Assembly: GCA_037379345.1 (NCBI GenBank)
Contig: CM074513.1
Location: 3,100,001-3,164,000, forward strand
Length of the DNA stretch: 64,000 nucleotides
Direction of reading: 5' to 3'
Source: Perna viridis
Taxonomy: Eukaryota
Shown: positions 1 through 64,000 of the stretch, piece after piece
Position numbering within the stretch: position 1 is the stretch's first letter
Layout: each line of letters starts with the position of its first letter
Translations under genes and position numbers: made by a program
The notes under the pieces: generated by a model
Told to the model about the DNA's origin: nothing
The model's database searches: none
What the model saw: only the letters and a program-made list of their open reading frames with translations

Positions 1-360
1 CTATATAATAAAGCCATGTATAATTTGGAATAAATCCATCCATTACAAGTCCTGATGATTGTGACAATTGGACAGCAACCAAAATTGCTTACAATGATGC
101 CCATCTTTATAATAAAGCCATATACAAAATTTGGAATAAATCCGTCCATTACAACTCCAGATGATTGTGACAATTGGACAGCAACCAAAATTGCTTACAA
201 TGATGCCCATCTATATAATAAAGCAATATACAAAATTTGGAATAAATCCATCCACTAAAAATCAATATAATTGTGACAAGAATTCAGGCAGACAGATGGA
301 CGGACGATGGACAAACAAGATGATTCCAATATACCAATCACTCAATGACTTTGGGTATAA
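1..360. repeat. ~106-bp tandem repeat (about 2.5 copies) followed by a GGAC/GACA microsatellite and a short terminal hairpin; Helentron/HINE-like non-autonomous element end
   Basis: Unit ...ATAATAAAGCCAT..AAATTTGGAATAAATCCATCC.. recurs about every 106 bp (ORFs 55..258 and 161..364 are its echoes); then GACAGATGGACGGACGATGGACAAACA and TATACC...GGGTATAA. Related segments at ~5820-6050 and ~30140-30435. Family assignment is inference. Confidence 0.6.
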
Positions 361-1567
361 GTAAGCAATAATTTCTTATTGTGAAGCATGTTTTTTAAGT
401 TGTGTTCAATGATTAAAATTCATCACATATTTAAAGTAGAAGTTATAAGTAAGGATACAGTAAGTTGTTCTATGTATAATAAATATAAAGACATTCTATT
501 TCAAAAATAAGAAATATTCATTGAGTATAATACTATCTAAGAACCGTGCAGAGAGTCAACACAATTTTAATTCTGCTCCTTAAAGGAATAATAAACCTAG
601 AAGCAATCTCTGATTAGTCTGCTTAAAAAGGAACTAAACTGAAATTAAATCATCTCTTATAGTAAAAAAAGCTAAGAAAAAAAACTAATATCTAAAATAT
701 GTTACATTTTTGTATTTCAATACAATTTTTGTTTTATTCAGACACACATGATGCTGAATTTGTCAGAAAAAAGTTATTAACAATAAATGAACCAAGTTCT
801 ATTTTTGCATGATTCTTAATTTGACAGATACATCATACTATTTACACATGTACAAGTATATGCTAATAGAGTCCCACATTTTTACCTAGTTCACTATATC
901 TGATTTTGTCACCTGTTAAAGTAAGTTATGAGAATGCAATGGACAATTCAGAAACAGTACAGCATTCTGGGATTGCTACTGTTCCTGGTTGGTCAAGACA
1001 TATTTTACAAGTTTGCTGCACCATTGCAACTTGTTTAAGAGGATGGAAGTTGAATTTCTGATTGGTCCATAACCCAAACGTAAGTTCCAATCAGATTTCT
1101 ACACTTCATGTTCCACATAAGCATTTTCTTTGATTTAAAAAAGCTGACCTGATTATGATACATTATAATCAAAATCATTGTACCATGGCATATTGTCGAA
1201 ACCAGGGAACTACGATAATAATTAATTTTATTTTTACCTCTCAATGTACAAAATAGGATCTAAAAATAGTTCTATGATTTTTATGAGTGCCTGTCATAGA
1301 TTTTTTTTAATTACAAGAATATACAACTGTGGTGGGATTAAAGTTCGTAGATGTCATACCACATTATTTTTTGTATGGACCCAGTTTAGGCAGGTGTTTG
1401 GTTAATCAAGATTAGAAATACATTTTTACTTATATAAAAGGAATTTAAAAAAGATTATTCATATGAATATGCAGTGTTCGGTTTGATAAGGTTTCACTAT
1501 ATATTAAATCACAATTAAGATTTTGTTTAATGACCAAAAAAATCTCTATATAACAAGTCTTACCAAC

Positions 1568-4500
1568 CTATAAGGCACAATTCCTTTAACTTTTCAAAAC
1601 TGCTCTGTAAGTCTTTGAGAGAAGGACAAGATTTATTCAGGTCAATGATTTCAGGAGGTCCTTTGTTATCTGCCATTTGTACTGCTGTAAGCAACCTGCA
1701 AAAGTAATTGAGCAATGAAACAGAAACTGACTACAGTGCAAAAAGTGCCACACACGATAATCATATTAAGTGCAACGTATGATTATCATATGAATCAAAC
1801 ATAGTATGATTTATGATTGACATATGTTTCAGTAAAGATATCAGAGTTCAACACTAGCAGTGGTTTGATAGTCTTGTGCCTACCTAATATAAGAGACGAT
1901 TACCTTGAAATCTTAATTGTTAGTCCTTGAGACTACCTCAGTCAATTCTTAAAATGACAGGACATCAAAATAAATTTGCGGACCACCCAATTTATCCATC
2001 AAAGAGTCCTGTGGACTACCTAGCGAGTGTCAAACCTTGGATATGATTATCATATGATTATCACAAGATGATCATATAGTAAGCCAATATTTACATATGA
2101 GAATCGTATATAATCATATGTCAATCATGTGTTAATTACCACATAATAATCACATGATTACCATAAGATTATGATGATTTGAGTTACATATGATTATCAT
2201 ATATGGCAGTTTTAGCTGTGTTCCTGGTACATTTAAGCAAACAAATATTACATTTCCTTCTAACAGTATATGTGTGATCATAAATAAAATTTAAACAATT
2301 TTAACCAGTTTATATAGGAATAAAGGAACTATTTGGGACATTTATTAAATTTATACCGAAGTAAAATAATTTATTACTGGTAGTTGAGGTTAACCAATCA
2401 TTATACACATCATACAAACTGTAATGTAAAAAGTACAATACCTGTATAAATCTGAATAAGATCGACTACATGAACTAATTGTTCCTTTGAAACAGAATGT
2501 ACATGTAGATTCTGACAACATACATTTCTATTTTCTGATCAAATGACCTCTTATAAGACAATCAGATTCCAATTTTGAAAGCATTATTCAAAACCAAAGA
2601 ATCTGAAAATGTCACCTTTACAGAAAATAGAATTAAGTTTGGTTAGATCCTAGAAACAGTGACTAAATGAACAAAAATTGTAGGATGTCTGGCCATTAAT
2701 GCCATTATTATACACCATGCCATAGTTTGTGGTAAAATATAGTGAATTACACAGGCAAATATTTTTCACGTGAAATTCATGTTAATTGAGCTTCACATGA
2801 AATTCATATGAAATTAACATGAATTTCATGTGAAACTCACTAAACACGAATTTCATGTGAACATTTCATGTGAATTTCATGTGAAGGCTCCATTCACCTG
2901 AATTTCACATGAACTCTGTCACTTAGTTTATTTTCTCAATTCAGGTGAAAATCATGTGAAATTCATGTGAAAATCATGTGAAATAACTTTGCCTGTGTAT
3001 ATCTTAATTACATAGATATACATTTTCTATGATTTGGTCCTTTTATATACTTCTTGGAAAGCTAGATAATGCATTGTGATATCACACCATGGAGGATGCA
3101 TGTTGTCATTATTGTAATATCTATGAAATCTCATTGGTTGATAGGAATGTAGCAGTATAACTTAATAACTCCTTTTCTTTAATGTCAACATTATAACTAA
3201 CCTACAACTTTCTTGTTCATCTGTTATGATTTTGTATTTAAATAATTTGAGTAAGATAGTTTGTGAAACTTAACTTTCACTCATCATAAAACATATTAAT
3301 ATAAATAAATACTAATTATCTGTTAATCATGCATTATTGCCACACCTCCATTGTAAATAAAAATAATATTTGTATAAATGCTGTATAAATAGTTAGTTCT
3401 GTTTAAAAGTTTTTTGGGGTATCTTATTTAAATTGTCATTTTTATTAAAATTAGACCAACTTATTATTTCATTCATTCAATCATTAAAATTAGGATCTAA
3501 CAACAATTCATTCAACATTGTTTAAATGACCTTTCTGATTAGCCAATCAAATATCAGCTTTCATGATTATGAAAGTGTTACTTAGAGGGAAAACCCAGAG
3601 GATTCTGAAAAGATAATCTGAACAGAAAGTAGAATGGATAAAACAATTAAGGGTCTAATTTGCATAATTGCAACACTACAAATGACAAAGTAACAGCTGT
3701 TTCGTGTGTCATACTGCACATCAACATTCACAGAAAAAATCTTAAGTTACAGTAAACTGAAATAGAGTGATACTGATTAAAAACAAATCTAGCTAGGCTT
3801 CCAGGTGATTTCAGTAGCTTTCTAAGTAGAAATCTTCCCTACATCATACAAATGTATATTACTTAATTACAAACAAACACCTGTGTGATCTTTCACATTT
3901 GAATACCTTTCATTTACGACCATCTTGTCATAATTTACCCAGTGGTTCTGTTGTACGAAAGAAGGACACATTGGTATCAGGAAAATTTCTACCCACAGAG
4001 CTTATCACCCAATAACCCACAGTTAGATGTATAAATATCACTCTATTTCAAATCGATATAAATACTTAATGATCATCAACATAAAACTTATTTGAAAATC
4101 AAAAGAAACTTTGTAGGAAGTTGGGTTTCATCATAGCATGTGGCATAGCATGTGGTTAAGTGTCTTTGTTCATGCAAAATATCACAATGTCATTTTCAAA
4201 CGTATAAATATAACTCTACTATTCAGCCCTTGATATATTAAAAAAAAACATAAATTAATGAAATAAAAATACAAAATTCATGCCATTTTTTTTTTTCCAT
4301 CTCATGCAAGGCAAAAAGCCACTTTAATCATCAACACCTACAAGGTTATTGCCTTTTCTGGTAATAAAAAAAACAGTCAAGTACCTGAACTTGAATATAA
4401 TATACTGGATACTTGTGGAAAGCCAAACAGACTTTTCTATGGATGAAATTAATGTTAAATTTGTATACTTAATTCTTGTATGAAGACTTAATGTGAATTT

Positions 4501-7500
4501 TACATCAAGTACTGGTATATACTGGGTAGCCGAAATCGAATTTCTAGACATGAATTTAACGTTAAATTTGTTCACATAATTTTTGTAAGAGGATTTAATG
4601 TGAATTCAGCATCAAGTTCACATGAGGTTTAAATTAAATTTTTTCACATAATTTTCACGCCAAACTACTAGCCAATCAAATCACTTGAAATCAAAGACTT
4701 CAGGTAGAACTGAGGTATCAAAGAACAATTTCAATTAGGATGTGATTTTTGAAGCTAAATTACGTAACATGGCAATTTTTATTCTCCTTATTTTACAATT
4801 TACTGATACAAACACATATCTCACAGCCCTCCCACTTTGTAAACAATTAAGCAGGAGCAATGTGGGATTAGTTTTTACTGTTTTACTGCATAAATATGTA
4901 TAAGTTTTGTCGAAATACAAAAATACTCCTAACACAGAAAAGGCAATAAAGCACAAATTACACTATATACATTTACAGAATATTACAATAGATATTACAT
5001 ACATTTTGAACATTGTTTCCCTGTCAAAGTAATGAAAGATAGAAAGTCACATAATCAATATCAATCAATGGTCAGCAAGAATAAAAGTCAGGCAAATTGG
5101 GTTATTTTAAACTCACAAAGTGTATTATAGACGGCAAAAAAGTCAACAAAACATAATATTATAGAACAACATGTGGAAAACGAAATAATATAGTCAATTA
5201 CCAACCACAAATTTTAAATACAATGAACAAACAAAGGCTGTCAAAGCTTCCCAAAAACCATAAAAAGATTTATACCCAAAATTTAAGGTGCTGAAGCTAC
5301 ATACCAAATAAAAAATCCTTCCATTGAATAGATTTCACAGAAATAGCTTACAATGAATTACACAGTACTAAAATTCAGACTAATGAAGTCATATTCTACT
5401 AACAGGAAACAGTTGTGTAGTAAAGAAAAAGTCCAATGAACAGTTCAACCCATCATGCTAAAGCTGTATACTCAATATCAAATTATATCCATGAAAGGCA
5501 CACAAGTTCTTGAAACAGCAAAAAAAAATAACTGGGCAGATTTAGACATGTATGTGTATGTAAAACTAAATGCCCCATATTTCTAGAGTGAGGGGCACAT
5601 AAGAAAACAAAATATTACCTTTCTTCGTAAGTTGCCACATCAGACTGAGGTAAAAGGTTTGCCATTCGCACAAGACTGACACCATTAGTATGTGTATAGC
5701 ACCAGGTCTGTAATATATCAAAATATCTTTCAAAGAAAGGTGTACTCTCATAAAACCTCATCTGTTTTCAAGAGGAAAGGTTCGGAATAATTTACAAAAT
5801 TGAAGAAAAAGAAAAAATACTCATAAGCACTCGGTTAACGTGTTGTTTGATGGGGACAGAGTCCCGTTTTTTTAGCAATATAATGCTTTAGTTGAATCAG
5901 ATAACTTCACAAATGTAATTATCAGTACTTTGCCTAATGCACATCTATATAAGAGTTGGATTTTTTTAGAAAGTATCACTAATGGATCAAATCACAGAAC
6001 GACAGATGGACACAGACAAAAGAAGACAACCTGGAGGATTTAAATATAAACCAAATCATTGCTCTGAAGTATATTAAGATCGTGTTTCTATGAACTTACT
6101 GGTATCCGTCTGTCAATAAAATGTGACGATGCTTTCATAAGGTCAAAGTTCAATAAACCACATGGCACAACAAATCTTTCTGGTAAACTGAAAGTATCAC
6201 AGCATGAAGTATTATCACAAATACATGTATGGAAAATGCTTAATTTATCAATTCACAAATGATATCACTACTGCATTTATGAATTTCTACAATAAACTCT
6301 GCACAATAGATAATAAGGAATATTAAGCTGAACTTTGATTAAAGGTGAAATTTTTTGTTGAACTGTGGTGCTTGCAAATTCTAAGTTAAGAATCCTAGTA
6401 ACATCTGGTTTTAGGAGTTAAAATTTGAGATCATAAAAGCGAAGAATCCTATACACAGGCAAAATTATTTCGCATGATTTCAACACATATTTCACATGAT
6501 TTTCACCTGAACTGAGCAAATAAACTTACTGACAGAATACATGTGAAATTCATGTGAATCAAACCTTCAGGTGAAATTCATGTGAATCAAACCTTCAGGT
6601 GAAATTTATACAAGTTGTTTGCATGCAATTCATGTTAAGTGAATTTCATGTGAAAATCACATTAATTTCATGTGAAGTCCAAATGAATTTCATGTAAAGC
6701 TCAATAAACATGAATTTTATGTGAAAAATATCTGCCTGTGTATACTGGTACATAAATGTGTCAGTAAAACAACCAAGTTCAACATATAATAAAGTGGATA
6801 TTTTTGGAAAAAAAATCTTGAAAAGAAAGGTGTTTCAACATGAGACCAGCTGTATAAGGGAAAGGGTAATATCTTTAATATCCTGTGAAATTTCTTACAC
6901 AAAAATAAATGTTTCTCTGTTGATATTATTCATTGAAGACCAATAGGTGACCTAGGGCTGACATTTTCATCCTGATGGGGTTTTTGTCTCTTTGACATAT
7001 ACATCATACCTATTCTCGTTATATTCTTGATTTCATGTGGTACAAAGTAAAATTATTCAATTACTGATACCAAATTTAAGTCTTTTTTTGAACCTACAAT
7101 ATTTTCTAGAGTTTAAATTTTGCTATTTTTCATTGAAAAATAATCCATTTTAGCAATTTTAGATTAACTGTGACTACGGAAATTGTAACAAACTCATCGA
7201 AAGAAATCAAAATGTAATAACTGTGATAGTATCTGTCATAAGATACCAAATACAACATATTTTATTATATCATAAATATGATATCAGTTTTGACAATTAA
7301 AAACTGTCAAATAGAGCTATTCATCAATGTGGTTGAGGTACATATTTCACATATAACTTAACAACCAACAATAATCCTTGCAATTTTATTAATATTCTGA
7401 CCAAAATTGGTTTGTAATTAGGACGCATCAAGGTTACATCAAAATCATGTTGGAGTATCTGCTCTTTAACTACAGTAAAACCTATAAAAACCAACCCTAA

Positions 7501-10500
7501 ATAAACCAGAAACCTGTCTAAACCAGTCAAATATAAATATAACAAGAATGGATATGGTGAATACGTCAAAGAAACAACAACCCAAACGGAATGAAAAATG
7601 TCAGCTCAAAGGTCACCCCTGGGTCTTCAATGAATGACAAAGAAATTTTTACAGCACAGGGCAGGCTGCAGCTGGCCCAAAAAAACATTAAACAGAGGTA
7701 CAGCAAAAAGGTTTCCATCATAAACTCCAGCAAAGCTCATTTAAATAAGCCTTATTTCAATTTAAACTTGTGAAAACAAATCCCCTCTGAAACTGAACAA
7801 ATCTTTGAGTTTGGTGTTCAGTTAACTTTCCCTGATTTATACCTGGTAGACATATTGTAGTTATTGTTGACATCTGTCACCCACCACTTATTAGAGCACC
7901 GACATCGATTTATCTCCCTTTCCCAATCAGCTGGACTATCATATAAAGGTGTGTCCACTGAATTATCTGAATCTGAAAATACAATTCATATGATTTATAA
8001 GATGGTCAAATTATTGATAGATAAATACAAATACATTGATCTAGAATGTTAATATAAACTAACTTGACCTCCTGAGTTTAAATTAAAATGCAAATGCATG
8101 ATATCCCATGCATCTTTATGTAAGCTTCACTATCAATGCCTTAGTTACATTATCTGAATATTTCTGAATTTATTTCCTGACCTGATGAGTATTTAGAATC
8201 CTACTAATAGGTTAAAATTTTTTTCACTGTTTTTTTTTTATGAGTCATTCATGTTTCAGATCCCCTACATATACATGTAAAAGCCATTACTAATGCTCCT
8301 TCCCAAATACATGTACTTACTAAACTGTTGATATTCTCTACCATAGTAGAAAGCAAACAACAGGTTGGACTTTGTTGGATAGGCATAATGTACTATTGTG
8401 TTCACAATCTGAAGAAAAAAAAATGATTGATTGATTGATTAGTTTATAAACAGAATTTTGACATAAATTTGCAAATTACATCACACTTAAGCATGAGAAC
8501 TAATGATCAACCAAGGGAACCATAATATGTAATAGACAAATACTCAAACCCAACCAAGATGTCTCACTTTCTTCCTCTTACTTAACTGCAAGAAATACAA
8601 GCATGTTATTATATGGACAGTAATACAGAGTTAACTAATATCATCTTTACATTTTGTACTTGGATGAGTACCAGAAAAACCAGTAATTATTATGTTATGC
8701 ACTTGTTGTGTAGAAGCAACTGGCTAATTCAAAAGATATGAAGCAGCTGGGTGCCAACAACCACTAATTCTCAAGTTATCTTTTGACCAGACAGTAGTAA
8801 CTTTACTTTTTATATGTCCTTTTTTTTAATGTCCCATGCTTTGACAGTAACTTTATTTCAGTAAAAATCCTGCTCACATTCATAAGCTCAACTACCATGA
8901 GCCATGATAAAGTCTCTATCAACATTAAAATGCTCTTTTTCCTTTGTTAATCAATTTGCGTTTATTATTCAACTGATTCCAATTCTTTACTGCCATTTAA
9001 AAAACTAAGTTTTTGTGACAAACATGTTAAAATTAACCAAGTAACAACTATTAATTCTTCAATACACAAGTAAATATTTAAGAATCCCCTGCCTTCTTGC
9101 TAATGACTTTTTAATGAATTTATCTGTGGTGGTGTTGATGGATTTAATTTACAACTCATTTTATCATGAATTGATATTATCCTAAATTCTTATTTTCTTT
9201 TATTATTAAATTTAAAAGTAGGGTTTAAATATTTGAATTATGCTAACATACTAAGAAGAAATGCTTTTCATCATCAAATAAGTTACATGTACTGCATAAT
9301 CTTTTTTCTCTCCCTAATTTTAAATGTCTCTCTTTTTCTATCATTAACCTATGCTCACTAATTCTCATCTTTGTTATCAAAGTTCTATATTCTGTATTTT
9401 CAGATAGAAAATAATTTCTAGAATTTATATTGTTCTAGACTCTATATTCCTATAGCAACTATCTACCATCAGATCAGCTTCACTTTATCTTATTAGATTA
9501 TGTATGCATGGAATAATGTATGTATATGTGAAATTTAAGAAATTCTAATCAGTATTAAAACAAAGTATAATTTGACTGTAAGGCTCTTAATTATTATGGA
9601 TTTTTGAAAAAAAGAAAGAAAAAAACATAGAATTTTACAGGTTTAGCCTACTTTGAATGTGGGGCTTAATATAAATACATTGAGTAGACAATGTATAAAA
9701 ACTTACCATTTTGTTCTGTTCTTTGGGTGTGAATTTAAAACCAAATACATGGACACTGAAATTCTGTAAAAATAAGATATTTACATTTATAACTGAACAG
9801 CTACACAGCCAAATGTGCCACATATGATAATCATATGGTGCTCGATTCATATGATAATCATATGGTAATCATATGACAATCATATGATATTATTCTCATA
9901 TGGTAATTTTGGCTTAAAAACATATGACAATCATATGATAATCATGCAATAATCATATGTATACCGATTATCGTATGGAGCTCAATTTATATGATAATCA
10001 TGTGATGCAAACCATATGATTCTCATGTGTGGCACATCTGCCTGTGTACATCTAAATAGTTATCAACTAATAAACACATAATTTGGGAATTAGTAACACA
10101 TGTAGTCCTTTCTAGTTACTGCTTTACTCTGGTCATCAGACATATTATCCAACAGGAAATAACACACACACCATACAGGCTGGATGACTCAGATATAGTG
10201 GTATAACCCAAAGAAATTAAACTCATTTTTTGTTGCTGTTGAAAAAGGTAATTATCAAATTTCAATTTTCTTCAGTTTTGAAGATTTTATTTTACCGGTC
10301 TGCCTCTCCTTTATTAGGCACTGAACCAGGTGAGTTACCTTATTGATTTCAAGGTATTTTGATAGGTATTAACAGTTGTACCAGGGGAAGATAACTCTTA
10401 CCTTACAATGGATTTCCAGGTATTTAGTATAAGTACTGACTGTTGTTCCAGGTGAAAGTTTTCTACGTCTTCCTCCAGATATTACTGTAATATAAAACAA

Positions 10501-13500
10501 GAAATGTGTTCATTTTGTATTTAATGAAAAAACCGAATGAACAAGATCATATGTCCTATACCTCCACACTGAAGAAGATGCTTCTGGGTTGGAGATTTTT
10601 GTGAAATGATGACAATTTGGCCAATTTTGACTGTATGATGAAGGAAGTTTCACAGAAAAGCTGTTTCAGTATTGCATTTAAAAAAAAATCAAAGTTCACT
10701 TGACATAAATCCAACAAATTTGAGGAATCAAAGTAATAAGACTTCATTTAATTGTTCACAGAATTCCAGAATATTTTTTTTTTTACAAATAGGAGTCAAA
10801 TAGTAAACAAACCTACTTTGGTAAATGGTATCGATGGACGTCAATGGAATGTCAAGGTCATCTACCAGCAGGTTTCTCTGTCTATTGGATGTCTGAAGTA
10901 AGAAGTCAAATTAATTATTCTTATATATTTTGTGAACAAAGTACTTTTGTTTCTGGGATCCAATTTTTGTGGTTTTCATGGAATTCCACTATGTGTTAAT
11001 TTCCATCTAAGATATAAATAATGGAATAGAATTTACAAGTTCAAAATATCACAAAGCAAAAAAAAGATTTGCAAAATCATGCAAAATATTATAGCCACAA
11101 CATATGCATGATATGATAGGATTGTTGTTTAGGGAGTGTGGTTATCTAATAACAACATAATTATCATGAGCATCACAATATGAGATTGTCAAAGAAACAG
11201 TCATCCACCAAGCAAAGAACAATTAAATTCCTACAGGTCACCACAAGGTCTTCAATGATGGGCAAAATCCATAACAAAAAGCAAGCTGTTAAAAGACCCC
11301 AAAATGTATGAAGTGAAACTATTCATAAAAGATTAAAATCAACCCAATCTATAGAAAAAAATATAAAACAAATAACAATGAACATAAAAAAACACTGACA
11401 ACCACTGTACTACATGTTCCTGGCTTGGGACAGGCACATAAAGTATGTGGCAGGGTTAAGCATGTTTGTGAGCACTCAACCCTCCCCCTTTTTGTAGTGT
11501 GGCATGAGTTAAATTTGTAAGCAATCTCACCATGCGAGGTCATATTTATGAAAATAAATTTATATAATACGAATTTTGTTGTTCTAGAGAATATCACTGA
11601 CTTTGAACACTGACAATCACCTTCAAAAAGTAATACCAACTAACTGTAAAACCTTAGGTTAGCAGAGACTGAAAAAATGTCCCAAAAAATAATAATAGGA
11701 TAATGAATTGGAAAGAGTGAATAACAACATGAGTGCTAAATACACTTAGATTTAACTAATGAATGGAACTTGTTCAAGGCACATGTTAAATCTTCATGCG
11801 TTCTTGCCTTGGCACAAGTAATTATATTTTGATTATTCACAATAACCAATTGATTATCTTATTAATTATATAGATTTTACCCTTAATTCATTACTTTTTA
11901 AACATAAATTTTAATTTTTTGGATCAGCGAATACATATCTATGTTGAGATATTTTGACAAGAGAAAGTCTGAAAGTGAAATAACCACATTTTTTTTCACA
12001 GTGTCAATAATCATTTTTTTTTTACACAGGGAACAATTGATAAATCAGTGCTATCTATTTATTAAAAAACGGTGTTCTTTGGTACTCATGCTAATATTTT
12101 GGTTATTCACTCTATCCAATTAGTTATGATATAAATAACACATTCATTAATTTATTCATTCTTTCATTCTTTCAATGAAGTTATACCTTCTATTCTTTTA
12201 ACTTTCATACATAATAAGAAAAACAAAACTATATAGAGAAAATTGCTTCTTGTAACAGTTTTAAATTAAAGAAATAAGATAGTAAGACTGTTCTTTGTTT
12301 CTTGAATTCAGACTTGACAACAATATGCCCTATTAAGATTTTTACACCATAAAGAAGCATTCTTATTTGTGGGACAAAAATCTTCACATGGCATAGTGTT
12401 ACAAGTCTGAATTGCTAGAGCACTTGGTCTATGCTACCAAGTTGAATAGAATCCATGTTGCTCACCATCAGTAATATACAAAACAGTTGCTAGACACTTT
12501 AGCCATTAACAAATTGCTTCAGAAATTATGACATTTTTTCCAACCCCCATTTGTTGCTTAAATTTTTCAAAAGGTTTTGCACTTGTTAAAATAGGCTCTG
12601 ATAATCTATTCATTCACTTAAACCATAGTAACTTTTCATTTAAAAGGAAAATAGACTATCAGAAAACATTACCCCTTCATAAGAAGATCTCTCCTCAGTT
12701 ACGAATGCCACTTTAAAGTTAGTCAGAAACAGTTTGCCAGAAACACCAGACTTTCTGTCAGTGAATGCCATGAAACTGAGAGTCTTGTCTGCTTCAGCTA
12801 CTTTACTCTCCCCTATAAAAGAAAAAAAACACTTAGGGTTACAAACAGTATATGTATCATGCAGCACATACATGTACTATCAATATTCAATTTCTTTCAT
12901 ATCTAATTAAGCATATTAAGTTTGGAAATTAGCAAGATGACACTACTGAAAATAATTTAATCCTATTACAGTGAGTGAAATGGATAATAGAGGATCAAGT
13001 TAGTCATCCCTTGATAAACGACCATTACCTGATGAAATTTCTTAGTTATGGACAGTTATAATTAGCAAGGGGACATTCTTTTATTCTAAAAGTTTATTCA
13101 TCTATTTCTGATAGAAAGATCAAATCTCCTGTAAATTGTCAAATTAACTAACTCGGGCAGTTAATCCAGCTATGGTCATTCTAACAAAACCAACTCAATT
13201 CCCTGAAATGAACTATTTGCTCACTGTAAATGGCTAAGATTCCTGACAACAGACATTTTCATAGGTTTAAGAATAACTTTCATAGTTTAATAAGGAATGG
13301 GATTTTTGTTGGTACTTATTTACATATATGCTGATCAATATTCACCAGGAAAATAATAAGGACCAGTTCAAAATACAAAATACGACAATAACATTACCTG
13401 GGAGAAGTTTGGGTGCAAGGTCAGTCTGGAAAAATGAGGAGGCCTTTTCCTTCATGTCATCCTACAATGAAAAATAATAAAAAAAACCAATTAAACAAGT

Positions 13501-16500
13501 TAACAATTCATTCATAAAGAATAATCAACTCAACAATGGTTTCTGTTTCTTTTTATTTCTCCACTCTCCACAGTTAAGATGATGTGAGTGGAGTCACAGT
13601 GTCTCCACTCTCCAAAGTTAAGATGATGCGAGTGGAGTCACAGTGTCTCCACTCTCCACATTTAAGATGATGTGAGTTGAGTCACAGTGTCTCCACTCTC
13701 CAAAGTTAAGATGATTTGAGTGGAGTTACAGTGTCTCCACTCTCCAATGTGAAGTTGATGTGAATGCATGGAATCACAGTGTCTCCACTCTCCACAGTTA
13801 AGATGATGGAGTGGAGTCACAGTGTCTCCACTCTTCACAGTTAAGATGATATGAGTGAAGTCACAGTGTCTGCTTCCAATACAGTGGAGTTACCATTTCA
13901 GAACTTGTCAATATCTATATACCAAAAATGTATTAAATGATTCTTGCAGTTTAATATCATTTCATTTACTGTGAAAGTATTATTGTTCATGGGGTACTAA
14001 TTTTCATGGTTTTCCTGGGCTAGGTAAACCAGGAAATTTGGTTCCCAACAAAAAAGGAAATTTTCCATTCGTCTGTATGGCAGAGTTGTCAAATTCATGA
14101 ATTCAAGAATCTACAAATTGATAATTTTTCCCTAAATCACAAAAACTGATACCCATGAATAGAAGTATTTTCACAGTAAGACAGAAAATAATAGAGCAGT
14201 ATTGAAGCAAAAGTTTTTTCATTACTGTAGAGTAAATATGAATACTGTAGAGTACTGTAGAGTAAATACGAATACTGTAGAGTACTGTAGAGTAAATACA
14301 GATACTGTATAGTAAATACGGATACTGTAGAGTAAATACGGATACTGTAGGGTAAATACGGATACTGTAGAGTAAATACGGATACTGTAGACATGGTCGA
14401 GGAAAATAAACTCCACTATGAAGAGGCTATTGTAAAATCTAGGAAAATTACAGTGTACATGTATGTTATACATTGTTTCTGTCACAATTTTCATTACTTG
14501 GTACTTGTTCCTTGGGTTGTGACTTGAGATATTAGTTTAAATTTGGCCATCCTTCATTTCATGGGCTACATTTCATGAATTGTGACAATATGGTGTACTT
14601 TGGACTCTTCTATATAACTATACCTTTAGTGAACTTCTTAAATCATAATAAATGCTTCTACATGTACATGAAATAAATAAATCAAATTGATTAGCTCAGG
14701 TCCTACTGCCATAAAAGCCCTAATATAAGACAGACTCAGCTTATGCAAGAATTTCACTGGACAGAATTACCTAATATTTAATTCTAAATAATTACAAGTA
14801 CAGGATATGTGGGCCAGTGGATCAATAGTATTCACAATTAAATACAAATACATGTACCTGTATTTTTCAGCTGACTTTTGAAACAACTGCCATACATCAA
14901 GAAACCATAAAATAAATTCAAATCTTTTTCATATTGTACAATATTTACAAAACCTACCACACTCAACCCAATTTAATTAAACAAGTACCAGTCCATAAAA
15001 AATCATAATGTGGTCAGAGCATCCTATATCACTTACTTCCTTACAAGAAAAAAGTACTTAAAAATATTTAATTATTCATTATTTCTAACTTCCAGTAATT
15101 AAGATTTTCAATGAAGAAAAGATTTACATTGTCATTTACCGGTTATGGCAGAAAAATGCAGTTTTAAGTGTTCTCAATAACTTAAGATTCATAAAATACA
15201 TGTACATAGTGTATACATGTGATTTGGGTTAAACTTTCAGGAAAGCTCTCTTTTTCTTATCTTAAGTTTTATAAGTTTCCTATGACTTTATTTCAAGTTA
15301 CATGTATATAATGTACTTATTTGGCTAGTCTAAATGCTTTATCTCAAATACATGTATAAATCGAGGGCAAGATTATGTACATCAGTACTAATTCCAATAC
15401 ATGTATTTCAATTCACAATAAAGGAAACATTTAAAGCAATACTTGCCTTTTCTGTGTCATCCTCTCCATCAATGTAAGACTTAAAAGTCTGTAAAATAAA
15501 CATCTATTTATTAGAATAACACTAGTGAAATTGACTGGTTTTTTTTTCAAATATGTCCTGCTTCCTTGTACATGAAAGGCAACTTAATATAATTGGTAAT
15601 CAGCCATATTTGTCACCCTTTAATAAGAAATGTCCTGTTGCTTCTATAATTTCATGGTGCATGATATTTCAATACTAAATGTTTCACTGAAAAACTGAAA
15701 CAAAGTGTCCTAATATAGAATTAACTTATTTAAAATTGAAAAAACATATAAAGTATTATTTTAATATGTATGAATTTTTTTTGCTATTTTTTAAAATATG
15801 TACATAAATCATATTAAGATTAAAAATGTATTGATCAAATAACTGATTGTAGTTTTCCACCTATGTCAGATATTTCATGAATTTCAAGACAAGAATGTTT
15901 GATCAATAAAACAGAATCTGCTTTGTACAAGTCCAACATGCTGAGCTGGATTTTCAATGGGCTACACTATCTCACTAAAGCACAACTGCAGTAAGGCATT
16001 TTACCTGACTAGGACACATTATTCTGGATCTGAGCCAACCAGTGGTCACTTTATTTCCTGCATGCTGTGTGCTTGGTAGAGAAGCAGTGATTACCAATTT
16101 TTAAGTCTTTGGTATGATTTGGCCAGGGATCAAACCCATGACCTCTTGAACCAGAGACAAGCATGCAACCACTAGACCATCAAGGCAGTGAATTCTACTT
16201 CAAGAACATAACTATCAGGTTGTTGACATACAAATATTTTAATTTAGGCCTAATGTGATTGGCATACATGTAGTACAAAATGTACCTAAGGCCAAAAATA
16301 ATATGTCTGTTTCCTGCTACCCTACCTACCCTATTTTTTGTGCCTATCCTAAACATTTTATGGCATTTTTGGCTCAAGCACTCTTAAAAGCTAGATTATT
16401 TCCCCATTAATTCAATGTAAAAATATTTTTGAAAAATTAAATAATTTTTTTCTTGCTGGTAGCAGGAAACAAGACTATAATTTTTTTTTTTTTGGCCTAA

Positions 16501-19500
16501 GTCAGTCGAGAACATAATATAAGTGAGAACCATTAAGCATCTGACAAAATCACAGCACTTGAAATTCACCTTATGGCAAGTACATGTACATTGCAGAGAC
16601 ATTTTTTTTCAATATTACATGTACATGTAAACAATACAGCTACAGATAAAAGTAAAACAGTGTATTCCTATAATGTCTGGACAGCTAAAAATTTTTTTAT
16701 TCTTATGTCCCCTAATCCACTAATGTACACTCTGGATAGTGAAAATGACATTGCATAACTTTTTTTTAAATTCAATACCATATTTGGTAATGCCCATTAC
16801 AAGCATAAATAGTAATTAACACAATTTAAACAAATTCTTCAATGGTTGAAATGGAAATAAAAGTGCTAAAATGATAAATTAAAATCAACAAACACCAAGG
16901 ATGGAGACAAAAATGACAGAGTTATACCATCATACGACTGAAAAATGTTTGCTGTGGTATAAAAATGGTAAAAAAACCTACAGATAATGTCATACTTCCA
17001 TCAATTACTGGTTTCACAATTCAACCATATACATAAACTACCGGTACTCCTGCAAGCCTTCATCCCATGGAATATCAGAAAAAGCCATTCATGCTATTTT
17101 ATAAATGTTATCAGCACATGTATACCACAAATACCCAATCACTACACCACTTTCCATCTAATATACACGTACATGTAAGCATAACATATAATTAAAGCAA
17201 GTTCAACTCAATTGGAATCTCGTCCACTACTTGTTTCCCATTGTATCAGGTTTATCAAACAGGAAACATAGCTGATAATATCAGGAAATAAACGTGTACA
17301 AGTCATCATCACAAAGTTTCATATCAAATTTGAAGATATTTTGCTCAGTAGAAATTGAGAAAAATGTTTGTCTTAAATTTCATGGAATATTATAAAGTTT
17401 AATTCTCATAAAACAAGAAAGTTTTGGTCTTGAAAAACAGAACCTTATAAACTTAGTATCACTCGACATTCCAAGTCTTCACACCAAATAAATGTATGAA
17501 GTCATTCTGGGCAGAAGATACTTAAAATGGTAATAGTAATATGTGGTAGTCTAGGATCTTGGATCCTCAATTTCTGACTAAGACCTTTAAAATTTTCTTT
17601 AATTAGGTCCTAGACCATCAATCCTTTTCATCAACACTTCACTGTGGACTTCAAGAGTCCACAAGAAGAAAATGATACATGTAGGTCCCCAATAAGGGTA
17701 AAGGTAAAGTATGGTATGTCAAGGATCTTAGTATACAAACTAACTCATCCTGCATCAGAAATAAAGGATCCTGGACCACAGATCAGTAGTTATGACTCTT
17801 CTTACAATTATGAACAAACAGTTCATATAAAATAAGCTTTTGGTTAACACAGATTTTTTATGTGATCCTGCATTCATGTTAAGGAATCGATGTTCACTGG
17901 TTTATTTAAGAATAACAAAGATTTCAAACGGTTAAGATCTTTCAAGCTAGTACAATATATGAAGAAAAAAATAGAGGAGTCAATGTGTTTGGTTTTGAAA
18001 TATTTGAAGGCATTTGAAGTTTTGGTGAGAAAGGATTTCTCTAGATTTTCCATAGGTTTTGTCTTCGAAGGTTTTATCTATTAAAAACACTGAAGAAGTA
18101 ACAAGAATTTCATAAAAACTTCCAAAATTACATTTTAAGGTATGTTTAAAGAAATTATGAAAACAAAAGTGGGGGTCACTGGGCAAAAAATATCAATACT
18201 ACGGAATGAATAAAACCAGAGGAGTCTGAAAATCTGATAAAATGGTTGAACATGACCAGTGAACATCCTAATATGCACAGTTGAAGCTAGTTAGTTTAGT
18301 TCTGGTTACACATGAACTATAAAGTTCAGAACCTTGACTTGGATATTGGCATAGTACTGTTAAAAATAAACATAAAGAAAATTTGATAAACATTCGATAA
18401 AACAATGTCTTGATATGTGCTTTATGCTGGCCAATACTAGTACTGTAAATTTTGAAATTATTGTAAAAAATGTGTGGGCTTAAATTTAAAACTTGCATTT
18501 ATTGAATTTTAAGCATGACTGTAGATGGATTTTTTTCAAAACCATATCTCAAAATTACATAAATTAAAATAAAATCATTTTAAGGCTAAAATGGCAAAAT
18601 CACAATAATTACATGAAATAATGCACACAAAAATTCTGGATTTACTTGTGACTGACCAGGCTTAAGGCATGTCTGATTAGAAAATCATGATTCATCATTT
18701 TACAGACTAAAGGTATGTTTGATTAATGCATGTCCATACATGTACCTATAATTTACCAGTGTACAGATACATCTAAAGGTGTGTCTGATTAGTACTCTTT
18801 AAATCATGATTCACCACTGTACAGATTCAAGATATGTCTGACTAGTTCACTAGTAAATCCCTTTTCACAAGTGTTGTCTGATGAGCGAATCAAAATTCAA
18901 ATGTGTACAAATTCAAGGTGTGTCTGATAAATGGATCATGACTGACATGTACAAAAATGTACAAGTGTACAAAAGATTCTAGTTGCTCTTTAGTGTCGCA
19001 CTCAATTACAAGTACAGTGTTATTAGCATAGGCTAAGACCAGACACAAGAACGAAGGTAGGTATTATAACGGTGAATACACATGAGGGAAAATTTAACAG
19101 GAATTTATAGTTGACTGTTTATAAGTGAAGATTCAGAGTCAAGTATTCAAGGTTGAAACTCATTGTACTTTACACTTAACTACTTGTTTTTCAGGCCTAA
19201 CTCATTCCCACTTCCACAAAAATATCCCCTCATTTTTTTTTCTTGTATAATCTCATTTCACACTTACTAACACATTCATGTACAAATATGTACATTGCAA
19301 TCAATATCCCTGCTAATATCAATTTCATGAAATTTAATTTAAAATCCTGATTATTAAATATTGATAATTGTATGTAAGGATGTTTGAATTCATTTGCTTT
19401 TGATAAAGAAACAAAAACATAAATATGGCTTGCTCTCATGAATAATTTAGACATTTCTTGCTTGAAGAACAAGAAATCAACTACAAGAAGTAGACATTTT

Positions 19501-21287
19501 AGCCTTTCACAATATTTTAAGAAAATGCAAACACATTTTTCTCCTTAAAAAAGTTGTTTGGAACCAATGGCTCCAAAAAACTGTCTGAAAATTATACAGA
19601 AAAAGAAACATAAATATTATACATGTACATGTGTACATGTATAAATGTACAAGGGCTGAAGTACATACATGTACATTTAACTACTGTGTTAAGTATTTTT
19701 TTTAATACATGTATTTCATTAGACATATAGGTATATGACAATTGATTTTCCAGATTAAACATTCTGTCTTATTCATTGTTTATGATTTTCAACATGAAGG
19801 ACCAACCATAAATTGGGACATTTTGGTGACAGGTCATACATTTGAAATTTAATATAAAAAAATATGCAAAAATAAAACACCCATCATGTAGAAAACACCA
19901 ATATATTTATTTGAGATAATTTATCAAAATTGAATTTATAAAATTTTGATAGAAAATTACCAAAATATCCCAATTTGCTGCAGTACACATAAAGTCTTTG
20001 TGATGAGCTTACAAGGGATGATTGGATGGCAGGGAATTGACAACCTACCTCCATGCGATGATAAGACTGTATTTCGACAGGCATTGTCTATGTGTGAAAA
20101 AGAGCACAGTTAATAATATTGTCATAGGACCAGCACATGTACAAGATCATCATATATTTGCTTACAACAGACATTTCTTCATAAATGTTGGGCTGTAATT
20201 TTAAGGTGGTAATTGAGTGGACACATGCTAATTTTCCAAAAAGAAATTTGCAGTCAAAATATTTGTTTGTTTGCTGACATCAAACACATGTACATGTAGT
20301 AAGAAATTTCATGTACAGATACATTTATTAACAAAAACAGTTAATATATTATAAAACAGAAACTAAAAGTGGAGTAAATGTGCATATACATGTATGTAGC
20401 CATAACACACTTATGAAAGAGTAACCAATAAGATGCATAAATAAGGAAAATTGAATATTTCTGTACACATGTACACTGAAGAAACATTGTACATTGTATA
20501 CATGTAAGTACATTAACAAAAATGTACATGTTGGAGACTTACATGTACAGTATACATGTACTGTATGTACACATGTACAGGCATTGTGTATATCTTCAGT
20601 TTTGCCAATGTTTGTAATAGCCTACACTAGGCTAATGTCTGCCCCATACCAAAGTTTGTGATATTATGATACATACTGGGGCTACAAAAATAGCCCTCAA
20701 CATTTTCAACTCATTCTTAAATCTACCACTACAGCAGATAACCAATGTCATATAAATGATTTAAACAAACTTTTGGGAAACTTCAAGAAAAAGCGAACAG
20801 GTAGTTTCATTTTGTCAAAAGCATTCACATTTTAAATTAAAAAAATGAACTTAATGTAAGGTATGTTTTACTTGCAAGTGTAAAAGTAAACAAACCATGA
20901 CAAGAAATCAAGGGAGAAGGAAAGAGACTTACCCAGTGGAAGATTGCACATATTCACTGTACAATATGTACATGTAGAATGTACTGATGTACATATACAT
21001 AGGTATGTGAAAAACTGAAAATATCCGTGTGTTCCCAATCAAGCTACTGTACCAAATAATATGTCATAAATACCAGTACCAAATAGAGGACCTAATCTCT
21101 ATCAAACGATCTTTTCTCTGTGGTCGAGGACTGTCTGTCAAACACTAATTACCCTCCCATGGCCAAAATTAACAATGTAAAACACTGGAAATGCTTAAAA
21201 CGATTAAATCAAAGGACGTTTCATAGTTCATACCTCTTTCTTCTTATCTGGCTCATTTCTATATAGGTAGGATTTAAAATTAGACAT
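1568..21287 (-). CDS. MTMR10: Myotubularin-related protein 10/11/12-like (PH-GRAM plus start of myotubularin domain); 5' part, gene continues beyond the left edge
   Basis: Phase-consistent exons with AG/GT ends: 21287-21234 (MSNFKSYLYRNEPDKKKE), 15488-15447 (TFKSYIDGEDDTEK, GC donor), 13461-13398 (..LAPKLLPG), 12812-12673 (ESKVAEA..GKLFLTNFKVAFV), 10892-10817 (DIPLTSIDTIYQ), 10484-10402 (LEIHCK), 9763-9707 (NFSVHVFGFKF), 8408-8321 (LLFAFYY), 7972-7843 (DWEREINR..WWVTDVN), 6187-6100 (LPERFVVP..RRIP), 5707-5619 (WCYTHTNGVSLVRMA), 1695-~1568 (CPSLKDLQSSFEKLKELC). The FKSY..PKLLPGE..GKLFLTNFKV motifs are typical of the MTMR10-12 subfamily. Confidence 0.88.
1733..2220. mobile_element. MITE with ATCATATGAT-type internal repeats (degenerate; inverted relative to 9804-10046)
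   Basis: Ends resemble CACAG.CA..GTGCCACA / TGGCAGTTTTAGCTGTG; the interior is the reverse complement of the 9804-10046 copy, with ~200 bp of extra sequence. Confidence 0.6.
2750..2997. mobile_element. MITE, TIR CACAGGCAAA, TA target duplication, filled with TTCACATGAA-type repeats
   Basis: TA-CACAGGCAAA ... TTTGCCTGTG-TA; internal 10-11 bp quasi-palindromic repeats. Confidence 0.8.
6454..6740. mobile_element. MITE, same family as 2750-2997, opposite orientation
   Basis: TA-CACAGGCAAAA ... TCTGCCTGTG-TA; the reverse complement of its right end matches the left end of 2750-2997. Confidence 0.8.
7540..7700. mobile_element. Dispersed SINE-like repeat fragment
   Basis: CAACCC..AAAAATGTCAGCTCAA..GGTC..GTCTTCAATGAATGAC..GGCAGGCTGCAGCTGGCCC also at ~32810-32950 and ~54365-54525; reverse copy at ~6945-7020; related longer copy at ~11170-11490 and reverse piece at ~42075-42155. 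Confidence 0.65.
9804..10046. mobile_element. MITE with 19-bp TIR (17/19) and TA duplication, ATCATATGAT internal repeats
   Basis: TA-CACAGCCAAATGTGCCACA ... TGTGGCACATCTGCCTGTG-TA. Confidence 0.8.
13559..13872. repeat. 44-bp minisatellite, ~7 copies, with internal inverted repeat
   Basis: Unit CTCCACTCTCCACAGTTAAGATGATGTGAGTGGAGTCACAGTGT. Confidence 0.95.
13969..14176. mobile_element. MITE with CTGT..ACAG termini and TA duplication
   Basis: TA-CTGTGAAAGTA ... TATTTTCACAG-TA; a similar element lies at 36643-36823. Confidence 0.65.
14223..14392. repeat. 20-bp tandem repeat
   Basis: Unit TACTGTAGAGTAAATACGGA, ~8 copies with 10-bp half-unit variants. Confidence 0.95.
15915..16190 (-). mobile_element. 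tRNA-derived SINE
   Basis: Minus strand starts GATGGTCTAGTGGTT (A-box-like) ... GGGTTTGATCCC (B-box-like), followed by a body resembling the common bivalve SINE core (GGACACATTATTCTG..GAGCCAACCAG on +). Confidence 0.75.
16290..16497. mobile_element. MITE with GGCC termini and TAA target duplication (PIF/Harbinger- or Zator-like)
   Basis: TAA-GGCCAAAAA..TTTCCTGCTACC ... GGTAGCAGGAAA..TTTTTGGCC-TAA. Confidence 0.75.
17889..18267. mobile_element. MITE-like element with 13-bp perfect terminal inverted repeat
   Basis: GATGTTCACTGGT ... ACCAGTGAACATC. Confidence 0.6.
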
Positions 21288-21529
21288 AATAATTGCTAGA
21301 TTTCAGCCCATATCCTCTTCACACCCACTTTTCAAACAGGGAAGTAACTCTGAACGTAAATTGTAAATAGTGCAGTTGTCTCCCCTTAATATTTTACCGT
21401 ACAATTTCAAAAAATACTGAAAACTCGTATGTTTTACCGATTATGTTTGTTTGTAGCACGTGGTGTGTAGTTAAATCATAGATCTGAGATAAAATTTTCT
21501 TTTTTAATTTGAAAACTAATCAAAACCTA

Positions 21530-23000
21530 TATGAACTGTTTATTCACCAATAAAGGGCCCATAAAGGGCATGATTACAATACATTTTGTTTGACATACAA
21601 CAGTTTTGATTGACCATATACAATAACATATAATATCAACAGTTAATTTACAAACTAAATAATTGTCACATTTTTTTAGCATTTACTTGCATTATGAGTA
21701 ATACATCATAGTAATCAACACATAGTGTTTAGTTATCATCCTGGCACACCTCAGTTTCATTTACAAAATTGGATTATGATAATGGAGATTATAATTATGA
21801 TCATCTAATTATTATATGAATAAAGAATGTAAATGTATATTCACTTAAGGGCATATATATTTGCAATAGTGATAATAATGCATTAAAAAAGAAAGAAAGA
21901 AAAGAATAAATAAATAAGTGCAGTGGACATAATTCTCACTAGAAGCCTCCTTGTGCCCAGTGCAGAGAAGCAAGTCTTTTGAGTTGCTTCAAGACAAAGG
22001 ACACCAAGGGACGGTGCTCTAGGATTCAAGTGTGAAAATTAAGGATCAAATTTGCATATACTGGGCTTTTAATTACCCAAAATTCTTACATTACATATTA
22101 CAATATAAGCAGAAAAAGATATGGGAAGATATTAATGATAGATAAAAAATAATAATAATAATAAATAACATATACAAACAGAAAAAAGAAAAATTATAAT
22201 TTAAACACCACTTGATAGAACAAGATCACTTAAACCAGATGAAATAATAAAGTTTTCACAATTTAAGATCCATATCAATTTGTTTTCATCACTGAGGTTA
22301 ATAAAATGTGGACATGTAGATATTATTAACTCATATAGTATATCTCTCTCTTTTTTATTTGATGAGCATGAAAAAAGAAAATGTAGTTCATCGTCTACTT
22401 CTCCTGAGGCGCACCTGCGACATAATCTATTTTGTCTAGGAATACCATGATAACGCCCTGTTTCTATCTCTAGTCTATGAGATGAGATGCGCAGCTTTGT
22501 AATTTTTCTCCTTTGCTCAAAATTTACTTGAGATAAGTATTTCTCTAGCCCAAAATTGTTTTTAATTTTAGCATATACATTAAGTTTGCCTTCACTGTTC
22601 TATCTCAAATTTCTTACCCATGTCTCTCTATAGTGCTGAGAAAGAGTCAGTTTAGAGATTCGTTCAAATGAGAATTGAGTCATGTTTGCTAGACTATCTT
22701 TTATATCCTGAACAATGTTCATAATGTATTTTATTGATCCATACCATGAGGGTTAATTTTGTCTAAACAAATTTTTAGATTCTGCATAGGCCTTTTGAAG
22801 CAATGGAGAGTCCGACTGTAAATTTTCTAGTCTATACCAATATTTTATCATCGATTTGATAATATCAAAGTGAAGTGGAAAGCGACCTAGTTCTGACAAT
22901 ACTTCTAAATTTGTTGACCTTTTATGAACACCCAAAATGAATTTTGAAAATGTTACATGAGGTTTTTCACATATAAGTCTTTGGTATATATCATCGAGTC
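21530..23000 (-). mobile_element. 5'-truncated non-LTR retrotransposon (ORF2 C-terminus plus 3' UTR), degraded; clade uncertain
   Basis: Minus strand encodes KFILGVHKRSTNLEVLSELGRFPL..KYWYRL and KLRISSHRLEIETGRY..RLCRRC..EVDDELHFLFSC (C-terminal CCHC knuckle), with stops and frameshifts; AT-rich 3' UTR ends near AATAAA at ~21540. Confidence 0.85.
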
Positions 23001-23474
23001 ATATATGCAAATATATATTTAACTCCTTGATGCCAGTAATTTAAACAGCACTTTGATAAACATGGTCACGCTCCTTGGTTTATGAATAATCGAACCGTCC
23101 GTGCGAGACCCGACAGGGTAGTCAAGGACGTTAAAAAAACCCTTAGCAGTATGAATAATCAAAAGATCCAAAGAATCAATTGAAAATATAAAACAAAAAA
23201 CAAAAAAACAAAACGTACGAAATGGTACACTTTTGGTTACATAGTAAATGTCTAAAATAGCGCTTTTTAAAACTTATTCGTTTTCCCTATTTACGAAATA
23301 CTGCAGTATTTCAAATTTAAAAATACGTAAAACACCGAGGCTTCATTCCTTGCATTGCATATGGTAGAACCTCTCGGTGATGTAGTTGGCTTTCTCTTTC
23401 GATTGATTTGGTTGTGGGTACTTCTTGCATACAACTAATATTTTGATTATGAACTTCTTACATATTTGATTTTA

Positions 23475-23518
23475 ATGCTGTTGATGAGAGGTTACTCCTT
23501 GAAACACGTGTACAGCAT
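23475..23518 (+). ncRNA. Minimal type I hammerhead ribozyme (variant core), Penelope-associated type
   Basis: ATGCTG-TTGATGA-GAGG TTACT CCTT-GAAAC-ACGT-GTA-CAGCAT: stem I 6 bp perfect, stem II 4 bp, palindromic minimal stem III, GUA cleavage triplet; C3 is replaced by U. Confidence 0.65.
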
Positions 23519-24537
23519 ATCGAAATTTACAATATATAAAACTGGTATTTTTTGTATTTAAACCATCAGGCCAGGTTTTAACAAGAGTACAATTATATGT
23601 TTCAATCAATATCAATGCATTTATAACATACATAGGCACCTATCGTGTTTTTTCGCTATAAATCTCCTTTCTTTCTTTCTTTCTTTCTTTCTTCTTTTAA
23701 AAAAAAAAATTGGCAAGATTTTTTACTTGCCACTGTCCAAGTGCAACGATAAGCTTTATTGCATCCGTTGCACTTTCAATGTACTGTAGGTGTTAGATAT
23801 AATATACATTTCTTACTTTTTATAAGTAAACAAGTGATATTGTAAACCGCCTGGGCTAGCTGTTGCGCCCAATGGTTTACTATGAAGGAATGCAAGCTTG
23901 GAATGAATGCACATATAGCGATGGATTAGACGTGTTTATTCATGGTTTGTATTTAGTTACTTTACATGTAAAACGTGTTTTAAGATGAAAATAATTAATA
24001 CTATAGCTACTTATGTTTTTTTTCTTTCAGTTCCATCGCTAGAATGTGCATGGACACTGAAAAGGTTTAACCGACAATTTTTTTTATCTTTTGAAGGAAA
24101 TTGAGTGTTTCGTCCTAACTGCTTTGTGCACTAAAGAAAAACGTTTAAAGATAGCAGGCATATTTTTATATGTATTAATGCTTGGTTGTTTTTGTTTTTA
24201 TTTGTTTCGTTTGTATTTTTCCTTGGAAAGATATATGACCTGATAAACACTGAAGGATGTCACTTGTATGTACTTATAACTAGCTAACAACAAGGATGGG
24301 TCATACACAAATTTATACAGGGGGGGCGGGGTCCAGGGAATTATTTGCTCAATTTTGCCAAAAACATCTTAAAAAGGGGGATCCACTGAACCCCTTGAAC
24401 CCTCCCTCTGGATCCCCACTGGCTATACAGTCATGCAGTTATATACATTGATCGTAATAACTATATATGCCTTGCAATTCTAGAAAACAATGCTATACTG
24501 ATGGAAAGTTAACAATATCTATCCAGCCTGAAACTTC

Positions 24538-25162
24538 ATGTCCCTGTTTGTCAGCAAAGAACGATGCGGTGTGCTTTGGGTACCCCATTAAAATGAAAAT
24601 TTTGGACGCAATGCATGGTTTTTCAAACACTACACGACTAAAAAATAATTTCTGTTCACAACTAAATAATCTTGAAAATAAATGTGAAATCTAGCCGTTC
24701 TAAAAACAGAAGTCTATAAATAATTCTTGATATAGGTCAAGTTTAGATATCCATATGAGGTTGATTACCACATATTTCAAATAAAATCAATCTAATTTTA
24801 AAATTCAGTTCATCTTGCAAACCATTGTATCATCAATAAAAATAATATCGTTAAAGTATTTAACTGTTTCAAGTCAGTTTTGAGCAACAAAAACCACAAA
24901 ATGGCGTAGATTTTATGTTAATTATGTCTAGACGCACCCGATTGTACTTCATTTCTCTTCCTTCATCAACGCCAATTTCGCACCAAATCAGTCCCCAGAG
25001 GATATATGGTCCATAAAATGCATAGATTTGTTCTTGATTGGTGTTAAAATTCATTTACTCCCCTAATTTATGTCCCTGTTTATCAACAAAGAACGATGCG
25101 GTGTGCTTTGGGTGCCTCTCTAAAATGTAAATTTTGGACGCAATGCTTGATTTTTCGAACAC
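24538..25162. repeat. ~90-bp direct repeat pair upstream of H1
   Basis: ATGTCCCTGTTT.TCA.CAAAGAACGATGCGGTGTGCTTTGGGT..TAAAATG.AAATTTTGGACGCAATGC at ~24538-24630 and ~25070-25162. Confidence 0.85.
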
Positions 25163-25599
25163 AAGACTGATAAAATATAAAAACAAAAGCTTAAAGCTTT
25201 AAAAAGCTTCAATTTTGAGGTGTGTCATGGGGTTAAATTAAAATAAACCCAAAAACTATCTAAGTTAACCCAGGTTAATAGGCAGGGGTACGTCCTTTTT
25301 CTTCAAAATAAGCAAAATATCTTCGCTTTACTACAAATTTTTATTTTGGACGGAACTTTGAATGCTTCTAACATGCTTGTAGAAGCCTCGAAATATCAGT
25401 GGCATAAACAAGAAAACAATAATGGGCTTTTGAAATAAATTACAAAGCACATAGCCATTTTTAGACAGCATCAAGCTAAGCAAAAGCACTTGCTTCCGCA
25501 TGGGTGTCTTCTCAGAGGTCCGCGTTCTAAACATAACTTCTCAATCAATGCCTACTTTCTGTTTCACTGATATTGAACTCCAAAGCATTAACACGCAAA

Positions 25600-26295
25600 A
25601 TGTCTGAAGACGCTGGCACTGAAGTTAAAAATGATACCGAAGCTACTGACGAAACAAAAACAGATGCGGTGGACGAGGAAAAATCATCAGAGACCGAGGA
25701 AAAACCTGCTCCCACGAAGAAAGCAAAGTCATCCAAGAAGAGCTCGAAGCCAGCTGCAGCCGCGACACCTAAAAACAAACCTAGCAAAAAGAAATGGAAG
25801 CAAGCTCCTGTGGGACATCCTCATTATAGAGACATGATCAGAGATGCTTTATCAAACATGAAGGAGCGTGGTGGAAGCTCTAGACAGGCCATCTTAAAGT
25901 ATATTATGGGAAATTATAAAATAAGTGTGGATGAGAAGTCTGCAAATAACCACTTGAAAATGGCACTCAGAGCTGGTGTAAAAAATGGAACTTTGGTACA
26001 AAGTAAAGGACAGGGTGCTTCAGGATCATTCAGACTTGGAGAAGCGAAACCAGGGATAAATAAAAAGAAGGCAACTTCTAATAAAAAGAAAGACAGTGCT
26101 GCTCCGAAAGAGAAAAAGACAAAGTCACCTAAGAAAACTAAAAAAGCAGCCTCTCCAAAGAAAGCAAAAAAGCCTAAAGAAAATAAAAAAGCTAAAACCA
26201 AAACACCAAAGAAGAAAGCTGCTGGTTCAAAAAAAGGAAAAGCTAAAGGGTCAAAAGCTAAGGCTTCAAAAACTGAAGAAAATAAAAGTGAGTGA
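25600..26295 (+). CDS. Linker histone H1 (H1.0/H5/H1-delta-like globular domain), 231 aa, intronless CDS
   Basis: HPHYRDMI..L.ERGGSSRQAILKYI..NY..LKMALRAGVKNGTLVQSKGQGASGSFRL winged helix; Lys-rich tail with SPKK/TPKK sites; ATG at 25600 in AAAATGT context. Confidence 0.95.
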   Translation: MSEDAGTEVKNDTEATDETKTDAVDEEKSSETEEKPAPTKKAKSSKKSSKPAAAATPKNKPSKKKWKQAPVGHPHYRDMIRDALSNMKERGGSSRQAILKYIMGNYKISVDEKSANNHLKMALRAGVKNGTLVQSKGQGASGSFRLGEAKPGINKKKATSNKKKDSAAPKEKKTKSPKKTKKAASPKKAKKPKENKKAKTKTPKKKAAGSKKGKAKGSKAKASKTEENKSE

Positions 26296-27989
26296 ACTCA
26301 GGATTAAATGCTCATGAATATTGTGTTCATATGGTACTGGTTCTAACCCAAGGAATATTAGAGTAGTGCAAATGTGTTGTGTTGAGGGTTTCTTTGCCAT
26401 TGACAATTAATTGTTGTGACATTTGTGTAATAGCATCCATTCAAAATGGAATTTTACATGTATATGAAGTGTAATTGCGTGGATTTATGAACATGAGAGT
26501 AAGCAATTATTGTAGAAAGTATAATATTATTTGTGTGATAAAATCAATTAAATTGATATAAACTGTTTCATGTATTTTTGTCTTTTAAGCATATTATTGT
26601 ATTGTACGAACACAAAGAGAAAAAACGAGTTCAGAAGTGCACAGGTCATTTTACGGTCACTGGACACTGGTCACTTTGTATACCAACACTATTAAATACC
26701 AGCATCCCTAGGGCCAGAACAACTACAATATTTCTATGTATATCATGCACACATTTGATGTTATTTGAGAGTATTTCAACAATATTTCATGGGCTTTTTC
26801 TATATTGGACGTCTGTAAATACAACAATATAAAAAAGATCCTAATCAGAATACCAATAGTTTCGTTATCAAAATTAAAATGCATTATATTTTATTCTTAA
26901 CATTAGATAAAGATTAATTAGAAAGAAAAAAAACCTATTACTTGTTTAAATCAATTTATGGAATTAAAAAAAGTATATGATTAAATTCGATACACACACA
27001 ATAAATCTAACTTCGGTCATAGACTTCTCGGGGAAACAATGGCATCAAGAGCAAGCAATGTAAAGAGAGATAACTCTATAACTTTTGGATATATTGTTAC
27101 ATCCACATAAGTTGTTTTTTTTTTTATACTTTTAGGTAATCTTCAAGTACACAGGATTTACTGAAGTAAAAATTGTTTGTTTTTTTTTCAATTATACCCT
27201 GGCTTAGCATTTAAAAAAATATTTGGCACTTCAGAGATTTGAAAGGGAGTCATGGGCTATTGTTTGTCTATTTATTCTACCTCAAAATGCATGCAAGTTC
27301 AGAAAATTTTTAAAAGGCAGGGTCCAAAAACTGGAACAACCCTCTTGATGTAGATCCTATATCTGTCGCAGTTGCTGATAAAAAAAAAACTATCATAGGA
27401 CTAGCTTTATTCCAAGATTTTGAGAGAATTATTTTAAACTGCAGATTATACACAGTTATATTTGTTTTACTTTGTTCTCTTAAAATGATTGGGTTTTACG
27501 AGTGCTGACTTCATTTTATTTGAAACATTATATAATGACAAGGACCATACTTGCAAAAAGGGGGGTAACTCTAAAACTGCAAATTAGGTACATATTTTGT
27601 GATATTACATTTTTTGAATTTACGTCTACGTGACTACATCATTTTTGTAGGGATAGGCAGTGGCATAGCTACAATGTGTTTCAAGAAGCAAAATCTTCGA
27701 CATGCCTGCAATATAAACCAATGGAAATAAATCTTCCACCTTTTCTGAGATTCGAAAAGCCTCCAAACTGATTTGGCCCTGGCTTTGCTATTAACAGGGA
27801 AACAGAAGTAAGAAACCTTTGATATTATTTCAGTTCAAAGAATGAAGGTGTCAATTATGAGAAGGCCTACTTAATATTGTCAATTAGTTATTATGTAAAT
27901 CAGTTTATTTCAGTCAATTAAGGTAGTAGGTAGAATATTCAGGTTGGCGTAAGAATAGCCTTATTATAAACACAAGTAGTCCCCAAAAA

Positions 27990-28230
27990 ATCTCTATCAC
28001 CAGGGTACTTAACCCTCGACTAAAAAATCTCTATCACCAGGATACCTAACCCTCGACTAAAAGAAACCACAATCACCAGGGTACCTAACCCTCGACTAAA
28101 CAAATCACAATCACCAGGGTACCCAACCCTCGACTAAACAAATCACAATCACCAGGGTACCCAACCCTCGACTAAACAAATCACAATCACCAGGGTACCC
28201 AACCCTCGACTAAACAAATCACAATCACAA
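27990..28230. repeat. 38-bp minisatellite, 6 copies
   Basis: Unit CACCAGGGTACCCAACCCTCGACTAAACAAATCACAAT; starts at 27998, 28035, 28074, 28112, 28150, 28188. Confidence 0.95.
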
Positions 28231-29069
28231 TCAAGAAGAGTTACAACACAGCAAATATGTAAGAAGGAAATAAAAAACAAAGCAGAGGAGGCCAAGGTCA
28301 GAAGTTCTTTTTTGAAAGGATAAAACAGAACATAATAAAAAAAACACCCCACAAAAATGAAGGATGCTGGAGCTTGCTGGCTACTCTGTAATTCGGGTGG
28401 AGGAACGGAATTCATACCTTCTATGTTGTTGAAGAAATTTACACACATTTGTATCTTCTACTTTGAACAAGCATCACTTCTAAATACACAATAATTCTAT
28501 GCAAATACAAAACTTTGGTATGGTATTATTTTATTCAACAAAAAAGGCTATTAACAATAACAAAAGTAGTTTGAGTTATTCCCCTTTACAAATATATATA
28601 TATATGCGTACATAAACTACCCTCGTTCATTAATTGCACAAAGATGAAAAATCAAAAGATATAAAAATGCTGAACTAATTAATTAGTAATGACTAGTTTT
28701 GTTTTTAACATTCAAATATTCAAAGTAAATGAAAAAAAGATGAGAAGGCAAAAATATATATAAAAACATGTATTTTTACAAATGCCTTTTTAAGAATCAA
28801 ACCACTACTTTCAAAAGACTATTTTTTCCCATTGCATTGTTGTATAACCATAGTTTTTTAAACAGTTATGTATCGACTATGTTGCAGCATGTAGGTGTAC
28901 TTAAAGGTAATTCATTTTTAAAATTTCAAAATAATGTAATTATTACCAGTATGAATGTTTTCATTCACTTTTTTCTTCACAGCTTTATTTTAATTGGGAA
29001 TCATTTATGGTTTAAAAAAAAGATATTAAATGTCAAAATCAAAGGTAAAAGAATTGCAATTAACTGCGC

Positions 29070-29240
29070 AGCGGCAGATCCAAAGGGGTATGCAGGGGGT
29101 TGGACCCTCCCCCCAACCCCTTTTGCTGGAAAATTTGGTAGCTTCTGAGCAAAACTTGAAAAAAAATTGAGAAATCTATGGCATCAAACCCTTCTCTTTT
29201 TCTTGAAAGACCCTTTTCAAAAATCTCTAGATCCCTGCTT
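29070..29240. mobile_element. Short GC-rich MITE-like repeat (GCGG.GATCC termini)
   Basis: AGCGGCAGATCCA..GGGGG..CCCC..CTAGATCCCTGCT; similar ends at 41721-41925 and ~24290-24422. Confidence 0.45.
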
Positions 29241-31469
29241 ATTGTGGGAGTTTGAGGATGCACCAAAGGGAGATATAAGATCTATAGGTTTATCAAATCA
29301 AAAAGACAGGCAATACTTTGGAATATGAAAAAAAAAATGAAAATTTTGCACTGCTGTAGCACAAGGTACAGTTGGTACAGTTCCAACTGTACCACAATTT
29401 ATCTGTGGAACAGAATACCTTTATCAAAAAAAGTTTCCTTATTTTGTATTTTTTATGTATAAAGTATAGTCCCTCTAAATTTCCTATCTTTTTGCAAACT
29501 ATAAAATATTACATCTTTTACATAATATTTCAACAAAAAATTAGATTTTGACTAAGTGATTTTGAGTGTCAGGGAACACCTAGAATTCAGGATTTTGCAC
29601 CGTTTGCCCCAGGACTTCTGGGAGCCTTTATTGGCCCCCTGACCCCATGTTGTATAGCCACTTAGCTTTGCATTGTCAAAAGGACACTTTGTGTCTCTGG
29701 GAACCATACCATTCATTCATAGTGTAAAATCATAACAGTGTAAAAACATGACTATAATCACTATGATACATCACTCCTGTTATTGTACTCATCACTTGCA
29801 AAGTGCTTTATAGTAATCATTCACACTTCCTTCTTTCCGCTACACAGTGGAATACACATCTCTTATCCATAATTCCACCTGTACAACTTAATGACATTGA
29901 ATGACACTTTCACAGGTCGTTATTTTATGTTCCAACTATACACATCTAATTTTAGATTTTAATATGTTTGTAATCAAAATTACTTGAAAACCTAATCAAT
30001 GACCTAAGATCTGCTCAACACCACATTTAAGGAATAGTAATCATTTGATCTATTCAGTCTAATGCAAAACACATGAAGTTGCAAACATTGTCATGCCACG
30101 TATACCCCAAGTCATACAGGAGTTGATATTGGAAACCAACCAAAATCACTACCAAATCTATATAAAACCTCACACCAAATTTGAAATCAATCCATCCAGT
30201 GGTAGCCAAGATTTTGTGACAAAAGTTTTCTCCGTCATTCCAAATAGTGAAAAAAGAAATAGGAAGTTGATATCAGACAAAAATCCCTGACCACATATGC
30301 CCCATATAACAAATTTGAAATCAATCCATCTCTTGGGAGCAAAGATGATTACAACAGAATTTGTATGGATGGAATGATGGACAGACAAACGAGGTGATTT
30401 TAAATAAACTGCCCACTCACTGAGTGAGAGTAAAAATATAAAAAAAAAATAACTGTACATTGTAAAATAGAATAAATGGTATTTTATTGTCAATACTAAT
30501 TTTATCACAGTTTACATCAGATAAGCATACCTGATTATTTTATTGGCCCAGTAAGTTTGCTGTTGCTGTCCTCAACATTTTTTACTTTTTTTGAAGCAAA
30601 GAAGATTCATTCTTAAAAAGTAACATTATTTGTTCAGTTGTAATAACCATAACAAGTATGTACATGTATTGTAGTTAGTATCTGTTGTGGATTTCCCTAA
30701 AATAGCAAAACATTGTTTTGTTTGGTATATTGTGAAGGCACTCTTCTGTATTAAATATTCATTATCAGAGTTAATTTGGCTTATCAAAAATCTCTGAATC
30801 CAAAAACATCATCTTTCCTCATATTGCTAGTGCTTAAGATTTCTCCCATTTTTATATTGAGGGGTGGGGGACTGGAATTATTTTGGAATAAAAAAATATT
30901 TCAAATTTGAGCAAAAAAAATCCCCCATTACTAAACAATACAGATTTTCAAACAAGATTTTTTTAACTCCAACTTCGGCTTGAAAAAATAATTAGTAATG
31001 TACTTTCGAGAATAAAATTTTTGTAACTAACATAAAATGAAAAGAAAATGGTCTGTGTCTAATCTAAATCTATTCACAGTGTTCTTTGCTTCATTGCTTG
31101 ATATTCTTCAAAAGAGAAATAAATGGTACAGTATTCCAAAAAGGGTAAGATGAAAATTAAGAACCTGATATAATTTTCGCATACACAAAATACTGCAAAG
31201 GGTTTCTGGCATGTGAAAATTCACCAAATTTGCTAATGAGCAGGCACAGTGGAAGCAGAAGACTGCCATGAAATTCAAGTTTTGATAGTAACAAATGTCC
31301 ACTATATCCAGCTCACAGTCCATCAGGAGCATTCCAGATACCTTCTCATATTACAAAGAACTGGTGTCATTCAACATATCTAATTTTGGTAAAAATTCAG
31401 TTTGACAGCTTTGGCACAATAGAGCTTTAATACACCACACTACCCAAACCAGTATTTCCGTAGACAAGA

Positions 31470-34400
31470 TTAAATCCACCAGATGACGGTCTGTATTGAG
31501 TGACTGGCATAAACTAAGTTGATGTAACCAAGATCTGGATAGTGTACTGATATAACTCCATCTTTCGATGACCTGTGTATTCCATGAAAAGAAATGTAGA
31601 ACAGTAGAAAAACTTCTAATTATACTTTACTTATAAAAAGGTTTTATTTTCTTCATATGCAAATTGCTTCCTGGCAAAATGCCTGTTAGAGGTCAGTAAA
31701 ATTGGTTTTGAAACAATAATTTACAAAAAAAAAAGTTTCTGGTAACATGTAAACAGATATGACAAATACATATAAGGTGAAGTATATATACATGTATATA
31801 TTAACTAAATAAATGAAGGATTTTTTGTAACGACACAGTTTTAATTTTTTAAAATTTTATTGTTAAGCCAGCTTTCACTGTATATATAAATCCAGCAAAT
31901 ACCATAAAATCAATGTTTAAAAAAAAATAAATTTGTATCAATCTAAATCTGTATAGGATACAAATGCGCAATTATTTGTTTACATTCTACCGGGAACTTT
32001 TTTACCCCAACATGGTACTGAGTACTGAATACAAGGTGGTACCTGATTGGTTGGATATGGCTTGAAATTTATTTTCATTTCAAAGCTTACCCATTTATGA
32101 TTGATTTTATTTTGGTAATAATTAATAAAATGTTATAGGGTTGAAATGATTTCTCATAAATGAAATCTAGGTGCTTCATTTTTTTTGCAGTGTATTTTGT
32201 GCTGAATTTTCAAGAGTCCATAACAACTGAAATTTAGGTCAACTTTTGCCGCATGACCATGTACTTTTTTTTTGTGCAAATAAAAAGTATGCTTTTCTAG
32301 TTTTAGGAACAGAAACTCATTTTCTGCTAATTTGTGTTGTTTTCTTGAAATTAATTTTCAAACTACATAGGTACCCTATGGAAAATGCATTACAAATAAT
32401 TGCGCTCTTGTATCCCATAATACCTGTTTAGTACAATCAAAACAATAGAGTTATCTCCCTGGTGAAATGCTGTAATTTCTAAATCTACAGTATCACTCCC
32501 CTGTATGTTAATTCTCTTTGATCCTGGCATGATAAATTTACTGCAAAATTTGAAGTGAAAAATTCTATAGAAGGCCATTTTTGACATTTGAAATAACATT
32601 CTACAACCATAACTTTTTTTCAGTCAAATGAAAAAAAAATGGACCAAAACAATACAGTTCTAACACAACTTAATTTATGATATCTATTTGGAGACAGAAA
32701 TGGAAAATATGATCACAAGTGCAAATGAATTAAAAGATATACTAGTTGTCTAGAATTTGCTTAGCCTATATTGCAAACATTTAATATATAACAAGAATTG
32801 ATATTGTGTGAATATGTTACGGTGACAACAACCCAAATGGAATAAAAATGTCAGCTCAAGACAACCCATTGTCATCAATGAACAACAAGGGAACTCTCAC
32901 ACCACCTGGCAGGCTGCAGCTGGCCCTAAAACAACATTATACATTGGTACATTTGCCCTTATAGGACTCCAGCAACATAAAAGTAATCTGAAAATGAAAC
33001 AAGGCACGCATGATAATATTCCATGGCCTGTTAACTGCATAGTTTCTTATTGATTCCTCATCATAATCGAAAAATTTTATTTTTATGCTCAAAATATTGT
33101 TTTGTCAAATCCTGTGAGGATACAACAAATACTAGTAGCCCTTTACAACAAACATGTACCACATAACATAACAGGAGCAATCTACCTTTAAAATACCTAA
33201 AATGGCCCATGGCATAAAACATGGGCTGCTTGTAGAATTCATCTTTTGCAACATTAACTATGTCAACAAAGTTCTTCACCCAGTTTGGACCACCTTCCAT
33301 GTCAAGGGCTATGTTCCAATCTGTCCATCCTGTTACCCAGTTGTTAACATCCTACAGTAGATTATTGACAAAAACTCCCATATCACTCATATGTCTGTTA
33401 CTACACATGTAAAAGATATAAAAATTACTTCACATGTAAAAAAAATAAAGAATAATACACATGTCAAAGATCATGTAAAAGTATTAATATTTGATCATTT
33501 TCCGCTATTTTCGTGATGAACATAAAAACATGAGAAATAACACATATGAAGTTGACTTTTAACACTGCATAATGCTTATCATTTTTTGAAACTGCAAAAT
33601 TGATTCCTGTAAATGAGTTCACTCAACTGAATATGCAAAAATAAGAAATTGCAAAATTTGATACACTTACAGTATGAAAATTACTACCTAAAACAGGAAT
33701 GAAAACCAAACAAATAAACTAACTTTATAAAAGCAAAAAACACATTGGAGGAAAAACATATCTGTTTCCTAAGAGAAAAATTACATTTAATTCTAAAAAG
33801 GATCTGAGCCACTCACACTATGAACTAGGCCTGAAAATTAGTAATTGTGTAACATCCAGCTTATTTTTTGTTATGGGAATGTAATCAAGCAAAAGAATCA
33901 TAAAACACAATCAAAATCCAACAGAAAAGAGTGAAGATTTTTAATTTCATGATTTAGTATGCTCCTTTTGTATTATTCATTAAAAAAAAATGTAAAGAGA
34001 GGCACCACTGGTGTTTTTTTAAGCAAAATTAAGACATTTCTTATCAAACGGCAGATTTGAGGCCCACCTCCTTTCCATATCACAAAAGATGACAGAATAA
34101 TAATATGAGCGTCAATACAAAAATAACAACCATATACATAGCAAATTTCATTATCCTGTACACAGTCATATTTCAAGAAGTAACATCTTATCAGCAGCAT
34201 TTAAATCAAATATATAAAGGAAGATCTAAATCAATAAATTAATTGAATACAAGAAGTACTCAAAATCAAAACTATCTAAATAGGAAACCAAATCCATCGC
34301 AGAGAGGTGATTTCTTTGCAATTCAGTTCAATACCTGAAAATAGCCAGTATAAAGATTTGGAAAGGCTTGGGATTTTAGTGTGCTTTTATGTGTTTGCAT

Positions 34401-37400
34401 TCAAAAACTCATAATGATAGAAAATTGTAAGTACAAGTACCTGTATAATATCATGAGCATAACTTTCTGCTCTCTCCCAGCTCCCAAGGAGGACTTTACC
34501 AAAAGGTAACAGGGAACCAGCACAAGCCTCTGTGGCCAATAAAAATTTGTCTGGAAATTTTTCATGTGTGCTAGTCAGAGCTACAACTGGAGTTAAAAAA
34601 TCCTCATACCAGTGTACAGCAATGCCCGATACATATTTGTAGGCATCAGGAGTGGAGAACACCTAAAATCAAGATGCTAGAAATACTGTATTACAGTAAG
34701 GCATTTTTGACTGAGAAAGAAAATAATCTAGTGAAATACTAATATTATGTGCAGCTGTCCTAAACAAACATTAGCAACACTAATATAATATTGCCAAGGA
34801 ATATCACAAAAACATACTGTATTCTTTGTATCTACCAAGTGTCGTGAAATTCGGTTGAGTAGTTTCAACATGGAGTCGTTACATTGCCAAAATGTGTGAT
34901 TAACAGGTGGGCAAGACAAAAAGAATAAGTCTCCACACCATATAAGGGAGAGATATTACAAAACTGAAGATAATACAAATTGTCAGTAGCTCATATTTCT
35001 TTTAAAATTCAATAAAATAAACAGTTTAAACATGATTTTTCATAAATGAAATTTATTGTATCTTGCGAGTTGTATGCCAGTTCATATATCTATAATCATA
35101 AGTCTGAATAACAATTTATTATCTAAAATTGAATGGATGTGAATTCTAAAGAAGGCATGTCTCTATGTATACTGATTGATAGCCACTATTTTTGTGAGGT
35201 GATCAGAAGTGTTTAAATAAAAGCTTGCTATTATTTTACTACATAAGAGCATACACTTAACTACATTAATGGCATAAACATTTGTGACCTGTAAAATTTT
35301 AAGGAACATTTTGCAAAATTTTGCACCAGTAAAATTACCCGCTTCACATTTTTTCTTTGGATTTTAAATACATATTTGATCATTTCACAGATATATAAAC
35401 ACAACATGTTAAACCTGTTCAGCCCAGTAGGGTAACAGAAATCTAGCATCATCTAAAATCATTAGCTTTACATGTTGGTATCCATACTTCTCAAGGGTGG
35501 GACCAAGATCTAAGGCAATAAAATCTCTCTGTTGTATGGCAGTCCAACCCATTGCTTGGAAGCTGAACTGTGGAATGTACCCATCAGTTGGTTCATTCTG
35601 GGCAGTTAAACCCCAAATATTAATACCATGCTCAGCATAGGCTTGTAAAAATCTATAAATAATGAAAAAATGTTTAATATTACTTTGATAAATTTTGACC
35701 AAAACAAAATAGCAATGAATATACACAATCAAAACTAATGCAGTTGATTGTCCATTATTGAAAGTTGAGAATTCCCCCAAAATTGAATTTTTGCATCTTT
35801 ACAATCTGATTCAATTTTCTAGAAATATATAGATATTGTGAAATTGGTTGCTTAAATATTGAATTGTAAATTCATTTCCTTCATATTGAGTTCTTCAAAA
35901 CTTCTGTATTTGGTACCAGCATATAACATCACCCAACACAGTAACTTCTTATGAAGAAAACTTAATGACTCTCTTTTAGGATTATATTGGCAAAAAAGTT
36001 CATTTAAACAGTAAAACAATCTTAGTTGTTTTGTAAAAAAATAAATACTAAGTATATATATATATTTTTTATCAGTGCAAATGAAATTTACTTGACAAAA
36101 TAATGAGCCCAGGTTTTATAATATTTCCCTCCAGGAGCCCCTATCAATGTACCATTTCCAGTCATATTCTGGTTAGTTTTCATCCAAGCTGGGGCACTCC
36201 AAGGGCTGCCAAATAAAGTAATGTTTCTCCTGCTCAATTTCTGTGCTGCTTTGATGAAGGGAATCTGTAAAATGAATACTTCTTTATTTGTTTCAAATCT
36301 ATTAACAGCTTATATCTATCTCATAAAATTAGCTAGAATAAGATACAAACAATAAGAAAGCTAGCTAAATGAATAGCCCTGCTCAACTGCACCTAATTCA
36401 GGTAAGGTTACAACCCAGGTGTGTCAATAGAAACCATCAACCAGTAAAATAGAATGGCTACTCTATTTTAAAAAAATTGATGAACTCTTGCAAAATTTTA
36501 CCTGCCACTTTTTCTTTTTTGTTCCTGCTATTTAAAATACTACTGACATCCCTGTTACCTCATTATCATCCTTCATATGATCCCTATTAACATTTTAACA
36601 GAATTTACCATGGAGCAGCAAAGGAGTTGCACTTACAAAATACTGTAAAGATACTAATTTTCACTATTTTCATGGTGGGCAGAAAACCGCGAAAAACTAC
36701 CTGAGAAATTAATTTTGAACACTATACATGTGTATTGCGCTCATCATTTTTTTAAAACCGCCAAAATTGACACCCATTAATATGTTCATTTGGCATAAAC
36801 CACGAAAATTAATATGTTTACAGTACTGACGTGTAATACCTTTAAGTTATATTATCACTAATATTATCTATCTTCATTTCCTACACCTCTAGATATCTTA
36901 TCTTGCTAGAAGATTTCATAAAAAACCATTGAGCTCTGAAGGAAGAGTTGTGCTTACAAGATGTAAGGACATATGAACAGATGAACAGAGTTGTAAATTT
37001 TTATTGCTTGTTTGTGAGAGTTTTTTAAAAAATTTTTATCATGTGATAGGTTGATGATGATCGAAGAAAATATGGGGTCAAGGCAATCACAAATCATGCA
37101 ATACGAATAAAAAAAGCATATGTATATACCAGTTATCATTGGACATCTTAACTTAATCAGAAGCAAACTTGAATAAGAAAATGAAGCTGAACGACAAGGA
37201 TCTAAAACCCAAGTCTCAGGGAAAATGGGAATCATAATTTATAACCATACTTTATATTTCAGATCCTCCAAGGCCACTGTAAAATTTTGTAACATGAAAT
37301 CTCCTGAATGGTCATCATAAGAGTATGGTCTGGTGGAGAAATCACAGCTAGCCATTGGTATTCTACCTAGGGTATACTCTATACCTGTTAGACACAGAAA

Positions 37401-39888
37401 AGTAGAAAATACTGTAACAAGCTCACGAAAGTTATACCCCCTACTCACTTCACTTGAACGTAACACATGCAATATCCTTAGGTTGGATTGTTTTTCACAT
37501 GCAGACACATGTAACATTCTTAAGTTGCATTGTTTTTTACATGCAGACATAATATTTTAAATTTTCATTTTTTCATGAACATCTACTTAGTATCTCAACA
37601 TCACCATAAAGTTTCATCAAAATTCACAGATAAGTTAAGGAGGAATTTACAAATCGAACATGTACAAATTATCTCCCCTAAGAGAAATGAAAGAATCATT
37701 TTCTATAATGCAATAATTCATGCATTTTATAGAATGCCAAGCCTGTCTAGAAATTTATCTCAAAACCCAGTGTGTGGTTTAGAGGATGTGCTTACATGAT
37801 GTAACATAAATATGTAAAACCTTACGATGAATTTTGTGATTTTAACACAGGTACTATTGAGTGATAAACAATCAATAAAAAAAACAGAAACAACAGAGAA
37901 TTTTTAAAGGTAAAACACCAATGTACACTGCTGTTTGAGTTCTAGTCTTATCTGAAACTTAAATCTTTATTGTAGCCCTACCCCTTTATACATGTATCAG
38001 CACAAACCTCCAGGGGAGTAGTAAGAAGCCAGCAGCATATCTTGGGCTGTTGGTGACAGACTAGCAATGTTAATACCAGCAGCATCTGTAAAGGCTCCAC
38101 CAAATCCTAACATTGTTTGATAAGTTATGTTCTTGTTGATGGTGAAAACCACTGTAATGAGAATACACATAATGAACAGCATCATAAAGACTTCAAAGCT
38201 GATTTTTATGGTTCCTGTTGATGCAAAATTTTGAAACAAAACCGATACAAGACATGAGTTATTCATGGTAAAAAAATAGGAAACTTGGAGAAAAAAATAG
38301 GAATTAGAAGGTAAGGTCTAGATCTGTAACTTTTGATATTAGAATTTTAGATAAAAAAGTAGGAATTCCTATTTAAAAAGGCAAAAATACATGTCTGCAA
38401 TACATGTAAATCTAATTTTACATTCACTATAAATTGTTTAATTAAAAAAGTCATCAATTCATGTATAAAGTATTTAAAATATAACTGCTTCTTTAAATGC
38501 ACTTGACTGGAAATACATGTCTTAAACTAAACCTTTGCTATCTGCAGAAGACACAAATTCTCCACAAGTCTTGTTCAGTCTCCGTCCTTCCTGTGTAGAT
38601 GTGTACACAGTATATTTCCCTCTGGGTAGAGGAACATTAGGCTCCACTGTGTCACAATAAGAAGAGTTACAGGCACACACAAATGAACTCTGTCCAAAAT
38701 GTCTTCTTTCACATAGTTGTATACCTGTGTAAAAGAAACCACAAGATGAAAAGGTAAAATTTCAAATTAGTAGATCTTTATGAATATCAATTTTTGAAGC
38801 ATTTTCAGAAATTCAGGGTCATTCTGTCATCAAAACTGAGAATCTCATTCGTAATGCTTTACATTGACATCATTGCTATTTTCTAACACAAGTGCTGGAT
38901 TATATTATACCACTAGTCATTAATATTTGTTATTTCATACCAGAAAAAAATTAGTAATTTCAATTGGATAAAACCTTTACATATGGTATTAATTAACCTG
39001 CAGTATAAAGTTTTACCAGTCAATATCATCATATGATAATGCTAGGTTATGAATTTAGAGTTACATCCCCTTATTAAAACTCATTCGCGATCAAGCAGTT
39101 GTCAATGTAAATATGCAGAAACACAATTTTCATGGCTTTATGAAAAAATCAAGGATATGGTTCCTCAATGAAAGAAACATAATAGTTGTTGATAAACTGG
39201 TCAATATCGTGATATTAAGACTGTCCACATGGCAGCAGTAACGACTAAGACCGTAATAATGACCCAGCTGACTTAACACTAGCTGCGAAATCGTAGCTAT
39301 TGATCTTTTTTTTTATTTTGTGATCTAACGTTAAGAAAATACAAAAAAAAATAGTTAGAGCTACGTTTTGCAGCTAACTTAACACATGTGCAGGATTATA
39401 CCACTAGTGGCACCCATGCTTTCCCGGGAAGATATGATTTAAACATAAAAACCAGTCCCTGTGTATTGTAAATGTCACCTTTATTACACTACGACGGTGA
39501 TATTGGTTGGTAGGAAAAAGAAAACATTCAAAAATATGTTTTAGTTGTAACATTATTAGAATATTATGGGAACTGTAGTGACCCTTTTGGTATTCCAAAA
39601 TCTGGAAGGACCATGCAGTCATGTTGCATTGGGAAAATACAGTCTTTTTCAACCAATAACACACTAGGTTAAAATCTTTAAAATAAAAGCTTATATTTTA
39701 ACAATAAATATGTAAATAAAATTTTAATGGACAAATCATATTTATTTTAATGGACAAATCATATCACGGGGCACAGAGTTAAATCTGCTTGTGTTAGTGG
39801 AAAAAAAACACTACTGTTTGAATATTCTTTTTATAAAAAACATTTTACCTTCAAATAAAATTAATAGTGTCGTTAAAAAGAGGATCAT
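31470..39888 (-). CDS. GBA: Lysosomal acid glucosylceramidase (GH30), ~505 aa
   Basis: Exons: 39888-39849 (putative signal peptide [13 protein letters not shown], less certain), 38724-38533 (CACNSSYCD), 38151-38008 ([11 protein letters not shown]), 37384-37251 ([18 protein letters not shown]), 36264-36092 ([12 protein letters not shown]), 35652-35415 (TAQNEP, acid/base Glu), 34662-34441 (AVHWY, LATEAC nucleophile Glu), 33351-33197 ([13 protein letters not shown]), 32540-32424, 31572-31470 (HSIQTVIW, stop). All junctions are GT-AG and in phase. Confidence 0.95.
36643..36823. mobile_element. MITE with CTGTAAA..TTTACAG termini, TA duplication
   Basis: TA-CTGTAAAGATA ... TATGTTTACAG-TA in a GBA intron. 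Confidence 0.65.
39280..39376. mobile_element. 97-bp MITE with 9-bp target site duplication
   Basis: ACTTAACAC-TAGCTGCGAAATCGTAGCT ... AGCTACGTTTTGCAGCTA-ACTTAACAC. Confidence 0.85.
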
Positions 39889-40846
39889 ATCTCAGGAAAA
39901 ATAATTTTTCTCCCCAGACAATGGGAACATACAAACAGGGGATAGTAACATGCTTATACAGTTTATCAGATCGGTACAGATACAATTCGCCACTTAACAT
40001 ACTAATCAATTCACTAATATATTTGATATTTGTGATATAAACTCGGGGAGGGCGCACTAAAATACTTCTTTAATATGGAAAAACGCTGGGATTCTCTTAC
40101 TCCATCCTATTAAAATATTTTGCTTTTGAAAATGATTTAGACCTTTTCATATATTTTTTCAGAAAAAAGAGACCTAGCTAATCCCATATAGATTATGATA
40201 CACTGGGTCATATGATAACAATATTCATCACGCATGTACTCTACAAACACGAAAATAGTTGCAACAGATGTAAGGACAAGATGTTTTTGGCGTAAAATTT
40301 ATTGGCATATCATGCATGTTTGTTTTTCCCCACCTACTGACATAATTACAAGCTGGAAAATGGTGCATATTCCAGCGGCACGTCCTATCACCTTTAAATT
40401 TCAGTTTGACCTGGAAATGAAAAACAATTGATGAAAAGGAAATAATGTTAAGCTTTTTTTATATCAGAACGAGGTCACTTTGAATTAATGTAATACGGAA
40501 ACAAACTATATCACACTTGTTTTTTTTTCAATGTAAATCCAATATCACTAAAACACAATTTTAATGGAACTCTTTTAATGAACGGAGCTGTATTGTATTA
40601 AAAATATCCTTGCAATTAGCGTCATATTGACAGGTTCATCAAACTCCAGAGATACTGATTGTGCTCATCCGATCATGAAAATTTTTTTATTATGCGTTAG
40701 CTACCTTTTTGTGGCTTTTTTTCATACAAGACACATATAATATGATTATATGACTACCTGGGACTGTATTTGATTACTAAAAATGTGATTATCCAAACAA
40801 AAAGTGGTGATAAAGTGACAACTTGTACCCACCAGGGAGCGTACAA

Positions 40847-40855
40847 TATATAAAG
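40847..40855 (+). promoter_or_regulatory. Candidate TATA box of the orphan receptor gene
   Basis: TATATAAAG ~160 bp upstream of the ATG at 41011. Confidence 0.4.
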
Positions 40856-41010
40856 TCCATGGACCCAAATGTGTACAGAAGCAAGCTGACTTATGGAAGA
40901 AATTGAATCACCATCGTAAATTACAATTACTCACCAGTCACGTGTTATGGTTCCAAGAAAAAAAGCGGAGAACGTGTATTATTTTCATAGTGATGACACA
41001 TTTTATTTTC

Positions 41011-44000
41011 ATGGAATTTAAAATCACAATTCTAATTTTGATATCCCCAAGTATATTACGTATTAGCACAGGTATCTGTACATTATTCATAATATTTAGC
41101 AATATAGAGATAAGCTTATAAGTCTTTATTTCATATATTTTAAGATATTGCTTTATATTGATTTTTGTTTAATTTGTAAAGAGGATCAAAGTTGAATTCA
41201 AATATGATTTAAAAGATAGTGGTTGAAATAAAATATAAATAAAGACGCGTCCGAAATTCAGGCCCCCCGATATCAGAATACAAATATATGCATCACATGA
41301 ATGACAAATATTCAAACCAAACCGTTTTTTTTTTCAGGTAACATCGACGAGGGTGATCCTATAATTATACTGAGAGGATCGTGTAATGCGACGGCAGATG
41401 CTACATCATACAGCATAACATGTTCTGCAAATACAGTTCCGTTTGGTAATACGGCAAAGTTTTTTATGGACGGTGACTTCGTCAACAATATACGAAGATA
41501 CAATAATCGATGTTACCGGACTGTGAATTCTGATGTTTGCCAGAGGAATACATGTAACTGTTCTGGTGATGGAAAATCTTATACTTATATTTATTCGAGA
41601 ACAGCGAGAGATAATGCCTCATTTGGCTGCTCAATGAACTTTGTTATCAAGAACAAAATACAGACTCATGAATCTCGTCTAATTACAGTCAAAGACATTA
41701 AAGGTAGTAGTAGATATACCAGGGGCGGATCCAGGATTTCATGGAGGGGAGGGATACTTACGAGAATCAGTATAAAAGGAAACCAGATTATGACATGTTT
41801 AATGAATGAATATGATAAATTGCCACATTCAATACAATTTTTAGCAGATTACGATGTTTTTTTGTTATTTTCTTTTGGAAAAGGGGGCGTATGCTCATTA
41901 CGCCCTCACCAGGACCAGCCACTGTGTACGTGAATGCCATGATAGGCGCGGCGTTTTTTTCTGGATTTTGATATGCACCTTCTCGTCACGTGATATTGTT
42001 CGTATTCTGTGTAAATCCGAATTCAACAGATTTTTAAAGTTCGTTTTGTTGTTGTATTTTCCCAATACTGTCCCAGGTAAGGGGAGGGTTGAGCGCTCAG
42101 GGACATGTTCAGTCCCGCAACATACTTTATGCCTGTCCCTAGCCAGGAACCTGTAGTCGCGATACAAGTTATATCATATTGTTAAATGAACTGTTTGGTT
42201 AATAACTGTTGTATAAAAATAAATTAATTTGAGATTAATACTGTAATCTGATTGGTTAAAATAATTTTGTTATATCTAAATGGATAAAAAAATATTCAGT
42301 TAAATCCCTATTCAGTTAAATTCAGAGCTACTTTTTCATGTTTAAAGATAAAAATATGTTTTAAAATTAATTTATAAGAAATGGCTATAATAAAAATTTT
42401 GTCTATTGAAAAATAACATGAATTTTCCATGTGCATATTTTGTTTATTGCACTTCGCGCAATAAACAATATGCACATGGAAAATTTATGTTATTTTTCAA
42501 TAGGCACAATTTTTATCATAAACAATTCTTAAATGTATTTAGAAATTCAAATGTATTAAATCTTATGTGATTAACAGTTTGCAGCAAAAATATGTACTTA
42601 AAAAATGACTGTTATAAATTGTTTCGGTCTATGAGGAAATAACCTCAATTACGTGGTGCACACTATAAATTAATATTTAGTGTGCACCATGGGCATTGAG
42701 GTTATTTCAAATAGCCCGAAAAACATATAACAGTCGTTTATTATAATTTAATTTTATTATCAAAGTTAAGGTGCAAATCAGTGAAAAAGGTTAATGACGT
42801 CACAGTCACGGTACAAAAATTTGGTTTATGAGATGATGGATAAAATATTTTATCCAATTAGAAAGCGTGTTACACCTGAAATTATTATCTTATATCATTT
42901 ATATAGATAAATGTGCTACTCATTCAAATCAAGAAGACAAAGAGATTGGTCACAATTGCAGTTACATCGCCACAAACATTACGGAGGAATACTCAACCTG
43001 TAGCGAATACAATGGGTCTGCTGAATATAAAGGGAAATTCGCACCAACACATCTTTCATCAGTCAGATGGGTACTAAATAATAAAACAAAGGACAACATC
43101 ACATGCATCTGTTTAAATCATGAAGGTGAGATATCTACTACATTTTTACACGTACACTGGTAATATGAAATTCAATATTTGACAAAACACCAAACAAAAA
43201 TGTGTCAAAATTCCAATTCGGAACGTCGAGTGATTACAAAATAATATTCCATGTTGCTATGCATAATTTTAAAAAAATGTATTTTTTTTTTTACATCCTT
43301 AATTTTAAACGGCTTTAAATTGATTATATTATACGGTTAATGTGACTTTTATAGGTGTGGTTCAAACACCAGTATTTGATAGAGTGTCTATAGTTACTCT
43401 CTTATCAGTGGTACCTGCGTTATTGCTGTTAATTACGTTTGCTGCACTTAAGTACAGGTGCTTTAAACGCAGGAAAGGTAATTATAATAATCAATGATTA
43501 TAATTTAACTTAGAAAAAGTCGATCACTCTAATAAAAAGTTCAAGAATGACTTATTGGAACGTATGAAATCTTTGATAATTTGCAACTCCGTACTGTATC
43601 TATGTGTCAGGAGTTTTCGGCGGAACTTCATACTTATGTAGCAGTCTTTCTAAAAATCAGACAAAAGGTGATTCATGCATGTTAAAAATCCACCGAATTT
43701 AGTTTTATTTCTTGTTTAGAAACAGTTACTGATCACATAACCAGTCTTATTTTTTTCCATAGGCTGTTGCATTTATGAGATAAAAAATATATAGATTGTA
43801 CATAAAATTGACACTTTGAAAGAGTTATCATTCTTGATTTGGTTTCATTTGGTTAATTTTGGTGGGAGATTAATGTATAATTATCTAAAAAGTGCAGATC
43901 TGAATGCAGAAATGATTTTCGTTATGTGAAAGTATAGCATATGTTGACTGAAAAAGCATCGTTTGTTTGGGGAGTTTTTTACACCATGAATCACTTTACC

Positions 44001-47000
44001 ATTCGCAGTGTCTGAATTTTATGTGGACATTTCCTTCTAACACCCCACTTTTAACGTCAAAATTAAGTATATATTTTGAAGTTCCGCCGAAAAAAAAAAC
44101 ATAAACAAAAACAAAAACATAAAACATAAACAAAAACCAAACTTAAAAAAACCAAACAAAAAAACAAAAAAACATTAAAAAAAACGCATTTCCGGGCACA
44201 CGAAATTGTATTGTGTCCAACAGGAAACTGAAAAAGCATCTTGTGTAGATTAGATAACAGTCATGCTTTACATCACAAAATTGCAAATGTCCATTGAAAT
44301 CATTCTAATTTAGTCCTTCCGGTCATGTTGTTACGGGAGATTTAAGCATCAACGATAACAAATCTCTCCGTAAGGTCCTTTCTAAAGGTCCCAAGTACAG
44401 TGAACCACGCTTCATAAATTGGAATTATAACTTTAAAGTTCTTGTGGATGCCGTGGAGGACTACGCTAGAAAATGGATTAAACGAAACCGAGAAGACATT
44501 GATTTACTGTCAGAGTGGGTAAAGGCTGTGAGTCTTTAATTTTGAAACGTATGAAAATTTTAAGTAGGTCTATGAGTGTCAATGCTACATCAGTCTTCAA
44601 AGACCCTATGTAGCAAAAACATTGTCTACTCTACATGACAAAGCCCAAAATAACATTGTTTCTGTCTGCAAAACGTATTACAGCCAATGTTTATTATCAT
44701 AAGTAGACATAGAGAATAATAGCAGTGATAAGACCTATACTGCCACTACACTATGCATATTCAACAAACGGTCGGCATTCCTATGGGAACAAATTGTACT
44801 CCTCTACTGGCTGACCTATTCCTTCACTCTTATGAAGCTGATCTGATCCGAAAGAAGAACATCATTTAGCTAGATCCTTTACTCTCAGTTTCCGCTATAT
44901 AGATGACGTATTATCGTTAAACAATCCTTGTTTCGGGGATTTGATACATTGCATCTAACCCAAAGAACTTGAGAGAGTAATCAAGGGAACCAAGGTTATA
45001 GCAGTAATCAAAAGAATGTAATCCAGGGACAAAGACCAGACAAGGAAAAAGACATACACAACAAAGAACATAAAGTAACCAAAATTATACATACAAAGTA
45101 ACGAAAGCAAATGAGCAACTCGGACTCCACTGAAAACTGGAAGCATGGACCAGGTGCACCGGTAGGGTAAGCGTCCTCTGCTTTTCTAGAAACACCCGCC
45201 GAGTTGCGCATAAAAAGTCAAGTCCGGGGTAGACAAACGAGGAAAGGAAAACTATAACCCGTTGAATAAATCAGTTTTCATGGTGCAGATGGATACACCA
45301 TAACGATCCACGAGTTCATGATGACGACCATAAAACTTCTGCAGTGATGACTTTAATCTTGTAGCAACATAACTCTGTTCCAGAAGCCTATTTGTTAGAG
45401 TTCTAGCGCGATACAAAAAGTCTGCGTAGTTTCGGTTGCAGCACCCCTTCTGCACCTGCGAAAGGATTTTTCATATTATAACTCATACATTATGCCAGAG
45501 CTTGCAGAAACTACGCAGACGTTTTGTATCGTACTAGATTTCTTACAATTAGGCTTCTGGAACAGAGTTATGTTGCAACAAGACTGAAGTCATCACTAAA
45601 GAAGTTTTATGGTCGTCATCATGAACATGTGGATCGTCACGGTGTATCCATCTGCACCATTAAAACTGATTTCTTTCTACTGCTATAACCTTGCTTCCCT
45701 TGATTATTCTTTCAATGTGTCATAGTTTTCCTTTCCTCTTTCATCTGCCCCGGACTTGACTTTTATGAGCAAATCGGCGGGTGTTTGTAGAAAAGCAGAG
45801 GACGCTTACCCCACCTACGCACGTGGTCCATGCTCCCAGTTTTAAATGGAGTCCGAGTTGCCCATTTACTTTTGTAACTTTGTATGTACTATTATAGTTA
45901 TTTTATGTTCTTTTTTGTATTTGTCTCTTTTCCATGTCTGTATTTTGTCCCTGGATTACACTCTTTTGATTTCCGATGGGATCGTGGTTCCCTTGATCAC
46001 TCTAATCATGCGAATGAAAGAACAGTGCGAAATCTAAAACGTATTTTCTCAATTTGAAAAATTAAAAATTACACAGGAGGTGATTCATGTATATTTCTTA
46101 TTCAGAAACAGTCACATACCATATAAGCAGTTTCAGTTAGTCATTGTGTCGTTGAATTTTTTTTTTAAATATATAGATTGTATATGAAATTGGGTCTTTC
46201 AAAAAGTTATCATTCTTGATTTAAACGATCTAAGTGCGAGATAAAAGTATATAGTTTTCAAAATTCAAATACATATCTATATACAATATAGCATATGAAG
46301 AAAACGCTTCTTTTTCTGTACCCTGAATGACCTCGGTCTTTGAAAATATCTGAATTATATATGGATTGCTGAACTTAGAATTCATAATGCACACACCAAA
46401 GATGGAACAAAGAAAACGTAAAAAATGATAAGTGTAATATGAACATCTTTTCTAAAAAAAATATTAGCATTTAGATAGCAAGTCAAATTTCTTTCTTTTT
46501 GCGTTGATAATTTTTCAACATCACGATTAAAGCAGTGAAAATGAAGGAAAAAGTGTCGAGCTAAAATATTTTTTTCAGCCCAATAAGTAGCGTTGATATG
46601 ACTGCAAGAAAATAATATTGATATTTATTTCATAGATATACACGCTTCAAGCGATAGAGAAGATGCCAATACAAATGGGTAAGTATGAACCATTCGTCAC
46701 CAGTCATTTTGATTAGAAATTTGTTTTATTATCATAAGCTATAACTCATATAATATAAACATCTATCAAGCTGAGTTTTTTGTGTGTGTCAACGTAACAC
46801 AACTTATCAAAATTAGAAAGAGAGAACAAAATCGTGTGTAATTTCTGTTGCCAAATTATTAACAAACCTCAATGTGCTAATCAAAATATAATGAATACAT
46901 TTCTGTAATGAAAATGATAAATTCGCAGGATTAATTTTAATTCAAACATATAAAAGTGTTTTACAAAAAGTAACTAAGATTAAAGCCCAAGAAATTTGAA

Positions 47001-47360
47001 CGAAAAGATTAAATAGCAAAACAAAGAAAACACAGAAAATCACATTTATATTTGCTGTTTTAACAAATAAGGAAATTAAAACATACCCAAAATTAATCGG
47101 ATATAGATTAGCAAAAGTAAAGAAGAACTGAAAAGTAAACGCAGATGTGAGCGGTTTCTGTATTCTGCAGAAATCTGTATTTTATATATTTTTTCTATAG
47201 ATACATGGATCTGGATGACACAAACAGAGATCCTTATATTTATGCAATTCCTTTAAGAACGATTTATGAAGATCTACATGGCAGGGTATCAAGACATATT
47301 TACACTCCATTCAACATCAACATTTCAGAAGGATCAACCGGAAATGCCGAACGTCACTAA
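41011..47360 (+). CDS. Uncharacterised type I membrane receptor (~323 aa): signal peptide, Cys-rich Ig-like ectodomain, TM helix, tyrosine-motif tail
   Basis: Exons 41011-41071, 41338-41703, 42907-43125, 43355-43477, 46636-46678, 47201-47360; all GT-AG, phases 1/1/1/1/2, 972 nt open. TM VSIVTLLSVVPALLLLITFAAL followed by KYRCFKRRK; tail GYMDL..YIYAIP..TIYEDL..HIYTPF. Confidence 0.82.
42375..42531. mobile_element. Foldback/palindromic MITE
   Basis: ~75-bp arms (..GAAAAATAACATGAATTTTCCATGTGCATATT..TTTATTGC / GCAATAAACAATATGCACATGGAAAATTTATGTTATTTTTC..) around a 7-nt loop. Confidence 0.85.
42603..42740. mobile_element. Second foldback/palindromic MITE
   Basis: GACTGTTATA..GAAATAACCTCAAT..TGGTGCACACTA / TAGTGTGCACCA..ATTGAGGTTATTTC..TATAACAGTC. 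Confidence 0.8.
44255..44972 (+). mobile_element. Penelope-like retroelement RT fragment, degraded and internally deleted
   Basis: GHVVTGDL..LSKGPKYSEP..INW, QQTVGIPMGTNCTPLLADLFLHSYEA, FRYIDDVLSLNN. Confidence 0.88.
44973..45445 (-). mobile_element. Penelope-like 3' end, inverted copy
   Basis: Reverse complement of 57830-58300 (RLKSSLQKFYGRHHELVDRYGVSICTMKTDLF plus 3' structured region). Confidence 0.88.
45478..46003 (+). mobile_element. Penelope-like 3' end
   Basis: YARACRNYADVLYR..KFYGRHHEHVDR, then the same 3' repeat ending GGTTCCCTTGATCACTCT. Confidence 0.88.
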
Positions 47361-47479
47361 AACATAGTCAATCAAAGTAAAATGCTACGAATAGTTCTAG
47401 TTTACTTCAACAAGTACTGGAATTGTATTACTTATAATTACATCTCATAATTATTAAACTTAAATGTGTACAGTTCCTT

Positions 47480-48066
47480 GTAGTCAGCCGCATATCTTGA
47501 CCTACACTTAGATATCAATGGTAATGGAAAACTATTGACCAAACTATATGACAAACGCCATTACTTCTTATTCCGTATTGACAACTTTCCTTTCATCTGC
47601 GGCAACATCCCTTCAGTACCTGCGTATGGAGTATTCATATCACAATCATACGTTATGTCAGAGCTTGTCGCAACTACGCATACTTTTTGTATCGTGCTAG
47701 TCTTCTTACAATTAGGCTTCTGGAACAGGGTTATGTTGCTACAAGATTTAAGTCATCACTACAGAAGTTTTATAGTCATCATCATGAACTTGTGGGTCGT
47801 TATGGTGTATCCATCTGCACCATGAAAACTGAATTGTTCGAAATGTCATAGTCTTCTTTTCCCCTGTCCTCTACCCCGGACTTGATTTTTTAATGAGCAA
47901 CTCGGCGGGTGTTTCTAGAAAAGTAGACGACTCTATCCCTTCCGGTGCACCCGGTCCTTTTCCTAGTGTTTGTCGAGTCCGAGTAGCCCATTTAGTTTTG
48001 TTACTTTGTATGTATGTATTTTTTGTTGGTTATTTTATGTTCTTTGTTGTGTGTGTCTGTTTTCCA
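47480..48066 (+). mobile_element. Penelope-like 3' fragment (RT thumb plus 3' region)
   Basis: SAAYLDLHL..TKLYDKR..NFPFICGNIPSVPAYGVFISQ. Confidence 0.88.
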
Positions 48067-48494
48067 GTCTTAAAGTTTATATAGAAGTCCGTTTGAGTTT
48101 TATAAATCTTCGAAAAGTTGTAAGTTTTATTTTGATATGCATTCAAGTGTGTATTTTTATTTATACAAATGATATCACAATTAAAATGTAGTAAAATCAA
48201 GAAAAATTCGAAGTTGCTCATTTTTCCTCCTCTGTCAGAAATCAGTTATGTTTTGACAAATTTTGCTATGAAACAAAAATGAGCTAATTTTATTTTAAAA
48301 TTATCATTTAATTAACTAATCTTAAAGAGTCCTCAATCTAGCGATCCTGCAATAATAGCATTTATAATTCAAAATTATGGATGCAATAGGTGAAGTATAG
48401 GAATATGGAATAATCACAATTGATTTGTCTTTAAAATACGGGGGAATTCTGTTCGTGATGTTTTTTGTCATGGAGGATGTTAGCCAAATTAATT

Positions 48495-49030
48495 ATATAC
48501 CTTTGTTGACAAACGGTAGTGGAAGTAATGATTGTTTTTCTTTATCTTGACCTTTAACAAAAACTGGTTTAAAGAAAACAATATCCAAAATGATGGCCAC
48601 AAGTCTGTATAATGATGAGGTAGGTATAGAAACAGGAGTGTCAAGACTCCCTTGTTTTGTAAAGAGAGTGTAGTTGAGTAAGAGGTATAGAATAGAGCTT
48701 AGTTGGAATGTGATAAAGTTCAAGAGGTTTTTGTATAAAAAAAGAAGACCATCTATGGATACATCATGCATCTTTGGTGATGTATAGTGGCGATGGTCAA
48801 GACTTTATCCGTCATGGATTTTTGGAAAATAAATTTATGTTAAAAAGCTATTTTCTGTTTAGAAAATAGAGGGAAAAATATTCCAAAAAGACATCAAAGC
48901 ATTTTCTACTTATTTTGTTCATATTGCATAGTGTTATTCCCTAATAAGGACAGGGAGAGTCACCCTGAATGTTGCTTTATAAGGGGCAGTAACATCAATA
49001 TTGTAAACAATGGTGAGCATGGGTTTGTAA
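48495..49030 (-). mobile_element. Possible degraded Penelope-like N-terminal fragment
   Basis: LYRLVAIILDI..FKPV..LPFVNKGI resembles the region upstream of the RT in this element family; heavily decayed. Confidence 0.4.
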
Positions 49031-49214
49031 AGCATGTATAAGGGACTTAAGATGTCCATGTTGGGATTAATTGTGGGGAATCACCATAGTTTTTAACATA
49101 TTGTGCCTAATGTTAATTGTTCGTGATTTCCTGAAGGGCTGGACCACGAATATATTGCATAGTGGGACTTATTTGTTATTTAACAAGATTAGGTTATGAA
49201 AACAAGTAATAACA

Positions 49215-51150
49215 ATGTATTGTTTTGTAATTTTACAAGCAGCTTATTTCGAGCTCTTGACTGTGTATTCACAGACAGCACTAGTTGTGAACACCAAATT
49301 AAAAATAAGCGTCCAGAAAAATGCTGTAAATGCTTTTCTTGGTATTCAATACGCAGCTCCGCCTATTGGACAACTCAGGTAAATATAACACTAACAATAT
49401 TGTAGAAAGATTAAAGGCTGGGAACCATGAATAGCTTTTGGATGCAACTTGTTGTGTTATAGATAAAATACGTTAAGTAATAATTAAATAGCAACATAAC
49501 CGTTTGAAGAAATTTGTATTGCACCACATACTGCAGCATTCTTGTATAAACTATTAAGTAGCACTCCAAATAAGAATCATGCAAATGTGATTCATGGTGG
49601 GAAAGCCTTCATATTTTTGTTTTTGATAAGGAGTACTACTTATCTAATTTAAACCGCCGTGCCATGAATAACTATAACTTCTTGATGGTAACATCTATTT
49701 TCTGCACAATGGTTTATCAATTTCTCATTTTATCAGGAGTGTAATTTCCATTACTCATTGTGATATTGCAGTCCTTTTCCCGTTCTATTTACATTCAGAT
49801 CACTTTTCTATTTAGATTTCGTCTTTATTTAAGATGGAACAACCCGGTTGAAAGGAAGCCATGGAATGGAACATTCAATGTTCCACCCTTTAACCTGGGT
49901 GTTCTCAAATATACAAATCCGAGTTTTGCATGTCCAGATACGGTAAGATACGTGTAATCAGAGACCATGTAATACTAATAAAGTAATATAAATTCCCTTG
50001 TCGCAGTGAAATTCACCCCACAAACTAATCTAGAAAAATATGGCCACTGCTATAAGAAAATGAGCCGTCCAACTTTTAATATTTTATCAAATTCTGAAAA
50101 ACAATAATCATCAATTGTAACTAAATACAATTCATCAATAACACGTAGATCTAAGTAGAAAATACTATATTTTCTCCAGGAACAAAACCTGAAATCTATG
50201 CTCAAAATATTCGGAACTTCGATTCCAAAGTATAAATGTACTTTACTAAACTTTCTATTATAAAATGTAAAATCTTTATCTAACTTTACTTCGTGTGAAA
50301 TTATCCGTAAATTTATCCAAAATGTTACTGATAAAACTTTATTCGAATTACTATAAAATATCATGAATTAGAATGATAATTTCTACATAGCTAGTAATTT
50401 ATCTTTGACTGAGAATAAATAAATGCTTTTGAAAATACTTTAAAACTATTAACGATACCTGAAAAGTAGCATCCTCCCAAGTCAGGGTTTTGAGTCCACC
50501 CTCGCTCCATCAAACCCATGACATGAATGATTATATGAATAATATTCAGGAATGAAATGGTTAAACAAACTATATGAACATGACTCCACAAACTAGACAC
50601 ACACAACACATAATAGAACTATATAGACCAAATACCAGGTGACAACCTGGTACATTAAACTTTCTCTGACTCAGTAATATTTACCAGAGCTATAAGCTAG
50701 AGGAGTGATACGTACGTCATCAGGAGACGGTTATAAGGTTTGCGGAGGAGTATGACACGTAAGAAGTAAATAAGCAACTGTAAACAAATTGGGATCGATC
50801 AAAATAAAAGAAGGCCTTTCAATTGTTCCATTCAGTAACTGCATGTGGGTGACTGAATGAAACAATGGATATGTCTTATTTTAATTCGAAATAAATGGCA
50901 TATAACGATAATATGCACCGGTTTGGTCAGCGTCACCTGCATTTCCATACTAGCATTAAACAACCTATCTTTTTCTGCATAGATAAACGGTTACTTTGCA
51001 TTTGTTGTTGTTTTTTTAGACATCTGAAGACAGTTTACACCTGAATATCCGGTCACCAAAAGACGCTGGCGTGAAACAATATCCGGTGATCCGAAGAAAA
51101 CAAAATATTGTGGTATTTAACAGCAATTGATACCACATTTATATACATTA
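49215..51150 (+). pseudogene. Type-B carboxylesterase/cholinesterase-family pseudogene (5' three exons)
   Basis: 49215-49378 (M..VVNTK..VNAFLGIQYAAPPIGQLR), 49834-49942 (WNNPVERKPWNGTFN..ACP), 51020- (TSEDSLHLNIRSP..YPVI). SEDCLYLN is altered, the HGGG segment is deleted, there is a TGA at 51128, and no later exons were found. Confidence 0.8.
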
Positions 51151-53392
51151 TTAATGTTGAAAACAGTATGGTCACTTGCCCTCGGCAATAAATGTATTGA
51201 TAATGTCCTCTACACCAGCAACTATTATGTTTTTTCATTGAAGAGTTTGAAGCAGGCATTACCACTCTTAACATTTTAACATGCATTAGTGATTACTACA
51301 TTACCATATGGTGTAAGCAACAAGAATAGATCATTCTTCTCTGACAAAAAAGAGTAATCAAGTGAAATAATCTTGTTTTGTGTATGCAATGCAAAATATC
51401 AAATTTTAGCAACGAAAAGATTCCATGAATTTGTTTCATTAAATTCCATTTAGCGGTGGAGGGAGAATAAAATGAAGATATTGCGAATTCCTCCGCGTAA
51501 CGGAAGGAAGGGCGGAAACCTCTATCACTATAAAACCCCACTGAAATTAGGGGGTGAAATGATTCCTCTGCTTTACAATTTTTTTTTTAGAGTTGACGTC
51601 TTATTTCTGAGAAACTAAGGTATAGATTTATATATCATAAGACTAGTCACATACAGATACATAACTATGGTTATTTTCTGAAGATGTTCTTCCATGCATG
51701 TGTTGAACTTTACTATGCTAACCAACAGTGTGGTTTCTATCAGTAAAATGGAGTAAGGATAATTCTGTACTGAAGTTTTAAAGTCTGAAGTCCAACAATT
51801 CTAAAAAGAAACTGCATATTTGTTATAGATTGTATTAAGTTACATATATTAGAAATTTCTTTACATTCTTGTATAATATATCTACACAGTGTATGTCATG
51901 CAATTAAATCTTTGTACTCAAAATTAAAAAAATCAAAGTTGATACAGCTTGGAATTTTAGGATGAGAATTCCACCATGACCGATGTGGCCTTTTCGGTCC
52001 TCATTTTATTCGAATCAGTCTGAACTTTCCTATGGAGAAAAAGCACATTGTGGTACAATTTCAAAAAGATCAGTTCTGTTTTACTCAAGTGATCATCGAG
52101 ACATCAGGAAAATTCTTTTTTTACCCCAATTTCTTAATCAGATCAAATCACAAACCTTAAAAATACCCTTGCCGTCTTTTTGTATGGCACCTTGTAGTAT
52201 AATCTCAAAGGGATAAATCTACTTGTACCTGGTACTGAACTTACCAGAAATCAGGAAATATGCTTGTTTCAGGCCCTTTTTATCACATACTTCCTTAAGG
52301 GTTCAAATCTTAACCAGCAATACCAGTCTTACCTTAATGGTATAGAAACCTTTGGAGCAATATAAGAGGCATTAATTTGCTTTTATTTCCGTTGTATGTA
52401 TATGTTCAATTCTATAAAATGCTCTTGGCCCACAATTCCCTAACGGTTGAGGTTATATCTCCCAAAATCAATACTTACTTTCCCTTGGGATTTCAAAACT
52501 TGAGCAAACAACTGATACTTATAGTAATAATCACATGTAACAAGTGTCTATGAACATGCATCGACAACAGGGACTCAGTGTCAAATCACAGCCCATTTTT
52601 TTATGTCGAAATAAACACACAATTAATCAAATTTTATTATAATTGGTGGAAGAGTTTAGTTATTGTGTGTAGAATGAACAAATACAGAGTTGGTCAACTT
52701 TTATCTTGAATACCATGAATAATACTTGTAGTACATGTTGTAGCTACATAGATAGAAAACCTTTTCAGTGACAGTTGATTATATGATTGCTGTGATAGGG
52801 CAATATAGATATGGATACTACAAAAATGTCCAGTGAATTAGGGTAGGCTTCTGTAAATTAAAAAAAAACTTCTGCTAGAACAAATAAAATAGTTACCAGA
52901 TTTTCTTACATTAACAGTTGAGCAATTAATGCTGTTCAGAGCTCCTACTGGATACATATGCAGGTTTTAAGACTTGATAATCTCGATCACGCAATTGCTT
53001 CTAATAAAAAGCACACATGTAGTAACATGTAATACCAATATGTGGAGAATATTTGGCATTTAATGAATTCTTGTTTAAAAAATATCTGCTTGATAGTGTA
53101 TATTTATATTAGAATCTTACGGTAGTAGATCCAATGGGGATCCATTTTCATTTTGTCCATCATCCCTGATCAGCTGATTGCTCCTTGGTGATTAATTACC
53201 TGACATAAAACATTACGCTATCTGTTTAGACAGCCATTAAACAACTTTTTATTCATATATATGGCTTTTATATTGAGTTTTAATTATTTCAAATAATCTT
53301 TAATTAGCGATAGTCAAATAATAACCTTCAGTCAGCAGGTAAGACTTATCGTTTTAAAAATAGCTATAAACTGGCAATCAGTAAAATTTCTA

Positions 53393-53546
53393 GTGGAGTC
53401 CGAGTTCGTATTTGCTTTTGTAACTTTGTATGATTTTAGTTACTTTATGTTCTTTGTTGTGTATATCTGTCTTCCATATCTGGTCTTTGTCCCTGGATTA
53501 CATTCTTTTGATTACCCTATAACGTTGGTTCCCTTGATTACTCTTT
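53393..53546 (+). mobile_element. Penelope-like extreme 3' terminal fragment
   Basis: AGTGGAGTCCGAGTT..GTCCCTGGATTACATTC..GGTTCCCTTGATTACTCT, matching 58140-58300. Confidence 0.85.
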
Positions 53547-56500
53547 AACTACCAGGCAGTGATTAAATAACTGATTTCCTGACATGTAACATTTTCTAAT
53601 TTTTCCAGAGACCCCTTCTGCATATCCTGGTTTTGAACTATTTTTTATCAGTCTTTTCATGTTGCTGAAGCTGGTACGTTGAAAATTCAAATTTCATCTT
53701 CTCAAGTAGAGACATAATTTAAACCTCGAATTACGTGTTGGATGACACAAATACATGTACATATGTACAGAAACCCTAAAAAAAACAACAGGTTTGTCTA
53801 CATGTAGATAATATTTTGTCAATGTTTATATCTAAGTGTTTTGAATAAAAACTTAATGGAATTGAAAAAGAACCTTACCTGATTTGAAGTATGAAAAGAT
53901 CATTCTACATCCAAAATAGTTAAACTTCATTTACATTTGTACATTGTTGAATATATGTAGCTTCTTCTTCTAAGGGAATCATACCTGGAAATACATGACA
54001 TATTAAGTGTGTATAAAAAATTGTGTGGCCTTTTGGTTATTTTCAATTGTAATCTACATAGTACAAAGATACATGTAGAGACAGTGACTGAAAAATCACA
54101 AATTCGGAGATCATGGTGCAAGTATTATAAGATAGAGTTTAGTATTGCATGTATATACATGATATTTGAGGGTCGCTAAAATTGCATTTCCATGTGAATG
54201 GAATATTTAAACTTTATTTACTTTATTTAAACAAAATCATCCACTATAAATGGTAAATTTCAAATTAGATGCATTAAACTTTGTTATGAATTGGCAATAT
54301 ACATTCATTCTAGCATATGCAAATGTAGTATGAACTATAATTCTTTAGTGCTCCATACATGTAACGAGAATGGATATAGTGTATATGTCAAAGAGAAAAC
54401 AACCCCTCTGGGATGAAACATTGTCAGCTCAAGGCCACTCATGGGTCTTCAATGAATGACGCGGAAACCCTCACACCTTAGGACAGGCAGCTACAGTTGA
54501 CCCCAAACAACATTATACACAGGTATAATATTGGTTTGGGGTATACATTTATATAAACTGTAGACCTACAAAAATACTCAATAACAGTTAGAAAGCAGGA
54601 ACTTTATACTACATTACCTGGCACCTAGTATAAATGGGACCACAGCAACTAAAAGAAAAGTTCCATAAATAAAAACCATAGAGTTTGTAACTACAGTATA
54701 TATACATGATTATACACACATATATATACATGTACATAACCAAGGGGCTAGGATCAAATTTACTATAAAATGTATAGTTATAAAAAGTCCAGGATGAATA
54801 TATGGGTTAATACCGGATAGGCTTGAAAAAGTAAAAAGTCAGGTTATAAATTAATTATCATACAAAGAAAGAAGTTCAAAACATAAAATTTGATCCTAGC
54901 TTCCCCCCTCATAGAAATAAAATGGTTGCTTCCCAACATAAATACTTTGAAAAAAGGCCCGGAGTGGGAATAAATAATATTACCCCAACGTGATTGAAAA
55001 TAAATTTTATGACCCGCAAAGTTTCAAATACACGTTTTAAATATTCTGACTTCTGGGAGTATCATTTCAGACATAATATTGTGAAAACATCTCATCAAAA
55101 TCAAGACAAATGCTTCGATAGTAGTACGAGTTCATTGTATAAACGAGATTCTGGAGCTGGAACGTTAAATGTTAAGATTGAGGATCTTGATTTATTAATA
55201 GGAAATAAAGCGTATTCTTATAAAGATAAATCTGCATTTGGCAACACATTGCAACCATGAAAAAAAAGCTTTTATTCCCCGAACCAAAATAATTTATTAT
55301 CTAGTAAATATAACCTTTTTCATTTCAAGGGTCGATATTTAGAAAGTTCTCATTTTTATATTCTTCATATTAATGAAACTTAAGTAAAAATCATACTACA
55401 CAATATAAAATTTTGTAGCATAAGATACTTGGCACATGTAGAGTTTATTCGCTGCTATTTTATTTTTATATTGGTATTCGAGCAATAAGTTTTTTCTTCT
55501 TCACTTACCATATTTTGTTCTATTGCTTTTAGTATATTCATGTTGTTCAGTTTATTTTACTGTTTCCCAGTCATTTTCTTGTATTTTTATTTGATGCCAG
55601 TTCCAGTTTTTTTAGTATAAAAATAATATTACTAGCTAGGTTTAATTAAATATAATTGAATATGGATAATCTTAATATTTTGAAAAAAAAATAAATGAAA
55701 AGTCTGGAAAGGTTTTTTTTCAAATTCATTAGTTCCATACAAACTATTTGTCATTTCTGCCAACATATAGATAAAAGTCCAAAAAACTGTGTTTTTGACA
55801 AAATTACTGAGTGAAAATCTATGGTTTCCATATAGGATTGAGGTAGGGTTTTTTTTTAAAAGCTAATGGACAAAAACAAATCTAACATATGTTGCACATG
55901 TTGTTTTGCTGAACAACTGAATTAGCAAACCTTATAACTACAAGACGTACCGTTAAAAAGAAATACATGTAAATGCTGTAACCATAATTTAAAAAGCATA
56001 AGTAAATATTTTAAATTTTTGTCTTGTTTTTATTTTCTAATCTAAAGGTTTTATGTGTAATTATATTTTATTATGTTGTCTACATTGTAGATATAAATCA
56101 TATTTCCTGATCACAGTGTTGGTTGAGTACTTGAATTTTGATATCTCAATGAATTTTCTATGTATTTTTATATTTTTGGCCAACATTCAAGGAGCCACTG
56201 TAAAAAGTATCAGGAAAGTGTGAAAGCTCAGATAGCCAAGGCGACTGCAGTATCCCAATACTTTGGTCGTTTGGGTGAAATGTCTTTTTTTATTGTGGAG
56301 AATATACAATATATGGTATCTGATTTCTTTAAAGAACTTTATTTGCCCATCCTATTTATAATTCGATAAATCCAAAGAAACATCATATTTCACGCGCTTG
56401 GAAAAATAATGCTCTCTATCTAAATATTCCAGGAATGCATCACTTCAAGTCGTTTATTGGTTATATCCGCGTAAAATTCGACAAAAATTCTTTGTCTGTC

Positions 56501-57611
56501 GAGGACTCGTTTCCTAGGCCTGTGATTCTTGAACAGTACCAAGTAATGGGCGTTCAAACTGATGGTTCTGTAATACCTGTCCTTGTTAAAGAAAAACTAG
56601 ACTGACAGCATGACGTAAATAATATGTTAGGAAGAATACTTGTATTGGGTAAAAATATCTTTGCGACTTCAACAGCAAAGTTATTTATTTGCTAATAGAT
56701 AATGATCGAGTACTTTTCTCTTGTTCTCTTGTGTTAAACGACTTAAAAACGGGTAGCCCTGGAACAAGTTCAATGTTGTCCGTATTTCTTGAAAATGTCA
56801 CATACAAACTTGTAAATACGGAAAAGGTGTTAAATCGATAAGAAATATAATGTGTAACATGTCGGTTACATTCAAGACAAGTTCCTGCAGGGCTCCCTGG
56901 TATGTAACTACCTCCATGGTATACTTTCGGTCACTTCTGGTATAAAGTTGTTAACTTCTAGCCCGCTTTACTCATCATCAAAGTCACTTCTGATCAACAG
57001 TGGTCTATTTTCGGTCCACGTCACTTCCGGTTCATACGTCATATTCGGATGTAATATAGCGGGTGTGCGTAATGGGTTAATAATCCAGTTGAAAATTATT
57101 TTTTGTAAACGACAAAAGATAATACTCAGACATATTATACAAGAAAAAAAGTTTAAGATAAGTATGTCTTTCAGTAACAAAATATCAGATAATTATCTTG
57201 ATAGGTTTCATATATAAATATTTACCCTGCATAGACCAAATTGTGACGCAAAGAAGGCCACAAAACATTTTCTGTAAAAAAAAATCAGAACTGTTACGTT
57301 TTAATATAATATAATACACTCTAAAGGAACTTTGTAGGGCTATTTTTCATGTAGACGTTATTCTTTTCCAATTAAATGGAAACTCTTCTTTCCATGCACA
57401 AAAAATAAAAGCGTAATTAGCATTTTAGTTTTAAAACACTCAAATATTACATCAAGCTTTTTGAAGTATAGAAATTGAGGTAAAGTTTAACAACAATTAC
57501 ATTATACAGTTATTTCCTGACGCAATCACTTTAATTTAAACGTTGGAAAAATATTAAAATCTACAATAATATATATTTATTATACAGATATCAATCATTA
57601 TTAATTGCTAT

Positions 57612-58302
57612 TTTGGGGAATTGCTACATCGCATCTACCCCAAAGAACTTAAAATAAAGGATACTACAGACAATGTGAAGTCAGCCTCATATCTTGACCT
57701 ACACTTAGAAATCGATGGTAAAGGAAAAACTTTACGACATAATTTTAATTAAAAATTGTCTACTTTCCTTTCATCTGTGGCAACACTCCTTCAGCACCTG
57801 CGTATGGAGTGTTCATATTACGTTATGCTATAGCTTGCCGAGACTACGCAGACGTTTTGAGTCGCGCTAGAGTTCTAAAAAATAGGCTTCTGGAACAGGG
57901 TTATGTTGCTACAAGATTGAAGTCATCACTACAAAAGTTGTATGGCCGTCATCGTGAAGTCGTGGATCGTTACGGTGTATCCATCTACGCCATGAAAACT
58001 GATTTGTTCAACGTGTCATAGTTTTCCTTTCCTCTTTCGTCTACCCTGGACTTGTTTTTTATGAGCAACTCGGCGGGTGTTTCTAGAAAAGTAGAGGACG
58101 CTTACTCTACCGGTGCACCTGGTCCATGCTCCCATTTTTAGTGGAGTCCGAGTTGCTCATTTGCTTTTGTTATTTTGTATGTATGATTTTAGTTACTATA
58201 TGTTCTTTATTGTGTATGTTTGTTTTCCGTGTCTGGTCTTTGTCCCTAGATTGCATTCTTTTGGTTGTCGCTATAACCTTGGTTCCCTTGATTACTCTTT
58301 CA
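57612..58302 (+). mobile_element. Penelope-like 3' fragment with complete 3' terminal region
   Basis: IYPKELKIKDTTDNVKSASYLDLHL..FPFICGNTPSAPAYGVFI..MKTDLFNVS*, then ~290 nt 3' region. Confidence 0.9.
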
Positions 58303-58990
58303 AGAACAATTTTATTTTGTGAAAGGTGGATTGATAATCGTGTTATGACGTTTTATGACTTCTCGGTTCGGGAATTTGCAGTGAATTATCGAAAACTTTT
58401 ACACTGAGAACATTCAGTAAATAACTGCTTTCTATATGATAATGCCATATGCATATTAAACTATCAGAGTATGTACTACATAAAACGTTTAGCACGGGTC
58501 ATATTTTAATATGTCATTATATGATTGTGTACTTGAATTTTATGGAAGTATTTTGATTAACAGAATATATAAAATCAGGTTTGTAAAGAACACATAACAT
58601 TTGCATATTTGAAAAAGTTGAGAAGTCGGGTGTATGTAAAACTTTCCTCTTACTATTTCGAAAAAAAAAGTTTAAATATACTTCCTGCAAAATGAAAGAA
58701 TCGATCAATTTAATTGAACATAAGCTAAAATACCAAACCGTAGTGATGTTGGAAGTGATATTAATCAACTCAATAAAATTTCTTCTTCTAAGTTGGAGTT
58801 TAACTACTGAAATAAATATATTGAGTACTAAAAGCAAGAATCTGTATGTGGAACTATAGCCGAGCAAAAAGGATATTCACCCTTGTAGATAAATCGAAGT
58901 AAATTCAAAAGTAGTCCGTTCTTTAAAATAGGATGAAGTCAAAAAAGTTTGTTCAGTCAACAGGATAGATAGGACATAATCGTTTGTAAA

Positions 58991-59504
58991 TGTCACAGTA
59001 TAAATATTTATATATATTTTGGTGTATTTTTGATTGTTATATTTAGGTTGTTATTCATTTATTTAATACCTAAATATACTTTCGTTTATTATCTTATTTA
59101 CTTTTGAGTATATTCCTATACATTCAATCTTCATCTCATAATCATAATCATTGTTATTGTAATCATCATGTGACGGTTGAGTGGACCGCTCTCCGATAAC
59201 AGGTTCCCGCTGCACGGACTTTACTTTTCTTTTATTAAATTGTCATTCTGCACTTCGACTTTCGCCAGAGTGGATCATCTTATCGACATCCTTTATTGCA
59301 GGTTAGTCAATTGTAATAATCTTTGTAAAATGTTTGATATTTGAATTTAACGGCGGTATGTTTCATATATTATTCATTGTTTTCATTCTATTTATAATTC
59401 ATGTCCTTTATTGCAGAATTAAATATCATCGTTGACAACTGGCAATCATACTTATTTTCGCCTTGCCCAACATAATCTAATGGTGAGCATAATTTCCGGT
59501 GACA
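58991..59504 (+). mobile_element. 5' LTR of Ty3/Gypsy element
   Basis: TGTCAC ... GTGACA inverted termini, ending 3 nt before the PBS. The left boundary is inferred because the 3' LTR is outside the window. Confidence 0.7.
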
Positions 59505-59507
59505 TTT

Positions 59508-59525
59508 TGGAGGCTCCAGCGAGAT
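59508..59525 (+). promoter_or_regulatory. Primer binding site, tRNA-Thr-like
   Basis: TGGAGGCTCCAGCGAGAT; reverse complement ATCTCGCTGGAGCCT-CCA resembles the 3' end of tRNA-Thr(UGU) as I recall it. Confidence 0.75.
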
Positions 59526-62500
59526 TGATTGCTAAATTGTCAACGCCCGTCTGCTTTAGTTTTGGCCCAACGACCATTTATCTATTTACGTTAAGATATT
59601 ATACCAAGTTCACCAATAGTATGGCTCTACGACTTTCGTATACCTACGACTGTCATCATTAGTTTGGTACCGCATTTTCCATTTTATTGTTGTCATGGAT
59701 ATGTTGTAAACTTGTCAACTTTAGTGAGGGCACGATGACTTTGTGAAGTCTATTATAATTCTAGTTTAATCGTCGACACTTCATTTGGTAATGCGATTAT
59801 ATAACTAACGTTGTGTTTTGCAGCTTGGTATAAATTATATCCTGTGAGTTACATTACGAGTTTCGCTTGAAATATAAGTGTTAGCGTAAATGATTAGCTC
59901 CGATAAATTTATATATATACAGCGCTGTTGTGAACAAATTATACGTATTTTTCCGGTGAAAGTCCGATGGATTATGGAGATTTATTTCTCATTCATTGCG
60001 CATTCCATCCACATATAACTTTATCAGCTCATTGTAGTTTATTCTGACCGTTATTTCTGATGTCAAACTGTATTCAGAAAATTTACCGTCCATACTCGTC
60101 AAGGACATTTACCGTAAATATTATACAAAGATATTACCGTAAATACTGCACAAAACAACGACAACTATAAAGGATAAGTATACCGTAACTGTGATTGGAG
60201 ATTTCAGTGAACCAGTACAATATAAAAAAACTGTTAATTTTTCAATTTTATAGACAGTAAATTTTATTAATATTTATTTACATATGTGAATTTATTCATT
60301 GTTTCTAGATTGATAAATTTTGATTATATATTTCAGCTCCTGCATGATCCTGTTTCTCTTGTTTCTCTGCACATTTAATCAGACTTTGACAGACTAGTGA
60401 GTCATTTTTCATCTTATCATTCATATATTCATACATTTAACCCCTATTCGATCATGAGCAGAGATGTGAGTTTTACGGACACTGCTTTAAAGCAGAGGGG
60501 TCAAGATAATCCAGAAAAAACTTTCTAATGAAGAAATTCAGAAAATGATAAAATATCTGAATCAAAATACCCAATATAAGGTTGTAACAGATACAGAATT
60601 TGACCTTATTAGACATAGCACTCCAAGAGAGGTAGTTAAGCGAGACCCAGGTCAAACTTCAGGTAAATCGCCTCCCCTACACCTGTCCGAAAATACACCC
60701 TTGTACCTCTACAGAAAGACGATACGATATCGGCTGCTAGTAATTACAACTGGCAAAGACCGCGTTTGCCTACGTTTTCGGGTGAGGAGAAATCGGAAAC
60801 CACATTTGATGTGTGGAAGTACGAGGTAAATGTTTAATACGAGAGAAAAATTTTGAGGACACTTTTGATTCAATCTATGAGAAATTCATTGAAGGGTTCG
60901 GCATGAAATTTATTATTGACAATACCGGAAGTTTCCTCTCCTGATCAGGTTTTGGAAAAATTATAGGGGGTCTATGGTAATGTTTATACCAGCGAAGCCT
61001 TACTGCAAAAGTTTTATACGGAACGACAGATGCCAAACCAATCGGTCGCGAATTATGGCATGAAATTGCAATCGATTTTGCACTCCGCAATTGATAAGGG
61101 TCAGTTGTTTACACTTCAAAAAGATGACATGCTCAGATCAAAATTTTGGTCAGGCTTGCATGATCCGCTTCTCAAGAATGTAAGTCGACATAAATATGAT
61201 TCCGCAGAATCCTTCGATGAATTACTTCGCGATGTTCGGGCAATTGAATTAGATCTGTCGAACTCTTCGAGAAATGAAAATATTGCATCTTCCGGAAAAG
61301 GTGTTCAACATAGCTCGATGTTTACTGATTCCAAGTCGATTTCGGATCTGGTTAAGAAAATTGATCAGATTGGTACTCGCATAGAGTCGATAGAAACCGA
61401 ACTCAAGAATCTCAAAGACCAGAATAGTGTTCCTCAGAATGCCTACGGTAATCACAATCGTGGCAACGCGCAGAGATATGGCCATCGGGGTGGCTATAAA
61501 AATAATAGAGGAAGAGGTGGTTCGAACCGACGTGGTTCATTCAACCAACAATCTCAGGTTCAGGGTTAACAGAACAGTAAACCGTCTTTAAACTGGTAGG
61601 AGTCTTGAATGAAGGGCGAATTGGGGACTCTACTGATTTGATACAAGCCCTGTAAGTGGTGATTTATTTGAAAGGTTAGTTGGCAATGCCAATGAAAGTG
61701 ATGTCATAGTCAATCAAGTAAAATGCAAGGCACTTCTTGACAGTGGAAGTATGATTTCAACTATTGCTGAACCTTTGTTAAGCAGGTTGAAACCTTGTCC
61801 AACTTTGAAAAAGGTTGATAATTTATTAACAGTTAGTGTAGCTAATGGTGATCGTTTAACTTATTTAGGCTATGTAGAGATAGTTCTGGAAATTCCATAT
61901 TTAGTAGGGACTTCTTTTCCTGTTCCCATGCTAGTGGTTGCTTCAACGGTGTATAATAGTCAAGTTTCGTTAGTACTTGGGACAAATGTATTGAATATTT
62001 GCAAGTCCAATATGTCTGATGATTCTACTTTGCCGAAAGAATGGGACACAGCCCTGTCTTCTCTTGCAAGGAATTGATTGAGTAATGTAAACTCGATTAA
62101 CAAAAAGGTTGTTACCCTAAAGCCTAGAGCTTCCATGACAATCTCGGGTATGGTATGTAATGCAAGTAAGGCTGAAGTTACTGTTGTTACTGAAAACTCA
62201 GAAAAATCTTCCTTTGATGGAGTTGTAGTTTGTCCTAGAGTTGTTTCATTGAAGAAGGAAGGTAAGTGTAGAATTCCTGTTAGAATTAGTAACATGACAG
62301 CTAAAGCAATTCAAATAAAACCGAAGTCTGTATTATGTAGTGCTAGTGAAATCAAAGTTATACGACACGTCGATCATTTCAATCATATTCCGGATTTAGC
62401 GCGAGAATCGGCTAATAAGTCAGATGCTGGTAAAACCGTGGATATGTTGAAGGGATTAAGTTTGAATATTGACGATGCCTTACCAGATGAAATTAAATCG

Positions 62501-64000
62501 CGTCTGATTAGTATGATTGAGAAATGGAAATCGGTGTTTTCGACCGGTCCTACTGATCTCGGTTTTACAAATCTAGTTGAACATGAAATCAAGCTTCATG
62601 ACGAGACACCATTTAAGGAACCGTACCGACGTATCCCTCCGGGAATGTTCGAGGAATTTCGGCAACATCTTCGAGAGATGTTAGACGTGGGTGCGATACG
62701 GGAATCTAATAGTCCGTTCTCGAGTAACGTTGTCCTTGTTCGGAAGAAAGACAACTCTCGTAGATTCTGCATTGATTTTCGGAAATTGAATAGTCGAACT
62801 ATTCGCGACGCATATCCTACAGCTCGAGTAGACGAGACGATCGAGAGTCTGGCTGGAGCGACTTATTTTTCCAAATTTGATCTTCGGTCGGCCTATTGGC
62901 AGTGTGGAATTAGGGAGGAAGACAAGAATAAAACAGCGTTTTCGGTCGGTCCGCTTGGATTTTACGAATGCAATCGGCTCCCATTTGGTCTTACAAATGT
63001 TGTTGCATGTTTCCAGAGAATGATAGAAAAATGCATGGGGGAACTGCATTTACGTGACTGTCTTGTTTTTCTTGATGATATTATAGTTTTCTCCAAGTCG
63101 GTGGATGAACATTTTTCTAGGCTAGAGCGAATGTTTCGTTGTCTCAGTGACAATGGTCTTAAACTGAAAGGTAGTAAGTGCGTATTTTTCCAGACTGAGG
63201 TAAAATACCTTGGTTTTGTAGTATCAGTTGATGGTATTAAACCGGATGATGAGAAATTATCGGCCGTGCAGAACTGGATGAAATTACCAATGTCAGAGAG
63301 TTACGACGGTTTTTAGGGTTTACTTCCTTCTACCGGAAGTTTGTCAAGGATTATAGCAAGATAGCTAAACCCTTGAATGATCTGCTAATAGGGCATCCGT
63401 CCGGGAAGAAACAGAAAGGTCGGTCTAAGATTAAGAGTAAAATACCATGGAAGTGGACTGCTGTAGAACAGAAAGCTCGAGATGAGTTAATACATAAGTT
63501 GACGAATCTCCCTATTCTTACGTATGCTGATTATATGCTACCATTTATCGTACACTGCGACGCGAGCGGCGACGGTTTGGGCGCAATTTTATACCAGAAG
63601 CAAGACGGACACAAGCGCGTGATCGCATACGCTAGTAGAAGCTTACGAGGCGCGGAGAAGTTATATCCGGCACATAAACGCGAGTTTCTGGCTTTGAAAT
63701 GGGCCGTCACGGATAAATTTCACGATTATTTAGTTGGTAACCGCTTCGAAGTCAGAACCGATAATAATCCGCTGACGTATGTGCTCGGAAAAGCTAAACT
63801 TGATGTTACGTCTCAGCGATGGATAGCATTGTTGGCTGATTTTGATTTCACTATCACCTATAGATCTGGTAAGTCAAGCATTGATTGTGATGCATTATCT
63901 CGGCTTAATTCGAAGAATGAAGGTAATAAAGGCATAGGTTCCATTATTGATGAAAAGGTTGTAAAAGCTGTTTGCTTGTCCTCAGTAGTTTCAGATTGTG

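Follow-up and report, generated by a model that had tools for sequence, protein, structure and literature searches.

A transcribed six-exon gene of Perna viridis, predicted to encode a type-I membrane glycoprotein of a mytilid immunoglobulin-superfamily receptor family

The window, a stretch of 64,000 nucleotides from Perna viridis, contains a real, transcribed gene of six exons on its forward strand (41011-47360), in which exon 1 and its donor at 41071 are predicted. The exons measure 61, 366, 219, 123, 43 and 160 nt, 972 nt in all, and the stop codon at 47358-47360 follows 323 codons. When translated exon by exon, the frame stays open across all six; the five introns are all GT-AG, with introns 1-4 in phase 1 and intron 5 in phase 2, the shift being made by the small exon 5. 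The exon translations and the introns agree with the original prediction of six in-phase exons and 323 residues. Its domain-per-exon layout of a membrane receptor also holds, roughly one domain falling to each exon of a predicted type-I membrane protein.

Exon 1 (41011..41071) provides the predicted start codon and a hydrophobic, signal-like peptide over 20 codons and 1 nt, with hydrophobic windows scoring 2.0-2.6 and the donor CAG/gtatct. Its open frame extends upstream as far as 40903, and an alternative in-frame ATG at 40993, six codons before that at 41011 and with a better purine at -3, may be the true start codon. Exon 2 (41338..41703) encodes D1, a predicted Ig V-like beta-sandwich of 122 aa, and exon 3 (42907..43125) a membrane-proximal Cys module of 73 aa. 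Together these two exons hold the 12 cysteines of the ectodomain (7 and 5) and its N-x-S/T sequons (3 and 5), giving the eight N-glycosylation sequons expected. Exon 4 (43355..43477) supplies a short stalk, the TM helix SIVTLLSVVPALLLLITFAAL, with a 19-residue hydrophobicity of about 2.0, and the basic stop-transfer sequence KYRCFKRRK, in which the anticipated KRRK follows the TM segment. Exon 5 (46636..46678), of only 43 nt, adds the acidic juxtamembrane tail piece SSDREDANTN, and exon 6 (47201..47360) encodes the tyrosine-bearing cytoplasmic tail and the stop codon.

Transcript evidence comes from contigs of probable RNA runs in separate studies, which skip introns 2 and 3 precisely at the model junctions (X1 record 1, X6 record 16 and X8 record 23). 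For the junctions, on which RNA evidence had been sought, exons 2 and 3 and exons 3 and 4 are joined exactly; spliced contigs contain the whole of exon 2 and both junctions of exon 3, and exon 4 is present in X6 record 16 and X8 record 23. Further downstream, bin depths in X1 and X6 equal the contig depth multiplied by 123 nt for exon 4, 43-44 nt for exon 5 and 110-111 nt for exon 6. In X1, X5 and X6 alike, the bin at 46520-46719, which covers exon 5, has a depth of 43-44 nt times the contig depth, and the bins separating exon 5 from exon 6 are empty in three runs. This depth arithmetic fits joined exons 4, 5 and 6. At the other end, the 154 nt that precede 41335 in X5 record 8 differ from intron 1, which shows that the exon 2 acceptor at 41338 is in use. 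Across four studies, exon contigs differ from the window at 0-2 bases per exon, the exon 2 contigs showing 0, 1, 0 and 2 differences in 366 nt, counts in which minor alleles are suppressed by contig assembly. The P0073 contig, considered as evidence of splicing, is colinear with the genome and uninformative in this respect.

The introns hold TE debris, and intron 4 (43478..46635) is swollen by repeats (inverted repeats I1-I6 and direct repeats D1-D2, the latter labels being distinct from domain D1). Within it lie a fragment of a broken reverse transcriptase (about 44330-44960), a ~1 kb foldback element with arms within 44974-46003 and a duplicated segment (43651-43840 / 46063-46222), and repeat depth is very high at 44920-45919. 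The neighbouring genes encode a linker histone and a GH30 glucosylceramidase; the gene stands alone on contig C3 among housekeeping genes, apart from the cluster of its family on contig C8. A D1-like match on the reverse strand (38425-38637) is weak and contains stop codons, and was attributed to chance.

Every search and fold took single exons as query or input. No exon had a match in a Pfam scan, as expected from the earlier failure to recognise a named family, and exon 2 had none at E<=10. Structure prediction nevertheless assigns D1 with high confidence to the Ig V-like sandwiches: its AF2 model has a pLDDT of 91.7, a pTM of 0.84 and nine strands, and every one of the top 49 Foldseek matches is an antibody V domain (E about 2e-4). 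In VIA-align, the best match is Nectin-2 D1 (Z 9.8, rmsd 2.6, 98 aa), followed by CD8, TCR V, PirB, ICAM-2, CD28 and PD-1, and all top structural matches belong to the IgSF. The AlphaFold and Foldseek check recommended for exon 2 has accordingly returned a beta-sandwich with IgSF matches, its strand count falling within the 7-9 of the two-sheet Greek-key Ig fold.

Six D1 cysteines are conserved in the family (28, 58, 67, 72, 74 and 97, in-frame reference positions), and an extra one lies at 15. C28 and C97 are 69 residues apart, where Ig B-F pairs have a distance of about 55-75, and each is conserved in at least 90% of 57 sequences. The only weak profile matches of D1, beta-2-microglobulin and Fc-gamma-RIII, have their B and F cysteines in register with it, C28 and C97 lining up with Cys25 and Cys80 of beta-2-microglobulin. 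C28 and C97 are taken as the canonical B-F cysteine pair, and the four other conserved cysteines would staple the C''-D-E region. The model, the structural matches and the profile register agree on the Ig-like first domain with B- and F-strand cysteines and an inserted Cys cluster that had been proposed. The strand-C Trp that packs on the disulfide, which is typical of Ig domains and not obligatory, is replaced by Phe (AKF here; AEF in the family motif). Pfam Ig models matched 0 of the 57 family D1 sequences at E<=0.01, and the D1 of P0014 alone reaches Ig_2, marginally (28.3 bits against a cutoff of 27).

The original prediction treated the receptor as an orphan, a status contradicted by the many paralogues that the suggested search recovered and by clear homologues in Mytilus. 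The six-Cys D1 domain is present in at least 35 exons of the genome (24 matches in a first search with D1, 35 with a profile), 25 of them on C8, where the cluster spans 15-41 Mb, and one (41338..41703) on C3, and the family profile recognises exon 2 with an E-value of 1.2e-32. Among proteins, D1 occurs in 72 cluster representatives (E<=1e-3). All eight named family-type matches are from Mytilus, and the three other named matches, in one alga and two fishes, are weak and multi-stretch. Exon 2 has the family spacing C-x29-C-x8-C-x4-CxC-x22-C and the P.G, AEF (as AKF), CxCSxDG and CxMxF motifs. Its own-genome relatives are more distant than its Mytilus counterpart: exon 2 is the best match in the genome of the window for M. 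coruscus P0003, at 40% identity, versus at most 33% for its nearest paralogue, which argues for an old, maintained lineage.

Several Mytilus members combine D1 with Ig_3/I-set domains, a TM segment and a Tyr-rich tail, and the tails of the longer members abound in Y-x-[DE]-[ILV] and YAAP motifs. When Mytilus full-length proteins were compared with the paralogue loci by tblastn, D1 exons alone were recovered, and a regex scan of the sequence downstream of six paralogues gave no genuine second-domain exon. From its sequence, the gene is a stray member of a mytilid-specific receptor family; no description of the six-Cys D1 family was found in the literature searched. The exon 3 module is less easily placed. 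Its single-sequence AF2 model is unusable (pLDDT 42), it has no relatives in the genome, and against a five-sequence profile of the Mytilus second domain, which has the pattern C ... WxC ... CxC, its cysteines fall roughly in register at rank 64 of 1001 versus shuffles, which is not significant. The second domain of M. coruscus P0003, in turn, matches nowhere in the genome. The last strand of the exon 3 module may lie in exon 4.

The cytoplasmic tail has 69 residues and five tyrosines, distributed over YMDL, PYIYAIP, TIYEDL and HIYTPF, and the predicted YMDL, IYAIP, TIYEDL and IYTPF are all found in the exon 6 translation. Canonical signalling motifs are the ITIM, (S/I/V/L)xYxx(I/V/L), the ITSM, TxYxx(V/I), and the ITAM, Yxx(L/I)-x6-12-Yxx(L/I). 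TIYEDL, with T at -2 and L at +3, matches neither ITIM nor ITSM strictly and both loosely; YMDL and YEDL are 17 residues apart, and the tail has no ITAM. Strict forms of all three motifs are absent from the tail. The motifs YA.P, [ILV]Y[DEN] and Y[LM][DE][LIV] are shared with the Mytilus homologues, and the tyrosine motifs noticed in the window tail thus recur outside it. Shuffled window tails carry the shared motifs at frequencies of 0.012-0.014 each and the ordered pair at 0.0006, for motifs defined post hoc. Relatives of exon 6 were not detectable in the genome.

With moderate confidence, the locus is interpreted as an intact mytilid IgSF gene for a type-I glycoprotein, a modulatory immune or adhesion receptor in which binding of a ligand by D1 would lead to tail phosphorylation and SH2 docking. 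This interpretation builds on the gene structure, the splicing of exons 2, 3 and 4, the Ig fold of D1, the family membership and the tail motifs held in common; from these we infer the ligand binding, the phosphorylation and the docking. The protein would consist of a signal peptide, the V-like D1, the short Cys module, one TM helix and the 69-residue tail, and would probably be displayed on haemocytes or epithelia. The ligand of D1 would be extracellular, whether microbial or on a cell surface; once it is bound, Src-type kinases would phosphorylate the tyrosines of the tail, on which SH2 proteins would then dock. TIYEDL would suit a SHP-type phosphatase, YMDL after its acidic run a Syk-type kinase, and YAIP an adaptor of the Crk/Abl type. 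Counted against the interpretation are the lack of a strict ITIM, ITSM or ITAM, exons 3 and 6 without genome relatives, the lone position on C3, the post hoc nature of the motif statistics and two contigs that retain the 3' end of intron 1.

It is possible, if doubtful, that the protein works mainly in cell-cell adhesion or at junctions, in the manner of nectin, JAM and CAR; its D1 would bind in trans to itself or to a relative in the family, and its tail tyrosines would act in turnover or in coupling to the cytoskeleton rather than in immune signalling. Nectin-2 domain 1 is the best structural match of D1, and ICAM-2, PECAM-1, Lutheran glycoprotein and MDGA1 also stand among the top VIA-align matches. 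However, the Z scores of adhesion molecules and immune receptors lie within 1 unit of each other, so the fold does not discriminate between them. A small, two-module ectodomain with heavy predicted glycosylation, transcripts whose depth is low and even across runs from four or more studies, and surroundings of housekeeping rather than immune genes would all suit an adhesion molecule. On the other hand, motifs for binding PDZ or FERM domains are missing from the tail, and large, fast-diverging clustered families are more typical of immune receptors.

A further reading, an improbable one, regards the gene as a decaying dispersed copy that is transcribed yet yields no working receptor, through retention of intron 1 and loss of the signal peptide or through an ectodomain truncated in comparison with the long family members. 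Two of the four contigs spanning the start of exon 2 continue into intron 1 (X6 record 16 and X8 record 22), and a transcript retaining the 3' end of this intron would give a product from 41301 that lacks a signal peptide. The isolation of this sole family member on C3, the TE insertions loading intron 4 and the missing relatives of exon 3 and the tail are also what decay would leave. In addition, the spliced product was not found in a collection of 5.8 billion proteins, which returned only the unspliced fragment P0001 (queries: exon 2, and a 210-aa window ORF scored on exon 2). Against decay, the six exons are open and in phase with canonical splice sites, and the spliced contigs from several studies show 0-2 mismatches. 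Moreover, at no more than 33% identity to paralogues, exon 2 still has every one of the six family cysteines along with the hallmarks AxF, CxCSxDG and CxMxF, which points to long purifying selection, and short forms with D1 and a TM segment are normal in Mytilus (e.g. P0027, P0049 and P0066). The least credible reading, a polymorphic self/non-self determinant (for example a guard against transmissible neoplasia), would draw on the format of Hydractinia Alr, with its unusual V-like domain missed by sequence models, tail tyrosine motifs and clustered multigene family, but the allorecognition role once entertained is very unlikely, given that exon contigs of four studies, even if they hide rare variants, differ by 0-2 bases per exon and give no sign of the high allelic diversity looked for, that the gene lies outside the family cluster, and that mussels are solitary animals and do not fuse.

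Returning to the modulatory receptor, the preferred interpretation, its family may be considered as a whole. Some members have long tails with tyrosine motifs and others short tails, and at least one Mytilus member, P0025, carries an arginine in its TM helix. A far-reaching and rather unlikely extension holds that the C8 cluster of D1 genes and the dispersed members are a mussel counterpart of a leukocyte-receptor complex, a rapidly diversifying set of paired-format V-like receptors that would integrate activating and inhibitory signals in recognition of non-self or altered self. If true, it would bear on transmissible neoplasia and on why mussels resist disease unusually well.

Bivalves depend on receptors encoded in the germline, and mussels show notable resistance to mass mortalities. 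By sequence criteria, the window gene adds one member to the unnamed mytilid six-Cys D1 family, and this IgSF family, with a V-like domain that escapes sequence models and conserved tyrosine docking motifs, offers a concrete candidate set of immune or adhesion receptors for studies of expression, ligands and SH2 partners. Such genes can be missing from public protein sets, where single-exon ORF fragments alone represent the present one.

The closest known relatives are uncharacterised Mytilus proteins, among them those of M. coruscus (CAC5419777.1 and CAC5387769.1), M. trossulus (XP_063420080.1) and M. galloprovincialis (VDI22592.1), for which no experimental study was found in the literature searched. 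Their D1 is homologous to that of the window gene at E 1e-13 to 1e-5 and 27-40% identity, with the six conserved Cys, and they are likewise type-I membrane proteins with YA.P, [ILV]Y[DEN] and Y[LM][DE][LIV] in their tails. The long members, however, add two to three Ig_3/I-set domains where the window gene has one short Cys module, and its tail is shorter (69 aa) and differs in motif order. With vertebrate IgV domains (Nectin-2 D1, CD8, CD28, PD-1 and TCR V), D1 shares the nine-strand V-like sandwich and a B-F disulfide, predicted in D1, at Z 8.6-9.8 and rmsd 2.6-3.5 over about 100 residues and 7-16% identity. Unlike them, it has Phe for the strand-C Trp, four extra conserved Cys in C''-E and no Pfam Ig match.

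In oyster, CgIgR is an Ig-domain receptor that has an ITAM and recruits Syk (PMC6994640). It too is a bivalve type-I IgSF membrane protein with tail tyrosine motifs, but its ITAM is canonical and follows an ectodomain with five ordinary Ig domains, whereas the window gene has one V-like domain, a short module and no canonical ITAM; CgIgR is a plausible functional analogue, with no homology claimed, and serves as a molluscan precedent for the receptor interpretation. The Alr genes of Hydractinia are clustered and highly polymorphic, and encode V-like N-terminal domains that were missed by sequence models and recognised by structure prediction, together with ITAM/ITIM-like tails (PMC9546547). 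Like the D1 family, they form an invertebrate clustered family whose V-like domain eludes sequence models and whose tails bear tyrosine motifs. They belong to another phylum and are highly polymorphic, whereas the window gene exons are nearly invariant among samples, and the likeness is one of format.

The proposed exons, each translated separately from the region 40800-47600, compose a plus-strand gene of 972 nt (323 codons and a stop), namely exon 1 (41011-41071, 61 nt), exon 2 (41338-41703, 366 nt), exon 3 (42907-43125, 219 nt), exon 4 (43355-43477, 123 nt), exon 5 (46636-46678, 43 nt) and exon 6 (47201-47360, 160 nt). All introns are GT-AG with pyrimidine-rich acceptors, introns 1-4 being in phase 1 and intron 5 in phase 2. 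The ectodomain exons contain 12 cysteines and eight N-x-S/T sequons, exon 4 encodes a hydrophobic helix followed by KYRCFKRRK, and the tail carries YMDL, PYIYAIP, TIYEDL and HIYTPF. An in-frame ATG at 40993, six codons 5' of the modelled start and with a purine at -3, may be the true start of the gene.

Part of the window is contained in 17 probable RNA runs from six studies, and contigs from four runs of four studies were compared with 41320-47310. In single contigs (record 1 of run X1, record 16 of X6 and record 23 of X8), 41701/41703 is followed directly by 42905 and 43123 by 43353, the alignments leaving two bases of ambiguity and containing 0-2 mismatches. These jumps are the junctions of exon 3 with exons 2 and 4, and because contigs skipping introns arise from RNA only, the runs carrying them are RNA. 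The joining of exons 4, 5 and 6 has indirect but precise support from bin-depth arithmetic, the table of joints being swamped by repeats. In X1 (contig depth 40.3) and X6 (8.47), bin depth equals contig depth multiplied by 123/200, 43-44/200 and 110-111/191, while bins between exons 5 and 6 are zero in X5, X6 and X8, and the 241 nt of X6 record 16 past exon 4 equal 43 nt of exon 5 plus 198 nt of exon 6 and 3' UTR. The exon 2 acceptor is used, since 154 nt of X5 record 8 lying 5' of 41335 do not match the intron; X6 record 16 and X8 record 22 extend into intron 1. If intron 1 is retained, the frame opens at ATG 41301 and the predicted product lacks a signal peptide. The six-exon splicing of the original prediction stands directly at two junctions and indirectly through exons 4-6, and exon 1 is a plausible part of the transcript. 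The T-run before the exon 2 acceptor (41298-41337) varies in length between public contigs: depending on whether it is that of the database match P0001, an unspliced fragment of this locus, or that of P0073, a different intronic ATG shares the frame of exon 2.

Searches and folds were run on single exons throughout. A Pfam scan of every exon gave no match, in line with the original prediction, in which no named family was recognised. A full HMMER scan of exon 2 against 1.84 billion representatives returned 72 proteins at E<=1e-3, and 56 of the short ones were aligned with exon 2. In the resulting domain, D1, cysteines 58, 67, 72 and 74 are invariant and 28 and 97 nearly so, and the conserved motifs LNCSS, P.G, AEF, CxCSxDG..Y and CxMxF are all kept in the window copy. 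Pfam Ig models found no match at E<=0.01 among the 57 D1 sequences. With the family alignment, AlphaFold2 predicted a sandwich of nine strands (pLDDT 91.7, pTM 0.84), for which the first 49 Foldseek matches are all antibody or nanobody V domains (E ~2e-4, TM 0.45-0.63). The best exhaustive VIA-align match is the first domain of Nectin-2 (Z 9.8, rmsd 2.6, 98 residues), followed by CD8, TCR V, PirB, ICAM-2, CD28 and PD-1; Z values of 8-10 only modestly exceed the tool's stated background, and the matches are nearly all IgSF members and span the whole of D1. A profile search of PDB sequences yielded only non-significant Ig matches (E 0.6-1.4), in which the B- and F-strand cysteines of beta-2-microglobulin nonetheless line up with C28 and C97. 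On the predicted fold, the IgSF structural matches and the silence of Pfam, D1 is an Ig V-like domain missed by sequence models; the original prediction was right to read it as Ig-like, with B- and F-strand cysteines and an inserted Cys cluster. Phe replaces the strand-C Trp, and four additional conserved cysteines lie in the C''-D-E region.

The 73 codons of exon 3 include five cysteines that match up roughly with those in the second domain of the long Mytilus proteins, but with a score ranking 64th among 1001 shuffles; its single-sequence model (pLDDT 42) is unusable. Exon 4 may supply the final strand of this second module, ahead of the TM helix. Cys15 of D1 and the first cysteine of exon 3, both outside the family pattern, could pair.

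The gene had been taken for an orphan, a description that must be abandoned given its homologues in Mytilus and in its own genome, where exon 2 has 24 six-frame matches and the family profile 35. Twenty-five of the 35 lie on contig C8 at 15-41 Mb and the others on C5, C6, C7, C13, C14 and C3, the last bearing the window gene alone; no relative of exon 3 or exon 6 was detected in this genome. On C8, sub-clusters of D1 type occur near 24.4-24.6, 25.8-26.3, 30.5-30.6, 34.2-34.3 and 35.4-36.2 Mb, and several matches with internal stop codons may be pseudogenes. Eleven named matches were looked up, eight of which are a single family-type D1 stretch; all eight come from Mytilus coruscus, M. trossulus or M. 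galloprovincialis and are labelled 'Ig-like domain-containing', 'HMCN' or uncharacterised. The other three are weak, multi-stretch matches to a Cyanophora protein of 4478 aa and to two fish proteins, an IgD heavy chain and an Fc-receptor-like protein; of the three, only the fish proteins are Ig-domain repeats. Long Mytilus members comprise D1, a second Cys domain, Pfam-recognised Ig_3/I-set domains, a TM segment and an acidic tyrosine-rich tail, whereas short ones have D1, a stalk, a TM segment and a tail that is long, short or nearly absent. The M. coruscus protein P0003 has its best match in the P. viridis genome in window exon 2, at 40% identity and E 2.4e-14, with a copy on C7 almost level. 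Paralogues within the genome share no more than 33% identity with that exon, which argues that the lineage of the window gene is old and has been kept open.

Conservation of the tail tyrosines in homologues, on which the original prediction had staked itself, is seen in three motif types that recur in Mytilus tails: YAAP or Y..AP, [ILV]-Y-[DEN] about ten residues on, and G/L-Y-[LM]-[DE]-[LIV]. Their window counterparts are YAIP, IYE and (G)YMDL; no strict ITIM, ITSM or ITAM is found among the window tail motifs. Composition-preserving shuffles of the window tail contain YA.P in 1.2%, Y[LM][DE][LIV] in 1.4% and the ordered pair YA.P ... [ILV]Y[DEN] in 0.06%, figures that overstate significance because the patterns were chosen after the sequences had been seen.

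The introns are TE-rich, in keeping with the TE-rich segment of the original prediction: introns 2 and 4 contain palindromes of MITE type, a foldback element and a broken RT fragment. The two short perfect-stem palindromes of intron 2 (42375-42531 and 42600-42720) have abundant matching contigs in the RNA runs. The ~1-kb foldback (44974-46003) has nested inverted arms, 84-92% complementary, and in each of the four RNA runs the summed depth of contigs resembling it exceeds 100,000, which makes its repeat family a very abundant one among transcripts. Upstream lie an intronless linker-histone H1 gene with a full H1/H5 globular domain (25573-26295, +; PF00538, E 4.7e-29) and a GH30 glucosylceramidase-like gene (exons ~33970-38270, -; PF02055, three ORF pieces, E 6e-27 to 9e-8), whose 5' end faces the receptor gene ~2.7 kb away. 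A 412-aa reverse-transcriptase ORF occupies 62078-63316 (+; RVT_1, E 1.5e-30), where GC climbs to 0.41.

The gene probably encodes a type-I IgSF receptor, the structural half of this reading coming from the present analysis and the signalling half being inferred: the V-like D1 would engage a ligand, and the tail tyrosines, upon phosphorylation, would dock SH2 proteins. A nectin-like adhesion molecule is a less likely alternative that draws on the D1 fold, which does not separate adhesion molecules from immune receptors. Still less likely is a decaying gene copy that continues to be transcribed, as the frame is intact and the family hallmarks are conserved. A role in allorecognition, also raised originally, is highly improbable, since the RNA-run contigs of four studies differ by 0-2 bases per exon.

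Uncharacterised Mytilus relatives were already in public databases, and IgSF receptors with tyrosine motifs are well known. The present analysis adds a Perna member of the family that is apparently unannotated, the identification, from a structural model, of its six-Cys D1 as V-like, and a sequence-based census of the D1 family and the tail motifs that its members appear to share. The IgSF receptor favoured here has a parallel in CgIgR (PMC6994640), an instance of the bivalve use of Syk together with Ig-domain receptors that bear tyrosine motifs. In P0025, a Logan contig representing a short-tailed member, an arginine lies within the predicted TM helix, a feature also of those vertebrate activating receptors whose partners are ITAM adaptors.
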